Shown: positions 1-63,770, numbered from the whole stretch's first letter. The stretch is DNA of 63,770 nucleotides, filler included, from Octopus bimaculoides (GCF_001194135.2; 5 parts of 5 records of this genome joined end to end with filler, not necessarily neighbours in it); one strand, 5' to 3'. Program-made: numbers and translations. The notes: a model not told the origin generated them from the sequence alone.

Positions 1-360
1 CTCACTTCTCTCTCTCTCTCTCTAGTTAGAGAGAGAGAGAGAGAAGTGAGGAGATAGGATGTGTCTCAGAGAAGGAGAGAGACTGTGTGTGTGTTTGCAA
101 AGTATTGAAAAAGTGTTTTGCGAAAAGGAGAGAGATTGAGTGCGAGACAATTATGGTGTGTGCACAAGAAAGAATGCGAGAGAGAGAGAGATAGAGAGAG
201 AAAAAAAGAGAGAAAGAGAGAGAGATAGAGAGAGAAAAAAAGAGAGAGCTGTGTGTGTAAAAGATTGTGCGGACTCTTGGAATAATTTGCAATATAAAAT
301 GGTGAGAGGATAAATATTGGACGGAAGCATATTTCTGTTTATTTCTCTTGTCTGCTTCAG

Positions 361-385
361 CATGTATTTGTATGTTTGCCATTGT

Positions 386-433
<48 letters not shown>

Positions 434-590
434 GTATATACAAACACAGACGCACACATACGCACACACACATATATATAAACACACACGCACACAGCCA
501 AACATACACATACACATACACACATATACACACATACACACACACATATACACATACACACAGATACACACACAGACACACACGTTTGTG
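361..590. repeat. (CA)n / (TACA)n compound microsatellite
   Basis: Direct reading; it produces the spurious HT/CV ORFs in the track. Confidence 0.95.
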
Positions 591-880
591 CGTTTGTAAT
601 TGTCGCTCATACAAGTGTATATAATTGCTGTGCTCGTGTGTCTACGTACATATGTACCGTTGTCTGTCTTCCTTCCTTCCTTCCTTCCTTTCCAAAGTGT
701 CTTGGTGAGTCTGAACTCCTGATGAACTCTGCCAATTTCAGGAAATATATTCCAAAGAATTCTCCATTCTCGTTGTCCATTCCGGGTTCAGGTTTGAAGC
801 AAAGCTTGAATTTTGTCAGCTTTGCCTCAGCTAACGCCAACCAAACATTAATTAGGTGAGAAGTTTATCACGTTGTGAAT

Positions 881-1000
881 GAGCATAGCCTAGTGGTTAC
901 GATGTTGCACTCTCGATTGCTAGATAGTAGGTTCGATTCCAAGAGCAGGCGGCGTGTTATGTTCTGGAGCCAATCAATTCATCTCACGTTACTCTAGAAC
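881..1000 (+). mobile_element. tRNA-derived SINE head (family D), degenerate
   Basis: A-box-like AGCCTAGTGGTTA and B-box GGTTCGATTCC (930-940); homologous to reverse-strand heads at 48268-48388 and 59355-59440. Confidence 0.6.
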
Positions 1001-1142
1001 TGTGTGGGAAGCGACAAGCAGCAAAAGAAGAGACCCAACTTTTACTCTGCGTGTCGTGAAAGGCGAAAAAACAGTTTGAACTAGGATTTGCACTCCGACT
1101 TCCTAAAATCCTCATCGGCAATGACTACGCAAAATGTCCCTG

Positions 1143-1176
<34 letters not shown>

Positions 1177-1182
1177 GTTGCT

Positions 1183-1256
1183 GCTTAGAATGTTCCTCTC
1201 CGAGGCACAAGTCCGGACAAGGTTGTTTATGGAAGACCAGCAGTCGCCCATCCAAT
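1183..1256 (-). mobile_element. SINE family D 3' fragment
   Basis: CTCCGAGGCACAAGTCCGGACAAGGTTGTTTATGGAAGACCAGCAGTCGCCCAT closely matches 31915-31970. Confidence 0.6.
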
Positions 1257-2271
1257 ATGGAAATGTAAGCGCTCAATGCGCGATAAATTTACCGTTCAAG
1301 TTTCGGCTGTTATTTGTAATCACGCTGCGCTCCTTCTGTTACGTGATCCCATTGGAGAAGGACCATAGCGTAATATAAAAAGCCCATCAATAATAGGAGA
1401 AAAGAACATTGGCATGGACTTGGTATTCCTACACACACAAACACACACACACACANNNNNNNNNNNNNNNNNNNNNNNNNNNNNNNNNNNNNNNNNNNNN
1501 NNNNNNNNNNNNNNNNNNNNNNNNNNNNNNNNNNNNNNNNNNNNNNNNNNNNNNNNNNNNNNNNNNNNNNNNNNNNNNNNNNNNNNNNNNNNNNNNNNNN
1601 NNNNNNNNNNNNNNNNNNNNNNNNNNNNNNNNNNNNNNNNNNNNNNNNNNNNNNNNNNNNNNNNNNNNNNNNNNNNNNNNNNNNNNNNNNNNNNNNNNNN
1701 NNNNNNNNNNNNNNNNNNNNNNNNNNNNNNNNNNNNNNNNNNNNNNNNNNNNNNNNNNNNNNNNNNNNNNNNNNNNNNNNNNNNNNNNNNNNNNNNNNNN
1801 NNNNNNNNNNNNNNNNNNNNNNNNNNNNNNNNNNNNNNNNNNNNNNNNNNNNNNNNNNNNNNNNNNNNNNNNNNNNNNNNNNNNNNNNNNNNNNNNNNNN
1901 NNNNNNNNNNNNNNNNNNNNNNNNNNNNNNNNNNNNNNNNNNNNNNNNNNNNNNNNNNNNNNNNNNNNNNNNNNNNNNNNNNNNNNNNNNNNNNNNNNNN
2001 NNNNNNNNNNNNNNNNNNNNNNNNNNNNNNNNNNNNNNNNNNNNNNNNNNNNNNNNNNNNNNNNNNNNNNNNNNNNNNNNNNNNNNNNNNNNNNNNNNNN
2101 NNNGAAACACGACTGCCATTAGTTATATTTAGATAAATAAATAAACAAATAAATAAAACAAGAACAAAACACAACACCAAAAAGACAACAACAATAATAA
2201 TAATAATAATAATTTTGATGATGAGGAGGCTGATGATTTATTTCATTGCCACAAGGAGAACGATGTGTGTG

Positions 2272-2309
<38 letters not shown>

Positions 2310-2800
2310 GGGGCATTATCGAGACAAATGACAAAAATTATGCCGAAGCCGGGTTTGTGTCTTGTACTATAGGAAATATAAGTGGTCATGTGGTTAAGAA
2401 CGTTCGTTTCACAATCACGTACTTCCGGGTTCGGGGTTCACTCCCACCGTTGTACATTTTTTGTGGGGGATGCAGTCTTGTTATATAAGCTCTGGCAGCG
2501 TGTTGGTCAATACCTGGCGACGAGGACTGCTCTATTTTTCTTTTCTTTTCGTATTTGGAAAATGATCAGAGGTGAATTGCCGGTGCATGCACGCACATTT
2601 GTATATCAGTGTGTGTGAGTATGCATATATATATGCATGTGTGTGTGCGCGCACGCGCGTGTGCTTATATAATGGAAACTAACCATCCAATGATCCCAGA
2701 AATATGAATCGCCGAATTAGCCCCTGGAAAGCAAGTTGTCCGAAACACGCAACATTCAACTAATTTCTTCATTATTACTACGAATAAAACCTGTTTTCAA

Positions 2801-3429
2801 TTTTAGCACAAGGACATCAATTTTGAAGGAAGAGTTTGTCGATTACATCGGTCTCAGTACCCCACTGGTGCTGATTTTATCGCCCTCACATGTTATCTCG
2901 GCGGAATTTCAACTCCAAACGTAAGGAACTGGAAGAAATACCGCAAAGCATTTTGTTCGACGTGCGAACAATTCTGCCAGCTAACCGCCTTAATACGGCT
3001 TTCAATTTTTGGGGATAAGATCAGCAATTTCGGAGATGGAGTTAAGTCGATTTGATTGACCTCAGTGCATCACTGGTACTTACTTTATCGGCTCTGCAAC
3101 GATGGAAGGTAAAGTCGACGTCGGCGGAATTTGAACTCGTAGCCTAAAGACGGACGAGTGGCACTCAGTATTTTGCCAAACGTGTTAACAATTCTGCCAG
3201 CTCGCCGCCTTATGATTTCAGATTTTGACACAAGGCCAGCAATTTCGGGGGAGGGGTCTAGTCGATTATATGGAACCCACTATTCGACGGCTGGTACTTA
3301 TTTTATCGACCCCGAAAGGATAAAAGGTGAAGTCGACCACGACGAAATTTGAACTCAGAACGTGGAGATGGACGAAGTGCCGTTAAACATTTCGTCCGAC
3401 GTGCTAACGATTCTGCCAGCTCGCCGCCT
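2801..3429 (-). mobile_element. Three head-to-tail copies of tRNA-derived SINE family B
   Basis: Three ~200-bp units (about 2801-2989, 3005-3209, 3220-3429), each ending ...TTCTGCCAGCT(C/A)(G/A)CCGCC. The reverse complement has an A-box-like GGCGAGCTGGCAGAA, and the copies carry a B-box-like GAGTTCAAATTCC. Confidence 0.85.
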
Positions 3430-5500
3430 TGATGATAATAATAACAATAATAATAAATATGATAATAATAATAATAATAATAATAACAACAACTTTTTAC
3501 GGTTATGGATTTGTTTTGCAAAATTCCTGATGTGAAATCATGTGTTGAANNNNNNNNNNNNNNNNNNNNNNNNNNNNNNNNNNNNNNNNNNNNNNNNNNN
3601 NNNNNNNNNNNNNNNNNNNNNNNNNNNNNNNNNNNNNNNNNNNNNNNNNNNNNNNNNNNNNNNNNNNNNNNNNNNNNNNNNNNNNNNNNNNNNNNNNNNN
3701 NNNNNNNNNNNNNNNNNNNNNNNNNNNNNNNNNNNNNNNNNNNNNNNNNNNNNNNNNNNNNNNNNNNNNNNNNNNNNNNNNNNNNNNNNNNNNNNNNNNN
3801 NNNNNNNNNNNNNNNNNNNNNNNNNNNNNNNNNNNNNNNNNNNNNNNNNNNNNNNNNNNNNNNNNNNNNNNNNNNNNNNNNNNNNNNNNNNNNNNNNNNN
3901 NNNNNNNNNNNNNNNNNNNNNNNNNNNNNNNNNNNNNNNNNNNNNNNNNNNNNNNNNNNNNNNNNNNNNNNNNNNNNNNNNNNNNNNNNNNNNNNNNNNN
4001 NNNNNNNNNNNNNNNNNNNNNNNNNNNNNNNNNNNNNNNNNNNNNNNNNNNNNNNNNNNNNNNNNNNNNNNNNNNNNNNNNNNNNNNNNNNNNNNNNNNN
4101 NNNNNNNNNNNNNNNNNNNNNNNNNNNNNNNNNNNNNNNNNNNNNNNNNNNNNNNNNNNNNNNNNNNNNNNNNNNNNNNNNNNNNNNNNNNNNNNNNNNN
4201 NNNNNNNNNNNNNNNNNNNNNNNNNNNNNNNNNNNNNNNNNNNNNNNNNNNNNNNNNNNNNNNNNNNNNNNNNNNNNNNNNNNNNNNNNNNNNNNNNNNN
4301 NNNNNNNNNNNNNNNNNNNNNNNNNNNNNNNNNNNNNNNNNNNNNNNNNNNNNNNNNNNNNNNNNNNNNNNNNNNNNNNNNNNNNNNNNNNNNNNNNNNN
4401 NNNNNNAAGAGGGCGCGAGGGAGAGAGAAAGTGGTGGCGGCCATGTTAATTTTTTCCCTTCTTTTGGAGGGGGATTTTTATTTGTTTACTTATTTATTTT
4501 ATTTATTTATTGTTTTTTTTTTGCAGTTATCCGTTGCGCGTGTTCTTTCAATCTGCTCGTTTTGTGCTTGTAGCATTCCATCCACATTGGCAACAATCTG
4601 TAATAATAAATCTAGTTTTGTGTGTGTGGAGAGAGAGGGGGGGGAAATAGGGAGAGAGTGAAACACAGAGAAAGAAACAGGGTGAGAGTGAATCACAGAG
4701 AGGGAGAGAGAGGGAGAAAGAAGGGGTGAGAGAAACAGGCAGAAACAGAGAAATAAGGTGAGAGAGAGAGATAGAGTAACAGAGAGGGAGAGAGTGAGTG
4801 AGAGACAGAGAGTGTATGCGTGTGGGAAAGAGAGAGAAACAGAGAGAGACGAGGTGAGGCGAAGCGAGGCGAGAACAACAGTCAATCTGTGGTTATATAA
4901 TATGTATGAGATTTTTTTTCTTTCCCTTCTCTTTTCTTTATCATCATTTCCCTTTTACTCTCTCTCTCACTCTCTCCCTCCATTTTCTTTTTTCTTTTGC
5001 CTTCCTCCCAGCCTCTCTCTCTCTCTCTCTCGCTCTCGCTCTCTTTTCAACAAGTTACACAGAATAGGTGTGGCTTCGCTGCTTCGACATCAGTCTTTTG
5101 TGGTGGTACAAACGAAATAAAAGGTGAACAGGGATGGCGAGGTGGGCGATTTCGATGGCGTGGCGTGGTGTGGAAGCGAAACAAAGCGACAGAATCACTG
5201 AACAATCCCCATTCACACTAAAATGTGTCTGCTCTTATACCAGCTAAGCACAAAGGCATTTATCTTTCATTTTATTTGCTTATACAAACTACCACTTGTT
5301 TGACTTGTGGTTAAATAAACGATAAATACGATCTGTTTCTTTTTTTGTGCGTGTGTATGTGTGTATATATGTAGGTGAATATATAGGAGTACATGTGTGT
5401 ATGCGAGAGAAAGAGAGAGAACAGAGAGAGAGAGAGAGAGAAGGGGAAAGTGAGACAGAGTTAGAGTACATGACTTCATCATAGATGCTATCATCTATTT

Positions 5501-5570
5501 CAGCGGTTCCCAACCTTTTCACTACCAAGAACCCCATTTATTCAAATGAGTTTTCCCACGGACCTCTTTT
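5501..5570 (+). mobile_element. Possible hAT (Charlie-like) terminal fragment
   Basis: CAGCGGTTCCCAACCTTTT resembles hAT MITE termini; no partner TIR was found. Confidence 0.3.
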
Positions 5571-5770
5571 AGTATGCTTATCCTTATGTATATATGTGTG
5601 TGTATAACGCGACGCATCCACTTTCAGGTAAGTTTATCTTTACCTTTTTGATGCGACTCTCTACTCTATACTGTTTACTTCCTCCATCCTTTTCTAATTC
5701 CCATTTTCTCTCCTTCCCTCTTTCACCGTTTTCTATCTGTGTCTCTATTCCCTCTTTCTCTTTCTGTCTG

Positions 5771-5817
<47 letters not shown>

Positions 5818-5949
5818 GCTCACACATGACCATCGTCCATCTTTCTTTTCCTCAGGTGACCATCTTCCTTTTCCTGCACGGCGGTTCAAAAGAACCGATG
5901 TGTTATTTTTCTCTCAAGTCTATTAGAGCAACCCCATTACATGACTGAA

Positions 5950-6082
5950 ACTTTATTTTATCGATCGTCAAAGGATGAAAAGCAAATCTGACTACGGCAA
6001 CATTTGAACGCAGAACGTAAAGATCGAGAAGAAATGCCACAAACATTTTGTCCAACTCGTTACCATTCTGCCAGCTCGCCAC
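5950..6082 (-). mobile_element. SINE family B, partial
   Basis: Homologous to the copies at 2801-3429 and 36134-36353. Confidence 0.75.
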
Positions 6083-6652
6083 CCCGTAATGTATTGGGTG
6101 GATCCATTGCTTGACTGGTATTTATTTTATCGCTGGAATTTTGTGTAAACTCTGGATTTAGTACATCACACCTTAATTTATTATTTCAAATTAAGGATAC
6201 ATGCCTATTTGAGTTATTTCCCCTTAGCTCATTTTATTTTTCGTTTGTAAAACACAAGTGTTGTGCGCTACTAGAGAGGCAAGTCGTCTTTGTTCACGTT
6301 TCACTTTGTAACGTGAGAAACCAGCAACTCCTACGTGGTCACTACTTGCTAGAAATGGCAACCAAGTCGAACTCACATCTCATCCTGTCGTCTTAAAATT
6401 AAAACAAGTGTAAACTGGATAATGTATTGCTGGACTTCTCACTTAAGGCTGACATCAGTCTCAACAACAAGAACAACTGTAATTTCTCTTCTATTTCATT
6501 TCTTTAACTGAGATGTATCTTAGATATATTAATTTGAAGTTTGAATAGGAACAATATCAAAATAATATACAGTAGTACAATATAGAGAAAGAAATGGGTA
6601 AACAAAGTTTGGTAGCGCCTAGTTACCATGCAAACCCATAAATACGTCATTG

Positions 6653-6705
<53 letters not shown>

Positions 6706-6819
6706 CTTCATCCTCCCATCAACCTCTTTACCTTTTCTCCTGTCTCCTTTCGTTCGTAAATTATCTCTTTCTATTTTTCACACCGGAAGCATAACAGGTT
6801 TGTAAGACACATGCGCGCG

Positions 6820-6856
<37 letters not shown>

Positions 6857-8292
6857 ACACACACGATATTTGTGTCAGCGTCAGTGTCTGTATTTGAGAA
6901 TGTGTGTGTCAGCGTCTGTGTGTGTGTGTATGTGCGAATGTGTGTGTGTGTGTGTGTGTGTCTGTGTGTGTGTGTGTGTAAGTTTGATAAGCTATTGAAC
7001 TTCTAGTAGCTTCGATCTTTATGATTATTATGACAATATTAGAAATTTGTTGATCGAATGTTGCGTGTAGAAGAAGGAAACTTGAGATTTAGGGAAATTT
7101 TGCTGACAATAGTGATTGATCTGCGACTACACAATCGGTCAAAGGTTGCTCAACCCATTCTATGAATTCTGCATGCATAATATATAAACGACGATAAGTT
7201 TGAAACTTTATGATATGGAGAAATAATCTTCCTAAAGTCCACTATCATTTATGTTCTGAAACAACACGTGACTATTTGGAATTATAATCACGTGATTAAA
7301 AATTCCACATCGTAATCACATCGTTCAATCGTTTCATTACTTGACTGACTTGTTAGAATCTATGGCTAGCATGCCTTGCCGTTGTAACAGAATTGATGCT
7401 TTAATGCTGTAACCGTATTTTGCATTATGAAAGACGCAGATTTTTTTTTTTTACAAAATAAAAACTAGCTTGAAGTTGCCATGCATTTTGCTCTTCAACT
7501 GAGAAATTGCTGTGGTTTTCTGAAATCGCAGTCGGGCGCTAGTAGTTAACATTTGGTCACCAATAGTGGGTGTAGTACAATCACCATGGTGTGTAGCATG
7601 AATAATCGCAGGACATTTAAGCCATTAGGCAGGGCGGTCATTTTCTGGCGACTTCTCATACGCACTCTGCTGATTTGTCCACCAGTTTTGTCTGGTAACA
7701 GGCATTTAGCGTGTACCTACTGGACACTGCTCAATCAACATCACCTTCACTACAAGATTCGGCTTGCTCGAAATAGAATCTATAACCCCCCCCCCCCCTA
7801 ATGCAACAGTCCAGTTTTGAGAGAGAGAAAAAGTCTGTAATTGAAAATACAGTTTGAGTTATACAATGCCCGAACAAAAATAAACAGCCTTGTCATGGAT
7901 GGAAAGGTCTTGATCATAGGCTTGACACGTAACCAGGCAACCAGGGCTGATCATAATCTAAACAACGACAGCAGCATCAGCAACAATAGAAACTAATCGA
8001 TAAAAAGCTAGTGTTAACAAATCGATATTCATTTTTATTTCTTTAAAATACAAAATGCGTTTATATTTTAGAAATTTAAAGGTAACTGATTAAGTTATGA
8101 CCTTCATGTATGTTTTTAGAGATCTTGATGTGTAAACGATACTAACCTTTTAATTAATTAAATTTCATGGTTATTCCAGTAATGGTGTTAAATATCTGCA
8201 AGAAAAAAAAATGGAGAATTGTTATTTTTTGCAAGTTTCATTGCATCAATAAATTTGACATAGCAAAAGAAAAAAAAAATGAAAGTTTCAAA

Positions 8293-8720
8293 TGTGTGTG
8301 GTGATGTGGTTAAGAAGCTTGCTTTCCAACCACATGGTTCCGGGTTCAGTCCCACTGAGTGGCATCTTGGGTAAGTGTCTTCTACTATGGCCTCGGGCCG
8401 ATCAAATCTTTGTAAATGGATTTGGCTGACGGAAACTGTAAGAAGCCTGTACTGTGTGCGTGTGTGTGTCTTTGTGTTTGAGTTTATCCCCACCATTGCT
8501 TGACAACCGGTGTCGGTGTGTTTATGTCGCCGTAACCTGGTGGTTCAGCAAAAGAAACCAAAATAAAATGCGTTCCAAGCTTTAAAAAAATATAAATAAA
8601 TAAATAGATAGATAGATAAATAAAATAATTACTGGAGCCCATTCAATCGACTAAAACCCTACCAGGCGGTGCCCCAACATGGCCGCAGTCAAAATGACTG
8701 AAACAAGTAAAAGATTAAAG
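8293..8720 (+). mobile_element. tRNA-derived SINE family A, near full length
   Basis: Head GTGGTTAAGAAGCTTGC...GGTTCAGTCCC, internal (TG)n, and tail GGCGGTGCCCCAACATGGCCGCAGTC...ATGACTGAAACAAGTAAAAGA shared with many other copies in the window. Confidence 0.85.
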
Positions 8721-9105
8721 ACGACATTTCTTAACAAAAGACAGATTCGTATATAAAACTGCTTTCCGCAGTTAAGGGTAATGAAATTTTGAATGAATAT
8801 ATCTGACATTCACAATAAAAGATTTTAAGAGATCGTAATACTGGACCCAACTATTCCACAATTCTCTACTGTTCGTTCCTGATTCAATGTACCATGGGAA
8901 ATGCTTTCATCTGGAAGTTAGAAGCATTCTGTTCTACCTAACAATGCTCTTTCATTTTATGACATCAGCCATTATTTATTGATTTAGTTCGATCCGTTAT
9001 TGCTGCATATGTTGTGTTATGCAATCCTGCATCATTGTGTGCCGCCAGTTAACAGCCCACATGCTGCAAACATTTACCATATTTTTCCTTTGTCTCTTGT
9101 GATAG

Positions 9106-9152
<47 letters not shown>

Positions 9153-9711
9153 NNNNNNNNNNNNNNNNNNNNNNNNNNNNNNNNNNNNNNNNNNNNNNNN
9201 NNNNNNNNNNNNNNNNNNNNNNNNNNNNNNNNNNNNNNNNNNNNNNNNNNNNNNNNNNNNNNNNNNNNNNNNNNNNNNNNNNNNNNNNNNNNNNNNNNNN
9301 NNNNNNNNNNNNNNNNNNNNNNNNNNNNNNNNNNNNNNNNNNNNNNNNNNNNNNNNNNNNNNNNNNNNNNNNNNNNNNNNNNNNNNNNNNNNNNNNNNNN
9401 NNNNNNNNNNNNNNNNNNNNNNNNNNNNNNNNNNNNNNNNNNNNNNNNNNNNNNNNNNNNNNNNNNNNNNNNNNNNNNNNNNNNNNNNNNNNNNNNNNNN
9501 NNNNNNNNNNNNNNNNNNNNNNNNNNNNNNNNNNNNNNNNNNNNNNNNNNNNNNNNNNNNNNNNNNNNNNNNNNNNNNNNNNNNNNNNNNNNNNNNNNNN
9601 NNNNNNNNNNNNGCAAGACATTTTATTTCTCGTTGCACCAGTGCCCTGGGCTGGCAAAAATGAATGACGGCCAGAATCCCTCGGACAGACTGCTTCTGTC
9701 GGCTCAGTTTT

Positions 9712-9916
9712 GTTCACAAGGCCCGAAATTTTTGGTGGGGAGGGGGCCGCTCGATTAGATCGACCCTAGTACGCAACTGGTACTTAATTTTTTCGAACCC
9801 GGGAAGGATGAAAGGCAAAGTCCACCTCGGTGGAATTTGAACTCAGAACGTAAAAACAGACGAAATACCGCTAAGCATTTCGCCCGGCGTGCTAACGTTT
9901 CTACCAGCTCGCCACC
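9712..9916 (-). mobile_element. SINE family B
   Basis: Well-conserved copy matching 36134-36353. Confidence 0.85.
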
Positions 9917-10613
9917 TTATACACACACACACACGTATCATACGAAACAGGGAAATCACTACTTGGTAATCCTAGATTCACTTGATCAAAATCTTCTTGA
10001 TTATCTATTCATATCTACGTCAATTATCACATCTTAGAGTCTTTCATAGTAATGTGCTGCGGAATACCGTCTATCACGTCTTAGTGTGTACCACGTGATA
10101 ATGTGCAGCGTGTGTTGTGCCAAGATTATTTAGTGCGAAGTTTGCTGAAGTTCAGAGTTAACAGAAGACACGGCTTGGTCCAATTTCTCAATGTTTCCTG
10201 TCAGCTCAACTTACATTTGGTGCCGCCGGTCGTGGTTTCGAAAATGTCAGACGGTCATCAAATACGATAAGCGGAAGAATCAAATACAAGCAGGATCACG
10301 TGATGCAACACACCAAAGGGTGACTGATCGTACATTCAACTACACCAGGCCGCCAGCGCCCTTAGCCTCCATCTCTCTCTCACCCCAACTATTACACAAT
10401 ATGAAATAACCAGTAAAAGGATATGAAGGAAAATAATACACGAGGGNNNNNNNNNNNNNNNNNNNNNNNNNNNNNNNNNGTATATATAAGGATTACAATC
10501 AAAGATATGACCTTATAAAACACAAATATATAGTGCGTATTCAATTGGCAAAAAAATGACCATCTCTATCTGTCTGTCTCCCTCTATATATGCATACATA
10601 CATACATACATTT

Positions 10614-10693
<80 letters not shown>

Positions 10694-10987
10694 TATGTAT
10701 GTATCTAGTGAGGTCAAGTCAACCTTACTTGAAAGGTCACGTTGACATTTGTCTCCTCGACTAAGCGTTTAATAATTAAATCTGTATTAGCTGCCGAATT
10801 CACTGAAATGGAACGCGCTACATACTGCAAGCTCATTAGAACGGGCTTTGATTCAGACCGTGCTTAGATTCTGGTAAAAAATCTTCAGCTGATACACACG
10901 AAGAGTAAATGAGGAGGGAGCCCTTACGTAGATAATTGTCATGTTTGAAATGGCAGCTAAATCCTCTTTAAACTACACGGTAACATC

Positions 10988-11052
<65 letters not shown>

Positions 11053-11399
11053 NNNNNNNNNNNNNNNNNNNNNNNNNNNNNNNNNNNNNNNNNNNNNNNN
11101 NNNNNNNNNNNNNNNNNNNNNNNNNNNNNNNNNNNNNNNNNNNNNNNNNNNNNNNNNNNNNNNNNNNNNNNNNNNNNNNNNNNNNNNNNNNNNNNNNNNN
11201 NNNNNNNNNNNNNNNNNNNNNNNNNNNNNNNNNNNNNNNNNNNNNNNNNNNNNNNNNNNNNNNNNNNNNNNNNNNNNNNNNNNNNNNNNNNNNNNNNNNN
11301 NNNNNNNNNNNNNNNNNNNNNNNNNNNNNNNNNNNNNNNNNNNNNNNNNNNNNNNNNNNNNNNNNNNNNNNNNNNNNNNNNNNNNNNNNNNNNNNNNNN

Positions 11400-11437
<38 letters not shown>

Positions 11438-11445
11438 TTATATTA

Positions 11446-11802
11446 GCTGCGTGGTAAGAAGCTTGCTTCCCAACCACATGGTTTCAGGTTCGGTCGCACA
11501 GTGTGACCCCTTGCGCAAGTGTCTTCAACTATAACCTAGGGCTGACAAAATGTCTTGTGAGCGGATTTGCTGGAGGGAAACTGAAAGAAGCCTGTCGTGC
11601 ATGTATGTGTCTGTTTTTTTTTTTTTTTTCAGCCCTGACACTTGACAGCCGGTGTGTTTACGCCCCCGTAACTTAGCGGTTCGGCAACAGATTACCAAGC
11701 TAAAAATGTTTAAAATTCCATTGTCGATTCGTTCGACTGATAATTATTCAAGGCGGTGCCCCAATATGACCGCAGTGTAATGGCTGAACCAAGTAAAAGG
11801 TA
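11446..11802 (+). mobile_element. SINE family A, near full length
   Basis: GCGTGGTAAGAAGCTTGCTTCCCAACCACATGG head through the AACCAAGTAAAAGG tail. Confidence 0.85.
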
Positions 11803-13039
11803 CAAGCTAAAGAGCATTTGGCATCTTAAATAGCAATAACTAGTGTATAAAACGAAGCAATGAGGAAAGTTTTATATGGTTGTACGTCCTGCTAAAAATA
11901 GCTGCCAAGTCCTTCAGAAATTAAATCTTATCGACGCAAATGCATGCGCACATAAGGATACACATCATAGAAGAATAAAATGAAATCAGTGGAGCAAGAG
12001 CACACACGAAGATGAAAAGTGTCGTTGAAGAGGTCACAGATGTGTGACGAAAGATTTCCGGACAATGGAGATGAGTTAGAATAAGAAGAGAAATAAACGC
12101 TTGAAGAACAAAACTTATAGTGCGTGTGTTTATTTGGCAAAATAAAATGACCGTCCCGAAATACAATACAAAAATAGAACGCTTTAGGAAATATCGAAGA
12201 AGATGCAGAATGGTTGTACAAAAGATGGGACGATAGGAACGTCATCCATTTTGTTTCCTTCTCTTTTCTTTTTTTTATTGGGTTGGTCTGAAAGAAGAGA
12301 CTGTGCGGTGCTCATGGCCTTCACAGGTCTTTAGAGACCGATGAAACGATTAATGTTTCTCCTCAACAATGGTCGATCGACGGCCACAAGAAAGCCGTTT
12401 TGCAGGAAGGAAATTCCAAAAGAACGACGTTGTGGTGAAGGAAGTCTGAAGGTTGTACTTAGTGCAATGCATCATGGGACGGGTGGGGAAGCTGGCTGGG
12501 GGTGGGACCAGTGCGGATGACNNNNNNNNNNNNNNNNNNNNNNNNNNNNNNNNNNNNNNNNNNNNNNNNNNNNNNNNNNNNNNNNNNNNNNNNNNNNNNN
12601 NNNNNNNNNNNNNNNNNNNNNNNNNNNNNNNNNNNNNNNNNNNNNNNNNNNNNNNNNNNNNNNNNNNNNNNNNNNNNNNNNNNNNNNNNNNNNNNNNNNN
12701 NNNNNNNNNNNNNNNNNNNNNNNNNNNNNNNNNNNNNNNNNNNNNNNNNNNNNNNNNNNNNNNNNNNNNNNNNNNNNNNNNNNNNNNNNNNNNNNNNNNN
12801 NNNNNNNNNNNNNNNNNNNNNNNNNNNNNNNNNNNNNNNNNNNNNNNNNNNNNNNNNNNNNNNNNNNNNNNNNNNNNNNNNNNNNNNNNNNNNNNNNNNN
12901 NNNNNNNNNNNNNNNNNNNNNNNNNNNNNNNNNNNNNNNNNNNNNNNNNNNNNNNNNNNNNNNNGGGGTATCACTGCGTCTGACTGTCGGTGTAGATATC
13001 TAACTGTCTGTCTATCTACCTACCTACCAATCTCTCAAA

Positions 13040-13065
13040 ATTTGTCTATTTATCCATCTATCTAC

Positions 13066-13110
<45 letters not shown>

Positions 13111-13150
13111 CCTACCAATCTATCAATATCTATCTATCTATCTATCTATC

Positions 13151-13215
<65 letters not shown>

Positions 13216-13260
13216 CTGTCTGTCTGTCTATCTATCTATCTACTATCTATCTTCTGTCTG
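13040..13260. repeat. (TCTA)n/(TA)n compound microsatellite
   Basis: Direct reading. Confidence 0.9.
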
Positions 13261-13996
13261 TCCGTCCGTCCGTCCACCCCTCCCCTTCTCTATGTCTCTC
13301 TCTGTGCTGTCCATACGTAATAGCGGTAATTGCGTAAAGGACAAAACGTAAGCAGACTCAGTGACAAAAACACCCCCGCCTCAACCGTTATGTCTGTGCA
13401 TATTGTGTGCCAACGGGTATGTATATACGCCACCCCTATTCCAAAACATGCACATTTGTCCGTAGACACACATGCACACATTCACACACACATATACGCA
13501 TGCGCACACATATATATATAGCGAGAGAGAGAGAGAGAGGCGAAGAAACATGGAAGGTATAAATATGCGTAAGAAACCATATGTAAGTCGTTACGTGTAT
13601 GTCTTTGAGAATATAGACATTCACTCTTATATATGTGTGTGTGTATAGTGACATACATACATATATATATANNNNNNNNNNACGGGAGGGGGAGGGAGGG
13701 AGAGAGGAGAGAGAGAGAGATGGAAGGAGGAAGGAAGGAGAGAGACGGAAGCCATTAAACATGGATTATGTGTATACACCTACTTCTTCCATAAATATAG
13801 TGTTGATGGTGACTTCGAAGTTTCAGCCCTGCTTTTACTCTTCATCGGATGAGGGTTAAGAAAGCCGAAACTTCAAAGCCTCCGCGAAGAGTATTCTTGT
13901 AGAAGAATAATAAATACGTTAGGTTTATGAATTTGTTTTGCAAGGATTCCTAATGTGAAATACTTTATTATGACTTGGCATAAAAGCAACTACAGG

Positions 13997-14225
13997 TGCA
14001 GGCGTGGCTGTGTGGTAAGAAGCAAGCTTCTCAACCACATGGTTTTAGGTTATGTCGGTATGCTTACGTCCCCGTAACTTAGCGGTTTGACAAAAGAAAC
14101 CAATATAATATGTAGCAGGCTTACAGAGAATAAGTTCTGGGGTCAATTTCTTCGACTAAAAAACCGTTAAGGCGATGCTCCTGCATGACCGGAGTCTAAT
14201 GTCTGAAACAAGTAAAAGAATAATA
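13997..14225 (+). mobile_element. SINE family A, internally deleted
   Basis: Head GGCGTGGCTGTGTGGTAAGAAGC is joined directly to the 3' half, which ends AAACAAGTAAAAGAA. Confidence 0.8.
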
Positions 14226-14954
14226 GAATATATATATATATATTAGTTAGAGGTTATGTTAGCCTGGTGAAGGGATGGCGTCATCCAAGGTAATACTGGC
14301 TCAATACCTAATATTTGGGTGGGGGGATTGGTTTTCTTAAAATAACAGGTGTGTGTGTGTGTGTGTGNNNNNNNNNNNNNNNNNNNNNNNNNNNNNNNNN
14401 NNNNNNNNNNNNNNNNNNNNNNNNNNNNNNNNNNNNNNNNNNNNNNNNNNNNNNNNNNNNNNNNNNNNNNNNNNNNNNNNNNNNNNNNNNNNNNNNNNNN
14501 NNNNNNNNNNNNNNNNNNNNNNNNNNNNNNNNNNNNNNNNNNNNNNNNNNNNNNNNNNNNNNNNNNNNNNNNNNNNNNNNNNNNNNNNNNNNNNNNNNNN
14601 NNNNNNNNNNNNNNNNNNNNNNNNNNNNNNNNNNNNNNNNNNNNNNNNNNNNNNNNNNNNNNNNNNNNNNNNNNNNNNNNNNNNNNNNNNNNNNNNNNNN
14701 NNNNNNNNNNNNNNNNNNNNNNNNNNNNNNNNNNNNNNNNNNNNNNNNNNNNNNNNNNNNNNNNNNNNNNNNNNNNNNNNNNNNNNNNNNNNNNNNNNNN
14801 NNNNNNNNNNNNNNNNNNNNNNNNNNNNNNNNNNNNNNNNNNNNNNNNNNNNNNNNNNNNNNNNNNNNNNNNNNNNNNNNNNNNNNNNNNNNNNNNNNNN
14901 NNNNNNNNNNNNNNNNNNNNNNNNNNNNNNNNNNNNNNNNNNNNNNNNNNNNNN

Positions 14955-15017
<63 letters not shown>

Positions 15018-15917
15018 TGTTGTCAGGAAATGCGTCTAGGATGTGTTTAAATATGTATGTATTGATAAGTTAATCAATAATGAAAGAATTATGTCACACA
15101 TTTACAATAATAGCTAAGTGGATCACTGAATGGCTGAATTAGCACAACAACCAGATGGCAATAGAATATGGATAGTGGTAGAGGTGGGAGATACGGAAGG
15201 AGAACGAGAGAGAGAGAAAGAAAGAAAGAGAGAGAGACAGAGAGGGGAATGTAGAAATGTAGAGATGAGAGAGTATGGGGATGAAGAACACGAGACAGAG
15301 TGAATCGGGGAGGATGGCAGAGTGAGAAAGATATAGCGAATGGGGAGAACGAGATGATTGGCGATCATGAAAGAGAAAGGAACGGTGGTGGTAGTTGTAG
15401 TGGTGGTGGTGGTGGAACGGTGGTGGTGGTTGTAGTGGTGGTGGTGGTGGTNNNNNNNNNNNNNNNNNNNNNNNNNNNNNNNNNNNNNNNNNNNNNNNNN
15501 NNNNNNNNNNNNNNNNNNNNNNNNNNNNNNNNNNNNNNNNNNNNNNNNNNNNNNNNNNNNNNNNNNNNNNNNNNNNNNNNNNNNNNNNNNNNNNNNNNNN
15601 NNNNNNNNNNNNNNNNNNNNNNNNNNNNNNNNNNNNNNNNNNNNNNNNNNNNNNNNNNNNNNNNNNNNNNNNNNNNNNNNNNNNNNNNNNNNNNNNNNNN
15701 NNNNNNNNNNNNNNNNNNNNNNNNNNNNNNNNNNNNNNNNNNNNNNNNNNNNNNNNNNNNNNNNNNNNNNNNNNNNNNNNNNNNNNNNNNNNNNNNNNNN
15801 NNNNNNNNNNNNNNNNNNNNNNNNNNNNNNNNNNNNNNNNNNNNNNNNNNNNNNNNNNNNNNNNNNNNNNNNNNNNNNNNNNNNNNNNNNNNNNNNNNNN
15901 NNNNNNNNNNNNNNATA

Positions 15918-16030
15918 TATATAGGACAGACTTCGTTCAGCTTCCGTCTACTAATTCCTCTCACGAGGATTTGATCGGCACAAGGTGCCATGCAGTGGGA
16001 CGGAACACCAAACTAACTACATTGCTGGAG
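15918..16030 (-). mobile_element. SINE family A 5' fragment, degenerate
   Basis: Reverse-complement match to the family A head and core (CAAGGTGCCATGCAGTGGGAC). Confidence 0.6.
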
Positions 16031-16120
16031 AAACAAGCATCATAATGACACATGCGTCTCTCTCTATATATATGTGTGTGTGTGTGTGCATGAGTATGTT
16101 TCTGTGTATACTTGTGTATA

Positions 16121-16935
16121 CGTAGTCTGACCAATAAGTATCCGGAATGTTGCCATAGTAACAAAGCTAAAGCACGCAAAGTTAAACCACTTGGCGCAGA
16201 TTGACCTTGTGCACTAAGTTTTAACGTTCTGGCTTACTTCTGCTGTTTACAGCAGTGCTTAGTAGGAACGTGTGTAGCGTGTGATCGTCGCATTGACCTT
16301 GAATATGCATCAAATGTTGTCAAAAGCTTGGAGGTACCTGATCAGAGGCCTACGCAAAGAAGCAGAAAGTGTATGGAGAGGAGTGTATGAGGCGAAAAAA
16401 TGTCGATAGTGTCGAACGTTCTGAGAGATCCGCAACCAGCAGATCTGAGAAAAACATCGCAGATGTGCGTGAAGCTGTGAGGGGAAATCTCGAATCACCA
16501 TCCGTGAATTATCAGAGGATGTAGATTAGTTACGCTTCAGACCATTATCGTTGAAGATTTGGGTATGAAACACGTGTATACGAAGTTTGGGCCAAAACTG
16601 CTTTCAGCAGCTTTTAACTAGGTACAACAGTCCCCAGGTCCGACAGCCACTGTATTCCCCAGATCTCGGCCCTTATGAATTTTTTAAAACTTTTTCCCAA
16701 ATTCAAATCCCGCTTGAAAAGAAGATTTCAGGACGTCGAGGAAATGCAATATTTACAATGACAACAACTGTAACAGCAACAATACCTAATGTTGTAATTT
16801 ACAAGAAAAATACAGCAAATAATGTGACAATTTAGAAGGGACACCGAGTAATGAATACAGAAATATGAACGTTAGGAAATAGAGTTAACTACTGTCATTT
16901 TGCTGCAATACCCGGATACGGGTTTGTTGGACTAC
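16121..16935 (+). mobile_element. Mariner DNA transposon, internally deleted and frameshifted
   Basis: Fragmentary translation gives RITIRELSEDV, EDLGMKHVYTKFGPKLL (cf. AKFVPKLL) and PLYSPDLGPYEF (cf. YSPDLAP). Left end TACGTAGTCTGACCAATAAGTATCCGG has a degenerate inverted partner near 16905-16935. Confidence 0.8.
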
Positions 16936-17863
16936 AATCGTTAAATAAACGTATAGGAGGAATTATATAACAACTGTGTAATAAATATGTCAGGTTTTTT
17001 AAGGTAGTCTTCTTAGATATTGCTTATTCTCCTTTATAGATATTACACACACATACACACACACCCAGATATGCACTCAGATAATATTCTCTCTCTCCCC
17101 TCTCTCTCTCTCTGACACACACACATATAAATACATATACATCCACAAATTCATAAGTATGCATATATGTACATATATAAATACATATACACCTAGATAT
17201 TTATACGGATACATATATGTACTTATAGACATATGCATACACACGCACATATATGCATTATCATACATAGATATATACGTCATATACGTCGACATAAACG
17301 TAATAGTTATTTTTCACATATTTGAGCATTAAATGCGCTTTGGCATACTTATATACACACACGCACACAGATGCACGTAGATATCGGGGTCCGCCGAGTA
17401 TTTGCGAACAAAACAAAAGAAGAAAAGCAAGAGTTACATCAAAAAAAAAAAAGCGAAACCATATTTCGAGGTCATATCTTGACCATGGAAGTGACTGCAT
17501 GACGCTTTCATCAAGCGACAATCCATTGCCAATGCGCTCTCCAGTATAGCACGGAGGCGAACAGTGAACTACAATAAAACGTTTAAATCATTTAGACGCA
17601 TACGGAACACGCACACGCACACAGGGAGGGAGAGGAGGTGATGACTGGACGAGCATATAAAATAAAAGGTGGGTTGAACCTCAGAATGTTCTTTCTCCTC
17701 TATTTACAAACATTGGTATGATTTTATATGTAATAAATTTTTATTATGCTACATTTTAATGGTTCGTGATGCTATTGAAAGAAAGTTCAAAGATAAAAAC
17801 AATATTCGTTTACTAATGTTAAACACAACGTGGACTTTATACGCACACACAATATATATATAC

Positions 17864-17897
<34 letters not shown>

Positions 17898-18116
17898 ATA
17901 CACATATATGTGGGAGAAAGAGAGAGCGGATTGAGTTAACGGATGGGTAGGTAGATGCTTAAAGAGAGAAGGACATAAATATATATGAGAGAAAGGGGGA
18001 GAGCTGGAGAAGAGGAAAAAAAGGAGATATGAGTGTGTGAGCGTTAGTGTCTGTGTGTGTGTGTGATGATGTGTGTGGTGTGCATGTATAAAGTGGGTAG
18101 AGAGAAAGAGACGGGA

Positions 18117-18154
<38 letters not shown>

Positions 18155-18885
18155 TTAAGAAAAGTAGAGGGTGTATAGTGGAATTGTATGGCTGTTGGAA
18201 AAGCCTGGTGTTGTGTGAGGCGAGGTGGATGTACTCGGAAGAGCGTCAGAATAATTGTGAAGTTATGTAATATGTATGTCATATGGCAAAAAGTATGTCA
18301 GGTTTGGGATGTAACAGTGAGAAGAAGAGAGAGGACGGGAGAGAGCACACACACACATGCACCTCCCCCCACACACGTATATACACAAATGCATACAGAC
18401 CCTCGCCCGCACTCGTGTGCGTGTGTGTGTGTGTTTACATTTATGTGTGTAGAAAGAGGGAAAGCTATGCTGATAAAGAGATGGGTAGATATGATACATA
18501 GCTCGATCGATACACACACACACTCATATATATAATGCATACACACACACACACACATATATATATCAATGCACACAACGCATATACACACACACACACA
18601 CAGAGAAAAGCATTGGGTAAATATAATCGATATATACTGATAGATCGGGGTGGTTAGATGGATACCTAGATAAATACATAGATACACGTGTGTCTGGGAA
18701 CGCACACAGACACACAAACACAAACACACACACACATATATATATAGGGAGAGAAAGAGAGGGAGACAGATTGATAGATATAGATCGCAATAGAGAAGCG
18801 AATGAAAGCCTCCATGCTCAGAGAGAAAAAGAGATGGCGCGATTGCTCGTTAAAGAACAAAAGACGCATAAGAGCCACGTGTGCG

Positions 18886-18939
<54 letters not shown>

Positions 18940-21900
18940 NNNNNNNNNNNNNNNNNNNNNNNNNNNNNNNNNNNNNNNNNNNNNNNNNNNNNNNNNNNNN
19001 NNNNNNNNNNNNNNNNNNNNNNNNNNNNNNNNNNNNNNNNNNNNNNNNNNNNNNNNNNNNNNNNNNNNNNNNNNNNNNNNNNNNNNNNNNNNNNNNNNNN
19101 NNNNNNNNNNNNNNNNNNNNNNNNNNNNNNNNNNNNNNNNNNNNNNNNNNNNNNNNNNNNNNNNNNNNNNNNNNNNNNNNNNNNNNNNNNNNNNNNNNNN
19201 NNNNNNNNNNNNNNNNNNNNNNNNNNNNNNNNNNNNNNNNNNNNNNNNNNNNNNNNNNNNNNNNNNNNNNNNNNNNNNNNNNNNNNNNNNNNNNNNNNNN
19301 NNNNNNNNNNNNNNNNNNNNNNNNNNNNNNNNNNNNNNNNNNNNNNNNNNNNNNNNNNNNNNNNNNNNNNNNNNNNNNNNNNNNNNNNNNNNNNNNNNNN
19401 NNNNNNNNNNNNNNNNNNNNNNNNNNNNNNNNNNNNNNNNNNNNNNNNNNNNNNNNNNNNNNNNNNNNNNNNNNNNNNNNNNNNNNNNNNNNNNNNNNNN
19501 NNNNNNNNNNNNNNNNNNNNNNNNNNNNNNNNNNNNNNNNNNNNNNNNNTATATATATATATATATATATATATATACGTCTATATGTTTTTAGTATGTT
19601 TGCGTATGATTGCTCCTCGTATCTACATGTATGTGTGTATCTGTGTGTGTATGCATGTGTGTATGCATGTGTGCGTGCGTGTGTGTGTGTGTGTGTGTGT
19701 GTACCGGTTTGGAAGGTAATGAGGTGTTTTGTGCACTGGAATTGGGGAAGTAGCACAAGAACTCGGCAGCAGTGGTAGCAATGGTAGCTGTTGTAGTAGT
19801 GGTGGTGGTGGTGGTGGTGGTGGTCGTAGCGTTGATTGTATTGATGGCAGTAGTAGATGGCAGTAGTAGTAGTTTTGGTGGTAATAATAATAATAATTAT
19901 TATAATAATTATGATACTTTTAGTAGTATTAATAATGATGGCGGAGTGGTAGTAGTAGTAGTGGTGGTGGTTTTGGTAGTATTGGAATTTGTGTCGGTGG
20001 GTGGCGTTGGTTGAAGGTAGTGTAAATGCGGTGTCGTCAATAATAGATGTTGTTTGGCGCTCTATCCACGACCATCCTGTCTTTTTAAATCAGGCGTATT
20101 GCACCTAAGACTACCCTCACCAATATAACCACTTTTTTTCTTTATTTTTTCTTTATTTAGCAAGACAATACAGTTCAAATCCGAGCCAGATTTCTGGCTG
20201 TTATTTCTTGCATGTCGATCGACCTCGTACAGGCTTCCTGATTGGTTCCTGTCATTGTTTTCATTGGTGGTAATGATGATAGTGGTGATGGTGGTGGCGA
20301 AGGTGTGGGGAGGTGTTTCACCCCCACCCCCTACATACACACACACCACACCCATGATGATTTTTAGCTATTGTAACTGCAGCAAACAGCTAAGATAATA
20401 GCAAGCTATCATTTAATATTATGATAGAACAATGGAAATCGAACTCCTTGAAATAAACCGGAAAAGCCGCCGACTCAATTATTCCTACCCCGCACCCATC
20501 GCCCCACCCGCTTGCAGCACCTTCTCCACCACTCCGCCTGCTATTACATCATGCTCCTTTCCCCCTCTCCCCGTTCTGTATCGTACCCACCGACATCAAT
20601 TGTTACCACGACCCATTTGGTTTCCCACCCACCCCTTATACACATTCGCGAGGTTATATGAATCCGAACACACACACACACTAATACTTAATATACACAC
20701 ATACATACTCGTATATAGATATGCATACACATATAAACATACGCACTCGCGCGCGCTCACCTAATTTTCTTATGTTGCAGCAAAACTTAACATCACCACC
20801 ACCGCCACCACAGCAGCAACCACAACAAACTGCCAAACTGCATCGCAACTCATACAGCCACCACCACCACCAGTACCTTCAACACCATCCCCCAAAAATA
20901 ACAAAAACGAGATCAACAGCCTCAACCACCACTACCATCAATATTTTCTGAATCACCGCACCACTATTTTCATTTCCACCAACATCACCACACCTCCACC
21001 AGCATCACCATCACAACAATAACCAGCATCATCACTTACGCAACTACCATCAGCGCTACCTTTTCATCATAATCATCGTCATCCTCTTAAACGATATTAT
21101 ATGCTCAAAACTAGACAAGAAATATTTTCGAAAAACTAAAGTTGTTTTCATATGGCTTTGTCAAGGAAACTTTTATGACCCTTTTTTGACGTCTTTGTAA
21201 TTGTTGGGAGGAAAAGGGGGTACCTGGCCTCTGTGCTTGAAACAACCTGGATTCTGCGAAAGGCATCCTAGAAGCCCGGATTGCGTGATTGTGTTAAACT
21301 GGCTGCATGATGATCGGTAACGGATGAAGTCAAAGTGAGGTGGAAAGTTACGCAAGCGTGTCCTATCGTCAGAGCCTCAGGTTAACCATTCAGGAACTTG
21401 TCGATGGAATTTGGTCGGAAGAAACTGTACCGAAGCTCATAGTGCGCATGCTTGTATATGCGTGTGGCTGTGTGTGTGTGTGCTTCTCAGTTGGATGGAT
21501 GGAATCATATACATACACCCCCACCACATATATACACCCCCACACACACATGCTCAGTGTTTGTTATTGGAGTCTGCATAGTTTTTTTCATTTCACACAC
21601 CAGTATATATGCGAACGCGTACACTCACTTAGTGCCTGTGTTTTATACATTGGGAAGGTCATATCGCAAAGGAGTTGTATTTAATTTTGTTTTTATTACC
21701 AAGCACTTAGTTAACTAAAGAAGTAATCGATAGGTTTGATCACTGAGTTGGTTGGTTCCCAAAGTTCTTTTTTCAAAGTCTTCGACCTTACCGACGACGT
21801 GCCCTGATCGGTTCTTCTCTGTGTTAATAAAAGCATATAAATATTGAGCTGATAAATCCTTTGGATAAAAAATATCAAAGTCATGTCTACAAGATAAGTG

Positions 21901-23339
21901 GGTTCGTGTCCCACAAGCAGTTCTCTATCCAATAGACCTATTCTGTTCAATAGGGCTTTCAATCCAGTATTTCCATGCTATTATTCATAGCTCTCTGTTC
22001 TAAAAAAGAATTATTTCACGTTCTCTCGACAGTTTCTAAATTATTATGACATCAGCTATACACGCACACACACACATCGGCCATGTAATGATCCACGTGC
22101 CTTTCTCCGGATTATCTACTCCTTCCTACTTTTTCTCCTCTTTCTCTCATTCCGACGAAGAGCCAATGCCCGAAACATCACCTCTACTCCTATTTTCCCA
22201 TCTAAAACTTTCACTGAGCAACAATCTAATACATTCACTCTGCACGTCTAATTGATTTCTATTGCTTCATCTTGTCTTTTATTTATGATTTGCTTACATA
22301 TATCTCAAACGGTCCCTCTTGTACTAAACTAGGTCCCCCCCCATCCCTAAGTCTACAGGGACCCCTGTTGTTTCATTGTTTCATATGGTTGTCATTCTTG
22401 CTAGTTCTTCTAATCACTGTTATTCTATCCCTGTTGTTATCGTTACTAATCTAGCTGCTATCATTCTCTCTTCTTCCCGCTGTATCTCATCCTGTTGCAT
22501 CTGTTAATGTTTATATTTTTTGTTATTCTTCATGTTACTGCAATCGCTACACTTGCTGCTCTTGTTTTATCTGTTCATTTTACAGCTCCTCTTAATATTA
22601 TAATTACCGTTACTGCTGCTGATGCTACTATTCCTGTTACAGATGGCGTTCTAGCAGAACGCTATTGTTTTTTACTGTTGATATTAACGCCATTACTGCT
22701 ACACGTTTTGCCATTGTTTCTGATGTTCTTAGTTATTAAATCCCATGTTACAGCAGCTACTTTTGCTGTTGTTTCAATCTTGTTACATCAGTTATTATTT
22801 AGCAATTGCGGTCACGGTCATAACAACATCTGCCCCATGTTATTCATATTACTGCGCTTATTCTTTGTAACTGTTCTCGTCACAGCTTTTGTTACTGTGA
22901 TATTGTATTACTGTTTATGTCACAGCGCTATTGTTACAACACTATTTGCAAGACGCTGTTACAATTCTTTTGCAACTGTTCTAGTCACATTTGTTGTTAC
23001 CGAGCTATTTTTGAGTTATTGTGTCTGTTTTTGTCACATTGCTCTTGTCACAGCATTACTGTAAGACGCTATTGTTACACTGCCTGTTCTTTTTATTATT
23101 GTTACAGTGCGCCTGTTCTATTACTGTACAATTGTCATTGTTACACTGCAGCCGTTGTTATAGTGCCGCCGTTGTAGTTACACTGCTGTCGTTGCCGTGT
23201 CACTGATGTTACAGTTGCTGTTACAGCACTGTTATTGCCTTTATCATTGCTAATGTTAAAAGGAAACATTTTCTTTTTGTTGTTACAGCTGTTGTCGTTG
23301 TTACTGCTGCACCCAATAAAGCTGCAGTCGCTGTTGTTG

Positions 23340-23760
23340 TTAGGCTGCTGTCGGTATTGCTGCGGTTGCAGGTTTTATTGTTGCTGCTGTCACTGTTAAT
23401 ACTATTGCAGTTATTGTTGCTGCTGCTGCTTCTGCTGCTGCTATTGCTGCAGCTGTTGTTGTTGTTGTTGTTGTTGTTGNNNNNNNNNNGTTGTTGTTGT
23501 TGTTGTTGTTGTTGTCACAATATCGTAATTTTACTTGCTATCGACTCTTTCTCGGTCAGAGAGAATGCATGGAATGTGGCTGCTGCTGCTACTGGTGCCG
23601 CTGACGCTGTTATCAATAGTGATGGGGGAGCTGGTGGCGATGATGAAGATGCTGACTTGGCTACGTTGCCTGCTGCTGCTGCCGCCACAGCGCCGCCCCA
23701 CCACCGCCTTCGCGCCACCGTTGCTGCTCATGTTAACGATGATGATGATGATGATAACGT
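23340..23760. repeat. (GCT)n/(GTT)n/(GAT)n low-complexity tract
   Basis: Direct reading. Confidence 0.85.
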
Positions 23761-24259
23761 TTTATAGGTGGTGGTTGTTAGTGGAGGTAATGATAGCAGT
23801 TCGAGTAGCAGTTGAAACGGAAGCTTCGGCGGCAGCGGTGGAGGAGCTACTATAAACTGGGGTGCTAGTGGCAATGTTAGTGTTGGCAGTGGTATAACCA
23901 GTGGTATTGGTAGTGAAGGTGTTTGTATGTTGGCAGTGGTAACAGTTGTGGTTGTTGTGGTAGTGGTAGTGGTAGCGGTAGCGCTGATGGTTACTATTTT
24001 GTATTTTCTTGTCAGGAGGGAAGAGCAGTGCCCTTAACTTCATTCCATGAAATTCCAAGGCTAGAAAAAGGGAGAAAGGGTTCTTTAGATAGTAGGCCTG
24101 ACCTGAATGGTTGTAGTAGACTGGAACCCACTAAAGATATCAAAGGTTGCAGGTGGAGGGGCCAAACATAGCTATAGGTTAAGGAAACCATGCAAATATT
24201 TATGTCTTTATTGCCCAAAGGGAGCTAAACAGAGGGGACAAACAAGGACAGACAAAGGA

Positions 24260-24418
24260 ATTAAGTCGATTACATCGACCCCAGTGCGTAACTGGTACTT
24301 ATTTAATCAACCTTGAAAGGAAGAAAGGCAAAGTCGACCTCGGCGGAATTTGAACTCAGAACGTAAGGACGGACGAAATGCCGCTAAGCACTTTGTCCGG
24401 CATGCTAACGATTCTGCC
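24260..24418 (-). mobile_element. SINE family B, partial
   Basis: AAAGTCGACCTCGGCGGAATTTGAACTCAGAACG core. Confidence 0.85.
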
Positions 24419-25513
24419 GTCGCAGTGGTAGTTGTAAAGCCATGTTGCAGTAATGGTAGTGGTGTGGTGGTGATGGTGGATGTACCCCGCCAGAGGGGCG
24501 GAGGGCGTGTGGAGGGGGGATGGAGGCCACGATGGCGACGATTACGGCAATAACAATAACAACAACAACAACAACAACAAACAACAATAACCACATTGAC
24601 AGCAGCGAAGTAAGAAAGAGGAACAGCTTCCGAAGATGGCAAATATGAGAAAATAGGTGGGAGGGGTATGGGGTGGTGTTGGGTAGGTGGCAGGGGTGGG
24701 GAGAGGAGTAAATAGCTGTGGGAATAAGGACGTGTATGTATGTGTGTGTGTTGGGGATGGTGGTGAGGAGGGACGAAGAGTCGGTGATGTAGGTGGGGTG
24801 TGTGGTTTTTTTCCCCTTCAATGTTCTGTTTCGTTCTTAACTGCTGCTCTGGAATTTCTTTAGCTAGCAACCGCCGCCGCCTTCTCCACCACCGCCACCT
24901 CAACAGCAGCAGCAGCTACGCCACCACGTTTCCACAGCCGCCACCCCCGCGCCTCTCCCCGCCCTATTCTTGTACTGGTTTTGCTCTTTGGCGCTTTTGT
25001 CATCGTCGTCGTTATTGTCATAGCTGTTGTTGTTGTTGTTGTTGTTGATGGTGTTGTTATTATTGAGGTTCTTGTTCTAGTTATCGTCGTGGTGCCGTGG
25101 ACTATTTTATGGGTACAAAAAAAAACAAAAAAACGAGAGAAAGTGAAAGAAATTATCTGTAAAAGAAATATCTAGGCGTGACAAGAAGTCGTTAAGATGA
25201 AGCATTGTATATTGGCTGTTGTTTAGTCCCAGTAGCGTTCCAGTTATGACCATTCCACATTTTATTCCTCCTAAACACTGTATTCTCAGGAGGATAATAT
25301 TAAGCAGGCGTGCGGTATGCATTTCATACACCCGTTTGCCTTTTAATTTTAAGATTGTAGGGTGTGATTTGGACGGAATTTTGTTATTGTTTCTAGCAGA
25401 TCGAATTACTTCTCAAGACATTTCGCTGATTCATAATGAATAAATGAACTTCCTGGTGCACCCACACACACACAAGCACGCACACACATTAACACACATA
25501 CACACGGACGCAC

Positions 25514-25549
<36 letters not shown>

Positions 25550-26296
25550 TATAGGTTAGTGTTGTGGTAATGTTGGTGTAGTACTAACGTAACGTTGTGG
25601 TGTTGCTGTAGTGCTGTAGTAGTGAAAGCGTGCTGCAGATATATAGTATTAATGTAGTATTGGCTTTTGTGTAATGGTAGTAGTGGTGTAATGTTGTGGT
25701 AACAGTGATGCTAATGATTTCATGTCATCGGGAACGCAAATGATTTTCAAGTTTCGCTGGTTCCCGATTCTGTTTCAGATCACATGTTACTGTTGCTACT
25801 TACGATGGCCGAACTGTATATTCTTAGCGCGCGCGTGTTAGAATGCATTTAATACATACGTTTCAAGTGGTTACGCAGCAAATTTTTACGCAAATATAAT
25901 CATCTTCAGTCGTTGCAAGTGAAATGTCCTGTTTGGATAATACAGTTATAACGCAACACGTAATAGGAGTAGAATATTGAACAAGACCACTGTGTCGTGT
26001 ATATCTGGTAGCAAATACTGCGTCAGGGCATACTACGAATATATATATATATATATATATATATATCGTTGAAAATATGTGGAAAACATATATAAAAAGT
26101 GGAAGAGAAATGCCTTCGTTTCGAATGTTTTTCATATCTTTTCAACTCGTAGTTTTGCCACATGGTGTATACTGAATCTCCAGTATTTTTTCTCCTTATA
26201 TATATACATATATATANNNNNNNNNNNNNNNNNNNNNNNNNNNNNNNNNNNNNNNNNNNNNNNNNNNNNNNNNNNNNNNNNNNNNNNNNNNNNNNN

Positions 26297-26328
<32 letters not shown>

Positions 26329-26939
26329 AGAAAAAATACTGGAGATATTGCAATTCACGATGTTTCGTATAAGATATACTATTTTACCGCGCACATACTC
26401 ACATATAAATCAACATCATCACTTTTATCATCATCGTAACCATCATCAGCACGTATGCCACAAGTCATTCACATGGTTTGTTAAGTCAGAAAGGAAAGTA
26501 TGAAACAGGAGAATAAGATAGGGGTAGTAAGTAGGAAACGGAAGTAGTGAATCGGAAGAAGGAATTTGAAGTGTGAAGATAAACGATAACAACTGTGTCT
26601 CAGAATTAAGTAACCTCCATCCCGAACGAGATCAGCAACACCATTTCTACGATAACGAAGTTTATCATCATAAGCACTATCACCTCTCCCACCACCGCCA
26701 CGCCACTTACATAATTACTACCACCTAGTGTTAATTAGCAAGAGCAGTAAAAATAATAAGCATCGACCACCGACCAATACGAGCCATCGATCACCAATCT
26801 TTATCAATAATCACCTATCACCAGTCATCATCACAAACAACATCAGCCACCAGACATTAAACACCACCAACGATAAAAGCCAGCTTACATCAAAATTCAT
26901 CAACCATTAACCATCAACGGCATTTAGTCAATCAGAATT

Positions 26940-27330
26940 ATTTTATCATCATCATAAGCACAATTATCATCGTCACCATCATTATTATCATCATCATCAC
27001 AATCGCCATCATCACAATCATCATCTGCATCATTAACATCGTACTCACCCTGACCACCATCCCAATCACCACCCTCATCGTCATCATCATCATCACCTCA
27101 GTAAGAACCAACACTGATAACATTGCAATAAACGTCACAACACCATTACCATCATCATCATCATCACCACAATCACAATGAATATCCCCATAACAACAAC
27201 AACCACCACCGCCATCATCATCACAGCCATTACAATCGACATCTCCACCATCATCATCGCCATCATAAGAATCAATCACTCTCGCCACCGTTGCCAACCA
27301 CCAATCATCACCAATCACCACCAACGCCAT
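26940..27330. repeat. Degenerate (CAT)n/(CAC)n low-complexity tract
   Basis: Direct reading. Confidence 0.85.
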
Positions 27331-27782
27331 CTTCCACTCGGTGTTCAATCACTTGTCAAGATCGATATCTTTAATAGTAGTAAGGAAATGAAATCTAATT
27401 GCCATGTATACATGTAATTTCTATGTGCCAAGTCCAATATTCAGATATTAAAATGGTTAACATCATGGATACGCCTCCTCTTCGACAAAGACTCTGTTAT
27501 TAGCAACCAAATTATGGGGAATTAATTCTTCAATCTTAACTTTTATCCAATACACAATTGATGAGGGACTGATAGGTTTATAGGTTTTGTTTCACACCAA
27601 GAGGAAATAGTATTGTTGTTCGCGTTGTTGTTATTCATGTTGCTGTTATTTAGCAAAAGGTCGCCAGCCCCCGACTGGGCAGGCCTATGATCAAAGATAT
27701 TTCAGCTACGATCGACCCTTCTTTATAAAGGGACACAGAACTGACTAAAATATTTGAGTTAGGTCTATTCTTAAGGTGTTCC

Positions 27783-27972
27783 CTTCCACCATCGCTTGAC
27801 AACCGATGTTGGTGTGTTTACGTCCCCGTCACATAGCGGTTTGGGAAAAAAAACCCGATAGAATAAGTACTACGCTTACAAGGAATTAGTCCTGGGGTCG
27901 ATTTGTTCGATTAAAGGCGGTGCTCCAGCATGGCCACAGCGACATAACTGAAACAAGTAATAGAATAAAAGA
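27783..27972 (+). mobile_element. SINE family A 3' half
   Basis: CCACCATCGCTTGACAACCGATGTTGG...CTGGGGTCGATTTGTTCGATTAAAGGCGGTGCTCCAGCATGG. Confidence 0.9.
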
Positions 27973-28119
27973 ATATACACAAACTCACGTTTATACAGAC
28001 ACATATCTACGTGTGTGTGTGTGTGTATATATGTACATATATATACACACATATACATCGACGCATATCTACGTATGTGTGTGTGCATATACATATATAT
28101 ATATATGTGTGTGCGTGTG

Positions 28120-28195
<76 letters not shown>

Positions 28196-28281
28196 TCTAC
28201 GTGAGTATGTGTGTACATATATATATACAGACACACACACATATATATTGACATCTACGTGAGTAAGTGTGTACATATATG

Positions 28282-28317
<36 letters not shown>

Positions 28318-29089
28318 TATATGCAATTAAGACTACACAGTCTCCGAACACGATACCGTTGTGAGAAGGAAAATCCTAGAAGCAAACGAAATAAAACGGG
28401 GAATCGGGTTGTTAAAGAGTCTAACGATGGCAATGAAGACACTGGTGGTAGGCGGTGGTGGCGTCGGCGGGGCAGGGCGGCGGGGCAGCGACGGCAGTGT
28501 TAAGGGTTGCTATCGTTGTTAGGAGCGAAACGAGGGCGGCGACGGCAGAGTTTAAATAGACAAGCGTTGCAAAGATGGAGAATGATAGGTATGTAAGAAA
28601 ATTAGAATTCAGATACGTTTCTCGTATTCGACCGCCATTTTCCCTCTGATTCACCGTTTATTCTTTCACACTCTTTAACATCTGCTTATATATATGTGTG
28701 TGTGTGTGTGTTGTGTCTGCATCCATGCACACACATATGTATATATGTGTGTGTGTGTATGCTGGCCCCTAAGTTCCTTTGGTGGAATGCACAATGCTGC
28801 AAACTTGTTAGTCAGGTTTTCAGGATGATGAGGTCTTCGGCCCTCCCTCCCTCTCTCCCTAATCCCTCCAAATTCAGAGTCCCCAAAGAAATGTCTTCAG
28901 TACATCGCTTCCTCTTATGAGCTCACTATTAAAGATAATTTGTATATATTTCTCTGTCCGTCGTCTATCTGTCTGTCCGTCCATCCATCCATCCATCTGT
29001 CAGTCTGCCTGTGTTTCTGTCTGTCGGTCACCATATTTATGAACGTATATGCATATATGAGTGATATCTCAATATCTATAGCTTACTGG

Positions 29090-29127
<38 letters not shown>

Positions 29128-29171
29128 GCGCGCGCTCTCTCTGTGTATGTATGTATCTTTTCTACTCATAT

Positions 29172-29379
29172 AGGCACGCGATTGCGGCCATGCTGGGGCA
29201 TCGTCTTGGAGAATTTTAGTAGAACGAATCGACTTATTTTTATCTTAAGCCTGGTTCTTATTCCATAGGTTTTCTTTTGCCGAACCGTTAAGTTACGGAG
29301 TCGTAAACATAACATAGGTTATTAAGCCGTGATGGGGCGACAAACACAGACAAATACAGTCACTCACACACACACATAA

Positions 29380-29428
<49 letters not shown>

Positions 29429-29572
29429 CATGACTGGCTTCTTACAGTTTCTGTCAACCAAATCCACTCAAAAAGCTTTGCTCAGCTCAGCTCGGGGCTA
29501 TAGTAGAAGACACTTACCCACGCAGAGGGACAGAACCCGGAACCATGTGGTTGGGAAGCAAACTCCTTACAC
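29172..29572 (-). mobile_element. SINE family A with internal (CA)/(TG) tract
   Basis: Reverse complement of the tail (29172-29350) and of the head (29430-29572). Confidence 0.8.
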
Positions 29573-30308
29573 CTCTATCTATCTATTTATCTCTCTATCT
29601 GTCTATCCATCTGTCTAACTACCTCTCTCTCTCTCTCTATCTAACTATTTCTCTGTCTGTCTGTCTGTCTGTCTATATTCTCTTTTATATATTTCTAGTA
29701 TGGTATCTATACAGCTAGCTGTTCGTGTGTTATATGCATTTAGAAAGAAAAAACTGAAGCTCGCTCGCAGACTCAAAAATTAACACACACGTGTGCTCAC
29801 ACACACACAAACACACACACACTTACGTGAACTCACAAACATGCGCGCATACACACACACAAACACACAGAAAACATTGTGAAGCAGGTACATGAATTGC
29901 AGTGCTTCACACACTCACACACATTGACACGTAAAAAAACTCCTCTTCCCCCCACTCCTGTTTCCCTCCACATCTACACCACCACCCTGAAGTACACGAC
30001 CATGCAGACAGAAATATTAAAGAAAGCAGTAAAATACTCGAAAGTGTAATATTGGCAACGGTAGCAGCTGAGACCGAATGCATTGCTGTCGTTGCCATCT
30101 GCACATCAGTGTGCATCAATCACAGAATGATACGTACAAATAGATTCCCACTTTCACAATCACCAAAATGTGACAAGTTCTCAGTGTAAATTCTTGTGTG
30201 AACTTCAGAGAATTTTCTAGCAATCATTGAACCACCTGATATTTATGGCCGATTGTGTTTTACGAAAGCAAACAGGGACCGCCTGCTAGAAAGAGATACC
30301 AAATATTC

Positions 30309-30408
30309 NNNNNNNNNNNNNNNNNNNNNNNNNNNNNNNNNNNNNNNNNNNNTTAATTAATTAANNNNNNNNNNNNNNNNNNNNNNNNNNNNNNNNNNNN
30401 NNNNNNNN
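30309..30408. other. Artificial 100-bp scaffold spacer N44-TTAATTAATTAA-N44
   Basis: Identical 44+12+44 structure at four places; the 12-mer has stop codons in all six frames. Confidence 0.95.
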
Positions 30409-30471
<63 letters not shown>

Positions 30472-30783
30472 CCCCAAAGCTTTACAACAGGTGCTGGTGT
30501 ATTTATATAGCCATAACTTATCGGTTCGGTAAAAGTTACCGATACATAAGTGCAGGGTTTAAAAAAAACAAATTAATAGTGTCGATTATTCAACTAAAAA
30601 TTCTTCAAGGTGGGGCTCCAGCTTGGCCTCAGTCCAATGAGAGAAACAAATGATATATATATTGCCTCTCTTAGGTACATCTCATTGACAAGTCAAAAAA
30701 CTCGAAACATCGATGTCTGGGATTCCTAACAGACGGCAACACTGAACGAACTGAGTGGTTTTATATCTTTTTACCATATGAAA

Positions 30784-31162
30784 GGAGGCGCAATGGGCTA
30801 GTGATTAGGGCAGCGGACTCGCGGTCATAGGATCGCGGTTTCGATTCCCAGACCGGGCGTTGTGAGTGTTTATTGGGCGAAAACACCTAAAGCTCCACGA
30901 AGCTCCACGAAGCTCCGGCGGGGGATGGTGGTGAACCCTGCTGTACTCTTTCACCACACCTATTTCTCACTCTTCCTGTTTCTGTTGTGCCTGTAATTCA
31001 AAGGTTCAGCCTTGTCACGCTGAATGTCCCCGAGAACTACGTTAAGGGTACACGTGTCTGTGGAGTGCTCAGCCACTTGCACATTAATTTCACGAGCAGG
31101 CTGTTCCGTTGATCGGATCAACTGGAACCCTCGACGTCGTAAGCGACGGAGTGCCAGCAACA
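30784..31162 (+). mobile_element. tRNA-derived SINE family C, full length with TSD
   Basis: tRNA-like head GGAGGCGCAATGGGCTAGTGATTAG...GGTTTCGATTCCC and short CAA tail. 11-bp TSD with one mismatch: ACCATATGAAA (30773-30783) / ACCATATGAGA (31163-31173). Confidence 0.9.
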
Positions 31163-31201
31163 ACCATATGAGAGGGGATTTCAGATGAAATAAGTGTGTG
31201 T

Positions 31202-31246
<45 letters not shown>

Positions 31247-31637
31247 GTCAGACAGACAGACAGACGAGCAAATACATGTCAATGGTAGCGTGGTGCAGCA
31301 GATGGTAGTGCTTAATATTCAACAGATGGCCGTTCTAGTAGTCAGCTCTTCTAGTCAGCCAAGATGTCTACAACACACCATACACACGATTGGAAATTTG
31401 GTACAAGAGGTTAAAAAAGAAACGTACCACAATGCCTGAAAAGTGTTTGCCGAGGTAGTTTTATGTAGAAGAAGGAATGCTAAAGTAGAGTGTTCGGCGA
31501 TAATGAGATGTTAAAACAATTTCAATTTCATCTAAGTATTTGTTTACTCTGAGCATTTGTATTTATTAACTAACCTCATTACGTGACTTCACTTAAAGAG
31601 CTTCATGTTTTTTTCATATGACAATAATAATAATAAT

Positions 31638-31850
31638 CTTTTCTACTAAAGGCACAAGGCCTGAAGTTTATGTGAAGAGGGATAATTGATTACATCGACC
31701 CCAGTGCTCAACCGCTACTTATTTTAACGACCCCGAAACGATGACAAGCAAAGTCGACCTCAGCGGACTTTCAACCCAGAATGTAAAGACGGGGACCCTA
31801 CTCCTAAGGCACTTTGTCGGGCGTGCCAACGATTCTGCCAGCTCACCGCC
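31638..31850 (-). mobile_element. SINE family B
   Basis: Full-length match to 36134-36353. Confidence 0.85.
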
Positions 31851-31861
31851 TAAATAATAAT

Positions 31862-31994
31862 AGGAGACCCCCTTCGGTCATGAATGACCATGGGATTGCA
31901 CTTAGAAAGTTAACCTCCGAGGCACAATTCAGGGCAAGGTTGTTTGTGGAAAGCCAGCAGTTGCCCATGCATGCCAGCCTCCCCTCTCTGCACG
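31862..31994 (-). mobile_element. SINE family D 3' part
   Basis: GGAGACCCCCTTCGGTCATGAATGACCATGGG...; overlaps the 1183-1256 fragment in sequence and abuts an (AAT)n tail. Confidence 0.65.
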
Positions 31995-33032
31995 ACTAAT
32001 GTATTTGTCCTCATGCCTCTCAGCTTTGCCCACCAAACAACCTCTTTCGCCACAGCCACCAGGCAAAGGAAAGCTGCTTTGCCTGCTCGATTCAAAGAGG
32101 GCGGCGTTGCGACCATCACTACAGACTCGGCCGACTGACGGATCCGTCCCATACCTGACAGCAGCTGTTCAACATAACCTCACAAGTCAGCAATGCCTGG
32201 ACACTGAACGAGGGCCAGTCTGCGCGCACCACGGACAAGTCCGTCTGACAGCACATCCGTGCTTTTAGAGCTTATCTCGAACCGGTAGCACTGCCAGGCC
32301 AAAGACATCTGGAAATTATCTATGAGAGTTTCCGACCGAAAAGTCCTCCAGAACAGACCAGCTAGTTCATTCTTTTCGGTGCCCAGAGTCTCCCCGAGAA
32401 CGTCATCGCACTTTCCCGCCACTAATCCTCTATAAATTTCTAAAGCGAAACATCCACTGATCCCATTGCTCGACTGGTAGAGGGATGTGAGCACCTGACG
32501 ACATTCTAGGTGCCAGGCGCCCAGTCTCGGTCTTTTCTTCACAGGGGGACTGCATCTCCGTCAAAGAGACGAGCTGCGGAAAGACGAACCTCACAGACGG
32601 AGCCCACACATGCTCATCGTTCAGAAGTCGTTGCAGGTGGCGTAACCTAGGAGCGTGTCTACGCATTAGGAGCCACAGTGTGCCTAATTCACCTTTCAGA
32701 GGATGCTGGAAACAGACTGACCATCTATCTGACCATTGGAACACGTCCTTTCCACAAGAATTTAAATAAGAGACACTCCAGCTTGGTCAAGCAGTAACCG
32801 GGACAAGGCATGACGGTAAGGCAATAAATGATAACGGAGACGATGTAAGCATTCGCCAACTCTGCCCGACCCTTCAGGGACAGTTTCCTCTCAGCCCATT
32901 TCTGAGTAAGACTGACCACCCTGTTCGCCACCTTGTCCTAGTTCTTATCAACCTGGTGGTCGGGACCAAACCAAACCCCGGAGGTCGGCATCAAGCCAGG
33001 TCCAGCGACTGACGACGCCGACCGATGGCATC
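31995..33032 (-). mobile_element. Tx1/L1-clade LINE ORF2 C-terminal fragment (post-RT region), degenerate
   Basis: Frameshifted translation: GVWFGPDHQVDKN*DKVANRV..KWAERKLSLKGRAEL..FLWKGRVPMVR, QHPLKG, DNFQMSLAWQCYR, CPWC, FLCLVAVAKEVVWW. This pattern is typical of the Tx1-like ORF2 region after the RT domain. Confidence 0.85.
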
Positions 33033-33253
33033 AATAATAATAATAGTGTCGAGGATTATATGAAATGCTTCATATAGGAACAAGACTTCTGCATAAATAT
33101 AAAACTATAAATAAACTAAAATAAATCTATCTTAGAATAAACACACATGCTATGTAACTACCAACACATCTAAAAACTGTAAATGTGTGCGTGTGTGTGC
33201 GCGCATATATACACATGCATGCACACGCTCGCATACATACACTCAGATACACG

Positions 33254-33323
<70 letters not shown>

Positions 33324-33635
33324 TTCTCTCACAAATATACACACACACATACACACGCATTCAGAAAGAAAGGTTGGCAGTGGCTTCGAAGTTTTGGTTC
33401 AAACGAGTCAAATTACATTGCTTATTGTTTTGTATAGCCATGCGAAAACACGTACCAGAAAAAGAGAACCTGTATGTTGTCGCTTTACCTACAGAAATAA
33501 CAGCCAAATATCCCTAAAGTCATACCCATTCTTCACTCTCCTAGAGAAGGTCACATTGGATACATGAAAACGATAGGATAGTCACGGTTGAAATATTTGT
33601 GATCGACAGGTTTAACTATATCCACAGCAATAGTC

Positions 33636-33777
33636 ATTTCTACAATAGGCACGCGGCCTGGATTTTGTGGGGAGTGGGGTCAGTCGATCACATCGACCCA
33701 CCCCAATGCTCAACTGCTACTTAATTTATCGACCCCGAAAGGATGAAAGACAAAGTTGACCTCGGCGGAATTTGAAA
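33636..33777 (-). mobile_element. SINE family B 3' part
   Basis: GACCCCGAAAGGATGAAAGACAAAGTTGACCTCGGCGGAATTTGAA. Confidence 0.8.
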
Positions 33778-33846
33778 ATAGCCACAACAATAATAACATA
33801 CAAAAAGCAGATTGTGTCATTTGCCGAGATTTATTAGGGTTCATAA

Positions 33847-33982
33847 ATGGCTGAGTAGTTAAGAAGCTCGCTTTACAACCACATGGTTTGGCGAGGGGCG
33901 TGATTTGCTTAACTAAACCCTTTAAGGCAGTGCCCCAGCATGGGCTCGGTTCTGTGACTGAAACAAGTAAAAAATAAAAGAC
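33847..33982 (+). mobile_element. SINE family A, head fused to tail
   Basis: GTAGTTAAGAAGCTCGC...CCACATGG, then GGCAGTGCCCCAGCATGG...GACTGAAACAAGTAAAAA. Confidence 0.65.
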
Positions 33983-34679
33983 ATGTTATAAGACGTAATT
34001 AACAACACCACCAACAACAGCAGACATGACTGGAAATGCTTGCCAAATTTCTGTATGGTCTATTTACTTAAAGGTAACGTAAAACTTCCTGAAAGATAAG
34101 CAAAACCAATTTATTTGTTCACCTGTTTTCGATTATTTAAATGAAATCTAGAATATATAAACGACGACAATGAAATTTACAATTTACTTGTATTTCTTTA
34201 TCTCAATAGTTGACTTGGATCTCGTTTAAGTGTCAAATCAATCATTTACATCGTATTTCATTTCCTTTTTTTTTTATTTTAGAATTTATATTATCTTTAT
34301 TATATTATCTTTATTATATTATCTTTCATACTCTTTCTTTTTGCTCGTTTTAGAAATGAAGATTTATTGGCGGAATGTTTCCAAGTAAACTGCGAAAACA
34401 ATGCAAGTAATGTTCGTTGTTGGTCCAAACTGTTCACTGGACAATGCGCGTAAGTTGTCTGAAAATGTTACTACCGAAAGGGAGTGTAGTTTTAATGTAT
34501 ATAAATACATATATGAGTAAAAAATTTGTGTCATTTTCCACCCCTAAAAATTATAAATGCGATTTTTGCAACATGATCATGCAAGAAATTCGCGTGTGCG
34601 TGCGTGTGTATGTGTATTTTATATATACTTATACAAACATATATATATATATAGATATATATATATATATATATATATA

Positions 34680-34713
<34 letters not shown>

Positions 34714-35254
34714 ATGTATGTATGTATGTATTCACTTACACGTATAGATAGATATAGCTACATGCATATATACATGATCTATCTATCTATCTATCCATCT
34801 ACATCAACCTAATTCCTTTTGAAAAATGTGTGTGTGTGTGTGCGTGTGCGTGTGCGTGTGTGTGTGTGTGTGTGGGGGGTGTTTAAAATGCGCCTTCCAC
34901 GAACTAGACCACCTTCCAAACAACAGCCGATCGTTGTGAGACCCTTGCAAAACGGGTTTCCTAACGATTTTGCGGAAAACTACTTTCCTCTGCTTCTCAA
35001 ACATAGGGCCACTGTGAGCAGTAATCCCGTGGAAAATGTCTTAACATTTTCTAAATGTATTGCATGCAACTCCCTACTGCACACATTGGGTAAATCTGCA
35101 AAATTATCTCTTTCCCGTTCACCAGGCTCACCAGTAGGTGCACATTAAGTGCGAAACGATCTTACGTTGATCGAGCTAGCAAGTCCATCTTCAACAAATG
35201 TCCTTTCTGTTACCCACAAACTGCATCTAAGACAAAGCCCTATTTTCGGCTAAC

Positions 35255-35470
<216 letters not shown>

Positions 35471-35481
35471 CGCTCTGCACG

Positions 35482-35880
35482 AGCGTATATCCAGATCTTT
35501 AGAGTCGCATTAGTGTACCCTGTCACCAAGAAGAGCAATCCCTCTGAACCCATCAATTATAAACTCGTCAACTTCAACTCCCAAAGGTACTATCTTCAAC
35601 ACCTTGAATTCCCCTACTGAGGGGTCACTTGTACATCTTCTGCGAAACAAAGTCTGATGAAGGCTTGCTTCCCTATGTCACTCACCAGCAAACTCTCATT
35701 CTTGAGAAATTTGCTTAGGACAGTGTTGTCACTTTTCATATCATTAATAAATTCAGTTGCGTCCTGCATATAAATTTCATGTAAAAACTGCCTGCTTATG
35801 ATTTCAATCCTTTTCTCACCTCTTGAATCAGAGGCATCAGAGATTACGTTCATATTTTCTTTTCCAGTGATACATCAGAA
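35482..35880 (+). mobile_element. CR1/Jockey-like LINE reverse-transcriptase fragment, degenerate
   Basis: Translation across frameshifts gives YPDL*..VYPVTKKSNPSEPINYK (cf. VxPxPKKGDxSNPxNYRP) and YVTHQ..VVTFHIINKF..KLPAYDF (cf. VALDISKAF..KLPSYG). Confidence 0.65.
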
Positions 35881-36133
35881 AAAGAGGAGTGAATCTAATG
35901 CGATTGAGAAAGAAAATTTTAATACTTGATTCACAAGAGAGTTTACTGAGTTCCACCCGACTAAGCATGACAATCAGCGATAAAAAAAATACTAAAACGT
36001 CAATAAATTCCAAGTCTCGGATGTTTACCAGAAGAAGTTTAATAAACAATAGATATGAGTAAAAAATGAAAAATAAAAAATGTAGATCGTCATTAAAATT
36101 ATAGTATTGTGTTTTGTGTTTCCGACAAATATA

Positions 36134-36353
36134 GCCTTTTCTACTCTAGGCACAAGGCCCGAAATTTGTGGGGAGGGAGCCAGTCGATTAGATCGACACC
36201 AGCATGCAACTGGTACTTATTTAATCGAACCCGAAAGGATGAAAGGCAAAGTCAACCTCGGCGGAATTTGAACTCAGAACGTAAAAGCAGACGAAATACC
36301 GCTAAGCATTTCGCCCGGCTTGCTAACGATTCTGCAAGTTCGCCGCCGCCTTT
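36134..36353 (-). mobile_element. SINE family B, full length with TSD
   Basis: Flanked by the 11-bp direct repeat CGACAAATATA (36123-36133 and 36354-36364). Confidence 0.9.
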
Positions 36354-36366
36354 CGACAAATATAAC

Positions 36367-36605
36367 GGATCTTGTTCAAAACGGGGGCACCAGTATTTTC
36401 TTAACGAAACAATTTGAAACTTGGGACACTGGTAGAATGTGTCATATAAAACATCTATTTCTCTTAGTCTTCTTAACAAAAAAAACCTACATCGCAAGTT
36501 ATTTCATGTTAAAGTTGTCGTATTTCTGTAATTTCAACCAATGACTGACGTCCATTCAGCCGAATAACAGTAAGTGCTGACTACGTAAACAAACGACTGT
36601 CAAAC
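36367..36605 (+). mobile_element. Merlin-type MITE, left half only
   Basis: Starts GGATCTTGTTCAAAACGGGGGCACCAG, near-identical to the start of 49998-50594. Confidence 0.8.
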
Positions 36606-36737
36606 ATCTACAGTTCAGAGGCCATCGAGCTTATTTACATATACATGCATGTGTACATACATGCATGCGTGCACACGCGCGCACACACGCACACGCACAC
36701 ACACACACACACATAGACACATACATACATACATACA

Positions 36738-36771
<34 letters not shown>

Positions 36772-37462
36772 CATACATACATACATACATACATACATGT
36801 GATCGCACCATCTTCACAGACGATTGCTGTCACCTTGTACTTCCTCATTGTCAATAACGATTTCTGACATTCCGTCCATGACTTCTCAGAGGACTATTCA
36901 GTCCCATTGCAGCTCTGCACGATTTGAAGGATATGTGACCGACGAAATTTGTAACTTATTGATTGTACAGTTACAACTGGTTTGATCGCTATTTTTCCAT
37001 TGCCATAGAACTTTAGAGGATGGAGTGACGAATGAGGTCACCATAAAGTGAAATTGAATTATAGTGATTAAACACTTGTACAACATGAATACCACTCTCT
37101 GAGTCACCGTGAGCAGAAGCTAATAACAGAAGGAAGGGCGATGGCTAGCAATCACATGAAACTGTAGGTTTAACATCAGAGTGTCTCACTCATAGAAGGA
37201 TGCTGTGACTTTAAACTGCATTCAGTAGTTGGATTCTTGTTCGGGACTATCAGGGTTTTGAGAGGAATGAAACCACGTTTCAGACACTATTATTCGCAGG
37301 TCTAATCTGACGCGGAATAGTGGCAGCTGCTGGGGTCCAATCTATGGATTAACTAGCGTATGTGATGACAATCCATCTGAGCGCGGAGACACAGAAATAC
37401 CTTTGGTTGGTGTTAGGGTATGCAGTTAAACACACACGCATCTACATACATACATACATACA

Positions 37463-37489
<27 letters not shown>

Positions 37490-37493
<4 letters not shown>

Positions 37494-37680
37494 CCACATC
37501 ATAAGTAGTTGTCTGAAAATGTCATCACGGTATTATCTACCGATGAGACATGATGCTGTAGCTAGGACACTCTGTAATGAAATCCGTCGGAAAGATAACC
37601 TCGAGGACAAAGAAATAAGAACCCACAGTATGGTAGAAGCCATAGCCACTCATAATAAAAGGAAGTACTGGTGTAATAAA
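37490..37680 (+). mobile_element. R4/Dong-like RLE LINE fragment (copy 1)
   Basis: HIISSCLKMSSRYYLPMRHDAVAR..., nearly identical to the copy at 41850-42850; starts directly after (TACA)n. Confidence 0.85.
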
Positions 37681-38316
37681 AAAAAACACTTAAGGGATAT
37701 TAAATATCCGAAGAACTTACTGGTTTTTATTACCTATATCAATAACAATGTTATTCCAATAGGTAACTAAATAAAAAATAAACATACATATAAATATAGA
37801 TAAGAAATGGAAAACAAAACAATAAATTGAACAATTATAAATTCAACTCAATTTAAATATTTNNNNNNNNNNNNNNNNNNNNNNNNNNNNNNNNNNNNNN
37901 NNNNNNNNNNNNNNNNNNNNNNNNNNNNNNNNNNNNNNNNNNNNNNNNNNNNNNNNNNNNNNNNNNNNNNNNNNNNNNNNNNNNNNNNNNNNNNNNNNNN
38001 NNNNNNNNNNNNNNNNNNNNNNNNNNNNNNNNNNNNNNNNNNNNNNNNNNNNNNNNNNNNNNNNNNNNNNNNNNNNNNNNNNNNNNNNNNNNNNNNNNNN
38101 NNNNNNNNNNNNNNNNNNNNNNNNNNNNNNNNNNNNNNNNNNNNNNNNNNNNNNNNNNNNNNNNNNNNNNNNNNNNNNNNNNNNNNNNNNNNNNNNNNNN
38201 NNNNNNNNNNNNNNNNNNNNNNNNNNNNNNNNNNNNNNNNNNNNNNNNNNNNNNNNNNNNNNNNNNNNNNNNNNNNNNNNNNNNNNNNNNNNNNNNNNNN
38301 NNNNNNNNNNNNNNNN

Positions 38317-38356
<40 letters not shown>

Positions 38357-38548
38357 TTGATACCCCACCATCGCTTGACAACCGATGTTGGTGTGTTTAC
38401 GTACCCGTAACATAGCGGATCGGCCAAAGAGATCGACAGAATAAGTACTAGGCTTACAAAGAATAAGTCCTGGGGTCGATTTGTTCGACTAAAGGCCGTG
38501 CTCCAGCATGGCTGTAGTCAAATGACTGAAACAAATAAAAAAATAAAA
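38357..38548 (+). mobile_element. SINE family A 3' half
   Basis: Matches 27783-27972. Confidence 0.9.
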
Positions 38549-38549
38549 G

Positions 38550-38750
38550 AATATCTAGATATGCAACTATATTCATGAGAATACATACACACATACATAC
38601 ATACATACATACATACATACATACATACATACATACATACAAAAATACCCTGTTGTTGATGTTGTAATTCCAATGAAGAAACCTTGGATTTAGCTTAGAA
38701 ACCGGCTCTTTCTCTATTGGCAAGAAATCTTGAAATAAAACTGAACAATG
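38550..38750 (+). mobile_element. R4/Dong-like LINE 3' UTR (copy 2)
   Basis: ATATCTAGATATGCAACTATAT matches the post-stop sequence at 42805-42825. GAAACCGGCTC is shared with the 3' UTR at 41770. Followed by (CATA)n. Confidence 0.7.
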
Positions 38751-38814
38751 ACATACATACATACGTACGTACGTACGTACATACATACAGACAGACGTAC
38801 ATACGTACGTAGAG

Positions 38815-38985
38815 ACACGCATACAATCTGTAAGTGGAACAGTAAAACTGTGCAAGACTTTCCACAAGTTTAATATGTGACATTGTACTTATCAACATTC
38901 CAGGGATGGAGCTTTGTATCTTTGTTAAAATCTAGCTCCTTCCTCAGAGGAAGAATTTAAATATTTAAAAACAGAAGAGAACATA
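38815..38985 (+). mobile_element. R4/Dong-like LINE extreme 3' end (copy 3)
   Basis: IQSVSGTVKLCKTFHKFNM* (cf. IQSITGTVKICKTFWKFII* at 42740-42792) plus a 3' UTR homologous to 41715-41825. Confidence 0.8.
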
Positions 38986-39044
38986 TATAGACACATATAT
39001 CTAGATAAATAAACAGGTGTATGTGTATACATACATACATACAT

Positions 39045-40747
39045 ACAAGCATACAAGCACCTGGGGTTACCAACAAAGAGAGGGTGACCCGAGAATATTA
39101 CGCCAGACTTAGAAAAATATAGCTGTTGGAGTACTCCTTTTACAACATGCGGTTCTGATACCATCATTTGGGATATTTGACTGACATGCAGAGGAAATTC
39201 ACTCCATAGACATTAAGACCCGCTAGATCTTGACATCACCTGGGAACTTCCATAGAGACAGTGATGAAGAAGAGGCTAAGGAGGAAGAGTCTTAAGGTCA
39301 GTGAAGCCAGTCTTCGAATGTCGTACAGTATCTCTCAGACAACACCTGCAAAAATAAATATATGAACCTATTCCTGAAAAGCAAAGGAAACAACAGTCTA
39401 CGTATTGGCAGTGAGCTCCTCGGGGAATACTCTGTTCCTAGAGACCTTCCGTACAACCACAAAGCAGTTGGACTAACATACTTCAAAGCAATTAGACTAA
39501 TATACCCCAAAGAAAACATGTTTGAGAAGCATTCAACAAACCGAAAATTGACTCTGCTTGATTATATTTTCCGAATACTTGATGATGACTGTTATATATT
39601 CTTTTGTTCTTTGTGGGATAATAAACAACTCACTGAAGGCATGTTATATTTCTACGTGTTTACTTTATTTGACATGTTTACAAACAGTGTCTATAGCGGA
39701 GTGATACACGCTGTGCGTATCTGCCTTAAACACAGTTCATACTGCTTAGTAGATGCGCTTAACGAAATAGTACTACTAGTGAAGATGTATTCATATATAC
39801 GTATACCTATGCATGCACATAGATATGAACATATCACAATGACATTGATATCAACATGAAGTACAACCTCTCTTGGACTCGCGACCGCTACATCACATCA
39901 CGCGTCGAGATAATGAAAGATTAGGAGATTGCTACAAAATACCCATTAAACAAAAGAGTTATTGGAGCCATTAAAGCCCTAAAGTGTAACCAGAAATGTC
40001 AATTATGTCATATTTCTATTGAAGACTTTCACATTACACTTGTGGTCAGTAGCTGCACAGAATGCCATCAAGATATTACCTTCGAATACAACATGACGTT
40101 GTCGCTAAAACAATTTACAACACTGCCATGAGATAAATGCAGAAAATCGTCCTGCTATTGAATACATATATAGGTTTGGCCAAAAATCACCTGAAAGTAA
40201 ATCAAAACCATTTAATTCCAAGATTTATTTATGTTTAACATCTGAATGAATTTAATAAAAGCATCTAAATATGAGACATGATGCAAATTGTTCAAACTGA
40301 AGTCCTTTTTGAGTGACACATTTTTTCCATTCGAGTCAATACAGAATTATAGATAGTATCTATGGAATTTTGATTTACTGTAGGGTGATTTTGGGCCAAC
40401 CCTATATAAACAGCAACACAAGAAACGTTGGCGGAAAATTCCCATCAAAACTACGAAGGCTTGAGACAGACAAAAAAACGTATGTGACGTCAAAGATGTC
40501 AAGTACTCTGCTGATGTGAATATCTCCTCGAGAATTAAAGAGATAGAGGAGAACTTCGGACAACTGTTTTGAAACCTGTTTATATACTGAGATCATAAAT
40601 TCACGTTTATACCAATACAATCTGTAAGCGGAACTGCAAAAGTATACAATGTTTTCTCGAGTAAATACAACATATAACATTGCTTTTGTTATCTACATTC
40701 CACTGATGGAGTTTTAGACACCAGCACCTTCCTTACTAGAAAACGTT

Positions 40748-40750
<3 letters not shown>
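39045..40750 (+). mobile_element. R4/Dong-like LINE, ~1.7-kb degenerate copy with internal insertions (copy 4)
   Basis: Colinear decayed motifs: YKHLG, NKERVTREYYARLRK, EEIHSIDIKTR, GNFHRDSD, LSWTRDRYITS, KCNQKCQLC, KIPIKTT, ADVNIS, QSVSGTAKV, then the 3' UTR. Confidence 0.8.
40167..40407. mobile_element. Tc1/mariner-type MITE (~240 bp) inserted into Dong copy 4
   Basis: TIRs TATAGGTTTGGCCAAAAATCACC / GGTGATTTTGGGCCAACCCTATA, extended by GTAAATCAAAA / TTTTGATTTAC. TA-rich ends. The two flanks rejoin to match the uninterrupted Dong sequence at ~41310-41345. Confidence 0.85.
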
Positions 40751-40793
<43 letters not shown>

Positions 40794-40794
40794 A

Positions 40795-41225
40795 GCCTTC
40801 ATGTTCAGGAGCAAGAGTTAGCGATGGGTGCTAAACACTTGATAAACAAGTGGTAACTAACAAATCCTTGATCTACAAAAGGAATAACTACTAAATACTC
40901 GAGAAGCAAGTGCGATAGCTACGAAATACTTGATAAATAAGAGAGGCGCTTTTAAGCCCTCACTTGGGAAAATGAATGTCGATTAAGCTATAACTGTATA
41001 GAGTATATCACTTCATCAATAACTGTCAAAAAATTTTCAGGTTTTACCTCCCCATAAAAACATTTCATTCTTACAAAATAACTTTTTACAATAATATCTA
41101 CGGAAATGAGTGTGACATGGTTATACCAAAGGCACTCTTGAACTAGTATTCACATACTTAAAAATAAAGAATACTCGTGGAACATTCCATTAAGACAACA
41201 ACCCAATGCAAATGCAACAGGGTGC
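40795..41225 (+). mobile_element. R4/Dong-like LINE fragment (copy 5), highly degenerate
   Basis: Across frameshifts: HVQEQEL, IATKYLINKR, NECRL, NKEYSWNIP followed by a CKCNR-like segment. Confidence 0.65.
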
Positions 41226-41289
41226 ATTATTCTAGCGCTCATGTATATTTACGTGCTTGTCTATAATTTTAAATGCACATATGCGGATA

Positions 41290-41828
41290 CGACCCTGCAT
41301 ATATATGTTATGGAATACATTCATAAACACCAACTCAAGGAATACTGGTGGAATATTCCCATCCAAACTTCTGTCGAATGTAAACATAGCAGGCCGAATA
41401 TTGTTGTTTGGGACAGAGGGACAAAGGTATGTACCGTCATAGAGGTCAGCTGCTCTGCAGATGTAAATATCTTTTTGAAAGTCAAAGAAAAAGAGGATAT
41501 CTATGGACAACTGTTTCAAAACCTCCAGCTTCTATATCCAGACTATGAATTCATATTCATACCAATAATAATTAGGGCACTGGGTTTTGTTAATAAATGC
41601 TGAAAGGAGGATCTGGATGAACTGGGATTTTCAGGAAGAGAAATCGACCAGCTAATTCGTACATTACAAGTGCAAACTGTGTAAAAATATGCAAGACTTT
41701 TCTCAAGTTCTAAATGTGAATTTGTCTGTGTTAACTACATCCCAAAGATGGACCCTTGTATCTTTGTTGGAAACCGGCTCCCTCTTCAATGGAAGATTTA
41801 TAATAATTTTTAAAAAAACAGAATATAC
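41290..41828 (+). mobile_element. R4/Dong-like LINE RLE domain and 3' UTR (copy 6)
   Basis: KEYWWNIPIQTSVECKHSRPNIVVWDRGTKVCTVIEVSCSADVN...IPIIIRALGFV (PD-(D/E)xK-type RLE); ends in (TACA)n. Confidence 0.9.
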
Positions 41829-41849
41829 ATACATACATACATACATACA

Positions 41850-42860
41850 CGGCCAAGTTTGCGTACATGAGGCTGATAACATCTTAAGACTAGGAAGGAA
41901 GCTCCTTGAGCAACATTCTTTGTCTAATAACCTAGAATACACGCCTAAAGAAGTCACACAACTCAACCGCAACGAATCATCAAATGAAAGGATGAGCCTA
42001 TATGAGCAGAAGGCTATGCATGGATATGTTAGTAGAAAGCTTCGAGATGATAGTAACGTCGATCATCAAAGCAGTTTATCATGGATCAATAGCCGGATTA
42101 CTACCTCCCACTTTGAAGAGTATACGTTTGTAATCCAGGAACAGGAAATATCAACCAAGTACCTGATGCACAAAAGGGACAGAGATGCAAAAAAAGCAGT
42201 AAAGTGTGACAATCGATGCAGACTTTGTGGAGTCAGTATCGCAAACATCACCCATATCATAAGTAGTTGCCTGAAAATGTCATCACGGTATTATCTACCG
42301 ATGAGACATGATGTTGTAGCTAGGACACGCTATAATGATATCCGTCGGAAGGAAATAAGAATCCACAGTATGGTAGAAGCCATAGCCACTCATAATAAAA
42401 AGGAGTGCTGGTGGGATGTCCCAGTGAAGACCCCAATAAAATGTAAGCACAATAGATCTGATATAATGATTTGGGATAGAGAAGAGAAACTGTGTACAGT
42501 TGTGGAAACCAGCTGCCCGACGGATGTTAACATAAAGCGGTAGATCAGTGGAAAAGAGAATAGCTTCGCTGAACTATTGAGAAATCTGAAGTTACTCTAT
42601 TCCAGATGACAAGTTCAAGTATATACTTGTAATTATTGGGGCCCTGGGATATGTATCACACTGCTTAAATACCAATTTTGAGAAATTAGGCTTCTCAAAA
42701 CCAGAAAGGAGAAAGCTAATTCAAAGACTACAGATCCAATCCATCACTGGAACTGTAAAAATCTGTAAAACTTTCTGGAAGTTTATCATTTAGATATATG
42801 AGCATATCTAGATATGCAACTATATGCATGAAAATCTACACATATGCATACATACATACA
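41850..42860 (+). mobile_element. R4/Dong-like LINE 3' kilobase (copy 7), best preserved
   Basis: AMHGYV, IQEQEISTKY, zinc knuckle CRLC..ITHIISSC, RHDVVA, RLE region WWDVPVKT..KHNRSDIMIWDREEKLCTVVETSCP, then IIGALGYV...TVKICKTFWKFII*. Flanked by (TACA)n on both sides. Confidence 0.92.
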
Positions 42861-43126
42861 TGATGCCCATCTCTGTATGTGTATANNNNNNNNNNNNNNN
42901 NNNNNNNNNNNNNNNNNNNNNNNNNNNNNNNNNNNNNNNNNNNNNNNNNNNNNNNNNNNNNNNNNNNNNNNNNNNNNNNNNNNNNNNNNNNNNNNNNNNN
43001 NNNNNNNNNNNNNNNNNNNNNNNNNNNNNNNNNNNNNNNNNNNNNNNNNNNNNNNNNNNNNNNNNNNNNNNNNNNNNNNATATATAAATATATATATATA
43101 TATATGTATGTATATATATATATATC

Positions 43127-43173
<47 letters not shown>

Positions 43174-43195
43174 GTGTATACATATATGTATACGA

Positions 43196-43345
43196 CGAGC
43201 TTCTTTCAGTTTCCGTCTACCAAATCCACTCACAAGGCTTTAGTCGGACCGAAGTTATAGTAGAAGACATTTGACCAAGGTGCCATACAGTGGGACCGAA
43301 CGCAAACCATGTGGTTGGGAAGTAAGCTTCTTATCATACAGCCAT
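43196..43345 (-). mobile_element. SINE family A 5' half
   Basis: CTTCTTTCAGTTTCCGTCTACCAAATCCACTCACAAGGC...CCATGTGGTTGGGAAGTAAGCTTC. Confidence 0.85.
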
Positions 43346-43760
43346 ATACATAAAGCATGTTTCTGCAGATATAAACACACACACACACACACACACTGGC
43401 GTACACAGCCAATGAACTAATAAGATATTAGATAATCACATAAGGGACATAACTCTATGCCTTATTGAAAAATTCATGATGTGGTTTTGAAAGTAGGTTA
43501 AAGAATATTGAGTCAACGAAAAGGTAACGGTAAAGTAATTATAAATACATAGACATTTGATTAATTATGATGTACTTAACCACGTAATAGATTTAATGCT
43601 AAGATTTTCCGGTAGCGATTGATATTCAATGATGGAGAAAATACTAATTCAAATATTTCAATTTCATAAATAACGACACCAGAATAGGAAAATTACGTGA
43701 CAAGATACGACAAAAATTAAAAAAAAAAAAGCAAAGCAAAACAAATCAAGACATATTTTG

Positions 43761-44359
43761 GATCTTTTTTAAAACGGGGGCCATATTTTTCATTAACGAA
43801 ACACTTTGAAACTTGGAACACTGGTAGAATGTGTCATATAAAACATCTTTTTCTCTTAGTCTTCTTTAAAAAAAATAGAAACCCATAACTTATTCCATGT
43901 TAAAGTTGTCGTATTTCTGTAATTTCAACCAATCACTGACGTCCATTCAGCCGATATACATTAAGTGCCGACTACATAAACAAACGATTCTGAAACAATT
44001 AACCCTAACCTTAACCCTAACCCTAACCCTAGGGTTAGGGTTAGGGTTAGGGTTAGGGTTAGGGTTAAAGCAAATTTAAAATGAAAAAAGCAAATAAAAC
44101 GAAGGTATGGAGATTAAATACGCTTTACATCGCTTAATCAGCCAAAGGAGTAAATATAAACAACTGAATACTTGTCAGTGATTGGTTGAAATTATCGAAA
44201 TAAGACAATTTTTTTACATGAAATAAATTCGAATACAAAAATATTTTTCTGTTCTATAACACAAAATAGATAAGTATACGAAGTTTGAAAGTCTTTCCGT
44301 ACTAAAAACACTACGTAAAACATTAATGAAAAATGTGGCCCCCGTTTTAAAATAGATCC
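43761..44359. mobile_element. Merlin-type MITE (599 bp) with central telomeric-repeat palindrome
   Basis: TIRs GGATCTTTTTTAAAACGGGGGCCA / TGGCCCCCGTTTTAAAATAGATCC. Flanks CATATTTT(T) / CATATTTT(A), consistent with an 8-9-bp TSD. Internal inverted repeat TTTCAACCAATCACTGAC / GTCAGTGATTGGTTGAAA. Confidence 0.85.
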
Positions 44360-44839
44360 CATATTTTAAAATATCTATCTTAAATTTCTTAACCTAAAAT
44401 TCCAAAGTACATTTCATATTGTTAGATATAATTTACTAAGTGTTCAATCTTTCCCTTTGGCTACCAAGACTGCCAGATTAATAACTTTTTTCCCTTAAGA
44501 AACAAAATACTAACAATAACAGTATTGTATTTAAACACAAGGAAGATTTTCTGTGTCTGCCGATGTGCTGTAATAAAACACCATTAGGCTTCCTAATTAT
44601 TTACGTGTAAAACGGCAGCGCTTATAACTCAATAGATATTCATTTTTATATTTAATGGCTGTAGTTATTTCGGTAGTTTGGTTTTCGACTGGCATCCGGG
44701 GCTAATGCAATTTCGCACCTCTCCTTGATAAATGCATTTTTCTTTTTTTTTTAAATTTCGGATTAAAAGGTGGGAATCCGAAAACTTTTTTTTTTTAAAG
44801 ATGCATTTTTCAAGGCGCGAAACTGCATCACCCCCTTGT

Positions 44840-45166
44840 ATCCATTTATTCGGTGAATGAGGTCCTGGCCAGAATTTCATCGCAGTTAAAGAAGGAAACA
44901 CGACGATGGCTCTCTGAAGTTTTGTATGTATATAAGTATATGTGAATATGCACACACACACGCACACACACACACACACACACCCACATACACACGATAA
45001 TGACTTTTAATTACGCTTCTTTGTTTATCGAATGTGTGTAGAAAAACATCTTTTTAAAATATACGTTTTAGAATAGCCTAACCCTAACCCTAAAACTATT
45101 TTTTCTACGAAAGTACACCAAAAATACAGATGAGTTCTTTTAATGTATATAAGTTCAATTTACAAC
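44840..45166 (+). mobile_element. Unclassified interspersed repeat, copy 1 (carries CCTAACCCTAACCCTAA)
   Basis: Colinear with 52795-53115. Confidence 0.6.
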
Positions 45167-45584
45167 NNNNNNNNNNNNNNNNNNNNNNNNNNNNNNNNNN
45201 NNNNNNNNNNNNNNNNNNNNNNNNNNNNNNNNNNNNNNNNNNNNNNNNNNNNNNNNNNNNNNNNNNNNNNNNNNNNNNNNNNNNNNNNNNNNNNNNNNNN
45301 NNNNNNNNNNNNNNNNNNNNNNNNNNNNNNNNNNNNNNNNNNNNNNNNNNNNNNNNNNNNNNNNNNNNNNNNNNNNNNNNNNNNNNNNNNNNNNNNNNNN
45401 NNNNNNNNNNNNNNNNNNNNNNNNNNNNNNNNNNNNNNNNNNNNNNNNNNNNNNNNNNNNNNNNNNNNNNNNNNNNNNNNNNNNNNNNNNNNNNNNNNNN
45501 NNNNNNNNNNNNNNNNNNNNNNNNNNNNNNNNNNNNNNNNNNNNNNNNNNNNNNNNNNNNNNNNNNNNTAATATACCTGCATAT

Positions 45585-45748
45585 ATATTCGTCTGTCTTT
45601 ACGTTCTGAGTTCAAATTCCGCCGAGGTCGACTTTGCCTTTCATCCTTTCGGGGTCGATAAATTAAGTACCAGTTGCATACTGGTGTTGATTTAATCGAC
45701 TGACCACCTCCCCAAAAATTTCAGGCCTTGTGCCTAAAGTAGAAAAGT
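45585..45748 (+). mobile_element. SINE family B, 5'-truncated by gap
   Basis: GTTCTGAGTTCAAATTCCGCCGAGGTCGACTTTGCC...GGCCTTGTGCCTAAAGTAGAAAAG. Confidence 0.9.
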
Positions 45749-45989
45749 GTATATATAGAAAACGACAATATGTATTTTAAAATATGCACCAGGTGTCAGC
45801 GTGGGAGCTTAGCTATGTGGTTACTTCGTTTTATCAAATGTCTAAGTAGGTGTTTCAAACTTGTGCCACCAAAAGCGCAACCTCCCGCACTCTTTTTCCT
45901 GTTCCCCCCCACAGATTCTTTTTCTATCATCATTACTCATTTTAGTTCAAATAGTGAAGGGGAAACAACCAATCGGAACTCTTTTGTTA

Positions 45990-46440
45990 TAATCAATAAT
46001 AAAGTTGATAAAAATAAATTTTGTAATCGCAAGAATAAGCCCAACTGTAAATCTAATAATTTCTGTAAATGCAGTAATCTGGTATATCAGTGCCATTGTT
46101 GAATCTGAAGGTAATAATTATTTATTTATTGAAGCAACTGAATTGCTTTATAAAGAAAAGAATAGCTAACCACGTAAGTAGTTTTAGGAATTGTCTAAAA
46201 ATTAACAATACAAGTCTTAGTAAGTTCCTTTGGAGAATATAGGGCAACAATAAGAGTTATGAAATCAAATGGAAAATTAATCAAATGGAGTCACGCTAGA
46301 CCATATAGTATCAATGACAGGCGGTGTGAACTTTGTGTGGAAGAAATTACCAAGTATTATTTTTCAGGCGTCAACTACTTAATTCTAGAAATGAAAAAGT
46401 TGTTTTCTGTACACGCGTCTAAGTATACTTTTCTCTAAAT
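45990..46440 (+). mobile_element. Penelope-like element GIY-YIG endonuclease region, degenerate
   Basis: Across frameshifts: CNRKNKPNC..CKCSNLVYQC, KKRIANHVSSFRN, NTSLSKFLW, EIKWKI, ARPYS..RRCELC, LNSRNE. This matches the C-terminus of a PLE ORF. Confidence 0.8.
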
Positions 46441-46869
46441 ATTGCTAGACCATATATTAAATGCATACATATAATGTAATATGAAGTAATAAAGTACAAA
46501 CATATAGTATATAATTTTTGTATAAATGAAATTGTAATAATTAGCAATATCAATGTGTTAATATAAACAACATACAAGAAAAGATAACTCTATTGTTTTT
46601 ATGATACACATACCAGCCCGTCGAGGCATGGCATTATACAAAGTAACGGTAAATAAATATTTCTTTACAACTTCGATCACTGTACTTCTTCCATCTTGCA
46701 ACCAACACCTTAACGGTACTTTTTAGTAATCTCACCCCCATTAAAATATTGCCATTAATAAGTGGGGTTATCTACCCACGAAAATCTTAGGTTATTTCCC
46801 TTCAAGTGAGCTTTATATACATCTTATTAATTTTTCTTGAGATTTATTTACATATAGGATATTATAAGA

Positions 46870-47590
46870 ACTGATATAAATACTATCTTCATGATATAAA
46901 ACAAGCATCGCAATTTTTGAGATGTGTTGTAGAGTTAAATATTAATAAATATTCTCTTTTTGGGAAATCTTTTTTCGAATATAGTTCAGTCCGGAAAAGT
47001 CAATTTGCAAACATGACAAGTATCAAATTTTGTAAAAGTAAGCTTCAAATGAAAGCCAATTGCGTTGTTCAGTGGAATAACTATTTGAGAGAAGTTTGTG
47101 CTGCACACATTTTGGCTAACTCAAGAGTGATCGGAGGACACAGCATGACTGCTGAAATCGATGAAAATATGTGCACTAAAAGAAAAAAACTGCGTTGGAC
47201 GTCAACTACCTCAACAATGGGTTTTAGGAGGTTGAGAAACAAAATAGTGTTTCGTGTTTGTTGTCTCTGACAGGTCTGCGACAACACTTCTTCCAATGAT
47301 AGATGATAATAGAAGACCGGGTACTACCATCATAAGTGAGGAATGTTCAGCATATAAAAATATAATTAATATTGGTCATTTTAAGCATCTCAATCATTCT
47401 CTATACTTTGTCAATCCTACTAATGGAGCTCACACCCAAAATACTGAAAGACTTTGGAAGAGTGCTAAAGAAAAATATAAAAGACAAAATGGCACTCACA
47501 GAGGTTATGTGGTGACTAAAGATTAATTAAAAGAGTCAGATCCTTTTGATTCAATAATTCGACACATTGTTGACTTTTGGCCTCCTCAAT
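46870..47590 (+). mobile_element. Merlin (IS1016/IS1595-related DDE) transposase remnant
   Basis: WNNYLREVC..IGGHSMTAEIDENMCTKRK, SDRSATTLLPMI..RPGTTIISEECSAY..HLNHSLYFVNPTNGAHTQNTERLWKSAK, C-terminal DPFDSII..FWPP. Contains frameshifts and stops. Confidence 0.9.
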
Positions 47591-47880
47591 ATGCATTCAA
47601 TAAGATGTTTAATCTTTTATATGATTTGTTATGAAAAATATTAGCAGATTCAATACGATGGTTCATCTTTCCGCTTTTCATGTATATCGTGTGTGTGTGT
47701 GTGTGTGTGTAAAATATATATGTATATATATTTATATATATAAATAATCTACATACATATATAACATACATTTACGTATGTATATAGCGTTATATTTATA
47801 TATTTGTATATATGCATGCATTCTGATTTGTATGTATATGTGCCTATAGGAATGTTGACATGATTTGTTTTTTTTTTCTT

Positions 47881-47919
<39 letters not shown>

Positions 47920-48267
47920 AAGAAGAGAATATTGTCTCCAGATATTATTACCTAGGGAGATTAAATACTGACCTCGTCAATCACCGACGCTGGCCTGTGT
48001 GTGTAAATATGTGTATGTACGTACGTATGTATGTATGTATGTATGTATGTATGTATGTGTGTGCATGTTTTTATGTATATATGTATAAGTATATATCCAC
48101 AACTTCCATCACCATTACTTCTTTATTCAATATCCTTCCATGCACTGGAATAGGTTTTCAGTATCCAGTTATAATGTATTCAAAGGATACATATTTAGAT
48201 GTCATTTCTGTAATCTGTCGCTTCTTAGTGAATTATAATAAATTGCCGTTACTAATTTTTGCCAGTT

Positions 48268-48388
48268 GAGTGGACTGGAGTAACGTGAAATTAAGCGCTT
48301 TCTTCGAGAACACAATGCGTCGCCCGGTCCAGGAATCGAAATCACAATCATGAGATCAACGCACTAACCATTAAATCACGCGCCTCCA
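48268..48388 (-). mobile_element. SINE family D head
   Basis: The reverse complement gives GGAGGCGCGTGATTTAATGGTTAGTGC and B-box-like GATTTCGATTCCTGG. Confidence 0.7.
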
Positions 48389-49681
48389 TACACACACACA
48401 TACATACATACATATGTGTGTGTGTGAGTGTGTGTTTGTGTGTGTGTGTGTGTTTGTATATACGCACACATCTGCGTGTATGTAAGTCTGTATACAAATG
48501 TATGTGTGTGTATGTTTTTTATGTATGTGTATATATGCATGTGCCTGCGTATATATGTAGAAACACAAGTACTGCGCGCGCGCACACACGCATACACAAA
48601 CGCGCACAAATCAAGTCCCACGGTCATCCTAGCCTTAGCTCTATTTCACTGCATATCCAATAGTAACATTTCAAGGGAGATAACTCTAAAGAAACTTTCT
48701 TTTTTGTCTTATCCGCCATGCATTTTCCGTTCGGTTTCAATATGAGTGATGCAGTTCATCAATCTTCTGACTTCCCTGTTGTTGAGGGGGAGGAGTAAAT
48801 GGCTGAGTATTCCATAGACACATCCACCATTAACTTAATTCTCAGGCACATTCAAAGTGACACTCTATGTGGTAAGGGTACACCTTCGGATTACATGTAA
48901 AATCTATCGGATGGGTTTTTTGAACGGTTTCATTATATTCATGATTCGATCCGAGTCTATAAAAAATAGCATTTGCCCAAGATGTCCTGGAGTGGGATCA
49001 ATCTCCAGACCTCACGATCACAAAGCAGGCTCGTTAACCGTTCGGTCATTCTACGTATAATGTACAAGCACACACACACTCTCTTCTTTCTCTCTCTCTC
49101 CTCTTTGTCTGTCTCTCTCGCTCTCTTGCAATCGACGATATCCTATAATTGACATCATTGATTTGTGGAGATGATGATAAAAGGGAAACAAGTATTTCCC
49201 TCTCTCTCTCTCTCACTCACTCTCTTGTGATGGAAGATATCCTAAAATTGACATCATTGATTTGTGGAGATGATGATAAAAGAGGAACAAATGTTCCTTT
49301 CAAAGTACTATGAAGTAAGACCTACACATAACAAAATAATTGTCTTGTCTCTAATCAGGAAGACTTTGTCTTCTGAAAACCTCAACTTTATCAGAAATTT
49401 TAACTTCACATCTAGTAACTTTAACGCCAAGCACACATTCAAAATATTAACATCATTGCTTAATTTTCTTTGATTATTATAAACATAGTTATAATAGTGT
49501 TTCCTGCATCACTGCTATGTTAGATGATGAAGAAAGCTGCAAACGCAGCGTACAATGGGAGGTACACTGAGATTTGCATCACTGACTTGGGGGGAGGACA
49601 ACAAACATGAAGCAATCAAAGAAGTCCCCCTGTAAAATTTTTAGTCGACTGAATCAAGCTCCGTACTTACCTATCTATCTC

Positions 49682-49724
<43 letters not shown>

Positions 49725-49997
49725 GTCTATCTATCTGCCTGTCTGTCTGTTTGTCTATTTGTCTGTCTGTCTGTCTGTCTGTCTATCATGGTGGCTTGTC
49801 ATATGATGTGCCGTGTGTTTGTGTATGTCTGTGTATCCATCACCCAAATAAGATCATTTTTTCTCCTTTTTTTTACGACTACGACTACCACGAAGGTCAC
49901 TGTGATTCTCTTATTTTCGTCTTTATCGATGTTGGTGCTAATATCGCAATATTACTTTTGTATTTGTACTTGTGTTCCCCGGGTTATTAGGAGGTAA

Positions 49998-50594
49998 GGA
50001 TCTTGTTCAAAACGGGGGCACCAGTATTTTCTTAACGAAACACTAACGAAACTTGGGACACTGGTAGAATGTGTCATATAAAACATCTTTTACTCTTAGT
50101 CTTCTTAACAAAAAAACCTACATCGCAAGTTATTTCATGTTAAAGTTGTATTTCTGTAATTTCAACCAATCACTGACGTCTATTCAGCTGAATAGAGTTA
50201 CTGCTAGGCGGTCATAAAAATGTTATTCCCTGTGACATATTTCATCCGGTTTAATCGTAATTTATACGCATATATTGTTTATATAATAAATTACGCTGTG
50301 CGTATCCATGTGTGTAACAATTTTAGAGTTCGGATTCTAGAGTTAGGGTTAGGGTTAGGGGATTAATACGATATACACCGTTACAGCGCTAACTGTTTTC
50401 AACTGAATAGACGTCAGTGATTAGTAGAAATTATCGAAATAAGACAATTTTTTACATGAAATAAATTCGAATACAAAAATTTTTTTCTGTTCTATAACAC
50501 AAAATAGATAAGTATACGAAGTTTGAAAGTCTTTCGGTACCAAAAACACTACATAAAACATAAATGAAAACTGTTGCCGTTTTGAAATAGATCC
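49998..50594. mobile_element. Merlin-type MITE (597 bp) with perfect 8-bp TSD
   Basis: TSD GGAGGTAA at 49990-49997 and 50595-50602. Ends GGATCTTGTTCAAAACGG / CCGTTTTGAAATAGATCC. Internal (TTAGGG)n near 50340-50360. Confidence 0.92.
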
Positions 50595-51326
50595 GGAGGT
50601 AATGTACAACACTTTCGCAGAGAATTCAGAAAAAAATCCAACAGGACTTAATTATATTCCACCCGATGAAGAGTCGCACACAACTGTTGCTGAAACATAT
50701 TCAACTATATAGTAATTATAAAGAGTCCAACACCCTAACCACTAAGTCACGCGTCTCCACATACATACATACATACATACATGTGTGTGTGAGGGTGTGT
50801 TTGTATACACGCACATATCAGAGTGTATGTCAGTCCGTATATAAATGTATGTGTTTTTTGTATGTATATGGATATATGCCTGATATATGTGTCTGAGTAT
50901 GTATGTAGACACACAAGTACGTGCGCGCGCGCACGGACACACACACGCAAACGCATACACATCAAGTCCCAACACACGGTCACCCCAGCCTTGACATTTT
51001 GTGATCGGACCCTATTCACGGGAGATAACTCTAAGAAAACAGTTTCTTTCCTTGTCTTATCTGCCATGCCTTTTTCGTTTGGTTTCAATAAGAGTGAGGC
51101 AGTTTTTCAATCTTCTGACTTCCCTGTTGTTGAGAACAGGAGTAAGTGGTTGAGTATTCCACAGACACATCTGTGTGTGTGTCTCTCTTGCTCTGTGAGT
51201 CTGTCTTTCTCTGCCTAACTGCCTGTCTCTTTCCGTCTCTCCCATTCTCTCTCTGTTTCTCTGTCTGTCTGTCTATTATCATTCTGTCTCTTGGTCTCTC
51301 TCTCTCTCTCTTTCTCTATCTCTATC

Positions 51327-51373
<47 letters not shown>

Positions 51374-52086
51374 GTCTGTCTTCCTTTCTCTCCTTATCTC
51401 TCTCTTCTTTTCGCTGTTGGTACTGCCAGGCATTATTTAGGACATTTAAGGAAAAAAAAAAAACATCTACTGACAACAATTGTGTTACTTTTTCACGTAC
51501 GTAAAGTTTAACTGAAATTTCTATTATAATTCCTGCAAAGTTAGGTAATAATTCAGGTTTTTCTATTGATTTTAGAATTAATCAGAAAGAAAATTACGTA
51601 TGGCTATGTGCGTGCTCTTCGGAGAAAAACAACATTTTTACATACTCAAATGTCTAAAAATGAAACNNNNNNNNNNNNNNNNNNNNNNNNNNNNNNNNNN
51701 NNNNNNNNNNNNNNNNNNNNNNNNNNNNNNNNNNNNNNNNNNNNNNNNNNNNNNNNNNNNNNNNNNNNNNNNNNNNNNNNNNNNNNNNNNNNNNNNNNNN
51801 NNNNNNNNNNNNNNNNNNNNNNNNNNNNNNNNNNNNNNNNNNNNNNNNNNNNNNNNNNNNNNNNNNNNNNNNNNNNNNNNNNNNNNNNNNNNNNNNNNNN
51901 NNNNNNNNNNNNNNNNNNNNNNNNNNNNNNNNNNNNNNNNNNNNNNNNNNNNNNNNNNNNNNNNNNNNNNNNNNNNNNNNNNNNNNNNNNNNNNNNNNNN
52001 NNNNNNNNNNNNNNNNNNNNNNNNNNNNNNNNNNNNNNNNNNNNNNNNNNNNNNNNNNNNNNNNNNNNNNNNTATATATATATATA

Positions 52087-52260
52087 TCGCTTGACAACCG
52101 ATGGTGGTGTGTTTGCGTCTCCGTAACTTAGCGGTTCGGCAAAAGAGACGATAGAATAAGTACTAGGCATCCAAAGAATAAGTCCTGGGGTCAGTTTGCT
52201 CGACTAAAGGCGGTGCTCCAGCATGGCCGCAGTCAAATGACTGAAACAAGTAAAAGAGTA
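52087..52260 (+). mobile_element. SINE family A 3' half
   Basis: Well-conserved tail ending AAATGACTGAAACAAGTAAAAGAGTA. Confidence 0.9.
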
Positions 52261-52794
52261 AAAATTAGTAATAACAAAATATAATACAGGAGTGTCTTCA
52301 AAACTGTCCCAGCTTAGCCGCAGTGCATTTACTGAAACATGAAACGTACACTTTTATCAGGAGCGAGAGTTACAACTTATGCCAAAACACGCAGAACCGT
52401 AAACCGTAAAAATAATTAAGAGACTAGTGGAGGACCTGTTAACAAATGAACGATTGAGCCAGCGAGCGAAGAATCGACGTTATTACAGCACTCATCAAAA
52501 ACAGCAACTAAATGTCTTTTAAATCGTACACTAGTGTATTTATACTGTAAGCTAGCCTACCTGGTATAATCTCATGTGTATTGTGTAAGAAAACAGTGTG
52601 TACGGGACGGCGCCAATAGTTTCAGGTTAATGGAAGAGTCTAGCTGTAAAATTCAGATCTACGAAGTAACCACACGGCTAAGCCCGCACGCAGTAAAACA
52701 CCTTGCAAATTAATCTTATATACATTATACTGTTTAGCATATTTTCGTTATACTTCCGTCCAACACAGTTTTAATGTGTTATTTTGTGGATATA

Positions 52795-53115
52795 GATATT
52801 TCGGTATTCATCTATTCGGAGAACGGGGACCTGGACAGAATTTCGTAGAAGGAAAGATGACGCTGGCTATCAAATGTTTTGTACACGCACGCACGTACAC
52901 ACACACACACACACACACACACGCACGCACGTACACACACTCGATAATCACTTTTAATTACCTTTCTTTGCTTATAGAATGTGTGTAGAAAAACATCTAT
53001 TTAAAACACACGCTTTGGAATAACATCAGAATACAAGCTGAAGTTATTTTTTTCTAAGAAAGTATACCAGAAATATAGAAGTGTTCTGTTAATGTATATA
53101 ATATTAATGTTCAAC
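52795..53115 (+). mobile_element. Unclassified interspersed repeat, copy 2
   Basis: Colinear with 44840-45166 (TATTCGG..GG(T/A)CCTGG(C/A)CAGAATTTC, (CA)n, GAATGTGTGTAGAAAAACATCT). Confidence 0.6.
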
Positions 53116-53607
53116 AATAACTGTTGTGTGGGGGTTTATCATTAGACTTTAGTGCAGTCACAAACCACTGGTGTTGTCTCGTACACTTTTTGTTTTCTTC
53201 CAGGTTATCATCACCGTATAACTGCAGTAGTGTGTGATTTTAAAGATATTTAGTTGCTATTTTAGATGAGTCCAGTAATTATGTGGATACTTCGGTCGCT
53301 ACCTCATTGGTTAATAGGTGCTCTACTAGTGTTATAATTAATTTTATACTTATATGGCCTTGTTTTTTTTTTGCATGTTTTGGCATAAGTTGTAAATATT
53401 GCTACTGATAAAAGTGTGCGTTAGTGTATCTTTGATATGTTTCAGTCACTGGATTGCGACCAAGTTGGGGCACTTCTTTATATTTTATTACTTTTTTTTA
53501 GGTACTTATTCTCACAAACTTCTATTGGGGACATGAAAAAAACCAACAGCGTTTGGGCTAGGGAACCACAAACACAAAAACCGAGATACGTACTAACACG
53601 CGCAAAC

Positions 53608-53652
<45 letters not shown>

Positions 53653-53742
53653 GTAGTATATTGCCACTTAAGTGTGGCTGACCCCTAGGGGTGGGTGTTA
53701 CTGTTGCTTTTAGCCCCAGGAGGACATCTCCTCCAGCTGGCT

Positions 53743-53842
53743 NNNNNNNNNNNNNNNNNNNNNNNNNNNNNNNNNNNNNNNNNNNNTTAATTAATTAANN
53801 NNNNNNNNNNNNNNNNNNNNNNNNNNNNNNNNNNNNNNNNNN
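53743..53842. other. Artificial 100-bp scaffold spacer N44-TTAATTAATTAA-N44
   Basis: Same structure as 30309-30408. Confidence 0.95.
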
Positions 53843-54005
53843 GCTGCCATTCTCTACCAGCATACCGAGGAGCAGCATGGAGGCAATTTGGGTCAACTTG
53901 ACGTCCGCATTTTATCCAAGCACCCAAAGGACCGCACACTCAGACAAATACAGGAGTACCTCCTCATAAATGCAACACCCCCAGTACTAAATAGGAAATA
54001 TACGT
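53843..54005 (+). mobile_element. Penelope-like element ORF C-terminal tail
   Basis: AAILYQHTEEQHGGNLGQLDVRILSKHPKDRTLRQIQEYLLINATPPVLNRKYT* fits the H..H / R.I.E..I..P.LN ending of GIY-YIG domains. Confidence 0.65.
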
Positions 54006-54359
54006 AGTAGGTAATCATACCCCCATACCCAAAGTTTATATTTATATACAGGTATAATAGTTAGTGGGCTGTTATGTAGATATATGTGTGCATGCATGTA
54101 TACGCATACGTATATATATATATATATATATATATATGTGCACATGTATGTAGGTAAATGGATATAAAAGCAAGCAGATAGACATACTGTCGGATAGGTA
54201 CATAGGTAATATAAATAAGTAAATGAGTGGATACTTTACCGGTGAGTGAGATAAATATTAAGGCACTAAAGAGAAAGACTCTCCTCAGACACAACAAGAT
54301 ATTTTGTTGATTGTTAATTATTATTTGGTATTGCCATTCTATGCCAGATTAGTACAATG

Positions 54360-55110
54360 TTCCACTGCAGTTTGAAATCGAAACTTCTGGAGTCCATATA
54401 TATTCAGCTAATGCTCTGTAATAACATTTATTTTGGTTTGTAAATGTATTAGTGGGTGTAATGCAGGTCTTCGCAAAATTGATTTATTATCATTAATGGA
54501 AATACGAAGTTCATTTAATAGACTTTCAACGTTATTTTTACGACTATTTTAATTTACATGCGTAAATTAAGCGATTTTCTGTTTTGTGTATGTTTCATGT
54601 TGCTTTGTGTCGAGTGAGATTATTTTTTTCTTTTTCCGTACCAATAATACTAGCTTTTATTAGCGGATATTTACACCAGTACCCGTAATTATTATTTTGA
54701 GCGACTTTATTAGTACAGTGTCTCATGAGATTTTTAAGTATCTTCAGGCTTCTTTAAATGCATGAATGAGGAAAAGTTTTCGTTTTGCAAGGAGGTATCT
54801 TGCAATTGTATGTGTTCATTTTTGTGAGATACGAACTAATAGTATGTTCTAAGTTACATATCTAATGTTATTAAGGATGCTACATTTCCTGTGCCTGGAT
54901 TGGTAGATTTTTCTCATTATGACAAAGCCATCTCTAGGTATGTTTAATCTTACGTAGCCTCCGTCAGGCGCATTATGCCACATTCTTCTTATATTGTTCG
55001 GTTCGTGGTCTAAGTGCCATAAGATGTTGTATCTATTTTGTGATTGCACATAAATTTTGTTTCTGCATTTGAATATTAATAGCATTTTACGTAGAAGATA
55101 TTTTAATATC
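54360..55110 (-). mobile_element. Penelope-like element fragment, highly degenerate
   Basis: Minus-strand IRRMWHNAP (cf. IIWFNPP), TYNCKIPPCK (cf. CNCR..CP) and ALAEYIW (cf. LSKYIW), in the correct order. Confidence 0.55.
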
Positions 55111-55291
55111 ATCATCCTTAGAATCATTGCTTCAATTAGTCATAACATGGCCACAATAATTTTAGGCGTATTGTGTACTAAGGTATTAATTACATTCACA
55201 TATAGGGGAGCACACTCATATTTGCATGTGGGCATATATATATGTGTGTGTATGTGTGCGTGCGTGCGTGTGTATGTATACACCTATATAC

Positions 55292-55329
<38 letters not shown>

Positions 55330-55589
55330 CTGTATATACGCATATATATATGCATATACGTATATATAAATACACACACACACACNNNNNNNNNNNNNNN
55401 NNNNNNNNNNNNNNNNNNNNNNNNNNNNNNNNNNNNNNNNNNNNNNNNNNNNNNNNNNNNNNNNNNNNNNNNNNNNNNNNNNNNNNNNNNNNNNNNNNNN
55501 NNNNNNNNNNNNNNNNNNNNNNNNNNNNNNNNNNNNNNNNNNNNNNNNNNNNNNNNNNNNNNNNNNNNNNNNNNNNNNNNNNNNNNNNN

Positions 55590-55628
<39 letters not shown>

Positions 55629-56339
55629 ACTTCAACGATTCCTCGCTTCTATCCAGTTCTATTAGTTAATAGACCTGCTCAGTCGTCAGTTATTCTGGAT
55701 GCGCTGTGTGTCAGAAAAAAGTAGATATAACCACAAATAATGGGGCTGTGCATACATGATCAGACTGTATTCATGCCGGTAGAAACGACCTGCTACGGTA
55801 AATCGTGTATATCGTACATCCAGAAGTGGCTACTGCAGTAATTAATCCCGAATATTATTAGGTGTACAATAATCAAGAAATTCTCGTGGCTGTGTCCCTG
55901 TACCAGCATTACCACTGATGGTGTACTATCCTAGCTCTCAAGTATTTTTCGAATATAATACACACACACACATTTATATATAATATATACATATTAAAAT
56001 GGAATGTAGTCGGGATTTGTATAGTAACTGTTTATTTAGCACTTTCAATCTTTCCAGCAATTCGAATCATCCCTGAAACTAATGTGTCGTAATTGAGATG
56101 CATTGCTGCGTGTACGTTAGGAACAACAGCTTGCGAACAAATAACAGCATTTTATTTTACTGCCCAAATAACTTTGAATTAAAACTGCGACAACAAATTT
56201 TACGCTTTAAACTGACAACAATCGAGCTGATGACTACGGTGTATGTGAACGAGTCAAAACAATTCTGTCGTCCAATCACATCTCGCTCAGCGGAGAACGT
56301 GACAACATTGCAGCCCGCAAAAATCAACACGTCAACTAG

Positions 56340-56640
56340 CGCATGAAAGTGACATAACGAAACACAATGCATACAATGAGTAGAGTGTTGCATAAAGAAT
56401 TAAATTTTCTTCCGTGGAAACCCCATTACATGCAGGAGCTAAAGCCCGAACACTGTGACCGCAGAAGTCCAGATCTCACCCCTAATGATTTTTACCTGTG
56501 GGGTTGCACAAAAAGAGGTGTACAAGACAAAATGTCGCACACTGGAGGACTTGGAGATACGGATTCACAAGGTTCTCAATGGTATCCCAGACGACGTCTT
56601 TCAGAAGGTTGTTCATTCCATCCCTCACTTTTGCCGGGCC
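56340..56640 (+). mobile_element. Tc1/mariner-superfamily (Tc3/maT-like) transposase remnant, internally deleted
   Basis: LHKELNFLPWKPHYMQELKPEHCDRR joined to RSPDLTPNDFYLWG..EVYKTK.RTLEDLEIRIHKVLNGIPDDVFQKVVHSI. Confidence 0.8.
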
Positions 56641-56791
56641 ACTACGCTACAAGAACGTAAATACACCAAGACAAGAACTGTTGTCAAACGGTGCGAGGGG
56701 ACAAACAAATCCACGAAAATAAATACATACACGTGTGTATACATGTATATATATCGATATCTACCTTTATATATAGATTTTTTATGAGTAT

Positions 56792-56825
<34 letters not shown>

Positions 56826-57836
56826 NNNNNNNNNNNNNNNNNNNNNNNNNNNNNNNNNNNNNNNNNNNNNNNNNNNNNNNNNNNNNNNNNNNNNNNNNNN
56901 NNNNNNNNNNNNNNNNNNNNNNNNNNNNNNNNNNNNNNNNNNNNNNNNNNNNNNNNNNNNNNNNNNNNNNNNNNNNNNNNNNNNNNNNNNNNNNNNNNNN
57001 NNNNNNNNNNNNNNNNNNNNNNNNNNNNNNNNNNNNNNNNNNNNNNNNNNNNNNNNNNNNNNNNNNNNNNNNNNNNNNNNNNNNNNNNNNNNNNNNNNNN
57101 NNNNNNNNNNNNNNNNNNNNNNNNNNNNNNNNNNNNNNNNNNNNNNNNNNNNNNNNNNNNNNNNNNNNNNNNNNNNNNNNNNNNNNNNNNNNNNNNNNNN
57201 NNNNNNNNNNNNNNNNNNNNNNNNNNNNNNNNNNNNNNNNNNNNNNNNNNNNNNNNNNNNNNNNNNNNNNNNNNNNNNNNNNNNNNNNNNNNNNNNNNNN
57301 NNNNNNNNNNNNNNNNNNNNNNNNNNNNNNNNNNNNNNNNNNNNNNNNNNNNNNNNNNNNNNNNNNNNNNNNNNNNNNNNNNNNNNNNNNNNNNNNNNNN
57401 NNNNNNNNNNNNNNNNNNNNNNNNNNNNNNNNNNNNNNNNNNNNNNNNNNNNNNNNNNNNNNNNNNNNNNNNNNNNNNNNNNNNNNNNNNNNNNNNNNNN
57501 NNNNNNNNNNNNNNNNNNNNNNNNNNNNNNNNNNNNNNNNNNNNNNNNNNNNNNNNNNNNNNNNNNNNNNNNNNNNNNNNNNNNNNNNNNNNNNNNNNNN
57601 NNNNNNNNNNNNNNNNNNNNNNNNNNNNNNNNNNNNNNNNNNNNNNNNNNNNNNNNNNNNNNNNNNNNNNNNNNNNNNNNNNNNNNNNNNNNNNNNNNNN
57701 NNNNNNNNNNNNNNNNNNNNNNNNNNNNNNNNNNNNNNNNNNNNNNNNNNNNNNNNNNNNNNNNNNNNNNNNNNNNACTAATAACCTAGTGCAGAATTCA
57801 ATATACATATGCTTCAGAACGAAGCGCTAGTCGAGT

Positions 57837-58227
57837 TGTTGTTGTTGGCACTCCGTCGCTTACGACGTCGAGGGTTCCAGTTGATCCGATCAACGGAACA
57901 GCCTGCTCGTGAAATAAACATGCAAGTGATTGAGCACTTCACAGACACACCGTACCCTTAACGTAGTTCTCGGGGATATTCAGCGTGACACAATGTGACG
58001 AGGCTGACCATTTGAATTACAGGCACAACAGAAACAGGAAGTAAGAGTGAGAGAAAGTTGTGGTGAAAGAGTACAGCAGGGTTCGCCACCATCCCCTGCC
58101 GGAGCCTCGTGGAGCTTTAAGTGTTTTCGCTCAATAAACACTCACAACGCCCGGTCTGGGAATCGAAACTGCGATCCTATGACCGCGGGTCCGCTGCTCT
58201 AACCACTGGGCCATTGTGCCTCCACAT
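57837..58227 (-). mobile_element. SINE family C, full length with perfect TSD
   Basis: Reverse complement of 30784-31162 with a (CAA)n tail; 11-bp TSD GCTAGTCGAGT at 57826-57836 and 58228-58238. Confidence 0.92.
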
Positions 58228-58571
58228 GCTAGTCGAGTACAGAGCGGTAATAATAAAATAAGAAAACAAAAGAATAAACGATTATCTTCTCAGCATCATT
58301 AGCTTACAGCTTTTTCTGCTATAAAATGAAATGGACACATAATTTTGCCCACTATATTTTAGCTTAACCAGAGCCTCGAATCTGAAGTGTTGTACATTTG
58401 CGAAAAGAATTAATGCATCTATGCATATATATATACAGGAAAAACATTACGAATGAGAAAGTCCTACGCTAAATAGAATAATGTTTGGTAAAACCAGAAT
58501 TAGAATATCAGGGTAATTACTTTTAACAGTAAAATGTTTGTATACATACACGTACTCATGTACATACCCAC

Positions 58572-58633
<62 letters not shown>

Positions 58634-58733
58634 NNNNNNNNNNNNNNNNNNNNNNNNNNNNNNNNNNNNNNNNNNNNTTAATTAATTAANNNNNNNNNNN
58701 NNNNNNNNNNNNNNNNNNNNNNNNNNNNNNNNN
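58634..58733. other. Artificial 100-bp scaffold spacer N44-TTAATTAATTAA-N44
   Basis: Same structure as 30309-30408. Confidence 0.95.
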
Positions 58734-59200
58734 CCAAGTCTTTATTTAGGTTATTTTTCTTTCAGATTTTATATGTATATGTTGTTGTGTTTTCGTTCTT
58801 TTGAGTAGTGCACTGCTGTACAATAAGCGTGTAGGATTGAAATATATTCCTCACGTGTCCATTTATGCCTTTTTGGTTTTATTTGTAGGACATGAGGAAC
58901 CACGTCCGGCCCTTTATTTTGACGGTCATCATTTTCGTAGGGTACCGGTCCGTTCATTTCTGTTGTTAAATTGTTTTGCACGTGTAGTTTTTCGTACTTT
59001 TTGTGTAACAAGTTTAAAGTACGCACTTCCCGATTGTTATTCCTATGTTGAATAATGCCGATATTATTTAAATTATTTGTAATTTTTTTGTACATGGTGT
59101 TTGGGGCCGGAGATGGTGTGGTGTTGATGGATCGTAATGTGTCGAGTGTGTTTACATGCGCTGTGCGAGCAATGGAGATGATATCCAGTTAAAATACATA
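58734..59200 (-). mobile_element. Probable R4/Dong-like LINE ORF N-terminal fragment
   Basis: KRHKWTREEYISILHAYCTA resembles the N-terminal R.KWT.EE...L..Y motif of R4/Dong ORFs; cut off by the spacer. Confidence 0.55.
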
Positions 59201-59354
59201 ATTTCATTTGGAAAATAGAAATAAATTTCAATAAGTATTACTTACTCGGATGTAGTTCAATTCTTTGTCAGCTATTTTTGGCAATGTTTTTATTTCCGAT
59301 GTTTTTAGATAAATTTCGGAGCAGTGTTTTATCGCTCTCACATGTTAAACGTCC

Positions 59355-59440
59355 CCGGTGTCATCCCACTGCTTGGAATTGAACACGGAATCTTGGGGTT
59401 AGAAGCTCTCACTCTTAACTACTACGCCATATACCCGTAT
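59355..59440 (-). mobile_element. tRNA-SINE head fragment
   Basis: The reverse complement gives GGCGTAGTAGTTAAGAG and B-box-like GTGTTCAATTCC. Confidence 0.55.
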
Positions 59441-59588
59441 TTTTCTGCAATGTATGGATAATTTATCTTGTTCACACTATTTTATTATTTAGCATTATCA
59501 CGCGTTTGTGAATAAAAAAATTATTTCTGTATATTTCGATACATCTCAACGCTTCTAAAAACAAACTTTGTTTACTTCCATCGTAAGT

Positions 59589-59589
<1 letters not shown>

Positions 59590-59655
<66 letters not shown>

Positions 59656-59684
59656 CAACAACAATAATAATAATAATAATAATG

Positions 59685-59747
<63 letters not shown>

Positions 59748-59748
59748 T
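59590..59748. repeat. (AAT)n microsatellite
   Basis: Direct reading. Confidence 0.95.
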
Positions 59749-59899
59749 TTTAAAAAAGATTGACATAACTTTTCACAAAGGTAAACAATCAAGACGAAGA
59801 GCGCGATTCGATTGTAAGATATTTTATTAGTTGAACGATATTTCAACAGTACGTCTGTCTTTGTCAAGTTCAAAATAAGAAGTGTTGGTGTTGTTTAAT

Positions 59900-61078
59900 T
59901 TGTTTGCTTGACTGTATGTAGTGGTGATGGTCTTGTTGTTGTTTCTATTGTGTCTGTGTATGCTATGAGTATGGTGTCTGCAGTTTTAGATGCTTGTGTT
60001 CATGTTTGTTCTTGTGTCTGTTTAGGTTGTTTGCGTTTGGGGGATTCTGGTGATAGTGATGGTGTTGGTTGTGTTGGTGTTTTTGGGGAGTTGTCTGCGT
60101 GGGTGGTGTCTGTATTTTTTATTGTGGGTGTTGTCATGCTTTGTGGAGTTTTTCTTATGTGCTTTCTTTTTTCCTTCAGCTTCACTACTGGAAGATGAAG
60201 GTTGTGTTGCTGTAAGTGTATCTGCGTGTATGCTTATAATCTTGTTTATGTGTGTATTTTTGTTTAGTGTGAGAGGGTGGGAGGGCTTTCCTTGTTTCCC
60301 ATTAGGCTGATTAATGTCTTTGGTATTGTTGCTGGTGGTTTTGCCAGCACTGGTGTTGTTTGTGGTCCACGTCCCGGCGTAGGCAGCAGTGGGAGCCTTT
60401 GATGGAGGCAGTGAGCTCGCAATTGAGTCGTTCTCTACACACGAAACAATGCGGCTTTTGCCCTCAGTTATGATATGTATCATTGTCCCGTTCTGGAGAC
60501 GGATGTGGTCCGGGATCTTTTTATGTTTTCAGTATCTCGAGGTCAACCCCGGACCAGTCCTCCCTGGCAGTTCTTGTCCCCTCTATTGGGACAGAATTTT
60601 TTTTATCTCCACATATCTGATCCTGGTGGGATCCTAAGAATGCAGACACGTACTGTACGTTTCCCCACGTGGGAGGGGTACATAATGACTTTGCTGGTTT
60701 TACAGGGCGGTTATTGAATGTTTCATAGCGAGGGCTTCTGACTTAAACAGCACCGAAATGGTGCCGTATTGTTTGTCCTTCGCTAGGTATTCGATGTCAT
60801 TGCTGATGCACCTCAGCGCCGCCTCAATGTTCACTTGGGCTATTAAAGCCACTCTTTTCGTGTCTGTTGAGATGCATCTGCAAAGCACCATTCTTCTCTC
60901 CACTGCTCCAATTGCCTCTGATGGAACAGTGAGACTGGCCCACGTTTTCTTTTGTTTTAACAATTTCCAAGTTTGTGTACGCATTTGGTCCCTATTTGCG
61001 AGGTCTACGGTAATGTGCTCCTCGCTCTTCGCTGCCGCGAATGTATTTTTGTTGTTGGCAATGTTCTCGTTGTTGTTT

Positions 61079-61137
<59 letters not shown>

Positions 61138-61640
61138 GCTGCTGCTGCTGCTGCTACCGTTGTTATTGATGTTATTGATGTTCTTGTCGATGTTGTTAGT
61201 ATTGGTTTCGTTGTTGTTGCTGTTGTTACTTTTACTATCATAGTTGTTCTTCTTGTTGCTACTGTCGTTGTAGTCTCTTTCGTTGATGTTGTTACTGTCA
61301 CAACTACTACTGCTGCAGCAGCTATCACTGTTGCGGTTGCTGCTTTTGTCACTGTTACCGCTTTGCTGTCACTGCTACTACTATTGTTACAAGTTGGACT
61401 TTGTACTGTCTCGTTTTTCTCCTCCCCTTCCTCTGTATTTTGCCAGTAACGGAAGGAAGGGGGAAGTCTTCGGCATTTGTCAGATTTACGAGAGGGGTTG
61501 TGTTCTTTTTTCTTAACTCTTCCAAGACGTGCTCTGCCATTTTGTTGAGTTGCATTTGATTCAATTAAATTAACGCCCACCGAAATTATTTGGTGGGCCG
61601 AATATCGCCCCTCTGGGGCTAAACAACCATAGAAAACCAC
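59900..61640 (-). mobile_element. Probable L1/Tx1-type LINE ORF1 remnant with poly-Thr expansion
   Basis: Three consecutive minus-strand ORF pieces (61005-61640, 60700-60984, 60022-60483) with IEYLAKDKQYGTISVLFKSEALA and IPDHIRLQNGTMIHIITEGK (cf. IPD.I...V.VEGR preceding ORF1 zinc knuckles). No ORF2 follows. Confidence 0.55.
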
Positions 61641-62119
61641 TAACAGGTTCCTGGTGTTTCTGTTTACAGCTTGGAATAAAATAATTTTTGCAAAATGACA
61701 CCAATCCTGTTGTAAATCAATATTTTGAACTGAACTTACTTGGAGCGTTCGAAAACACGTCCGATGTGTTCCGCGAATAACAACATGGATGTGCTACACC
61801 GGGCTCCCTATACAAAAACATATCTAATCCAATAACATCGATGGAATTAGCCAAAAGAACCGGTGGAAGATTTGAAGGAAGCGGTCTTTTAACGAAGATA
61901 ATTTTTTTAAGAATATTTTTTATTCTTAAAAAATGAAATTTCACTGCAATACAAAGCACAGGACCTCCTATGCACGATGTCTCAATGAAACACGTGCGAT
62001 CACACACGCAAAACCAACACCGGAAAGTTTACAAACTATATAAAAAAAAGAAATGGAACAAAATAGTAAGTACATATATTGAATAATTACGCATACACTT
62101 GAACGTGTACACAATGATA

Positions 62120-62219
62120 NNNNNNNNNNNNNNNNNNNNNNNNNNNNNNNNNNNNNNNNNNNNTTAATTAATTAANNNNNNNNNNNNNNNNNNNNNNNNN
62201 NNNNNNNNNNNNNNNNNNN
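62120..62219. other. Artificial 100-bp scaffold spacer N44-TTAATTAATTAA-N44
   Basis: Same structure as 30309-30408. Confidence 0.95.
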
Positions 62220-62257
62220 AGTGAAGTGAAAGCACGTTATAAAAATAAAACTACTGT

Positions 62258-62259
62258 AC

Positions 62260-62335
<76 letters not shown>
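62258..62335. repeat. (AAT)n microsatellite
   Basis: Direct reading. Confidence 0.95.
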
Positions 62336-62589
62336 GAGAATACGAAGAGCGCAATGCGATTGCAATATATATTTTATTGGTTGAACGATATTGCGAAAGC
62401 AAGCCTGTCTTTGTCTAGTTCAAAATAAAAGGTAATAAAAATTCAAAATTATAGAAATTTAATTTTAAAATATGAACCTGAGCAACCAGCGTCTATACGC
62501 TGATGGAATGACATCATCAGTCTTTAAGTTTCAATTTTATAACTAGCGAAAAGAAAAAGACAGACAAAAAGTGAGAAGAAAGGAAAGAA

Positions 62590-63235
62590 AAAAGAACATA
62601 TTTCTCCTCATGCATTTTGAGAAGTGAAAGTGAAGCAGATTCAGAATATTTTCTGAGAATATGCACCTTCAAGTATTTTTCAAAATTGCAGCCGATTTAA
62701 GCAAAATGTTCGGCAAGTTCTATCGAACTACTGTTATTATGCCTGATGTCATATCTGTACCCATTAAATCATTTGTTTAATTGTTCTGTTGTACAACCAA
62801 CATAAATCAAGTTGTATTTCATGCATTCTGCCACGAAAACAGAATGGGAATCATTGCATGTCTCACCTTCTGTATAAATCATATTTCTGTTATGATTCCT
62901 GATGGAATTCGCTTGACTCATGTTGTTGCACAATAAACAGGGCTTACCTCTCTTGCGGCCGTTTTTCAAGGTACAGCGTGCAGATACTCCAATGTTAGTT
63001 TTCTTGGAGTCAGAAATAGAGGTCAATAGTTCTCTTATATTTTTATTCCGTTTAAAGGCTACAATAGATGGCTGAGGAAATACCTGTTTGAAACGAGGAT
63101 ATTTTTCCGCAACATGCTGGTAACTTTCATGCAGCACTTTTGAGATGCCAACGAAATTTTGGTGCCAGTGAATCAGTAAAGGAATTCTGTCACACATTGT
63201 ATAGTGTTTGCTAAACTTATGCATGAAGGTTTGCT
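62590..63235 (-). mobile_element. Penelope-like element linker and GIY-YIG endonuclease, degenerate
   Basis: FPQPSIVAFKRNKNIRELL..PCLLC..CNDSHSVFVAECMKYNLIYVGCTTEQLNK*FNGYRYDI..LAEHF..KVHIL. Confidence 0.88.
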
Positions 63236-63431
63236 ATCTTATTTGCTATTTCCTTTAATCGTGATTCACTGTAACTGTGTTTGACATGATAATGTTCAAA
63301 TGCATTATATGATATATCATATAATTCGGTCAAATTAAATATTAAGGCAGTATAACTTTTCCCAGACAACAAAATTTCTCAACACACGAATTCACATGAA
63401 GAATCTTGCAAACAAGATACAAACACGAAGT

Positions 63432-63476
<45 letters not shown>

Positions 63477-63770
63477 AGAATGATGATAAATGGTTTTACC
63501 GATAAAGGTTTTTTTCATACTGAACTACTTGGCAAAATTGTTAATTATTAATTCTATTATTAATTGACGATTCTCTGCCCTTATTCTTGTATATTTTATA
63601 TTTGATACCTCTAAGTTAGATGGCTAAACCGTAATCCCTTCACACGGGACTTTTTTCATACGGGACTATTTGTGACGCACATGGAATAGATTTCTTTGAG
63701 ATGAGATGCCTGAACTCACTAACCGATGAATTCGTAAGTGCCTTTCTTATCGTTGATTTTTGGTGTCGCA

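What the first reader, a model, noticed from the sequence alone, without database searches (positions are those of the whole stretch)
37440..42860. Same-strand array of ~7 R4/Dong-like RLE retrotransposons mostly spaced by (TACA)n: candidate new microsatellite-targeting, self-seeding element
Seen: seven fragments in 5.4 kb (37490, 38550, 38815, 39045, 40795, 41290, 41850), all on the + strand, from at least two diverged subfamilies. Their 3' UTRs run into (TACA)n/(CATA)n, with (CA)n after copy 4. The 5'-truncated ends of copies 1, 3, 4 and 7 start right after such repeats, and copy 1 has no Dong tail upstream of its (TACA)n. Established: R4-clade elements use a PD-(D/E)xK RLE and are often site-specific (R4 in rDNA, Dong in TAA repeats). 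Inference: this family targets (TACA)n in a fixed orientation, and each insertion leaves a new target, so arrays grow and may feed the genome's large (TACA)n load. I am not aware of a described TACA-specific RLE family, but I could not search for one.
Basis: partly seen in the sequence, partly recalled or inferred. Interest (0 to 1): 0.75.

Follow-up and report, generated by a model that had tools for sequence, protein, structure and literature searches.

The report
LINE array homing to TACA repeats
This stretch of an octopus-like genome is a head-to-tail pile-up of dead, 5'-truncated copies of a Dong/R4-type jumping gene whose relatives in other genomes also sit between (ACAT)n repeats in one orientation, so it most likely homes to that microsatellite: a real but modest extension of a known kind of site-specific retrotransposon.

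Summary
Between 37443 and 42860 there are eight fragments, not seven, of a retrotransposon with a restriction-like endonuclease (RLE). All lie on the + strand. At least two subfamilies are present, and most fragments end in (ACAT)n (= TACA/CATA/ATAC). Five of the eight 5' ends start 0-8 nt after such a repeat (chance about 1e-10).

Relatives from about 290 kb of other genomes, including an intact copy in the octopod Argonauta hians, show the same anatomy. Full-length and 5'-truncated copies lie between two blocks of one tetranucleotide repeat in a fixed orientation. No neighbouring copy is on the opposite strand. The repeat is (ACAT)n in one set of loci and (ACTT)n, (ACTG)n or (AAGT)n in others.

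The C-terminal half folds like R2 protein, including its nuclease.

I conclude that this is a Dong/R4-like LINE lineage that integrates into (ACAT)n and regenerates it. Four points were not tested:
- genome-wide junction statistics in this genome;
- clade placement by reverse transcriptase (RT) phylogeny;
- any contribution to the genome's (TACA)n load.

Dong-R4 LINEs are already catalogued in cephalopods. Only the (ACAT)n target appears undocumented in the papers I could search; Repbase and Dfam could not be checked.

The parts
37443..37492 (+). (TACA)12.5 microsatellite directly upstream of fragment F1. No family sequence lies upstream of it. Candidate remnant of the original target.
37493..37685 (+). 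F1: fragment truncated at both ends. It covers the CCHC knuckle to the 'EYWWN' region (HMM 972-1033) and has no stops. It is 83% identical to F7. Homology ends in an A-rich stretch 177 nt before the assembly gap.
37863..38316 (.). Assembly gap. Continuity and orientation of the left contig (which carries F1) relative to the rest of the array are unverified.
38548..38641 (+). F2: the last 35 nt of a subfamily-A 3' UTR (38548-38582, 91% identical to 42801-42835) plus an (ACAT)15 tail (38583-38641). It is preceded by the A-rich end of a SINE-like repeat, not by TACA.
38642..38814 (+). F3: 3' UTR-only fragment (38642-38750, 61-70% identical to the UTRs of F4 and F6) plus a compound ACAT/ACGT/ACAG tail (38751-38814). 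It starts directly after F2's tail.
   Evidence: (family D8)
38815..39046 (+). F4: the last ~20 codons (…SVSGTVKLCKTFHKFN*), a 3' UTR and an (ATAC)5 tail (39026-39046). It starts directly after F3's tail.
39047..40792 (+). F5: the longest fragment (HMM 712-1102). It is degenerate and interrupted by a MITE-like insert at 40167-40408. Its 3' UTR ends in (CA)21 (40750-40792) instead of ACAT. It starts directly after F4's tail.
40793..41285 (+). Only 40956-41198 scores against the family HMM (positions 953-1036, i-E 0.11). It follows the (CA)n tail and is truncated at its 3' end where F6 begins.
41286..41849 (+). F6: 5'-truncated copy (HMM 1014-1142, 155 bits, open frame over the nuclease core), a 3' UTR and an (ATAC)6 tail (41825-41849). 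The exact 5' end is uncertain (41236-41300). It abuts F5b, not a repeat.
41850..42860 (+). F7: the best-preserved copy (HMM ~815-1153), with one stop and one frameshift. It carries CCHC and the nuclease motifs. Its 3' UTR ends in a short CATA run (42836-42860). It starts directly after F6's tail and is 69% identical in protein to O. bimaculoides LOC106878562.

Best explanation
**What it is.** The region is a head-to-tail cluster of dead-on-arrival copies of a single-ORF non-LTR retrotransposon. All copies are 5'-truncated. The full element carries an RT, a CCHC zinc knuckle and a C-terminal PD-(D/E)xK restriction-like endonuclease (RLE). It belongs to the group annotated as Dong-R4 in cephalopods. 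Its RNA ends in (ACAU)n.

**How it most likely works (inferred from how R2 works, not shown here).**
1. The element integrates by target-primed reverse transcription into existing (ACAT)n tracts.
2. The nuclease nicks the bottom strand inside the tract.
3. The (ACAU)n end of the RNA pairs with the nicked (ATGT)n DNA and fixes the orientation.
4. Reverse transcription usually stops early, which gives the 5' truncation.

**Consequence.** Part of the old tract stays at the 5' side, and a new tract, the copied tail, lies at the 3' side. Every copy therefore offers fresh landing sites, and later copies, including copies of other subfamilies, stack up in the same orientation. Later SINE-like and MITE-like insertions and decay have blurred some junctions.
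For: **Window**
- Eight fragments, all on the + strand.
- Five 5' ends lie 0-8 nt after an (ACAT)-type run.
- Truncation points differ (HMM 712, 815, 953, 972, 1014, 1134) and at least two subfamilies are present.

**Relatives: (ACAT)n on both sides, same orientation**
- L003: a 5'-truncated copy lies 2 nt after (ACAT)45, with no family UTR upstream.
- L009: an intact 1172-aa ORF between (ACAT)26 and (ACAT)28.
- L010 shows the same layout.
- L025: an intact 1158-aa ORF.
- L026: a copy inside a compound microsatellite.
- L002: three head-to-tail copies separated by (ACAT)8-31.
- Argonauta hians L024: an intact copy with (ACAT)14 upstream and an ATAC(AC)6 tail.

**Relatives: the same rule with other units**
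- (ACTT)n flanks appear in L004-7, L013, L015 and L018-20.
- L021-23: a solitary truncated copy sits inside (ACTG)30-61/(ACTG)11-51, with different repeat numbers in three samples.
- L018 and L020: two full-length copies at different loci share a 5' UTR that is 89% identical right up to the repeat boundary.

**Orientation and relatedness**
- No minus-strand family hit exists in any of the 26 loci, about 290 kb.
- F7 groups with (ACAT)-flanked L026 in 96 of 100 NJ bootstraps.

**Protein**
- RVT_1 is found in full-length relatives.
- R2 proteins are the best PDB sequence hits, E 1e-26.
- The predicted C-terminal half (pLDDT above 90 over the nuclease) matches R2 structures at E 1e-12 to 1e-10. 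It then matches viral cap-snatching PD-(D/E)xK nucleases.

**Literature**
- RLE LINEs commonly target microsatellites, and Dong targets (TAA)n (PMC4640811, PMC7998251, PMC3812793).
Against: - No genome-wide census, empty-site allele or read support could be obtained for this genome.
- Three window junctions (F2, F5b/F6 and the unassigned start of F5b) are not at ACAT.
- F5 ends in (CA)n, and L018 copy 1 ends in (TAAG)n, the reverse complement of its neighbours' tails. Pairing of an identical tail therefore cannot explain every stacking event.
- Short metagenome contigs such as L009, L010 and L025 may be collapsed arrays. Their upstream repeat could then be a neighbour's tail.
- O. bimaculoides copy L001 has no ACAT flank, although it is truncated at both ends.
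- Whether the nuclease, an N-terminal DNA-binding domain or only RNA/DNA pairing gives the preference is unknown.
- No HDV-like 5' ribozyme was detected.
Confidence: 0.7

Rival explanations
1. One or a few integration events produced several units at once. The reverse transcriptase reached the 5' end of one (often broken) element RNA and jumped end-to-end onto the (ACAU)n 3' end of another element RNA. The result is a concatenated head-to-tail cDNA. The array would then not record repeated homing to earlier tails.
For: - Each internal junction is 'tail of the upstream unit | truncated 5' end of the downstream unit', in one orientation and with mixed subfamilies. This is what template jumping predicts.
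- End-to-end template jumping is an established in-vitro property of R2 reverse transcriptase (Bibillo and Eickbush; from my own knowledge, not checked here).
- Very short units such as F2 (35 nt), F3 and F4 fit broken templates.
Against: - Units differ greatly in decay: F5b is barely recognisable, F5 is degenerate, and F6, F7 and F1 are well preserved. This suggests different ages.
- A SINE-like element and a MITE-like element have inserted between or within some units only.
- Template jumping does not explain solitary copies flanked on both sides by the repeat (L003, L021-23, L026) or full-length copies that start exactly at the repeat.
- It is compatible with targeting rather than a replacement for it.
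Confidence: 0.12
2. There is no target preference. (ACAT)n is only the element's 3' tail, as in many LINEs with microsatellite tails. The cluster reflects passive accumulation of an abundant family in a repeat-rich, weakly selected region.
For: - Dong-R4 LINEs are abundant in octopus genomes (PMC13282606, PMC8967140).
- The 23-kb piece is full of microsatellites and other repeats.
- Some (ACAT)n runs in the piece have no family fragment next to them.
- L001 has no ACAT flank.
Against: - Passive accumulation predicts random orientation and random 5' junctions.
- Observed instead: every neighbouring copy is on the same strand in the window and in L002, L018, L019 and L020 (about 13 of 13, P about 1e-4).
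- 5' ends lie 0-8 nt after the repeat (P about 1e-10 in the window).
- Solitary copies are embedded in long repeats on both sides.
Confidence: 0.08
3. The array is secondary. It arose by tandem segmental duplication or unequal crossing-over between repeats, or it is a mis-assembly that chains unrelated repeat-ended contigs through microsatellites in a short-read scaffold.
For: - The piece carries four assembly gaps. One lies inside the finding and one lies 25 nt after its last tail.
- All internal joins run through simple repeats.
- Read support could not be checked.
Against: - Units have different truncation points, lengths and subfamilies, share no breakpoints, and are only 61-83% identical. 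This is not a duplication series.
- F2 to F7 lie in one gap-free contig, and its joining repeats are only 21-64 nt long.
- The same architecture occurs in gap-free contigs of up to 4.5 Mb from other genomes (L002, L018-L020, L026).
Confidence: 0.05

Closest known systems
Dong (Bombyx mori) and Dong-like elements of insects, molluscs and cnidarians, R4 clade
   Same: - Single-ORF LINE with RT, a CCHC knuckle and a C-terminal restriction-like endonuclease.
- No N-terminal zinc fingers detected.
- Inserts into a microsatellite in a fixed orientation and carries the same repeat at its 3' end.
- Cephalopod copies of this kind are labelled LINE/Dong-R4 in published annotations (PMC7998251, PMC3812793, PMC13282606).
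   Different: [quoted passage not shown]
- Here the flanks are (ACAT)n; in sister lineages they are (ACTT)n, (ACTG)n or (AAGT)n.
- Only one relative (L007) has a (TAA)17 5' flank.
- Placement next to Dong by RT phylogeny was not tested.
- The HDV-like 5' ribozyme shown for Dong (PMC3774820) was not detected.
R4 of Ascaris and other nematodes
   Same: Same clade label and the same domain order. It is also site-specific.
   Different: R4 targets a site in the 28S rRNA gene, not a microsatellite. No rDNA is present in the window.
Waldo (WaldoAg1/2, WaldoFs1), R1 clade
   Same: Targets ACAY microsatellites, which include ACAT (PMC3812793).
   Different: - Waldo uses an N-terminal apurinic/apyrimidinic-type endonuclease and has two ORFs.
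- The present family has no Exo_endo_phos domain and has a C-terminal RLE.
- The similarity is a convergent choice of target, not relatedness.
Togen ((TG)n-specific, NeSL-related) and microsatellite-specific HERO families
   Same: RLE-encoding LINEs that have switched to microsatellite targets (PMC4640811).
   Different: They belong to different clades and use different repeat units. Their relationship to the present family was not tested.
R2 (Bombyx mori, zebra finch, turtle)
   Same: - Best sequence and fold matches among solved structures.
- Same thumb, CCHC and RLE architecture, and a target-primed mechanism.
   Different: - R2 has N-terminal zinc-finger and Myb domains and targets a unique 28S site.
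- Identity to the present family is only 13-15% over the C-terminal half.

Membership tests
RLE-type (R2-supergroup) non-LTR retrotransposon | Reverse transcriptase domain of LINE type | tested here: met
   RVT_1 scores 78-96 bits in all seven full-length relatives scanned. R2 proteins are the best PDB sequence hits, E 1e-26. The window copies themselves are 5'-truncated downstream of the RT catalytic motifs (F5 starts at HMM 712). The domain is therefore seen only in relatives.
RLE-type (R2-supergroup) non-LTR retrotransposon | C-terminal CCHC knuckle followed by a PD-(D/E)xK restriction-like endonuclease | tested here: met
   C321, C324, H333 and C338 are invariant or nearly so. P406-D407, E422, D428 and K434/K438 are also invariant or nearly invariant in 15 family proteins. 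F7 keeps CRLC…H…C, RSD, VVETSCPTD and K. The AlphaFold model has pLDDT above 90 over this region. Foldseek matches R2 structures at E 1e-12 to 8e-9 over 440-510 columns, then viral cap-snatching PD-(D/E)xK nucleases. A sequence profile of the C-terminal half alone found no PDB hit.
RLE-type (R2-supergroup) non-LTR retrotransposon | Single long ORF and no LTRs | tested here: met
   Intact ORFs of 1172 aa (L009), 1213 aa (L010) and 1158 aa (L025). L024 gives an uninterrupted 1172-aa match.
R4/Dong clade | RT-domain phylogeny groups it with R4 and Dong rather than R2, HERO, NeSL or CRE | not tested
   No named R4, Dong, Rex6 or HERO reference sequence could be obtained. All three homologue searches returned unnamed proteins, apart from octopod hypothetical proteins. 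The label rests on published RepeatMasker-type annotation of cephalopod genomes (PMC13282606, PMC8967140, PMC9115989).
R4/Dong clade | No N-terminal zinc fingers; a divergent Myb/SANT-like N-terminal domain (PMC7998251) | tested here: inconclusive
   Pfam finds no zinc-finger or Myb domain in the N-terminal 400 aa of seven full-length proteins at E up to 1. A conserved 'RPNRDY…W…E.NKDL…W' block is visible by eye in L009, L024 and L002. It was not scored against a Myb profile.
R4/Dong clade | Site-specific insertion into rDNA or a microsatellite, with the target repeat also at the 3' end | tested here: met
   The same tetranucleotide unit, in the same orientation, lies on both flanks in the window and in about 20 independent copies elsewhere.
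Dong proper | Target and tail are (TAA)n | tested here: not met
   Tails and flanks are (ACAT)n in the window and in L002, L003, L009, L010, L014, L025 and L026. Other relatives have (ACTT)n, (ACTG)n or (AAGT)n. Only the 5' flank of L007 is (AAT)17.
R4/Dong clade | HDV-like self-cleaving ribozyme at the 5' end (PMC3774820) | tested here: inconclusive
   No HDV-type Rfam hit at E up to 1-5 in L002, L003, L004, L009, L010, L015, L020 or L024. Such ribozymes are often missed by covariance models. The window copies lack 5' ends.
Waldo / R1 clade (ACAY-specific) | N-terminal apurinic/apyrimidinic (Exo_endo_phos) endonuclease | tested here: not met
   No Exo_endo_phos domain in any full-length family member. 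The nuclease is C-terminal and of the restriction type.

The most novel reading that the evidence does not exclude
The window samples a widespread, so far undescribed radiation of Dong-like RLE LINEs that has repeatedly switched among tetranucleotide microsatellite targets: (ACAT)n, (ACTT)n, (AAGT)n, (ACTG)n and (ACTC)n. Intact, probably active members exist, including one in the octopod Argonauta. The copied tail acts as the homing signal. The elements would then build same-strand arrays and seed or lengthen a measurable share of the host's tetranucleotide microsatellites. They would also form a natural series of R2-like enzymes with simple, re-targetable DNA sites.
Probability: 0.3. Interest if true: 0.6.

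Novelty: new member of a known kind. Interest (0 to 1): 0.4.

Why it matters
Site-specific RLE LINEs, with R2 as the model, are being developed as tools for inserting DNA without double-strand breaks. How their target choice changes is therefore of practical interest.

A set of related elements that differ mainly in which tetranucleotide repeat they occupy would be a convenient natural series. It could be used to ask whether the RNA tail, the nuclease or an N-terminal domain sets the target.

For cephalopod genomics, this would explain part of the association between Dong-R4 LINEs and (ACAT)n tracts. It would also explain why such regions assemble poorly.

It does not change the picture of how LINEs work. 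Microsatellite homing by this clade has been known since Dong.

Tried and rejected

**Searches that gave nothing useful**
- Clade naming by database names: three homologue searches returned almost only unnamed proteins. RT-phylogeny membership is therefore untested.
- Viral-contig scan: no relative found.
- HDV-like 5' ribozyme: no Rfam hit. The Rfam hits in the window are microsatellite noise (mir-297 and similar, all far below gathering score).
- Sequence-profile search of the C-terminal half against PDB: no hit. A fold search was needed instead.
- Literature: seven searches and about ten papers gave no report of an (ACAT)n-specific R4/Dong element. PMC4400214 is not held. Repbase and Dfam cannot be searched here.
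- Host of L003: its ion-channel gene has no close PDB relative, so I dropped this.

**Ideas tested and rejected**
- F2 is the LINE-derived tail of the adjacent SINE. Rejected, because four other copies of that SINE end before the F2 sequence.
- The sequence upstream of F1's (TACA)n is a Dong 3' UTR. Rejected, because it shows no similarity to any UTR or to the family HMM.
- Tail type follows a clean phylogenetic split. Only partly true. Two (ACAT) subclades have 96-97% bootstrap support. The whole ACAT set has 49% and the ACTT set 12%.

Full report
**Source and setting**

The piece (30409-53742) is repeat-rich animal DNA with four assembly gaps. The best named protein match of the longest frame is an Octopus bimaculoides 'uncharacterized protein' at 69% identity. 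The source is therefore an octopus or a close relative.

Published annotations list Dong-R4 among the most abundant and recently active LINE groups in octopus genomes (PMC13282606, PMC8967140, PMC9115989).

**The observation**

tblastn with homologues and a six-frame scan with an HMM built from 25 family proteins give significant hits only on the + strand and only between 37495 and 42784. With DNA comparisons added, the anatomy is:

| Element | Coordinates | Notes |
|---|---|---|
| (TACA)12.5 | 37443-37492 | upstream of F1 |
| F1 | 37493-37685 | |
| gap | 37863-38316 | |
| SINE-like repeat | 38357-38549 | |
| F2 and tail | 38548-38582; 38583-38641 | tail is (ACAT)15 |
| F3 and tail | 38642-38750; 38751-38814 | UTR only; compound tail |
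| F4 and tail | 38815-39025; 39026-39046 | tail is (ATAC)5 |
| F5 and tail | 39047-40749; 40750-40792 | MITE-like insert at 40167-40408; tail is (CA)21 |
| F5b | 40793-41285 | very degenerate |
| F6 and tail | ~41286-41824; 41825-41849 | tail is (ATAC)6 |
| F7 and tail | 41850-42835; 42836-42860 | short CATA run |
| gap | 42886-43079 | |

- This makes eight fragments rather than seven.
- F1, F2 and F7 form one subfamily (83-93% identical). F3 to F6 form another, looser group (61-80%).
- Five of the eight 5' ends lie 0-8 nt after an (ACAT)-type run, while only 0.45% of positions in the piece do so (P about 1e-10).
- Seven fragments on one strand within one contig has P = 0.016.

**The gaps**

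No frame or homology block touches the gap at 37863-38316. F1 homology stops 177 nt before it. The first 231 nt after it are (TA)10(TG)10 and a SINE-like repeat that has other copies in the window and in O. bimaculoides.

F1 and F2 belong to the same subfamily and are collinear. They could be one copy broken by later insertions if the missing ~390 nt lie in the gap.

F1's junction with its (TACA)n lies within one contig and stands on its own. Whether F1 belongs to the array depends on the scaffold.

**What the protein is**

- Full-length relatives carry RVT_1, and their best PDB sequence hits are R2 proteins (E 1e-26).
- Fifteen family proteins share invariant or nearly invariant C-C-H-C, then P-D, E, D and K residues.
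- An AlphaFold model of the C-terminal 517 aa has mean pLDDT 77.6, with values above 90 over the last 200 residues.
- The model matches R2 structures at Foldseek E 1e-12 to 8e-9 over 440-510 columns. Weaker hits follow to viral cap-snatching PD-(D/E)xK nucleases.
- The fragments are therefore pieces of an R2-supergroup LINE that encodes a restriction-like endonuclease. None of the window copies reaches the RT catalytic region, so all are dead.

**Relatives elsewhere**

I fetched 26 loci, about 290 kb, and mapped family copies and microsatellites.

Copies with (ACAT)n on both sides in the same orientation:
- L003: a copy truncated at aa 759 lies 2 nt after (ACAT)45, with no family UTR upstream.
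- L009: an intact 1172-aa ORF lies between (ACAT)26 and (ACAT)28.
- L010 and L025 show the same layout.
- L026: a full-length copy sits inside a compound (AGAT)/(CCAT)/(ACAT) tract.
- L002: three head-to-tail copies are separated by (ACAT)8, (ACAT)31 and (ACAT)23.
- L014 has the tail only.
- The octopod Argonauta hians carries an intact copy with (ACAT)14 about 820 nt upstream of the ORF and an ATAC(AC)6 tail. That tail recalls the (CA)n tail of F5.

Other relatives obey the same rule with other units:
- (ACTT)n flanks occur in L004-L007, L013, L015 and L018-L020.
- L021-L023: a solitary truncated copy lies between (ACTG)30-61 and (ACTG)11-51, and the repeat number differs among three samples.
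- L018 and L020: full-length copies at different loci have 5' UTRs that are 89% identical right up to the repeat. The element's true 5' end therefore abuts the repeat.

No family hit on the opposite strand exists in any locus. About 13 neighbouring copies are all co-oriented (P about 1e-4).

In a neighbour-joining tree of the C-terminal 196 columns:
- F7 groups with (ACAT)-flanked L026 in 96 of 100 bootstraps;
- L009/L010/L014/L024/L025 group in 97 of 100;
- deeper structure is unresolved.

**Interpretation**

The repeat is both tail and 5' flank, the orientation is fixed, and this holds for solitary copies. The simplest reading is homing to the cognate microsatellite by target-primed reverse transcription, as established for Dong in (TAA)n (PMC7998251, PMC3812793) and, mechanistically, for R2. 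Each insertion recreates the repeat at its 3' end, which explains same-strand stacking.

What is shown: the anatomy, the orientation rule, the conservation across genomes and the enzyme type.

What is inferred: the order of events, which component reads the target, and any effect on the genome's microsatellite content.

**Limits and exceptions**

- Three window junctions are not at ACAT.
- F5 has a (CA)n tail.
- L018 copy 1 has a (TAAG)48 tail followed, in the same orientation, by a fragment with a (CTTA)n tail.
- O. bimaculoides copy L001 has no such flanks.
- Roughly half of the (ACAT)n runs in the piece have no family fragment beside them.
- Specificity is therefore a strong preference, not an absolute rule. 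The 'feeds the genome's TACA load' idea is untested.
- End-to-end template jumping by the reverse transcriptase could make part of such an array in a single event. Unequal decay of neighbouring units argues against it as the sole cause.

**Comparison with known families and novelty**

Microsatellite-specific RLE LINEs are well known: Dong with (TAA)n, Togen with (TG)n, and some HERO families (PMC4640811). ACAY repeats are a known target of the unrelated, APE-type Waldo elements (PMC3812793).

I found no paper describing an (ACAT)n-specific R4/Dong lineage. Repbase and Dfam, where such a note would most likely sit, could not be searched.

Clade membership by RT phylogeny was not tested, because no named reference sequence could be retrieved.

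I therefore file it as a new member of a known kind. It has a different target repeat, and that would make it a variant if the target proves to be unrecorded.

**Verdict**

- The finding is sound and of moderate interest (0.4).

Noticed in passing
window 40167-40408: A ~240-bp insertion inside fragment F5. It has terminal inverted repeats (GGTTTGGCCAAAAATCACC … GGTGATTTTGGGCCAACC) and TATATA on both sides, so it looks like a MITE.
   Followed up: partly
window 38357-38549; also 52086-52263, 30479-30651; L001 3222-3410(-), 18487-18687: A SINE-like dispersed repeat of ~190 nt with an A-rich end. It occurs in three copies in the piece and two in an O. bimaculoides locus (68-89% identical). The 35-nt LINE end F2 follows one copy directly but is not part of the repeat.
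   Followed up: yes
window 44000-44067: (TAACCC)5 runs straight into (TAGGGT)6. This is a head-to-head pair of telomere-type repeats in the interior of the piece.
   Followed up: no
window 52596-52689 (-) and 45801-45892 (+): Vault-RNA-like matches just under Rfam's gathering score (33.4 and 28.8 bits against 34). They could be vault-derived repeats or chance.
   Followed up: no
L018 6836-7168: One copy has a (TAAG)48 tail, the reverse complement of the (CTTA)n tails of its neighbours. A ~110-nt UTR-only fragment with (ACTT)5 follows it in the same orientation. Arrays therefore mix tail types.
   Followed up: partly
L021, L022, L023 (7669-8964): The same 5'-truncated copy inside an (ACTG)n tract appears in three different samples. 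Repeat numbers differ (61/35/30 upstream, 51/11/18 downstream). This is a polymorphic microsatellite around a fixed insertion.
   Followed up: partly
L009 ~135-150, L010 ~125-140, L002 ~885 and ~5690, L024 ~9186: A short (G)ACGTG(T/G) motif lies 5-75 nt downstream of the upstream (ACAT)n in five full-length copies of otherwise unalignable 5' UTRs. It is absent in L025 and L026. It could be a promoter or ribozyme element, or chance.
   Followed up: no
L002 5253-5531 (-): An ORF with an RLE-like C-terminus ('D.ACP.D', 'IVIGSLG') from another family lies in the opposite orientation. Its 3' side abuts the (ACAT)31 tract.
   Followed up: no
L003 943-1056: A potassium-channel RNA-editing hairpin (Rfam K_chan_RES, 72 bits, above the gathering score) lies inside an intronless 638-aa ion-channel gene. 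This is 6 kb from the LINE copy.
   Followed up: no
L001 9600-9900: The O. bimaculoides copy lies next to tandem C2H2 zinc-finger linker sequences (…HTGEKPY…). It is truncated at both ends and has no ACAT flanks.
   Followed up: no
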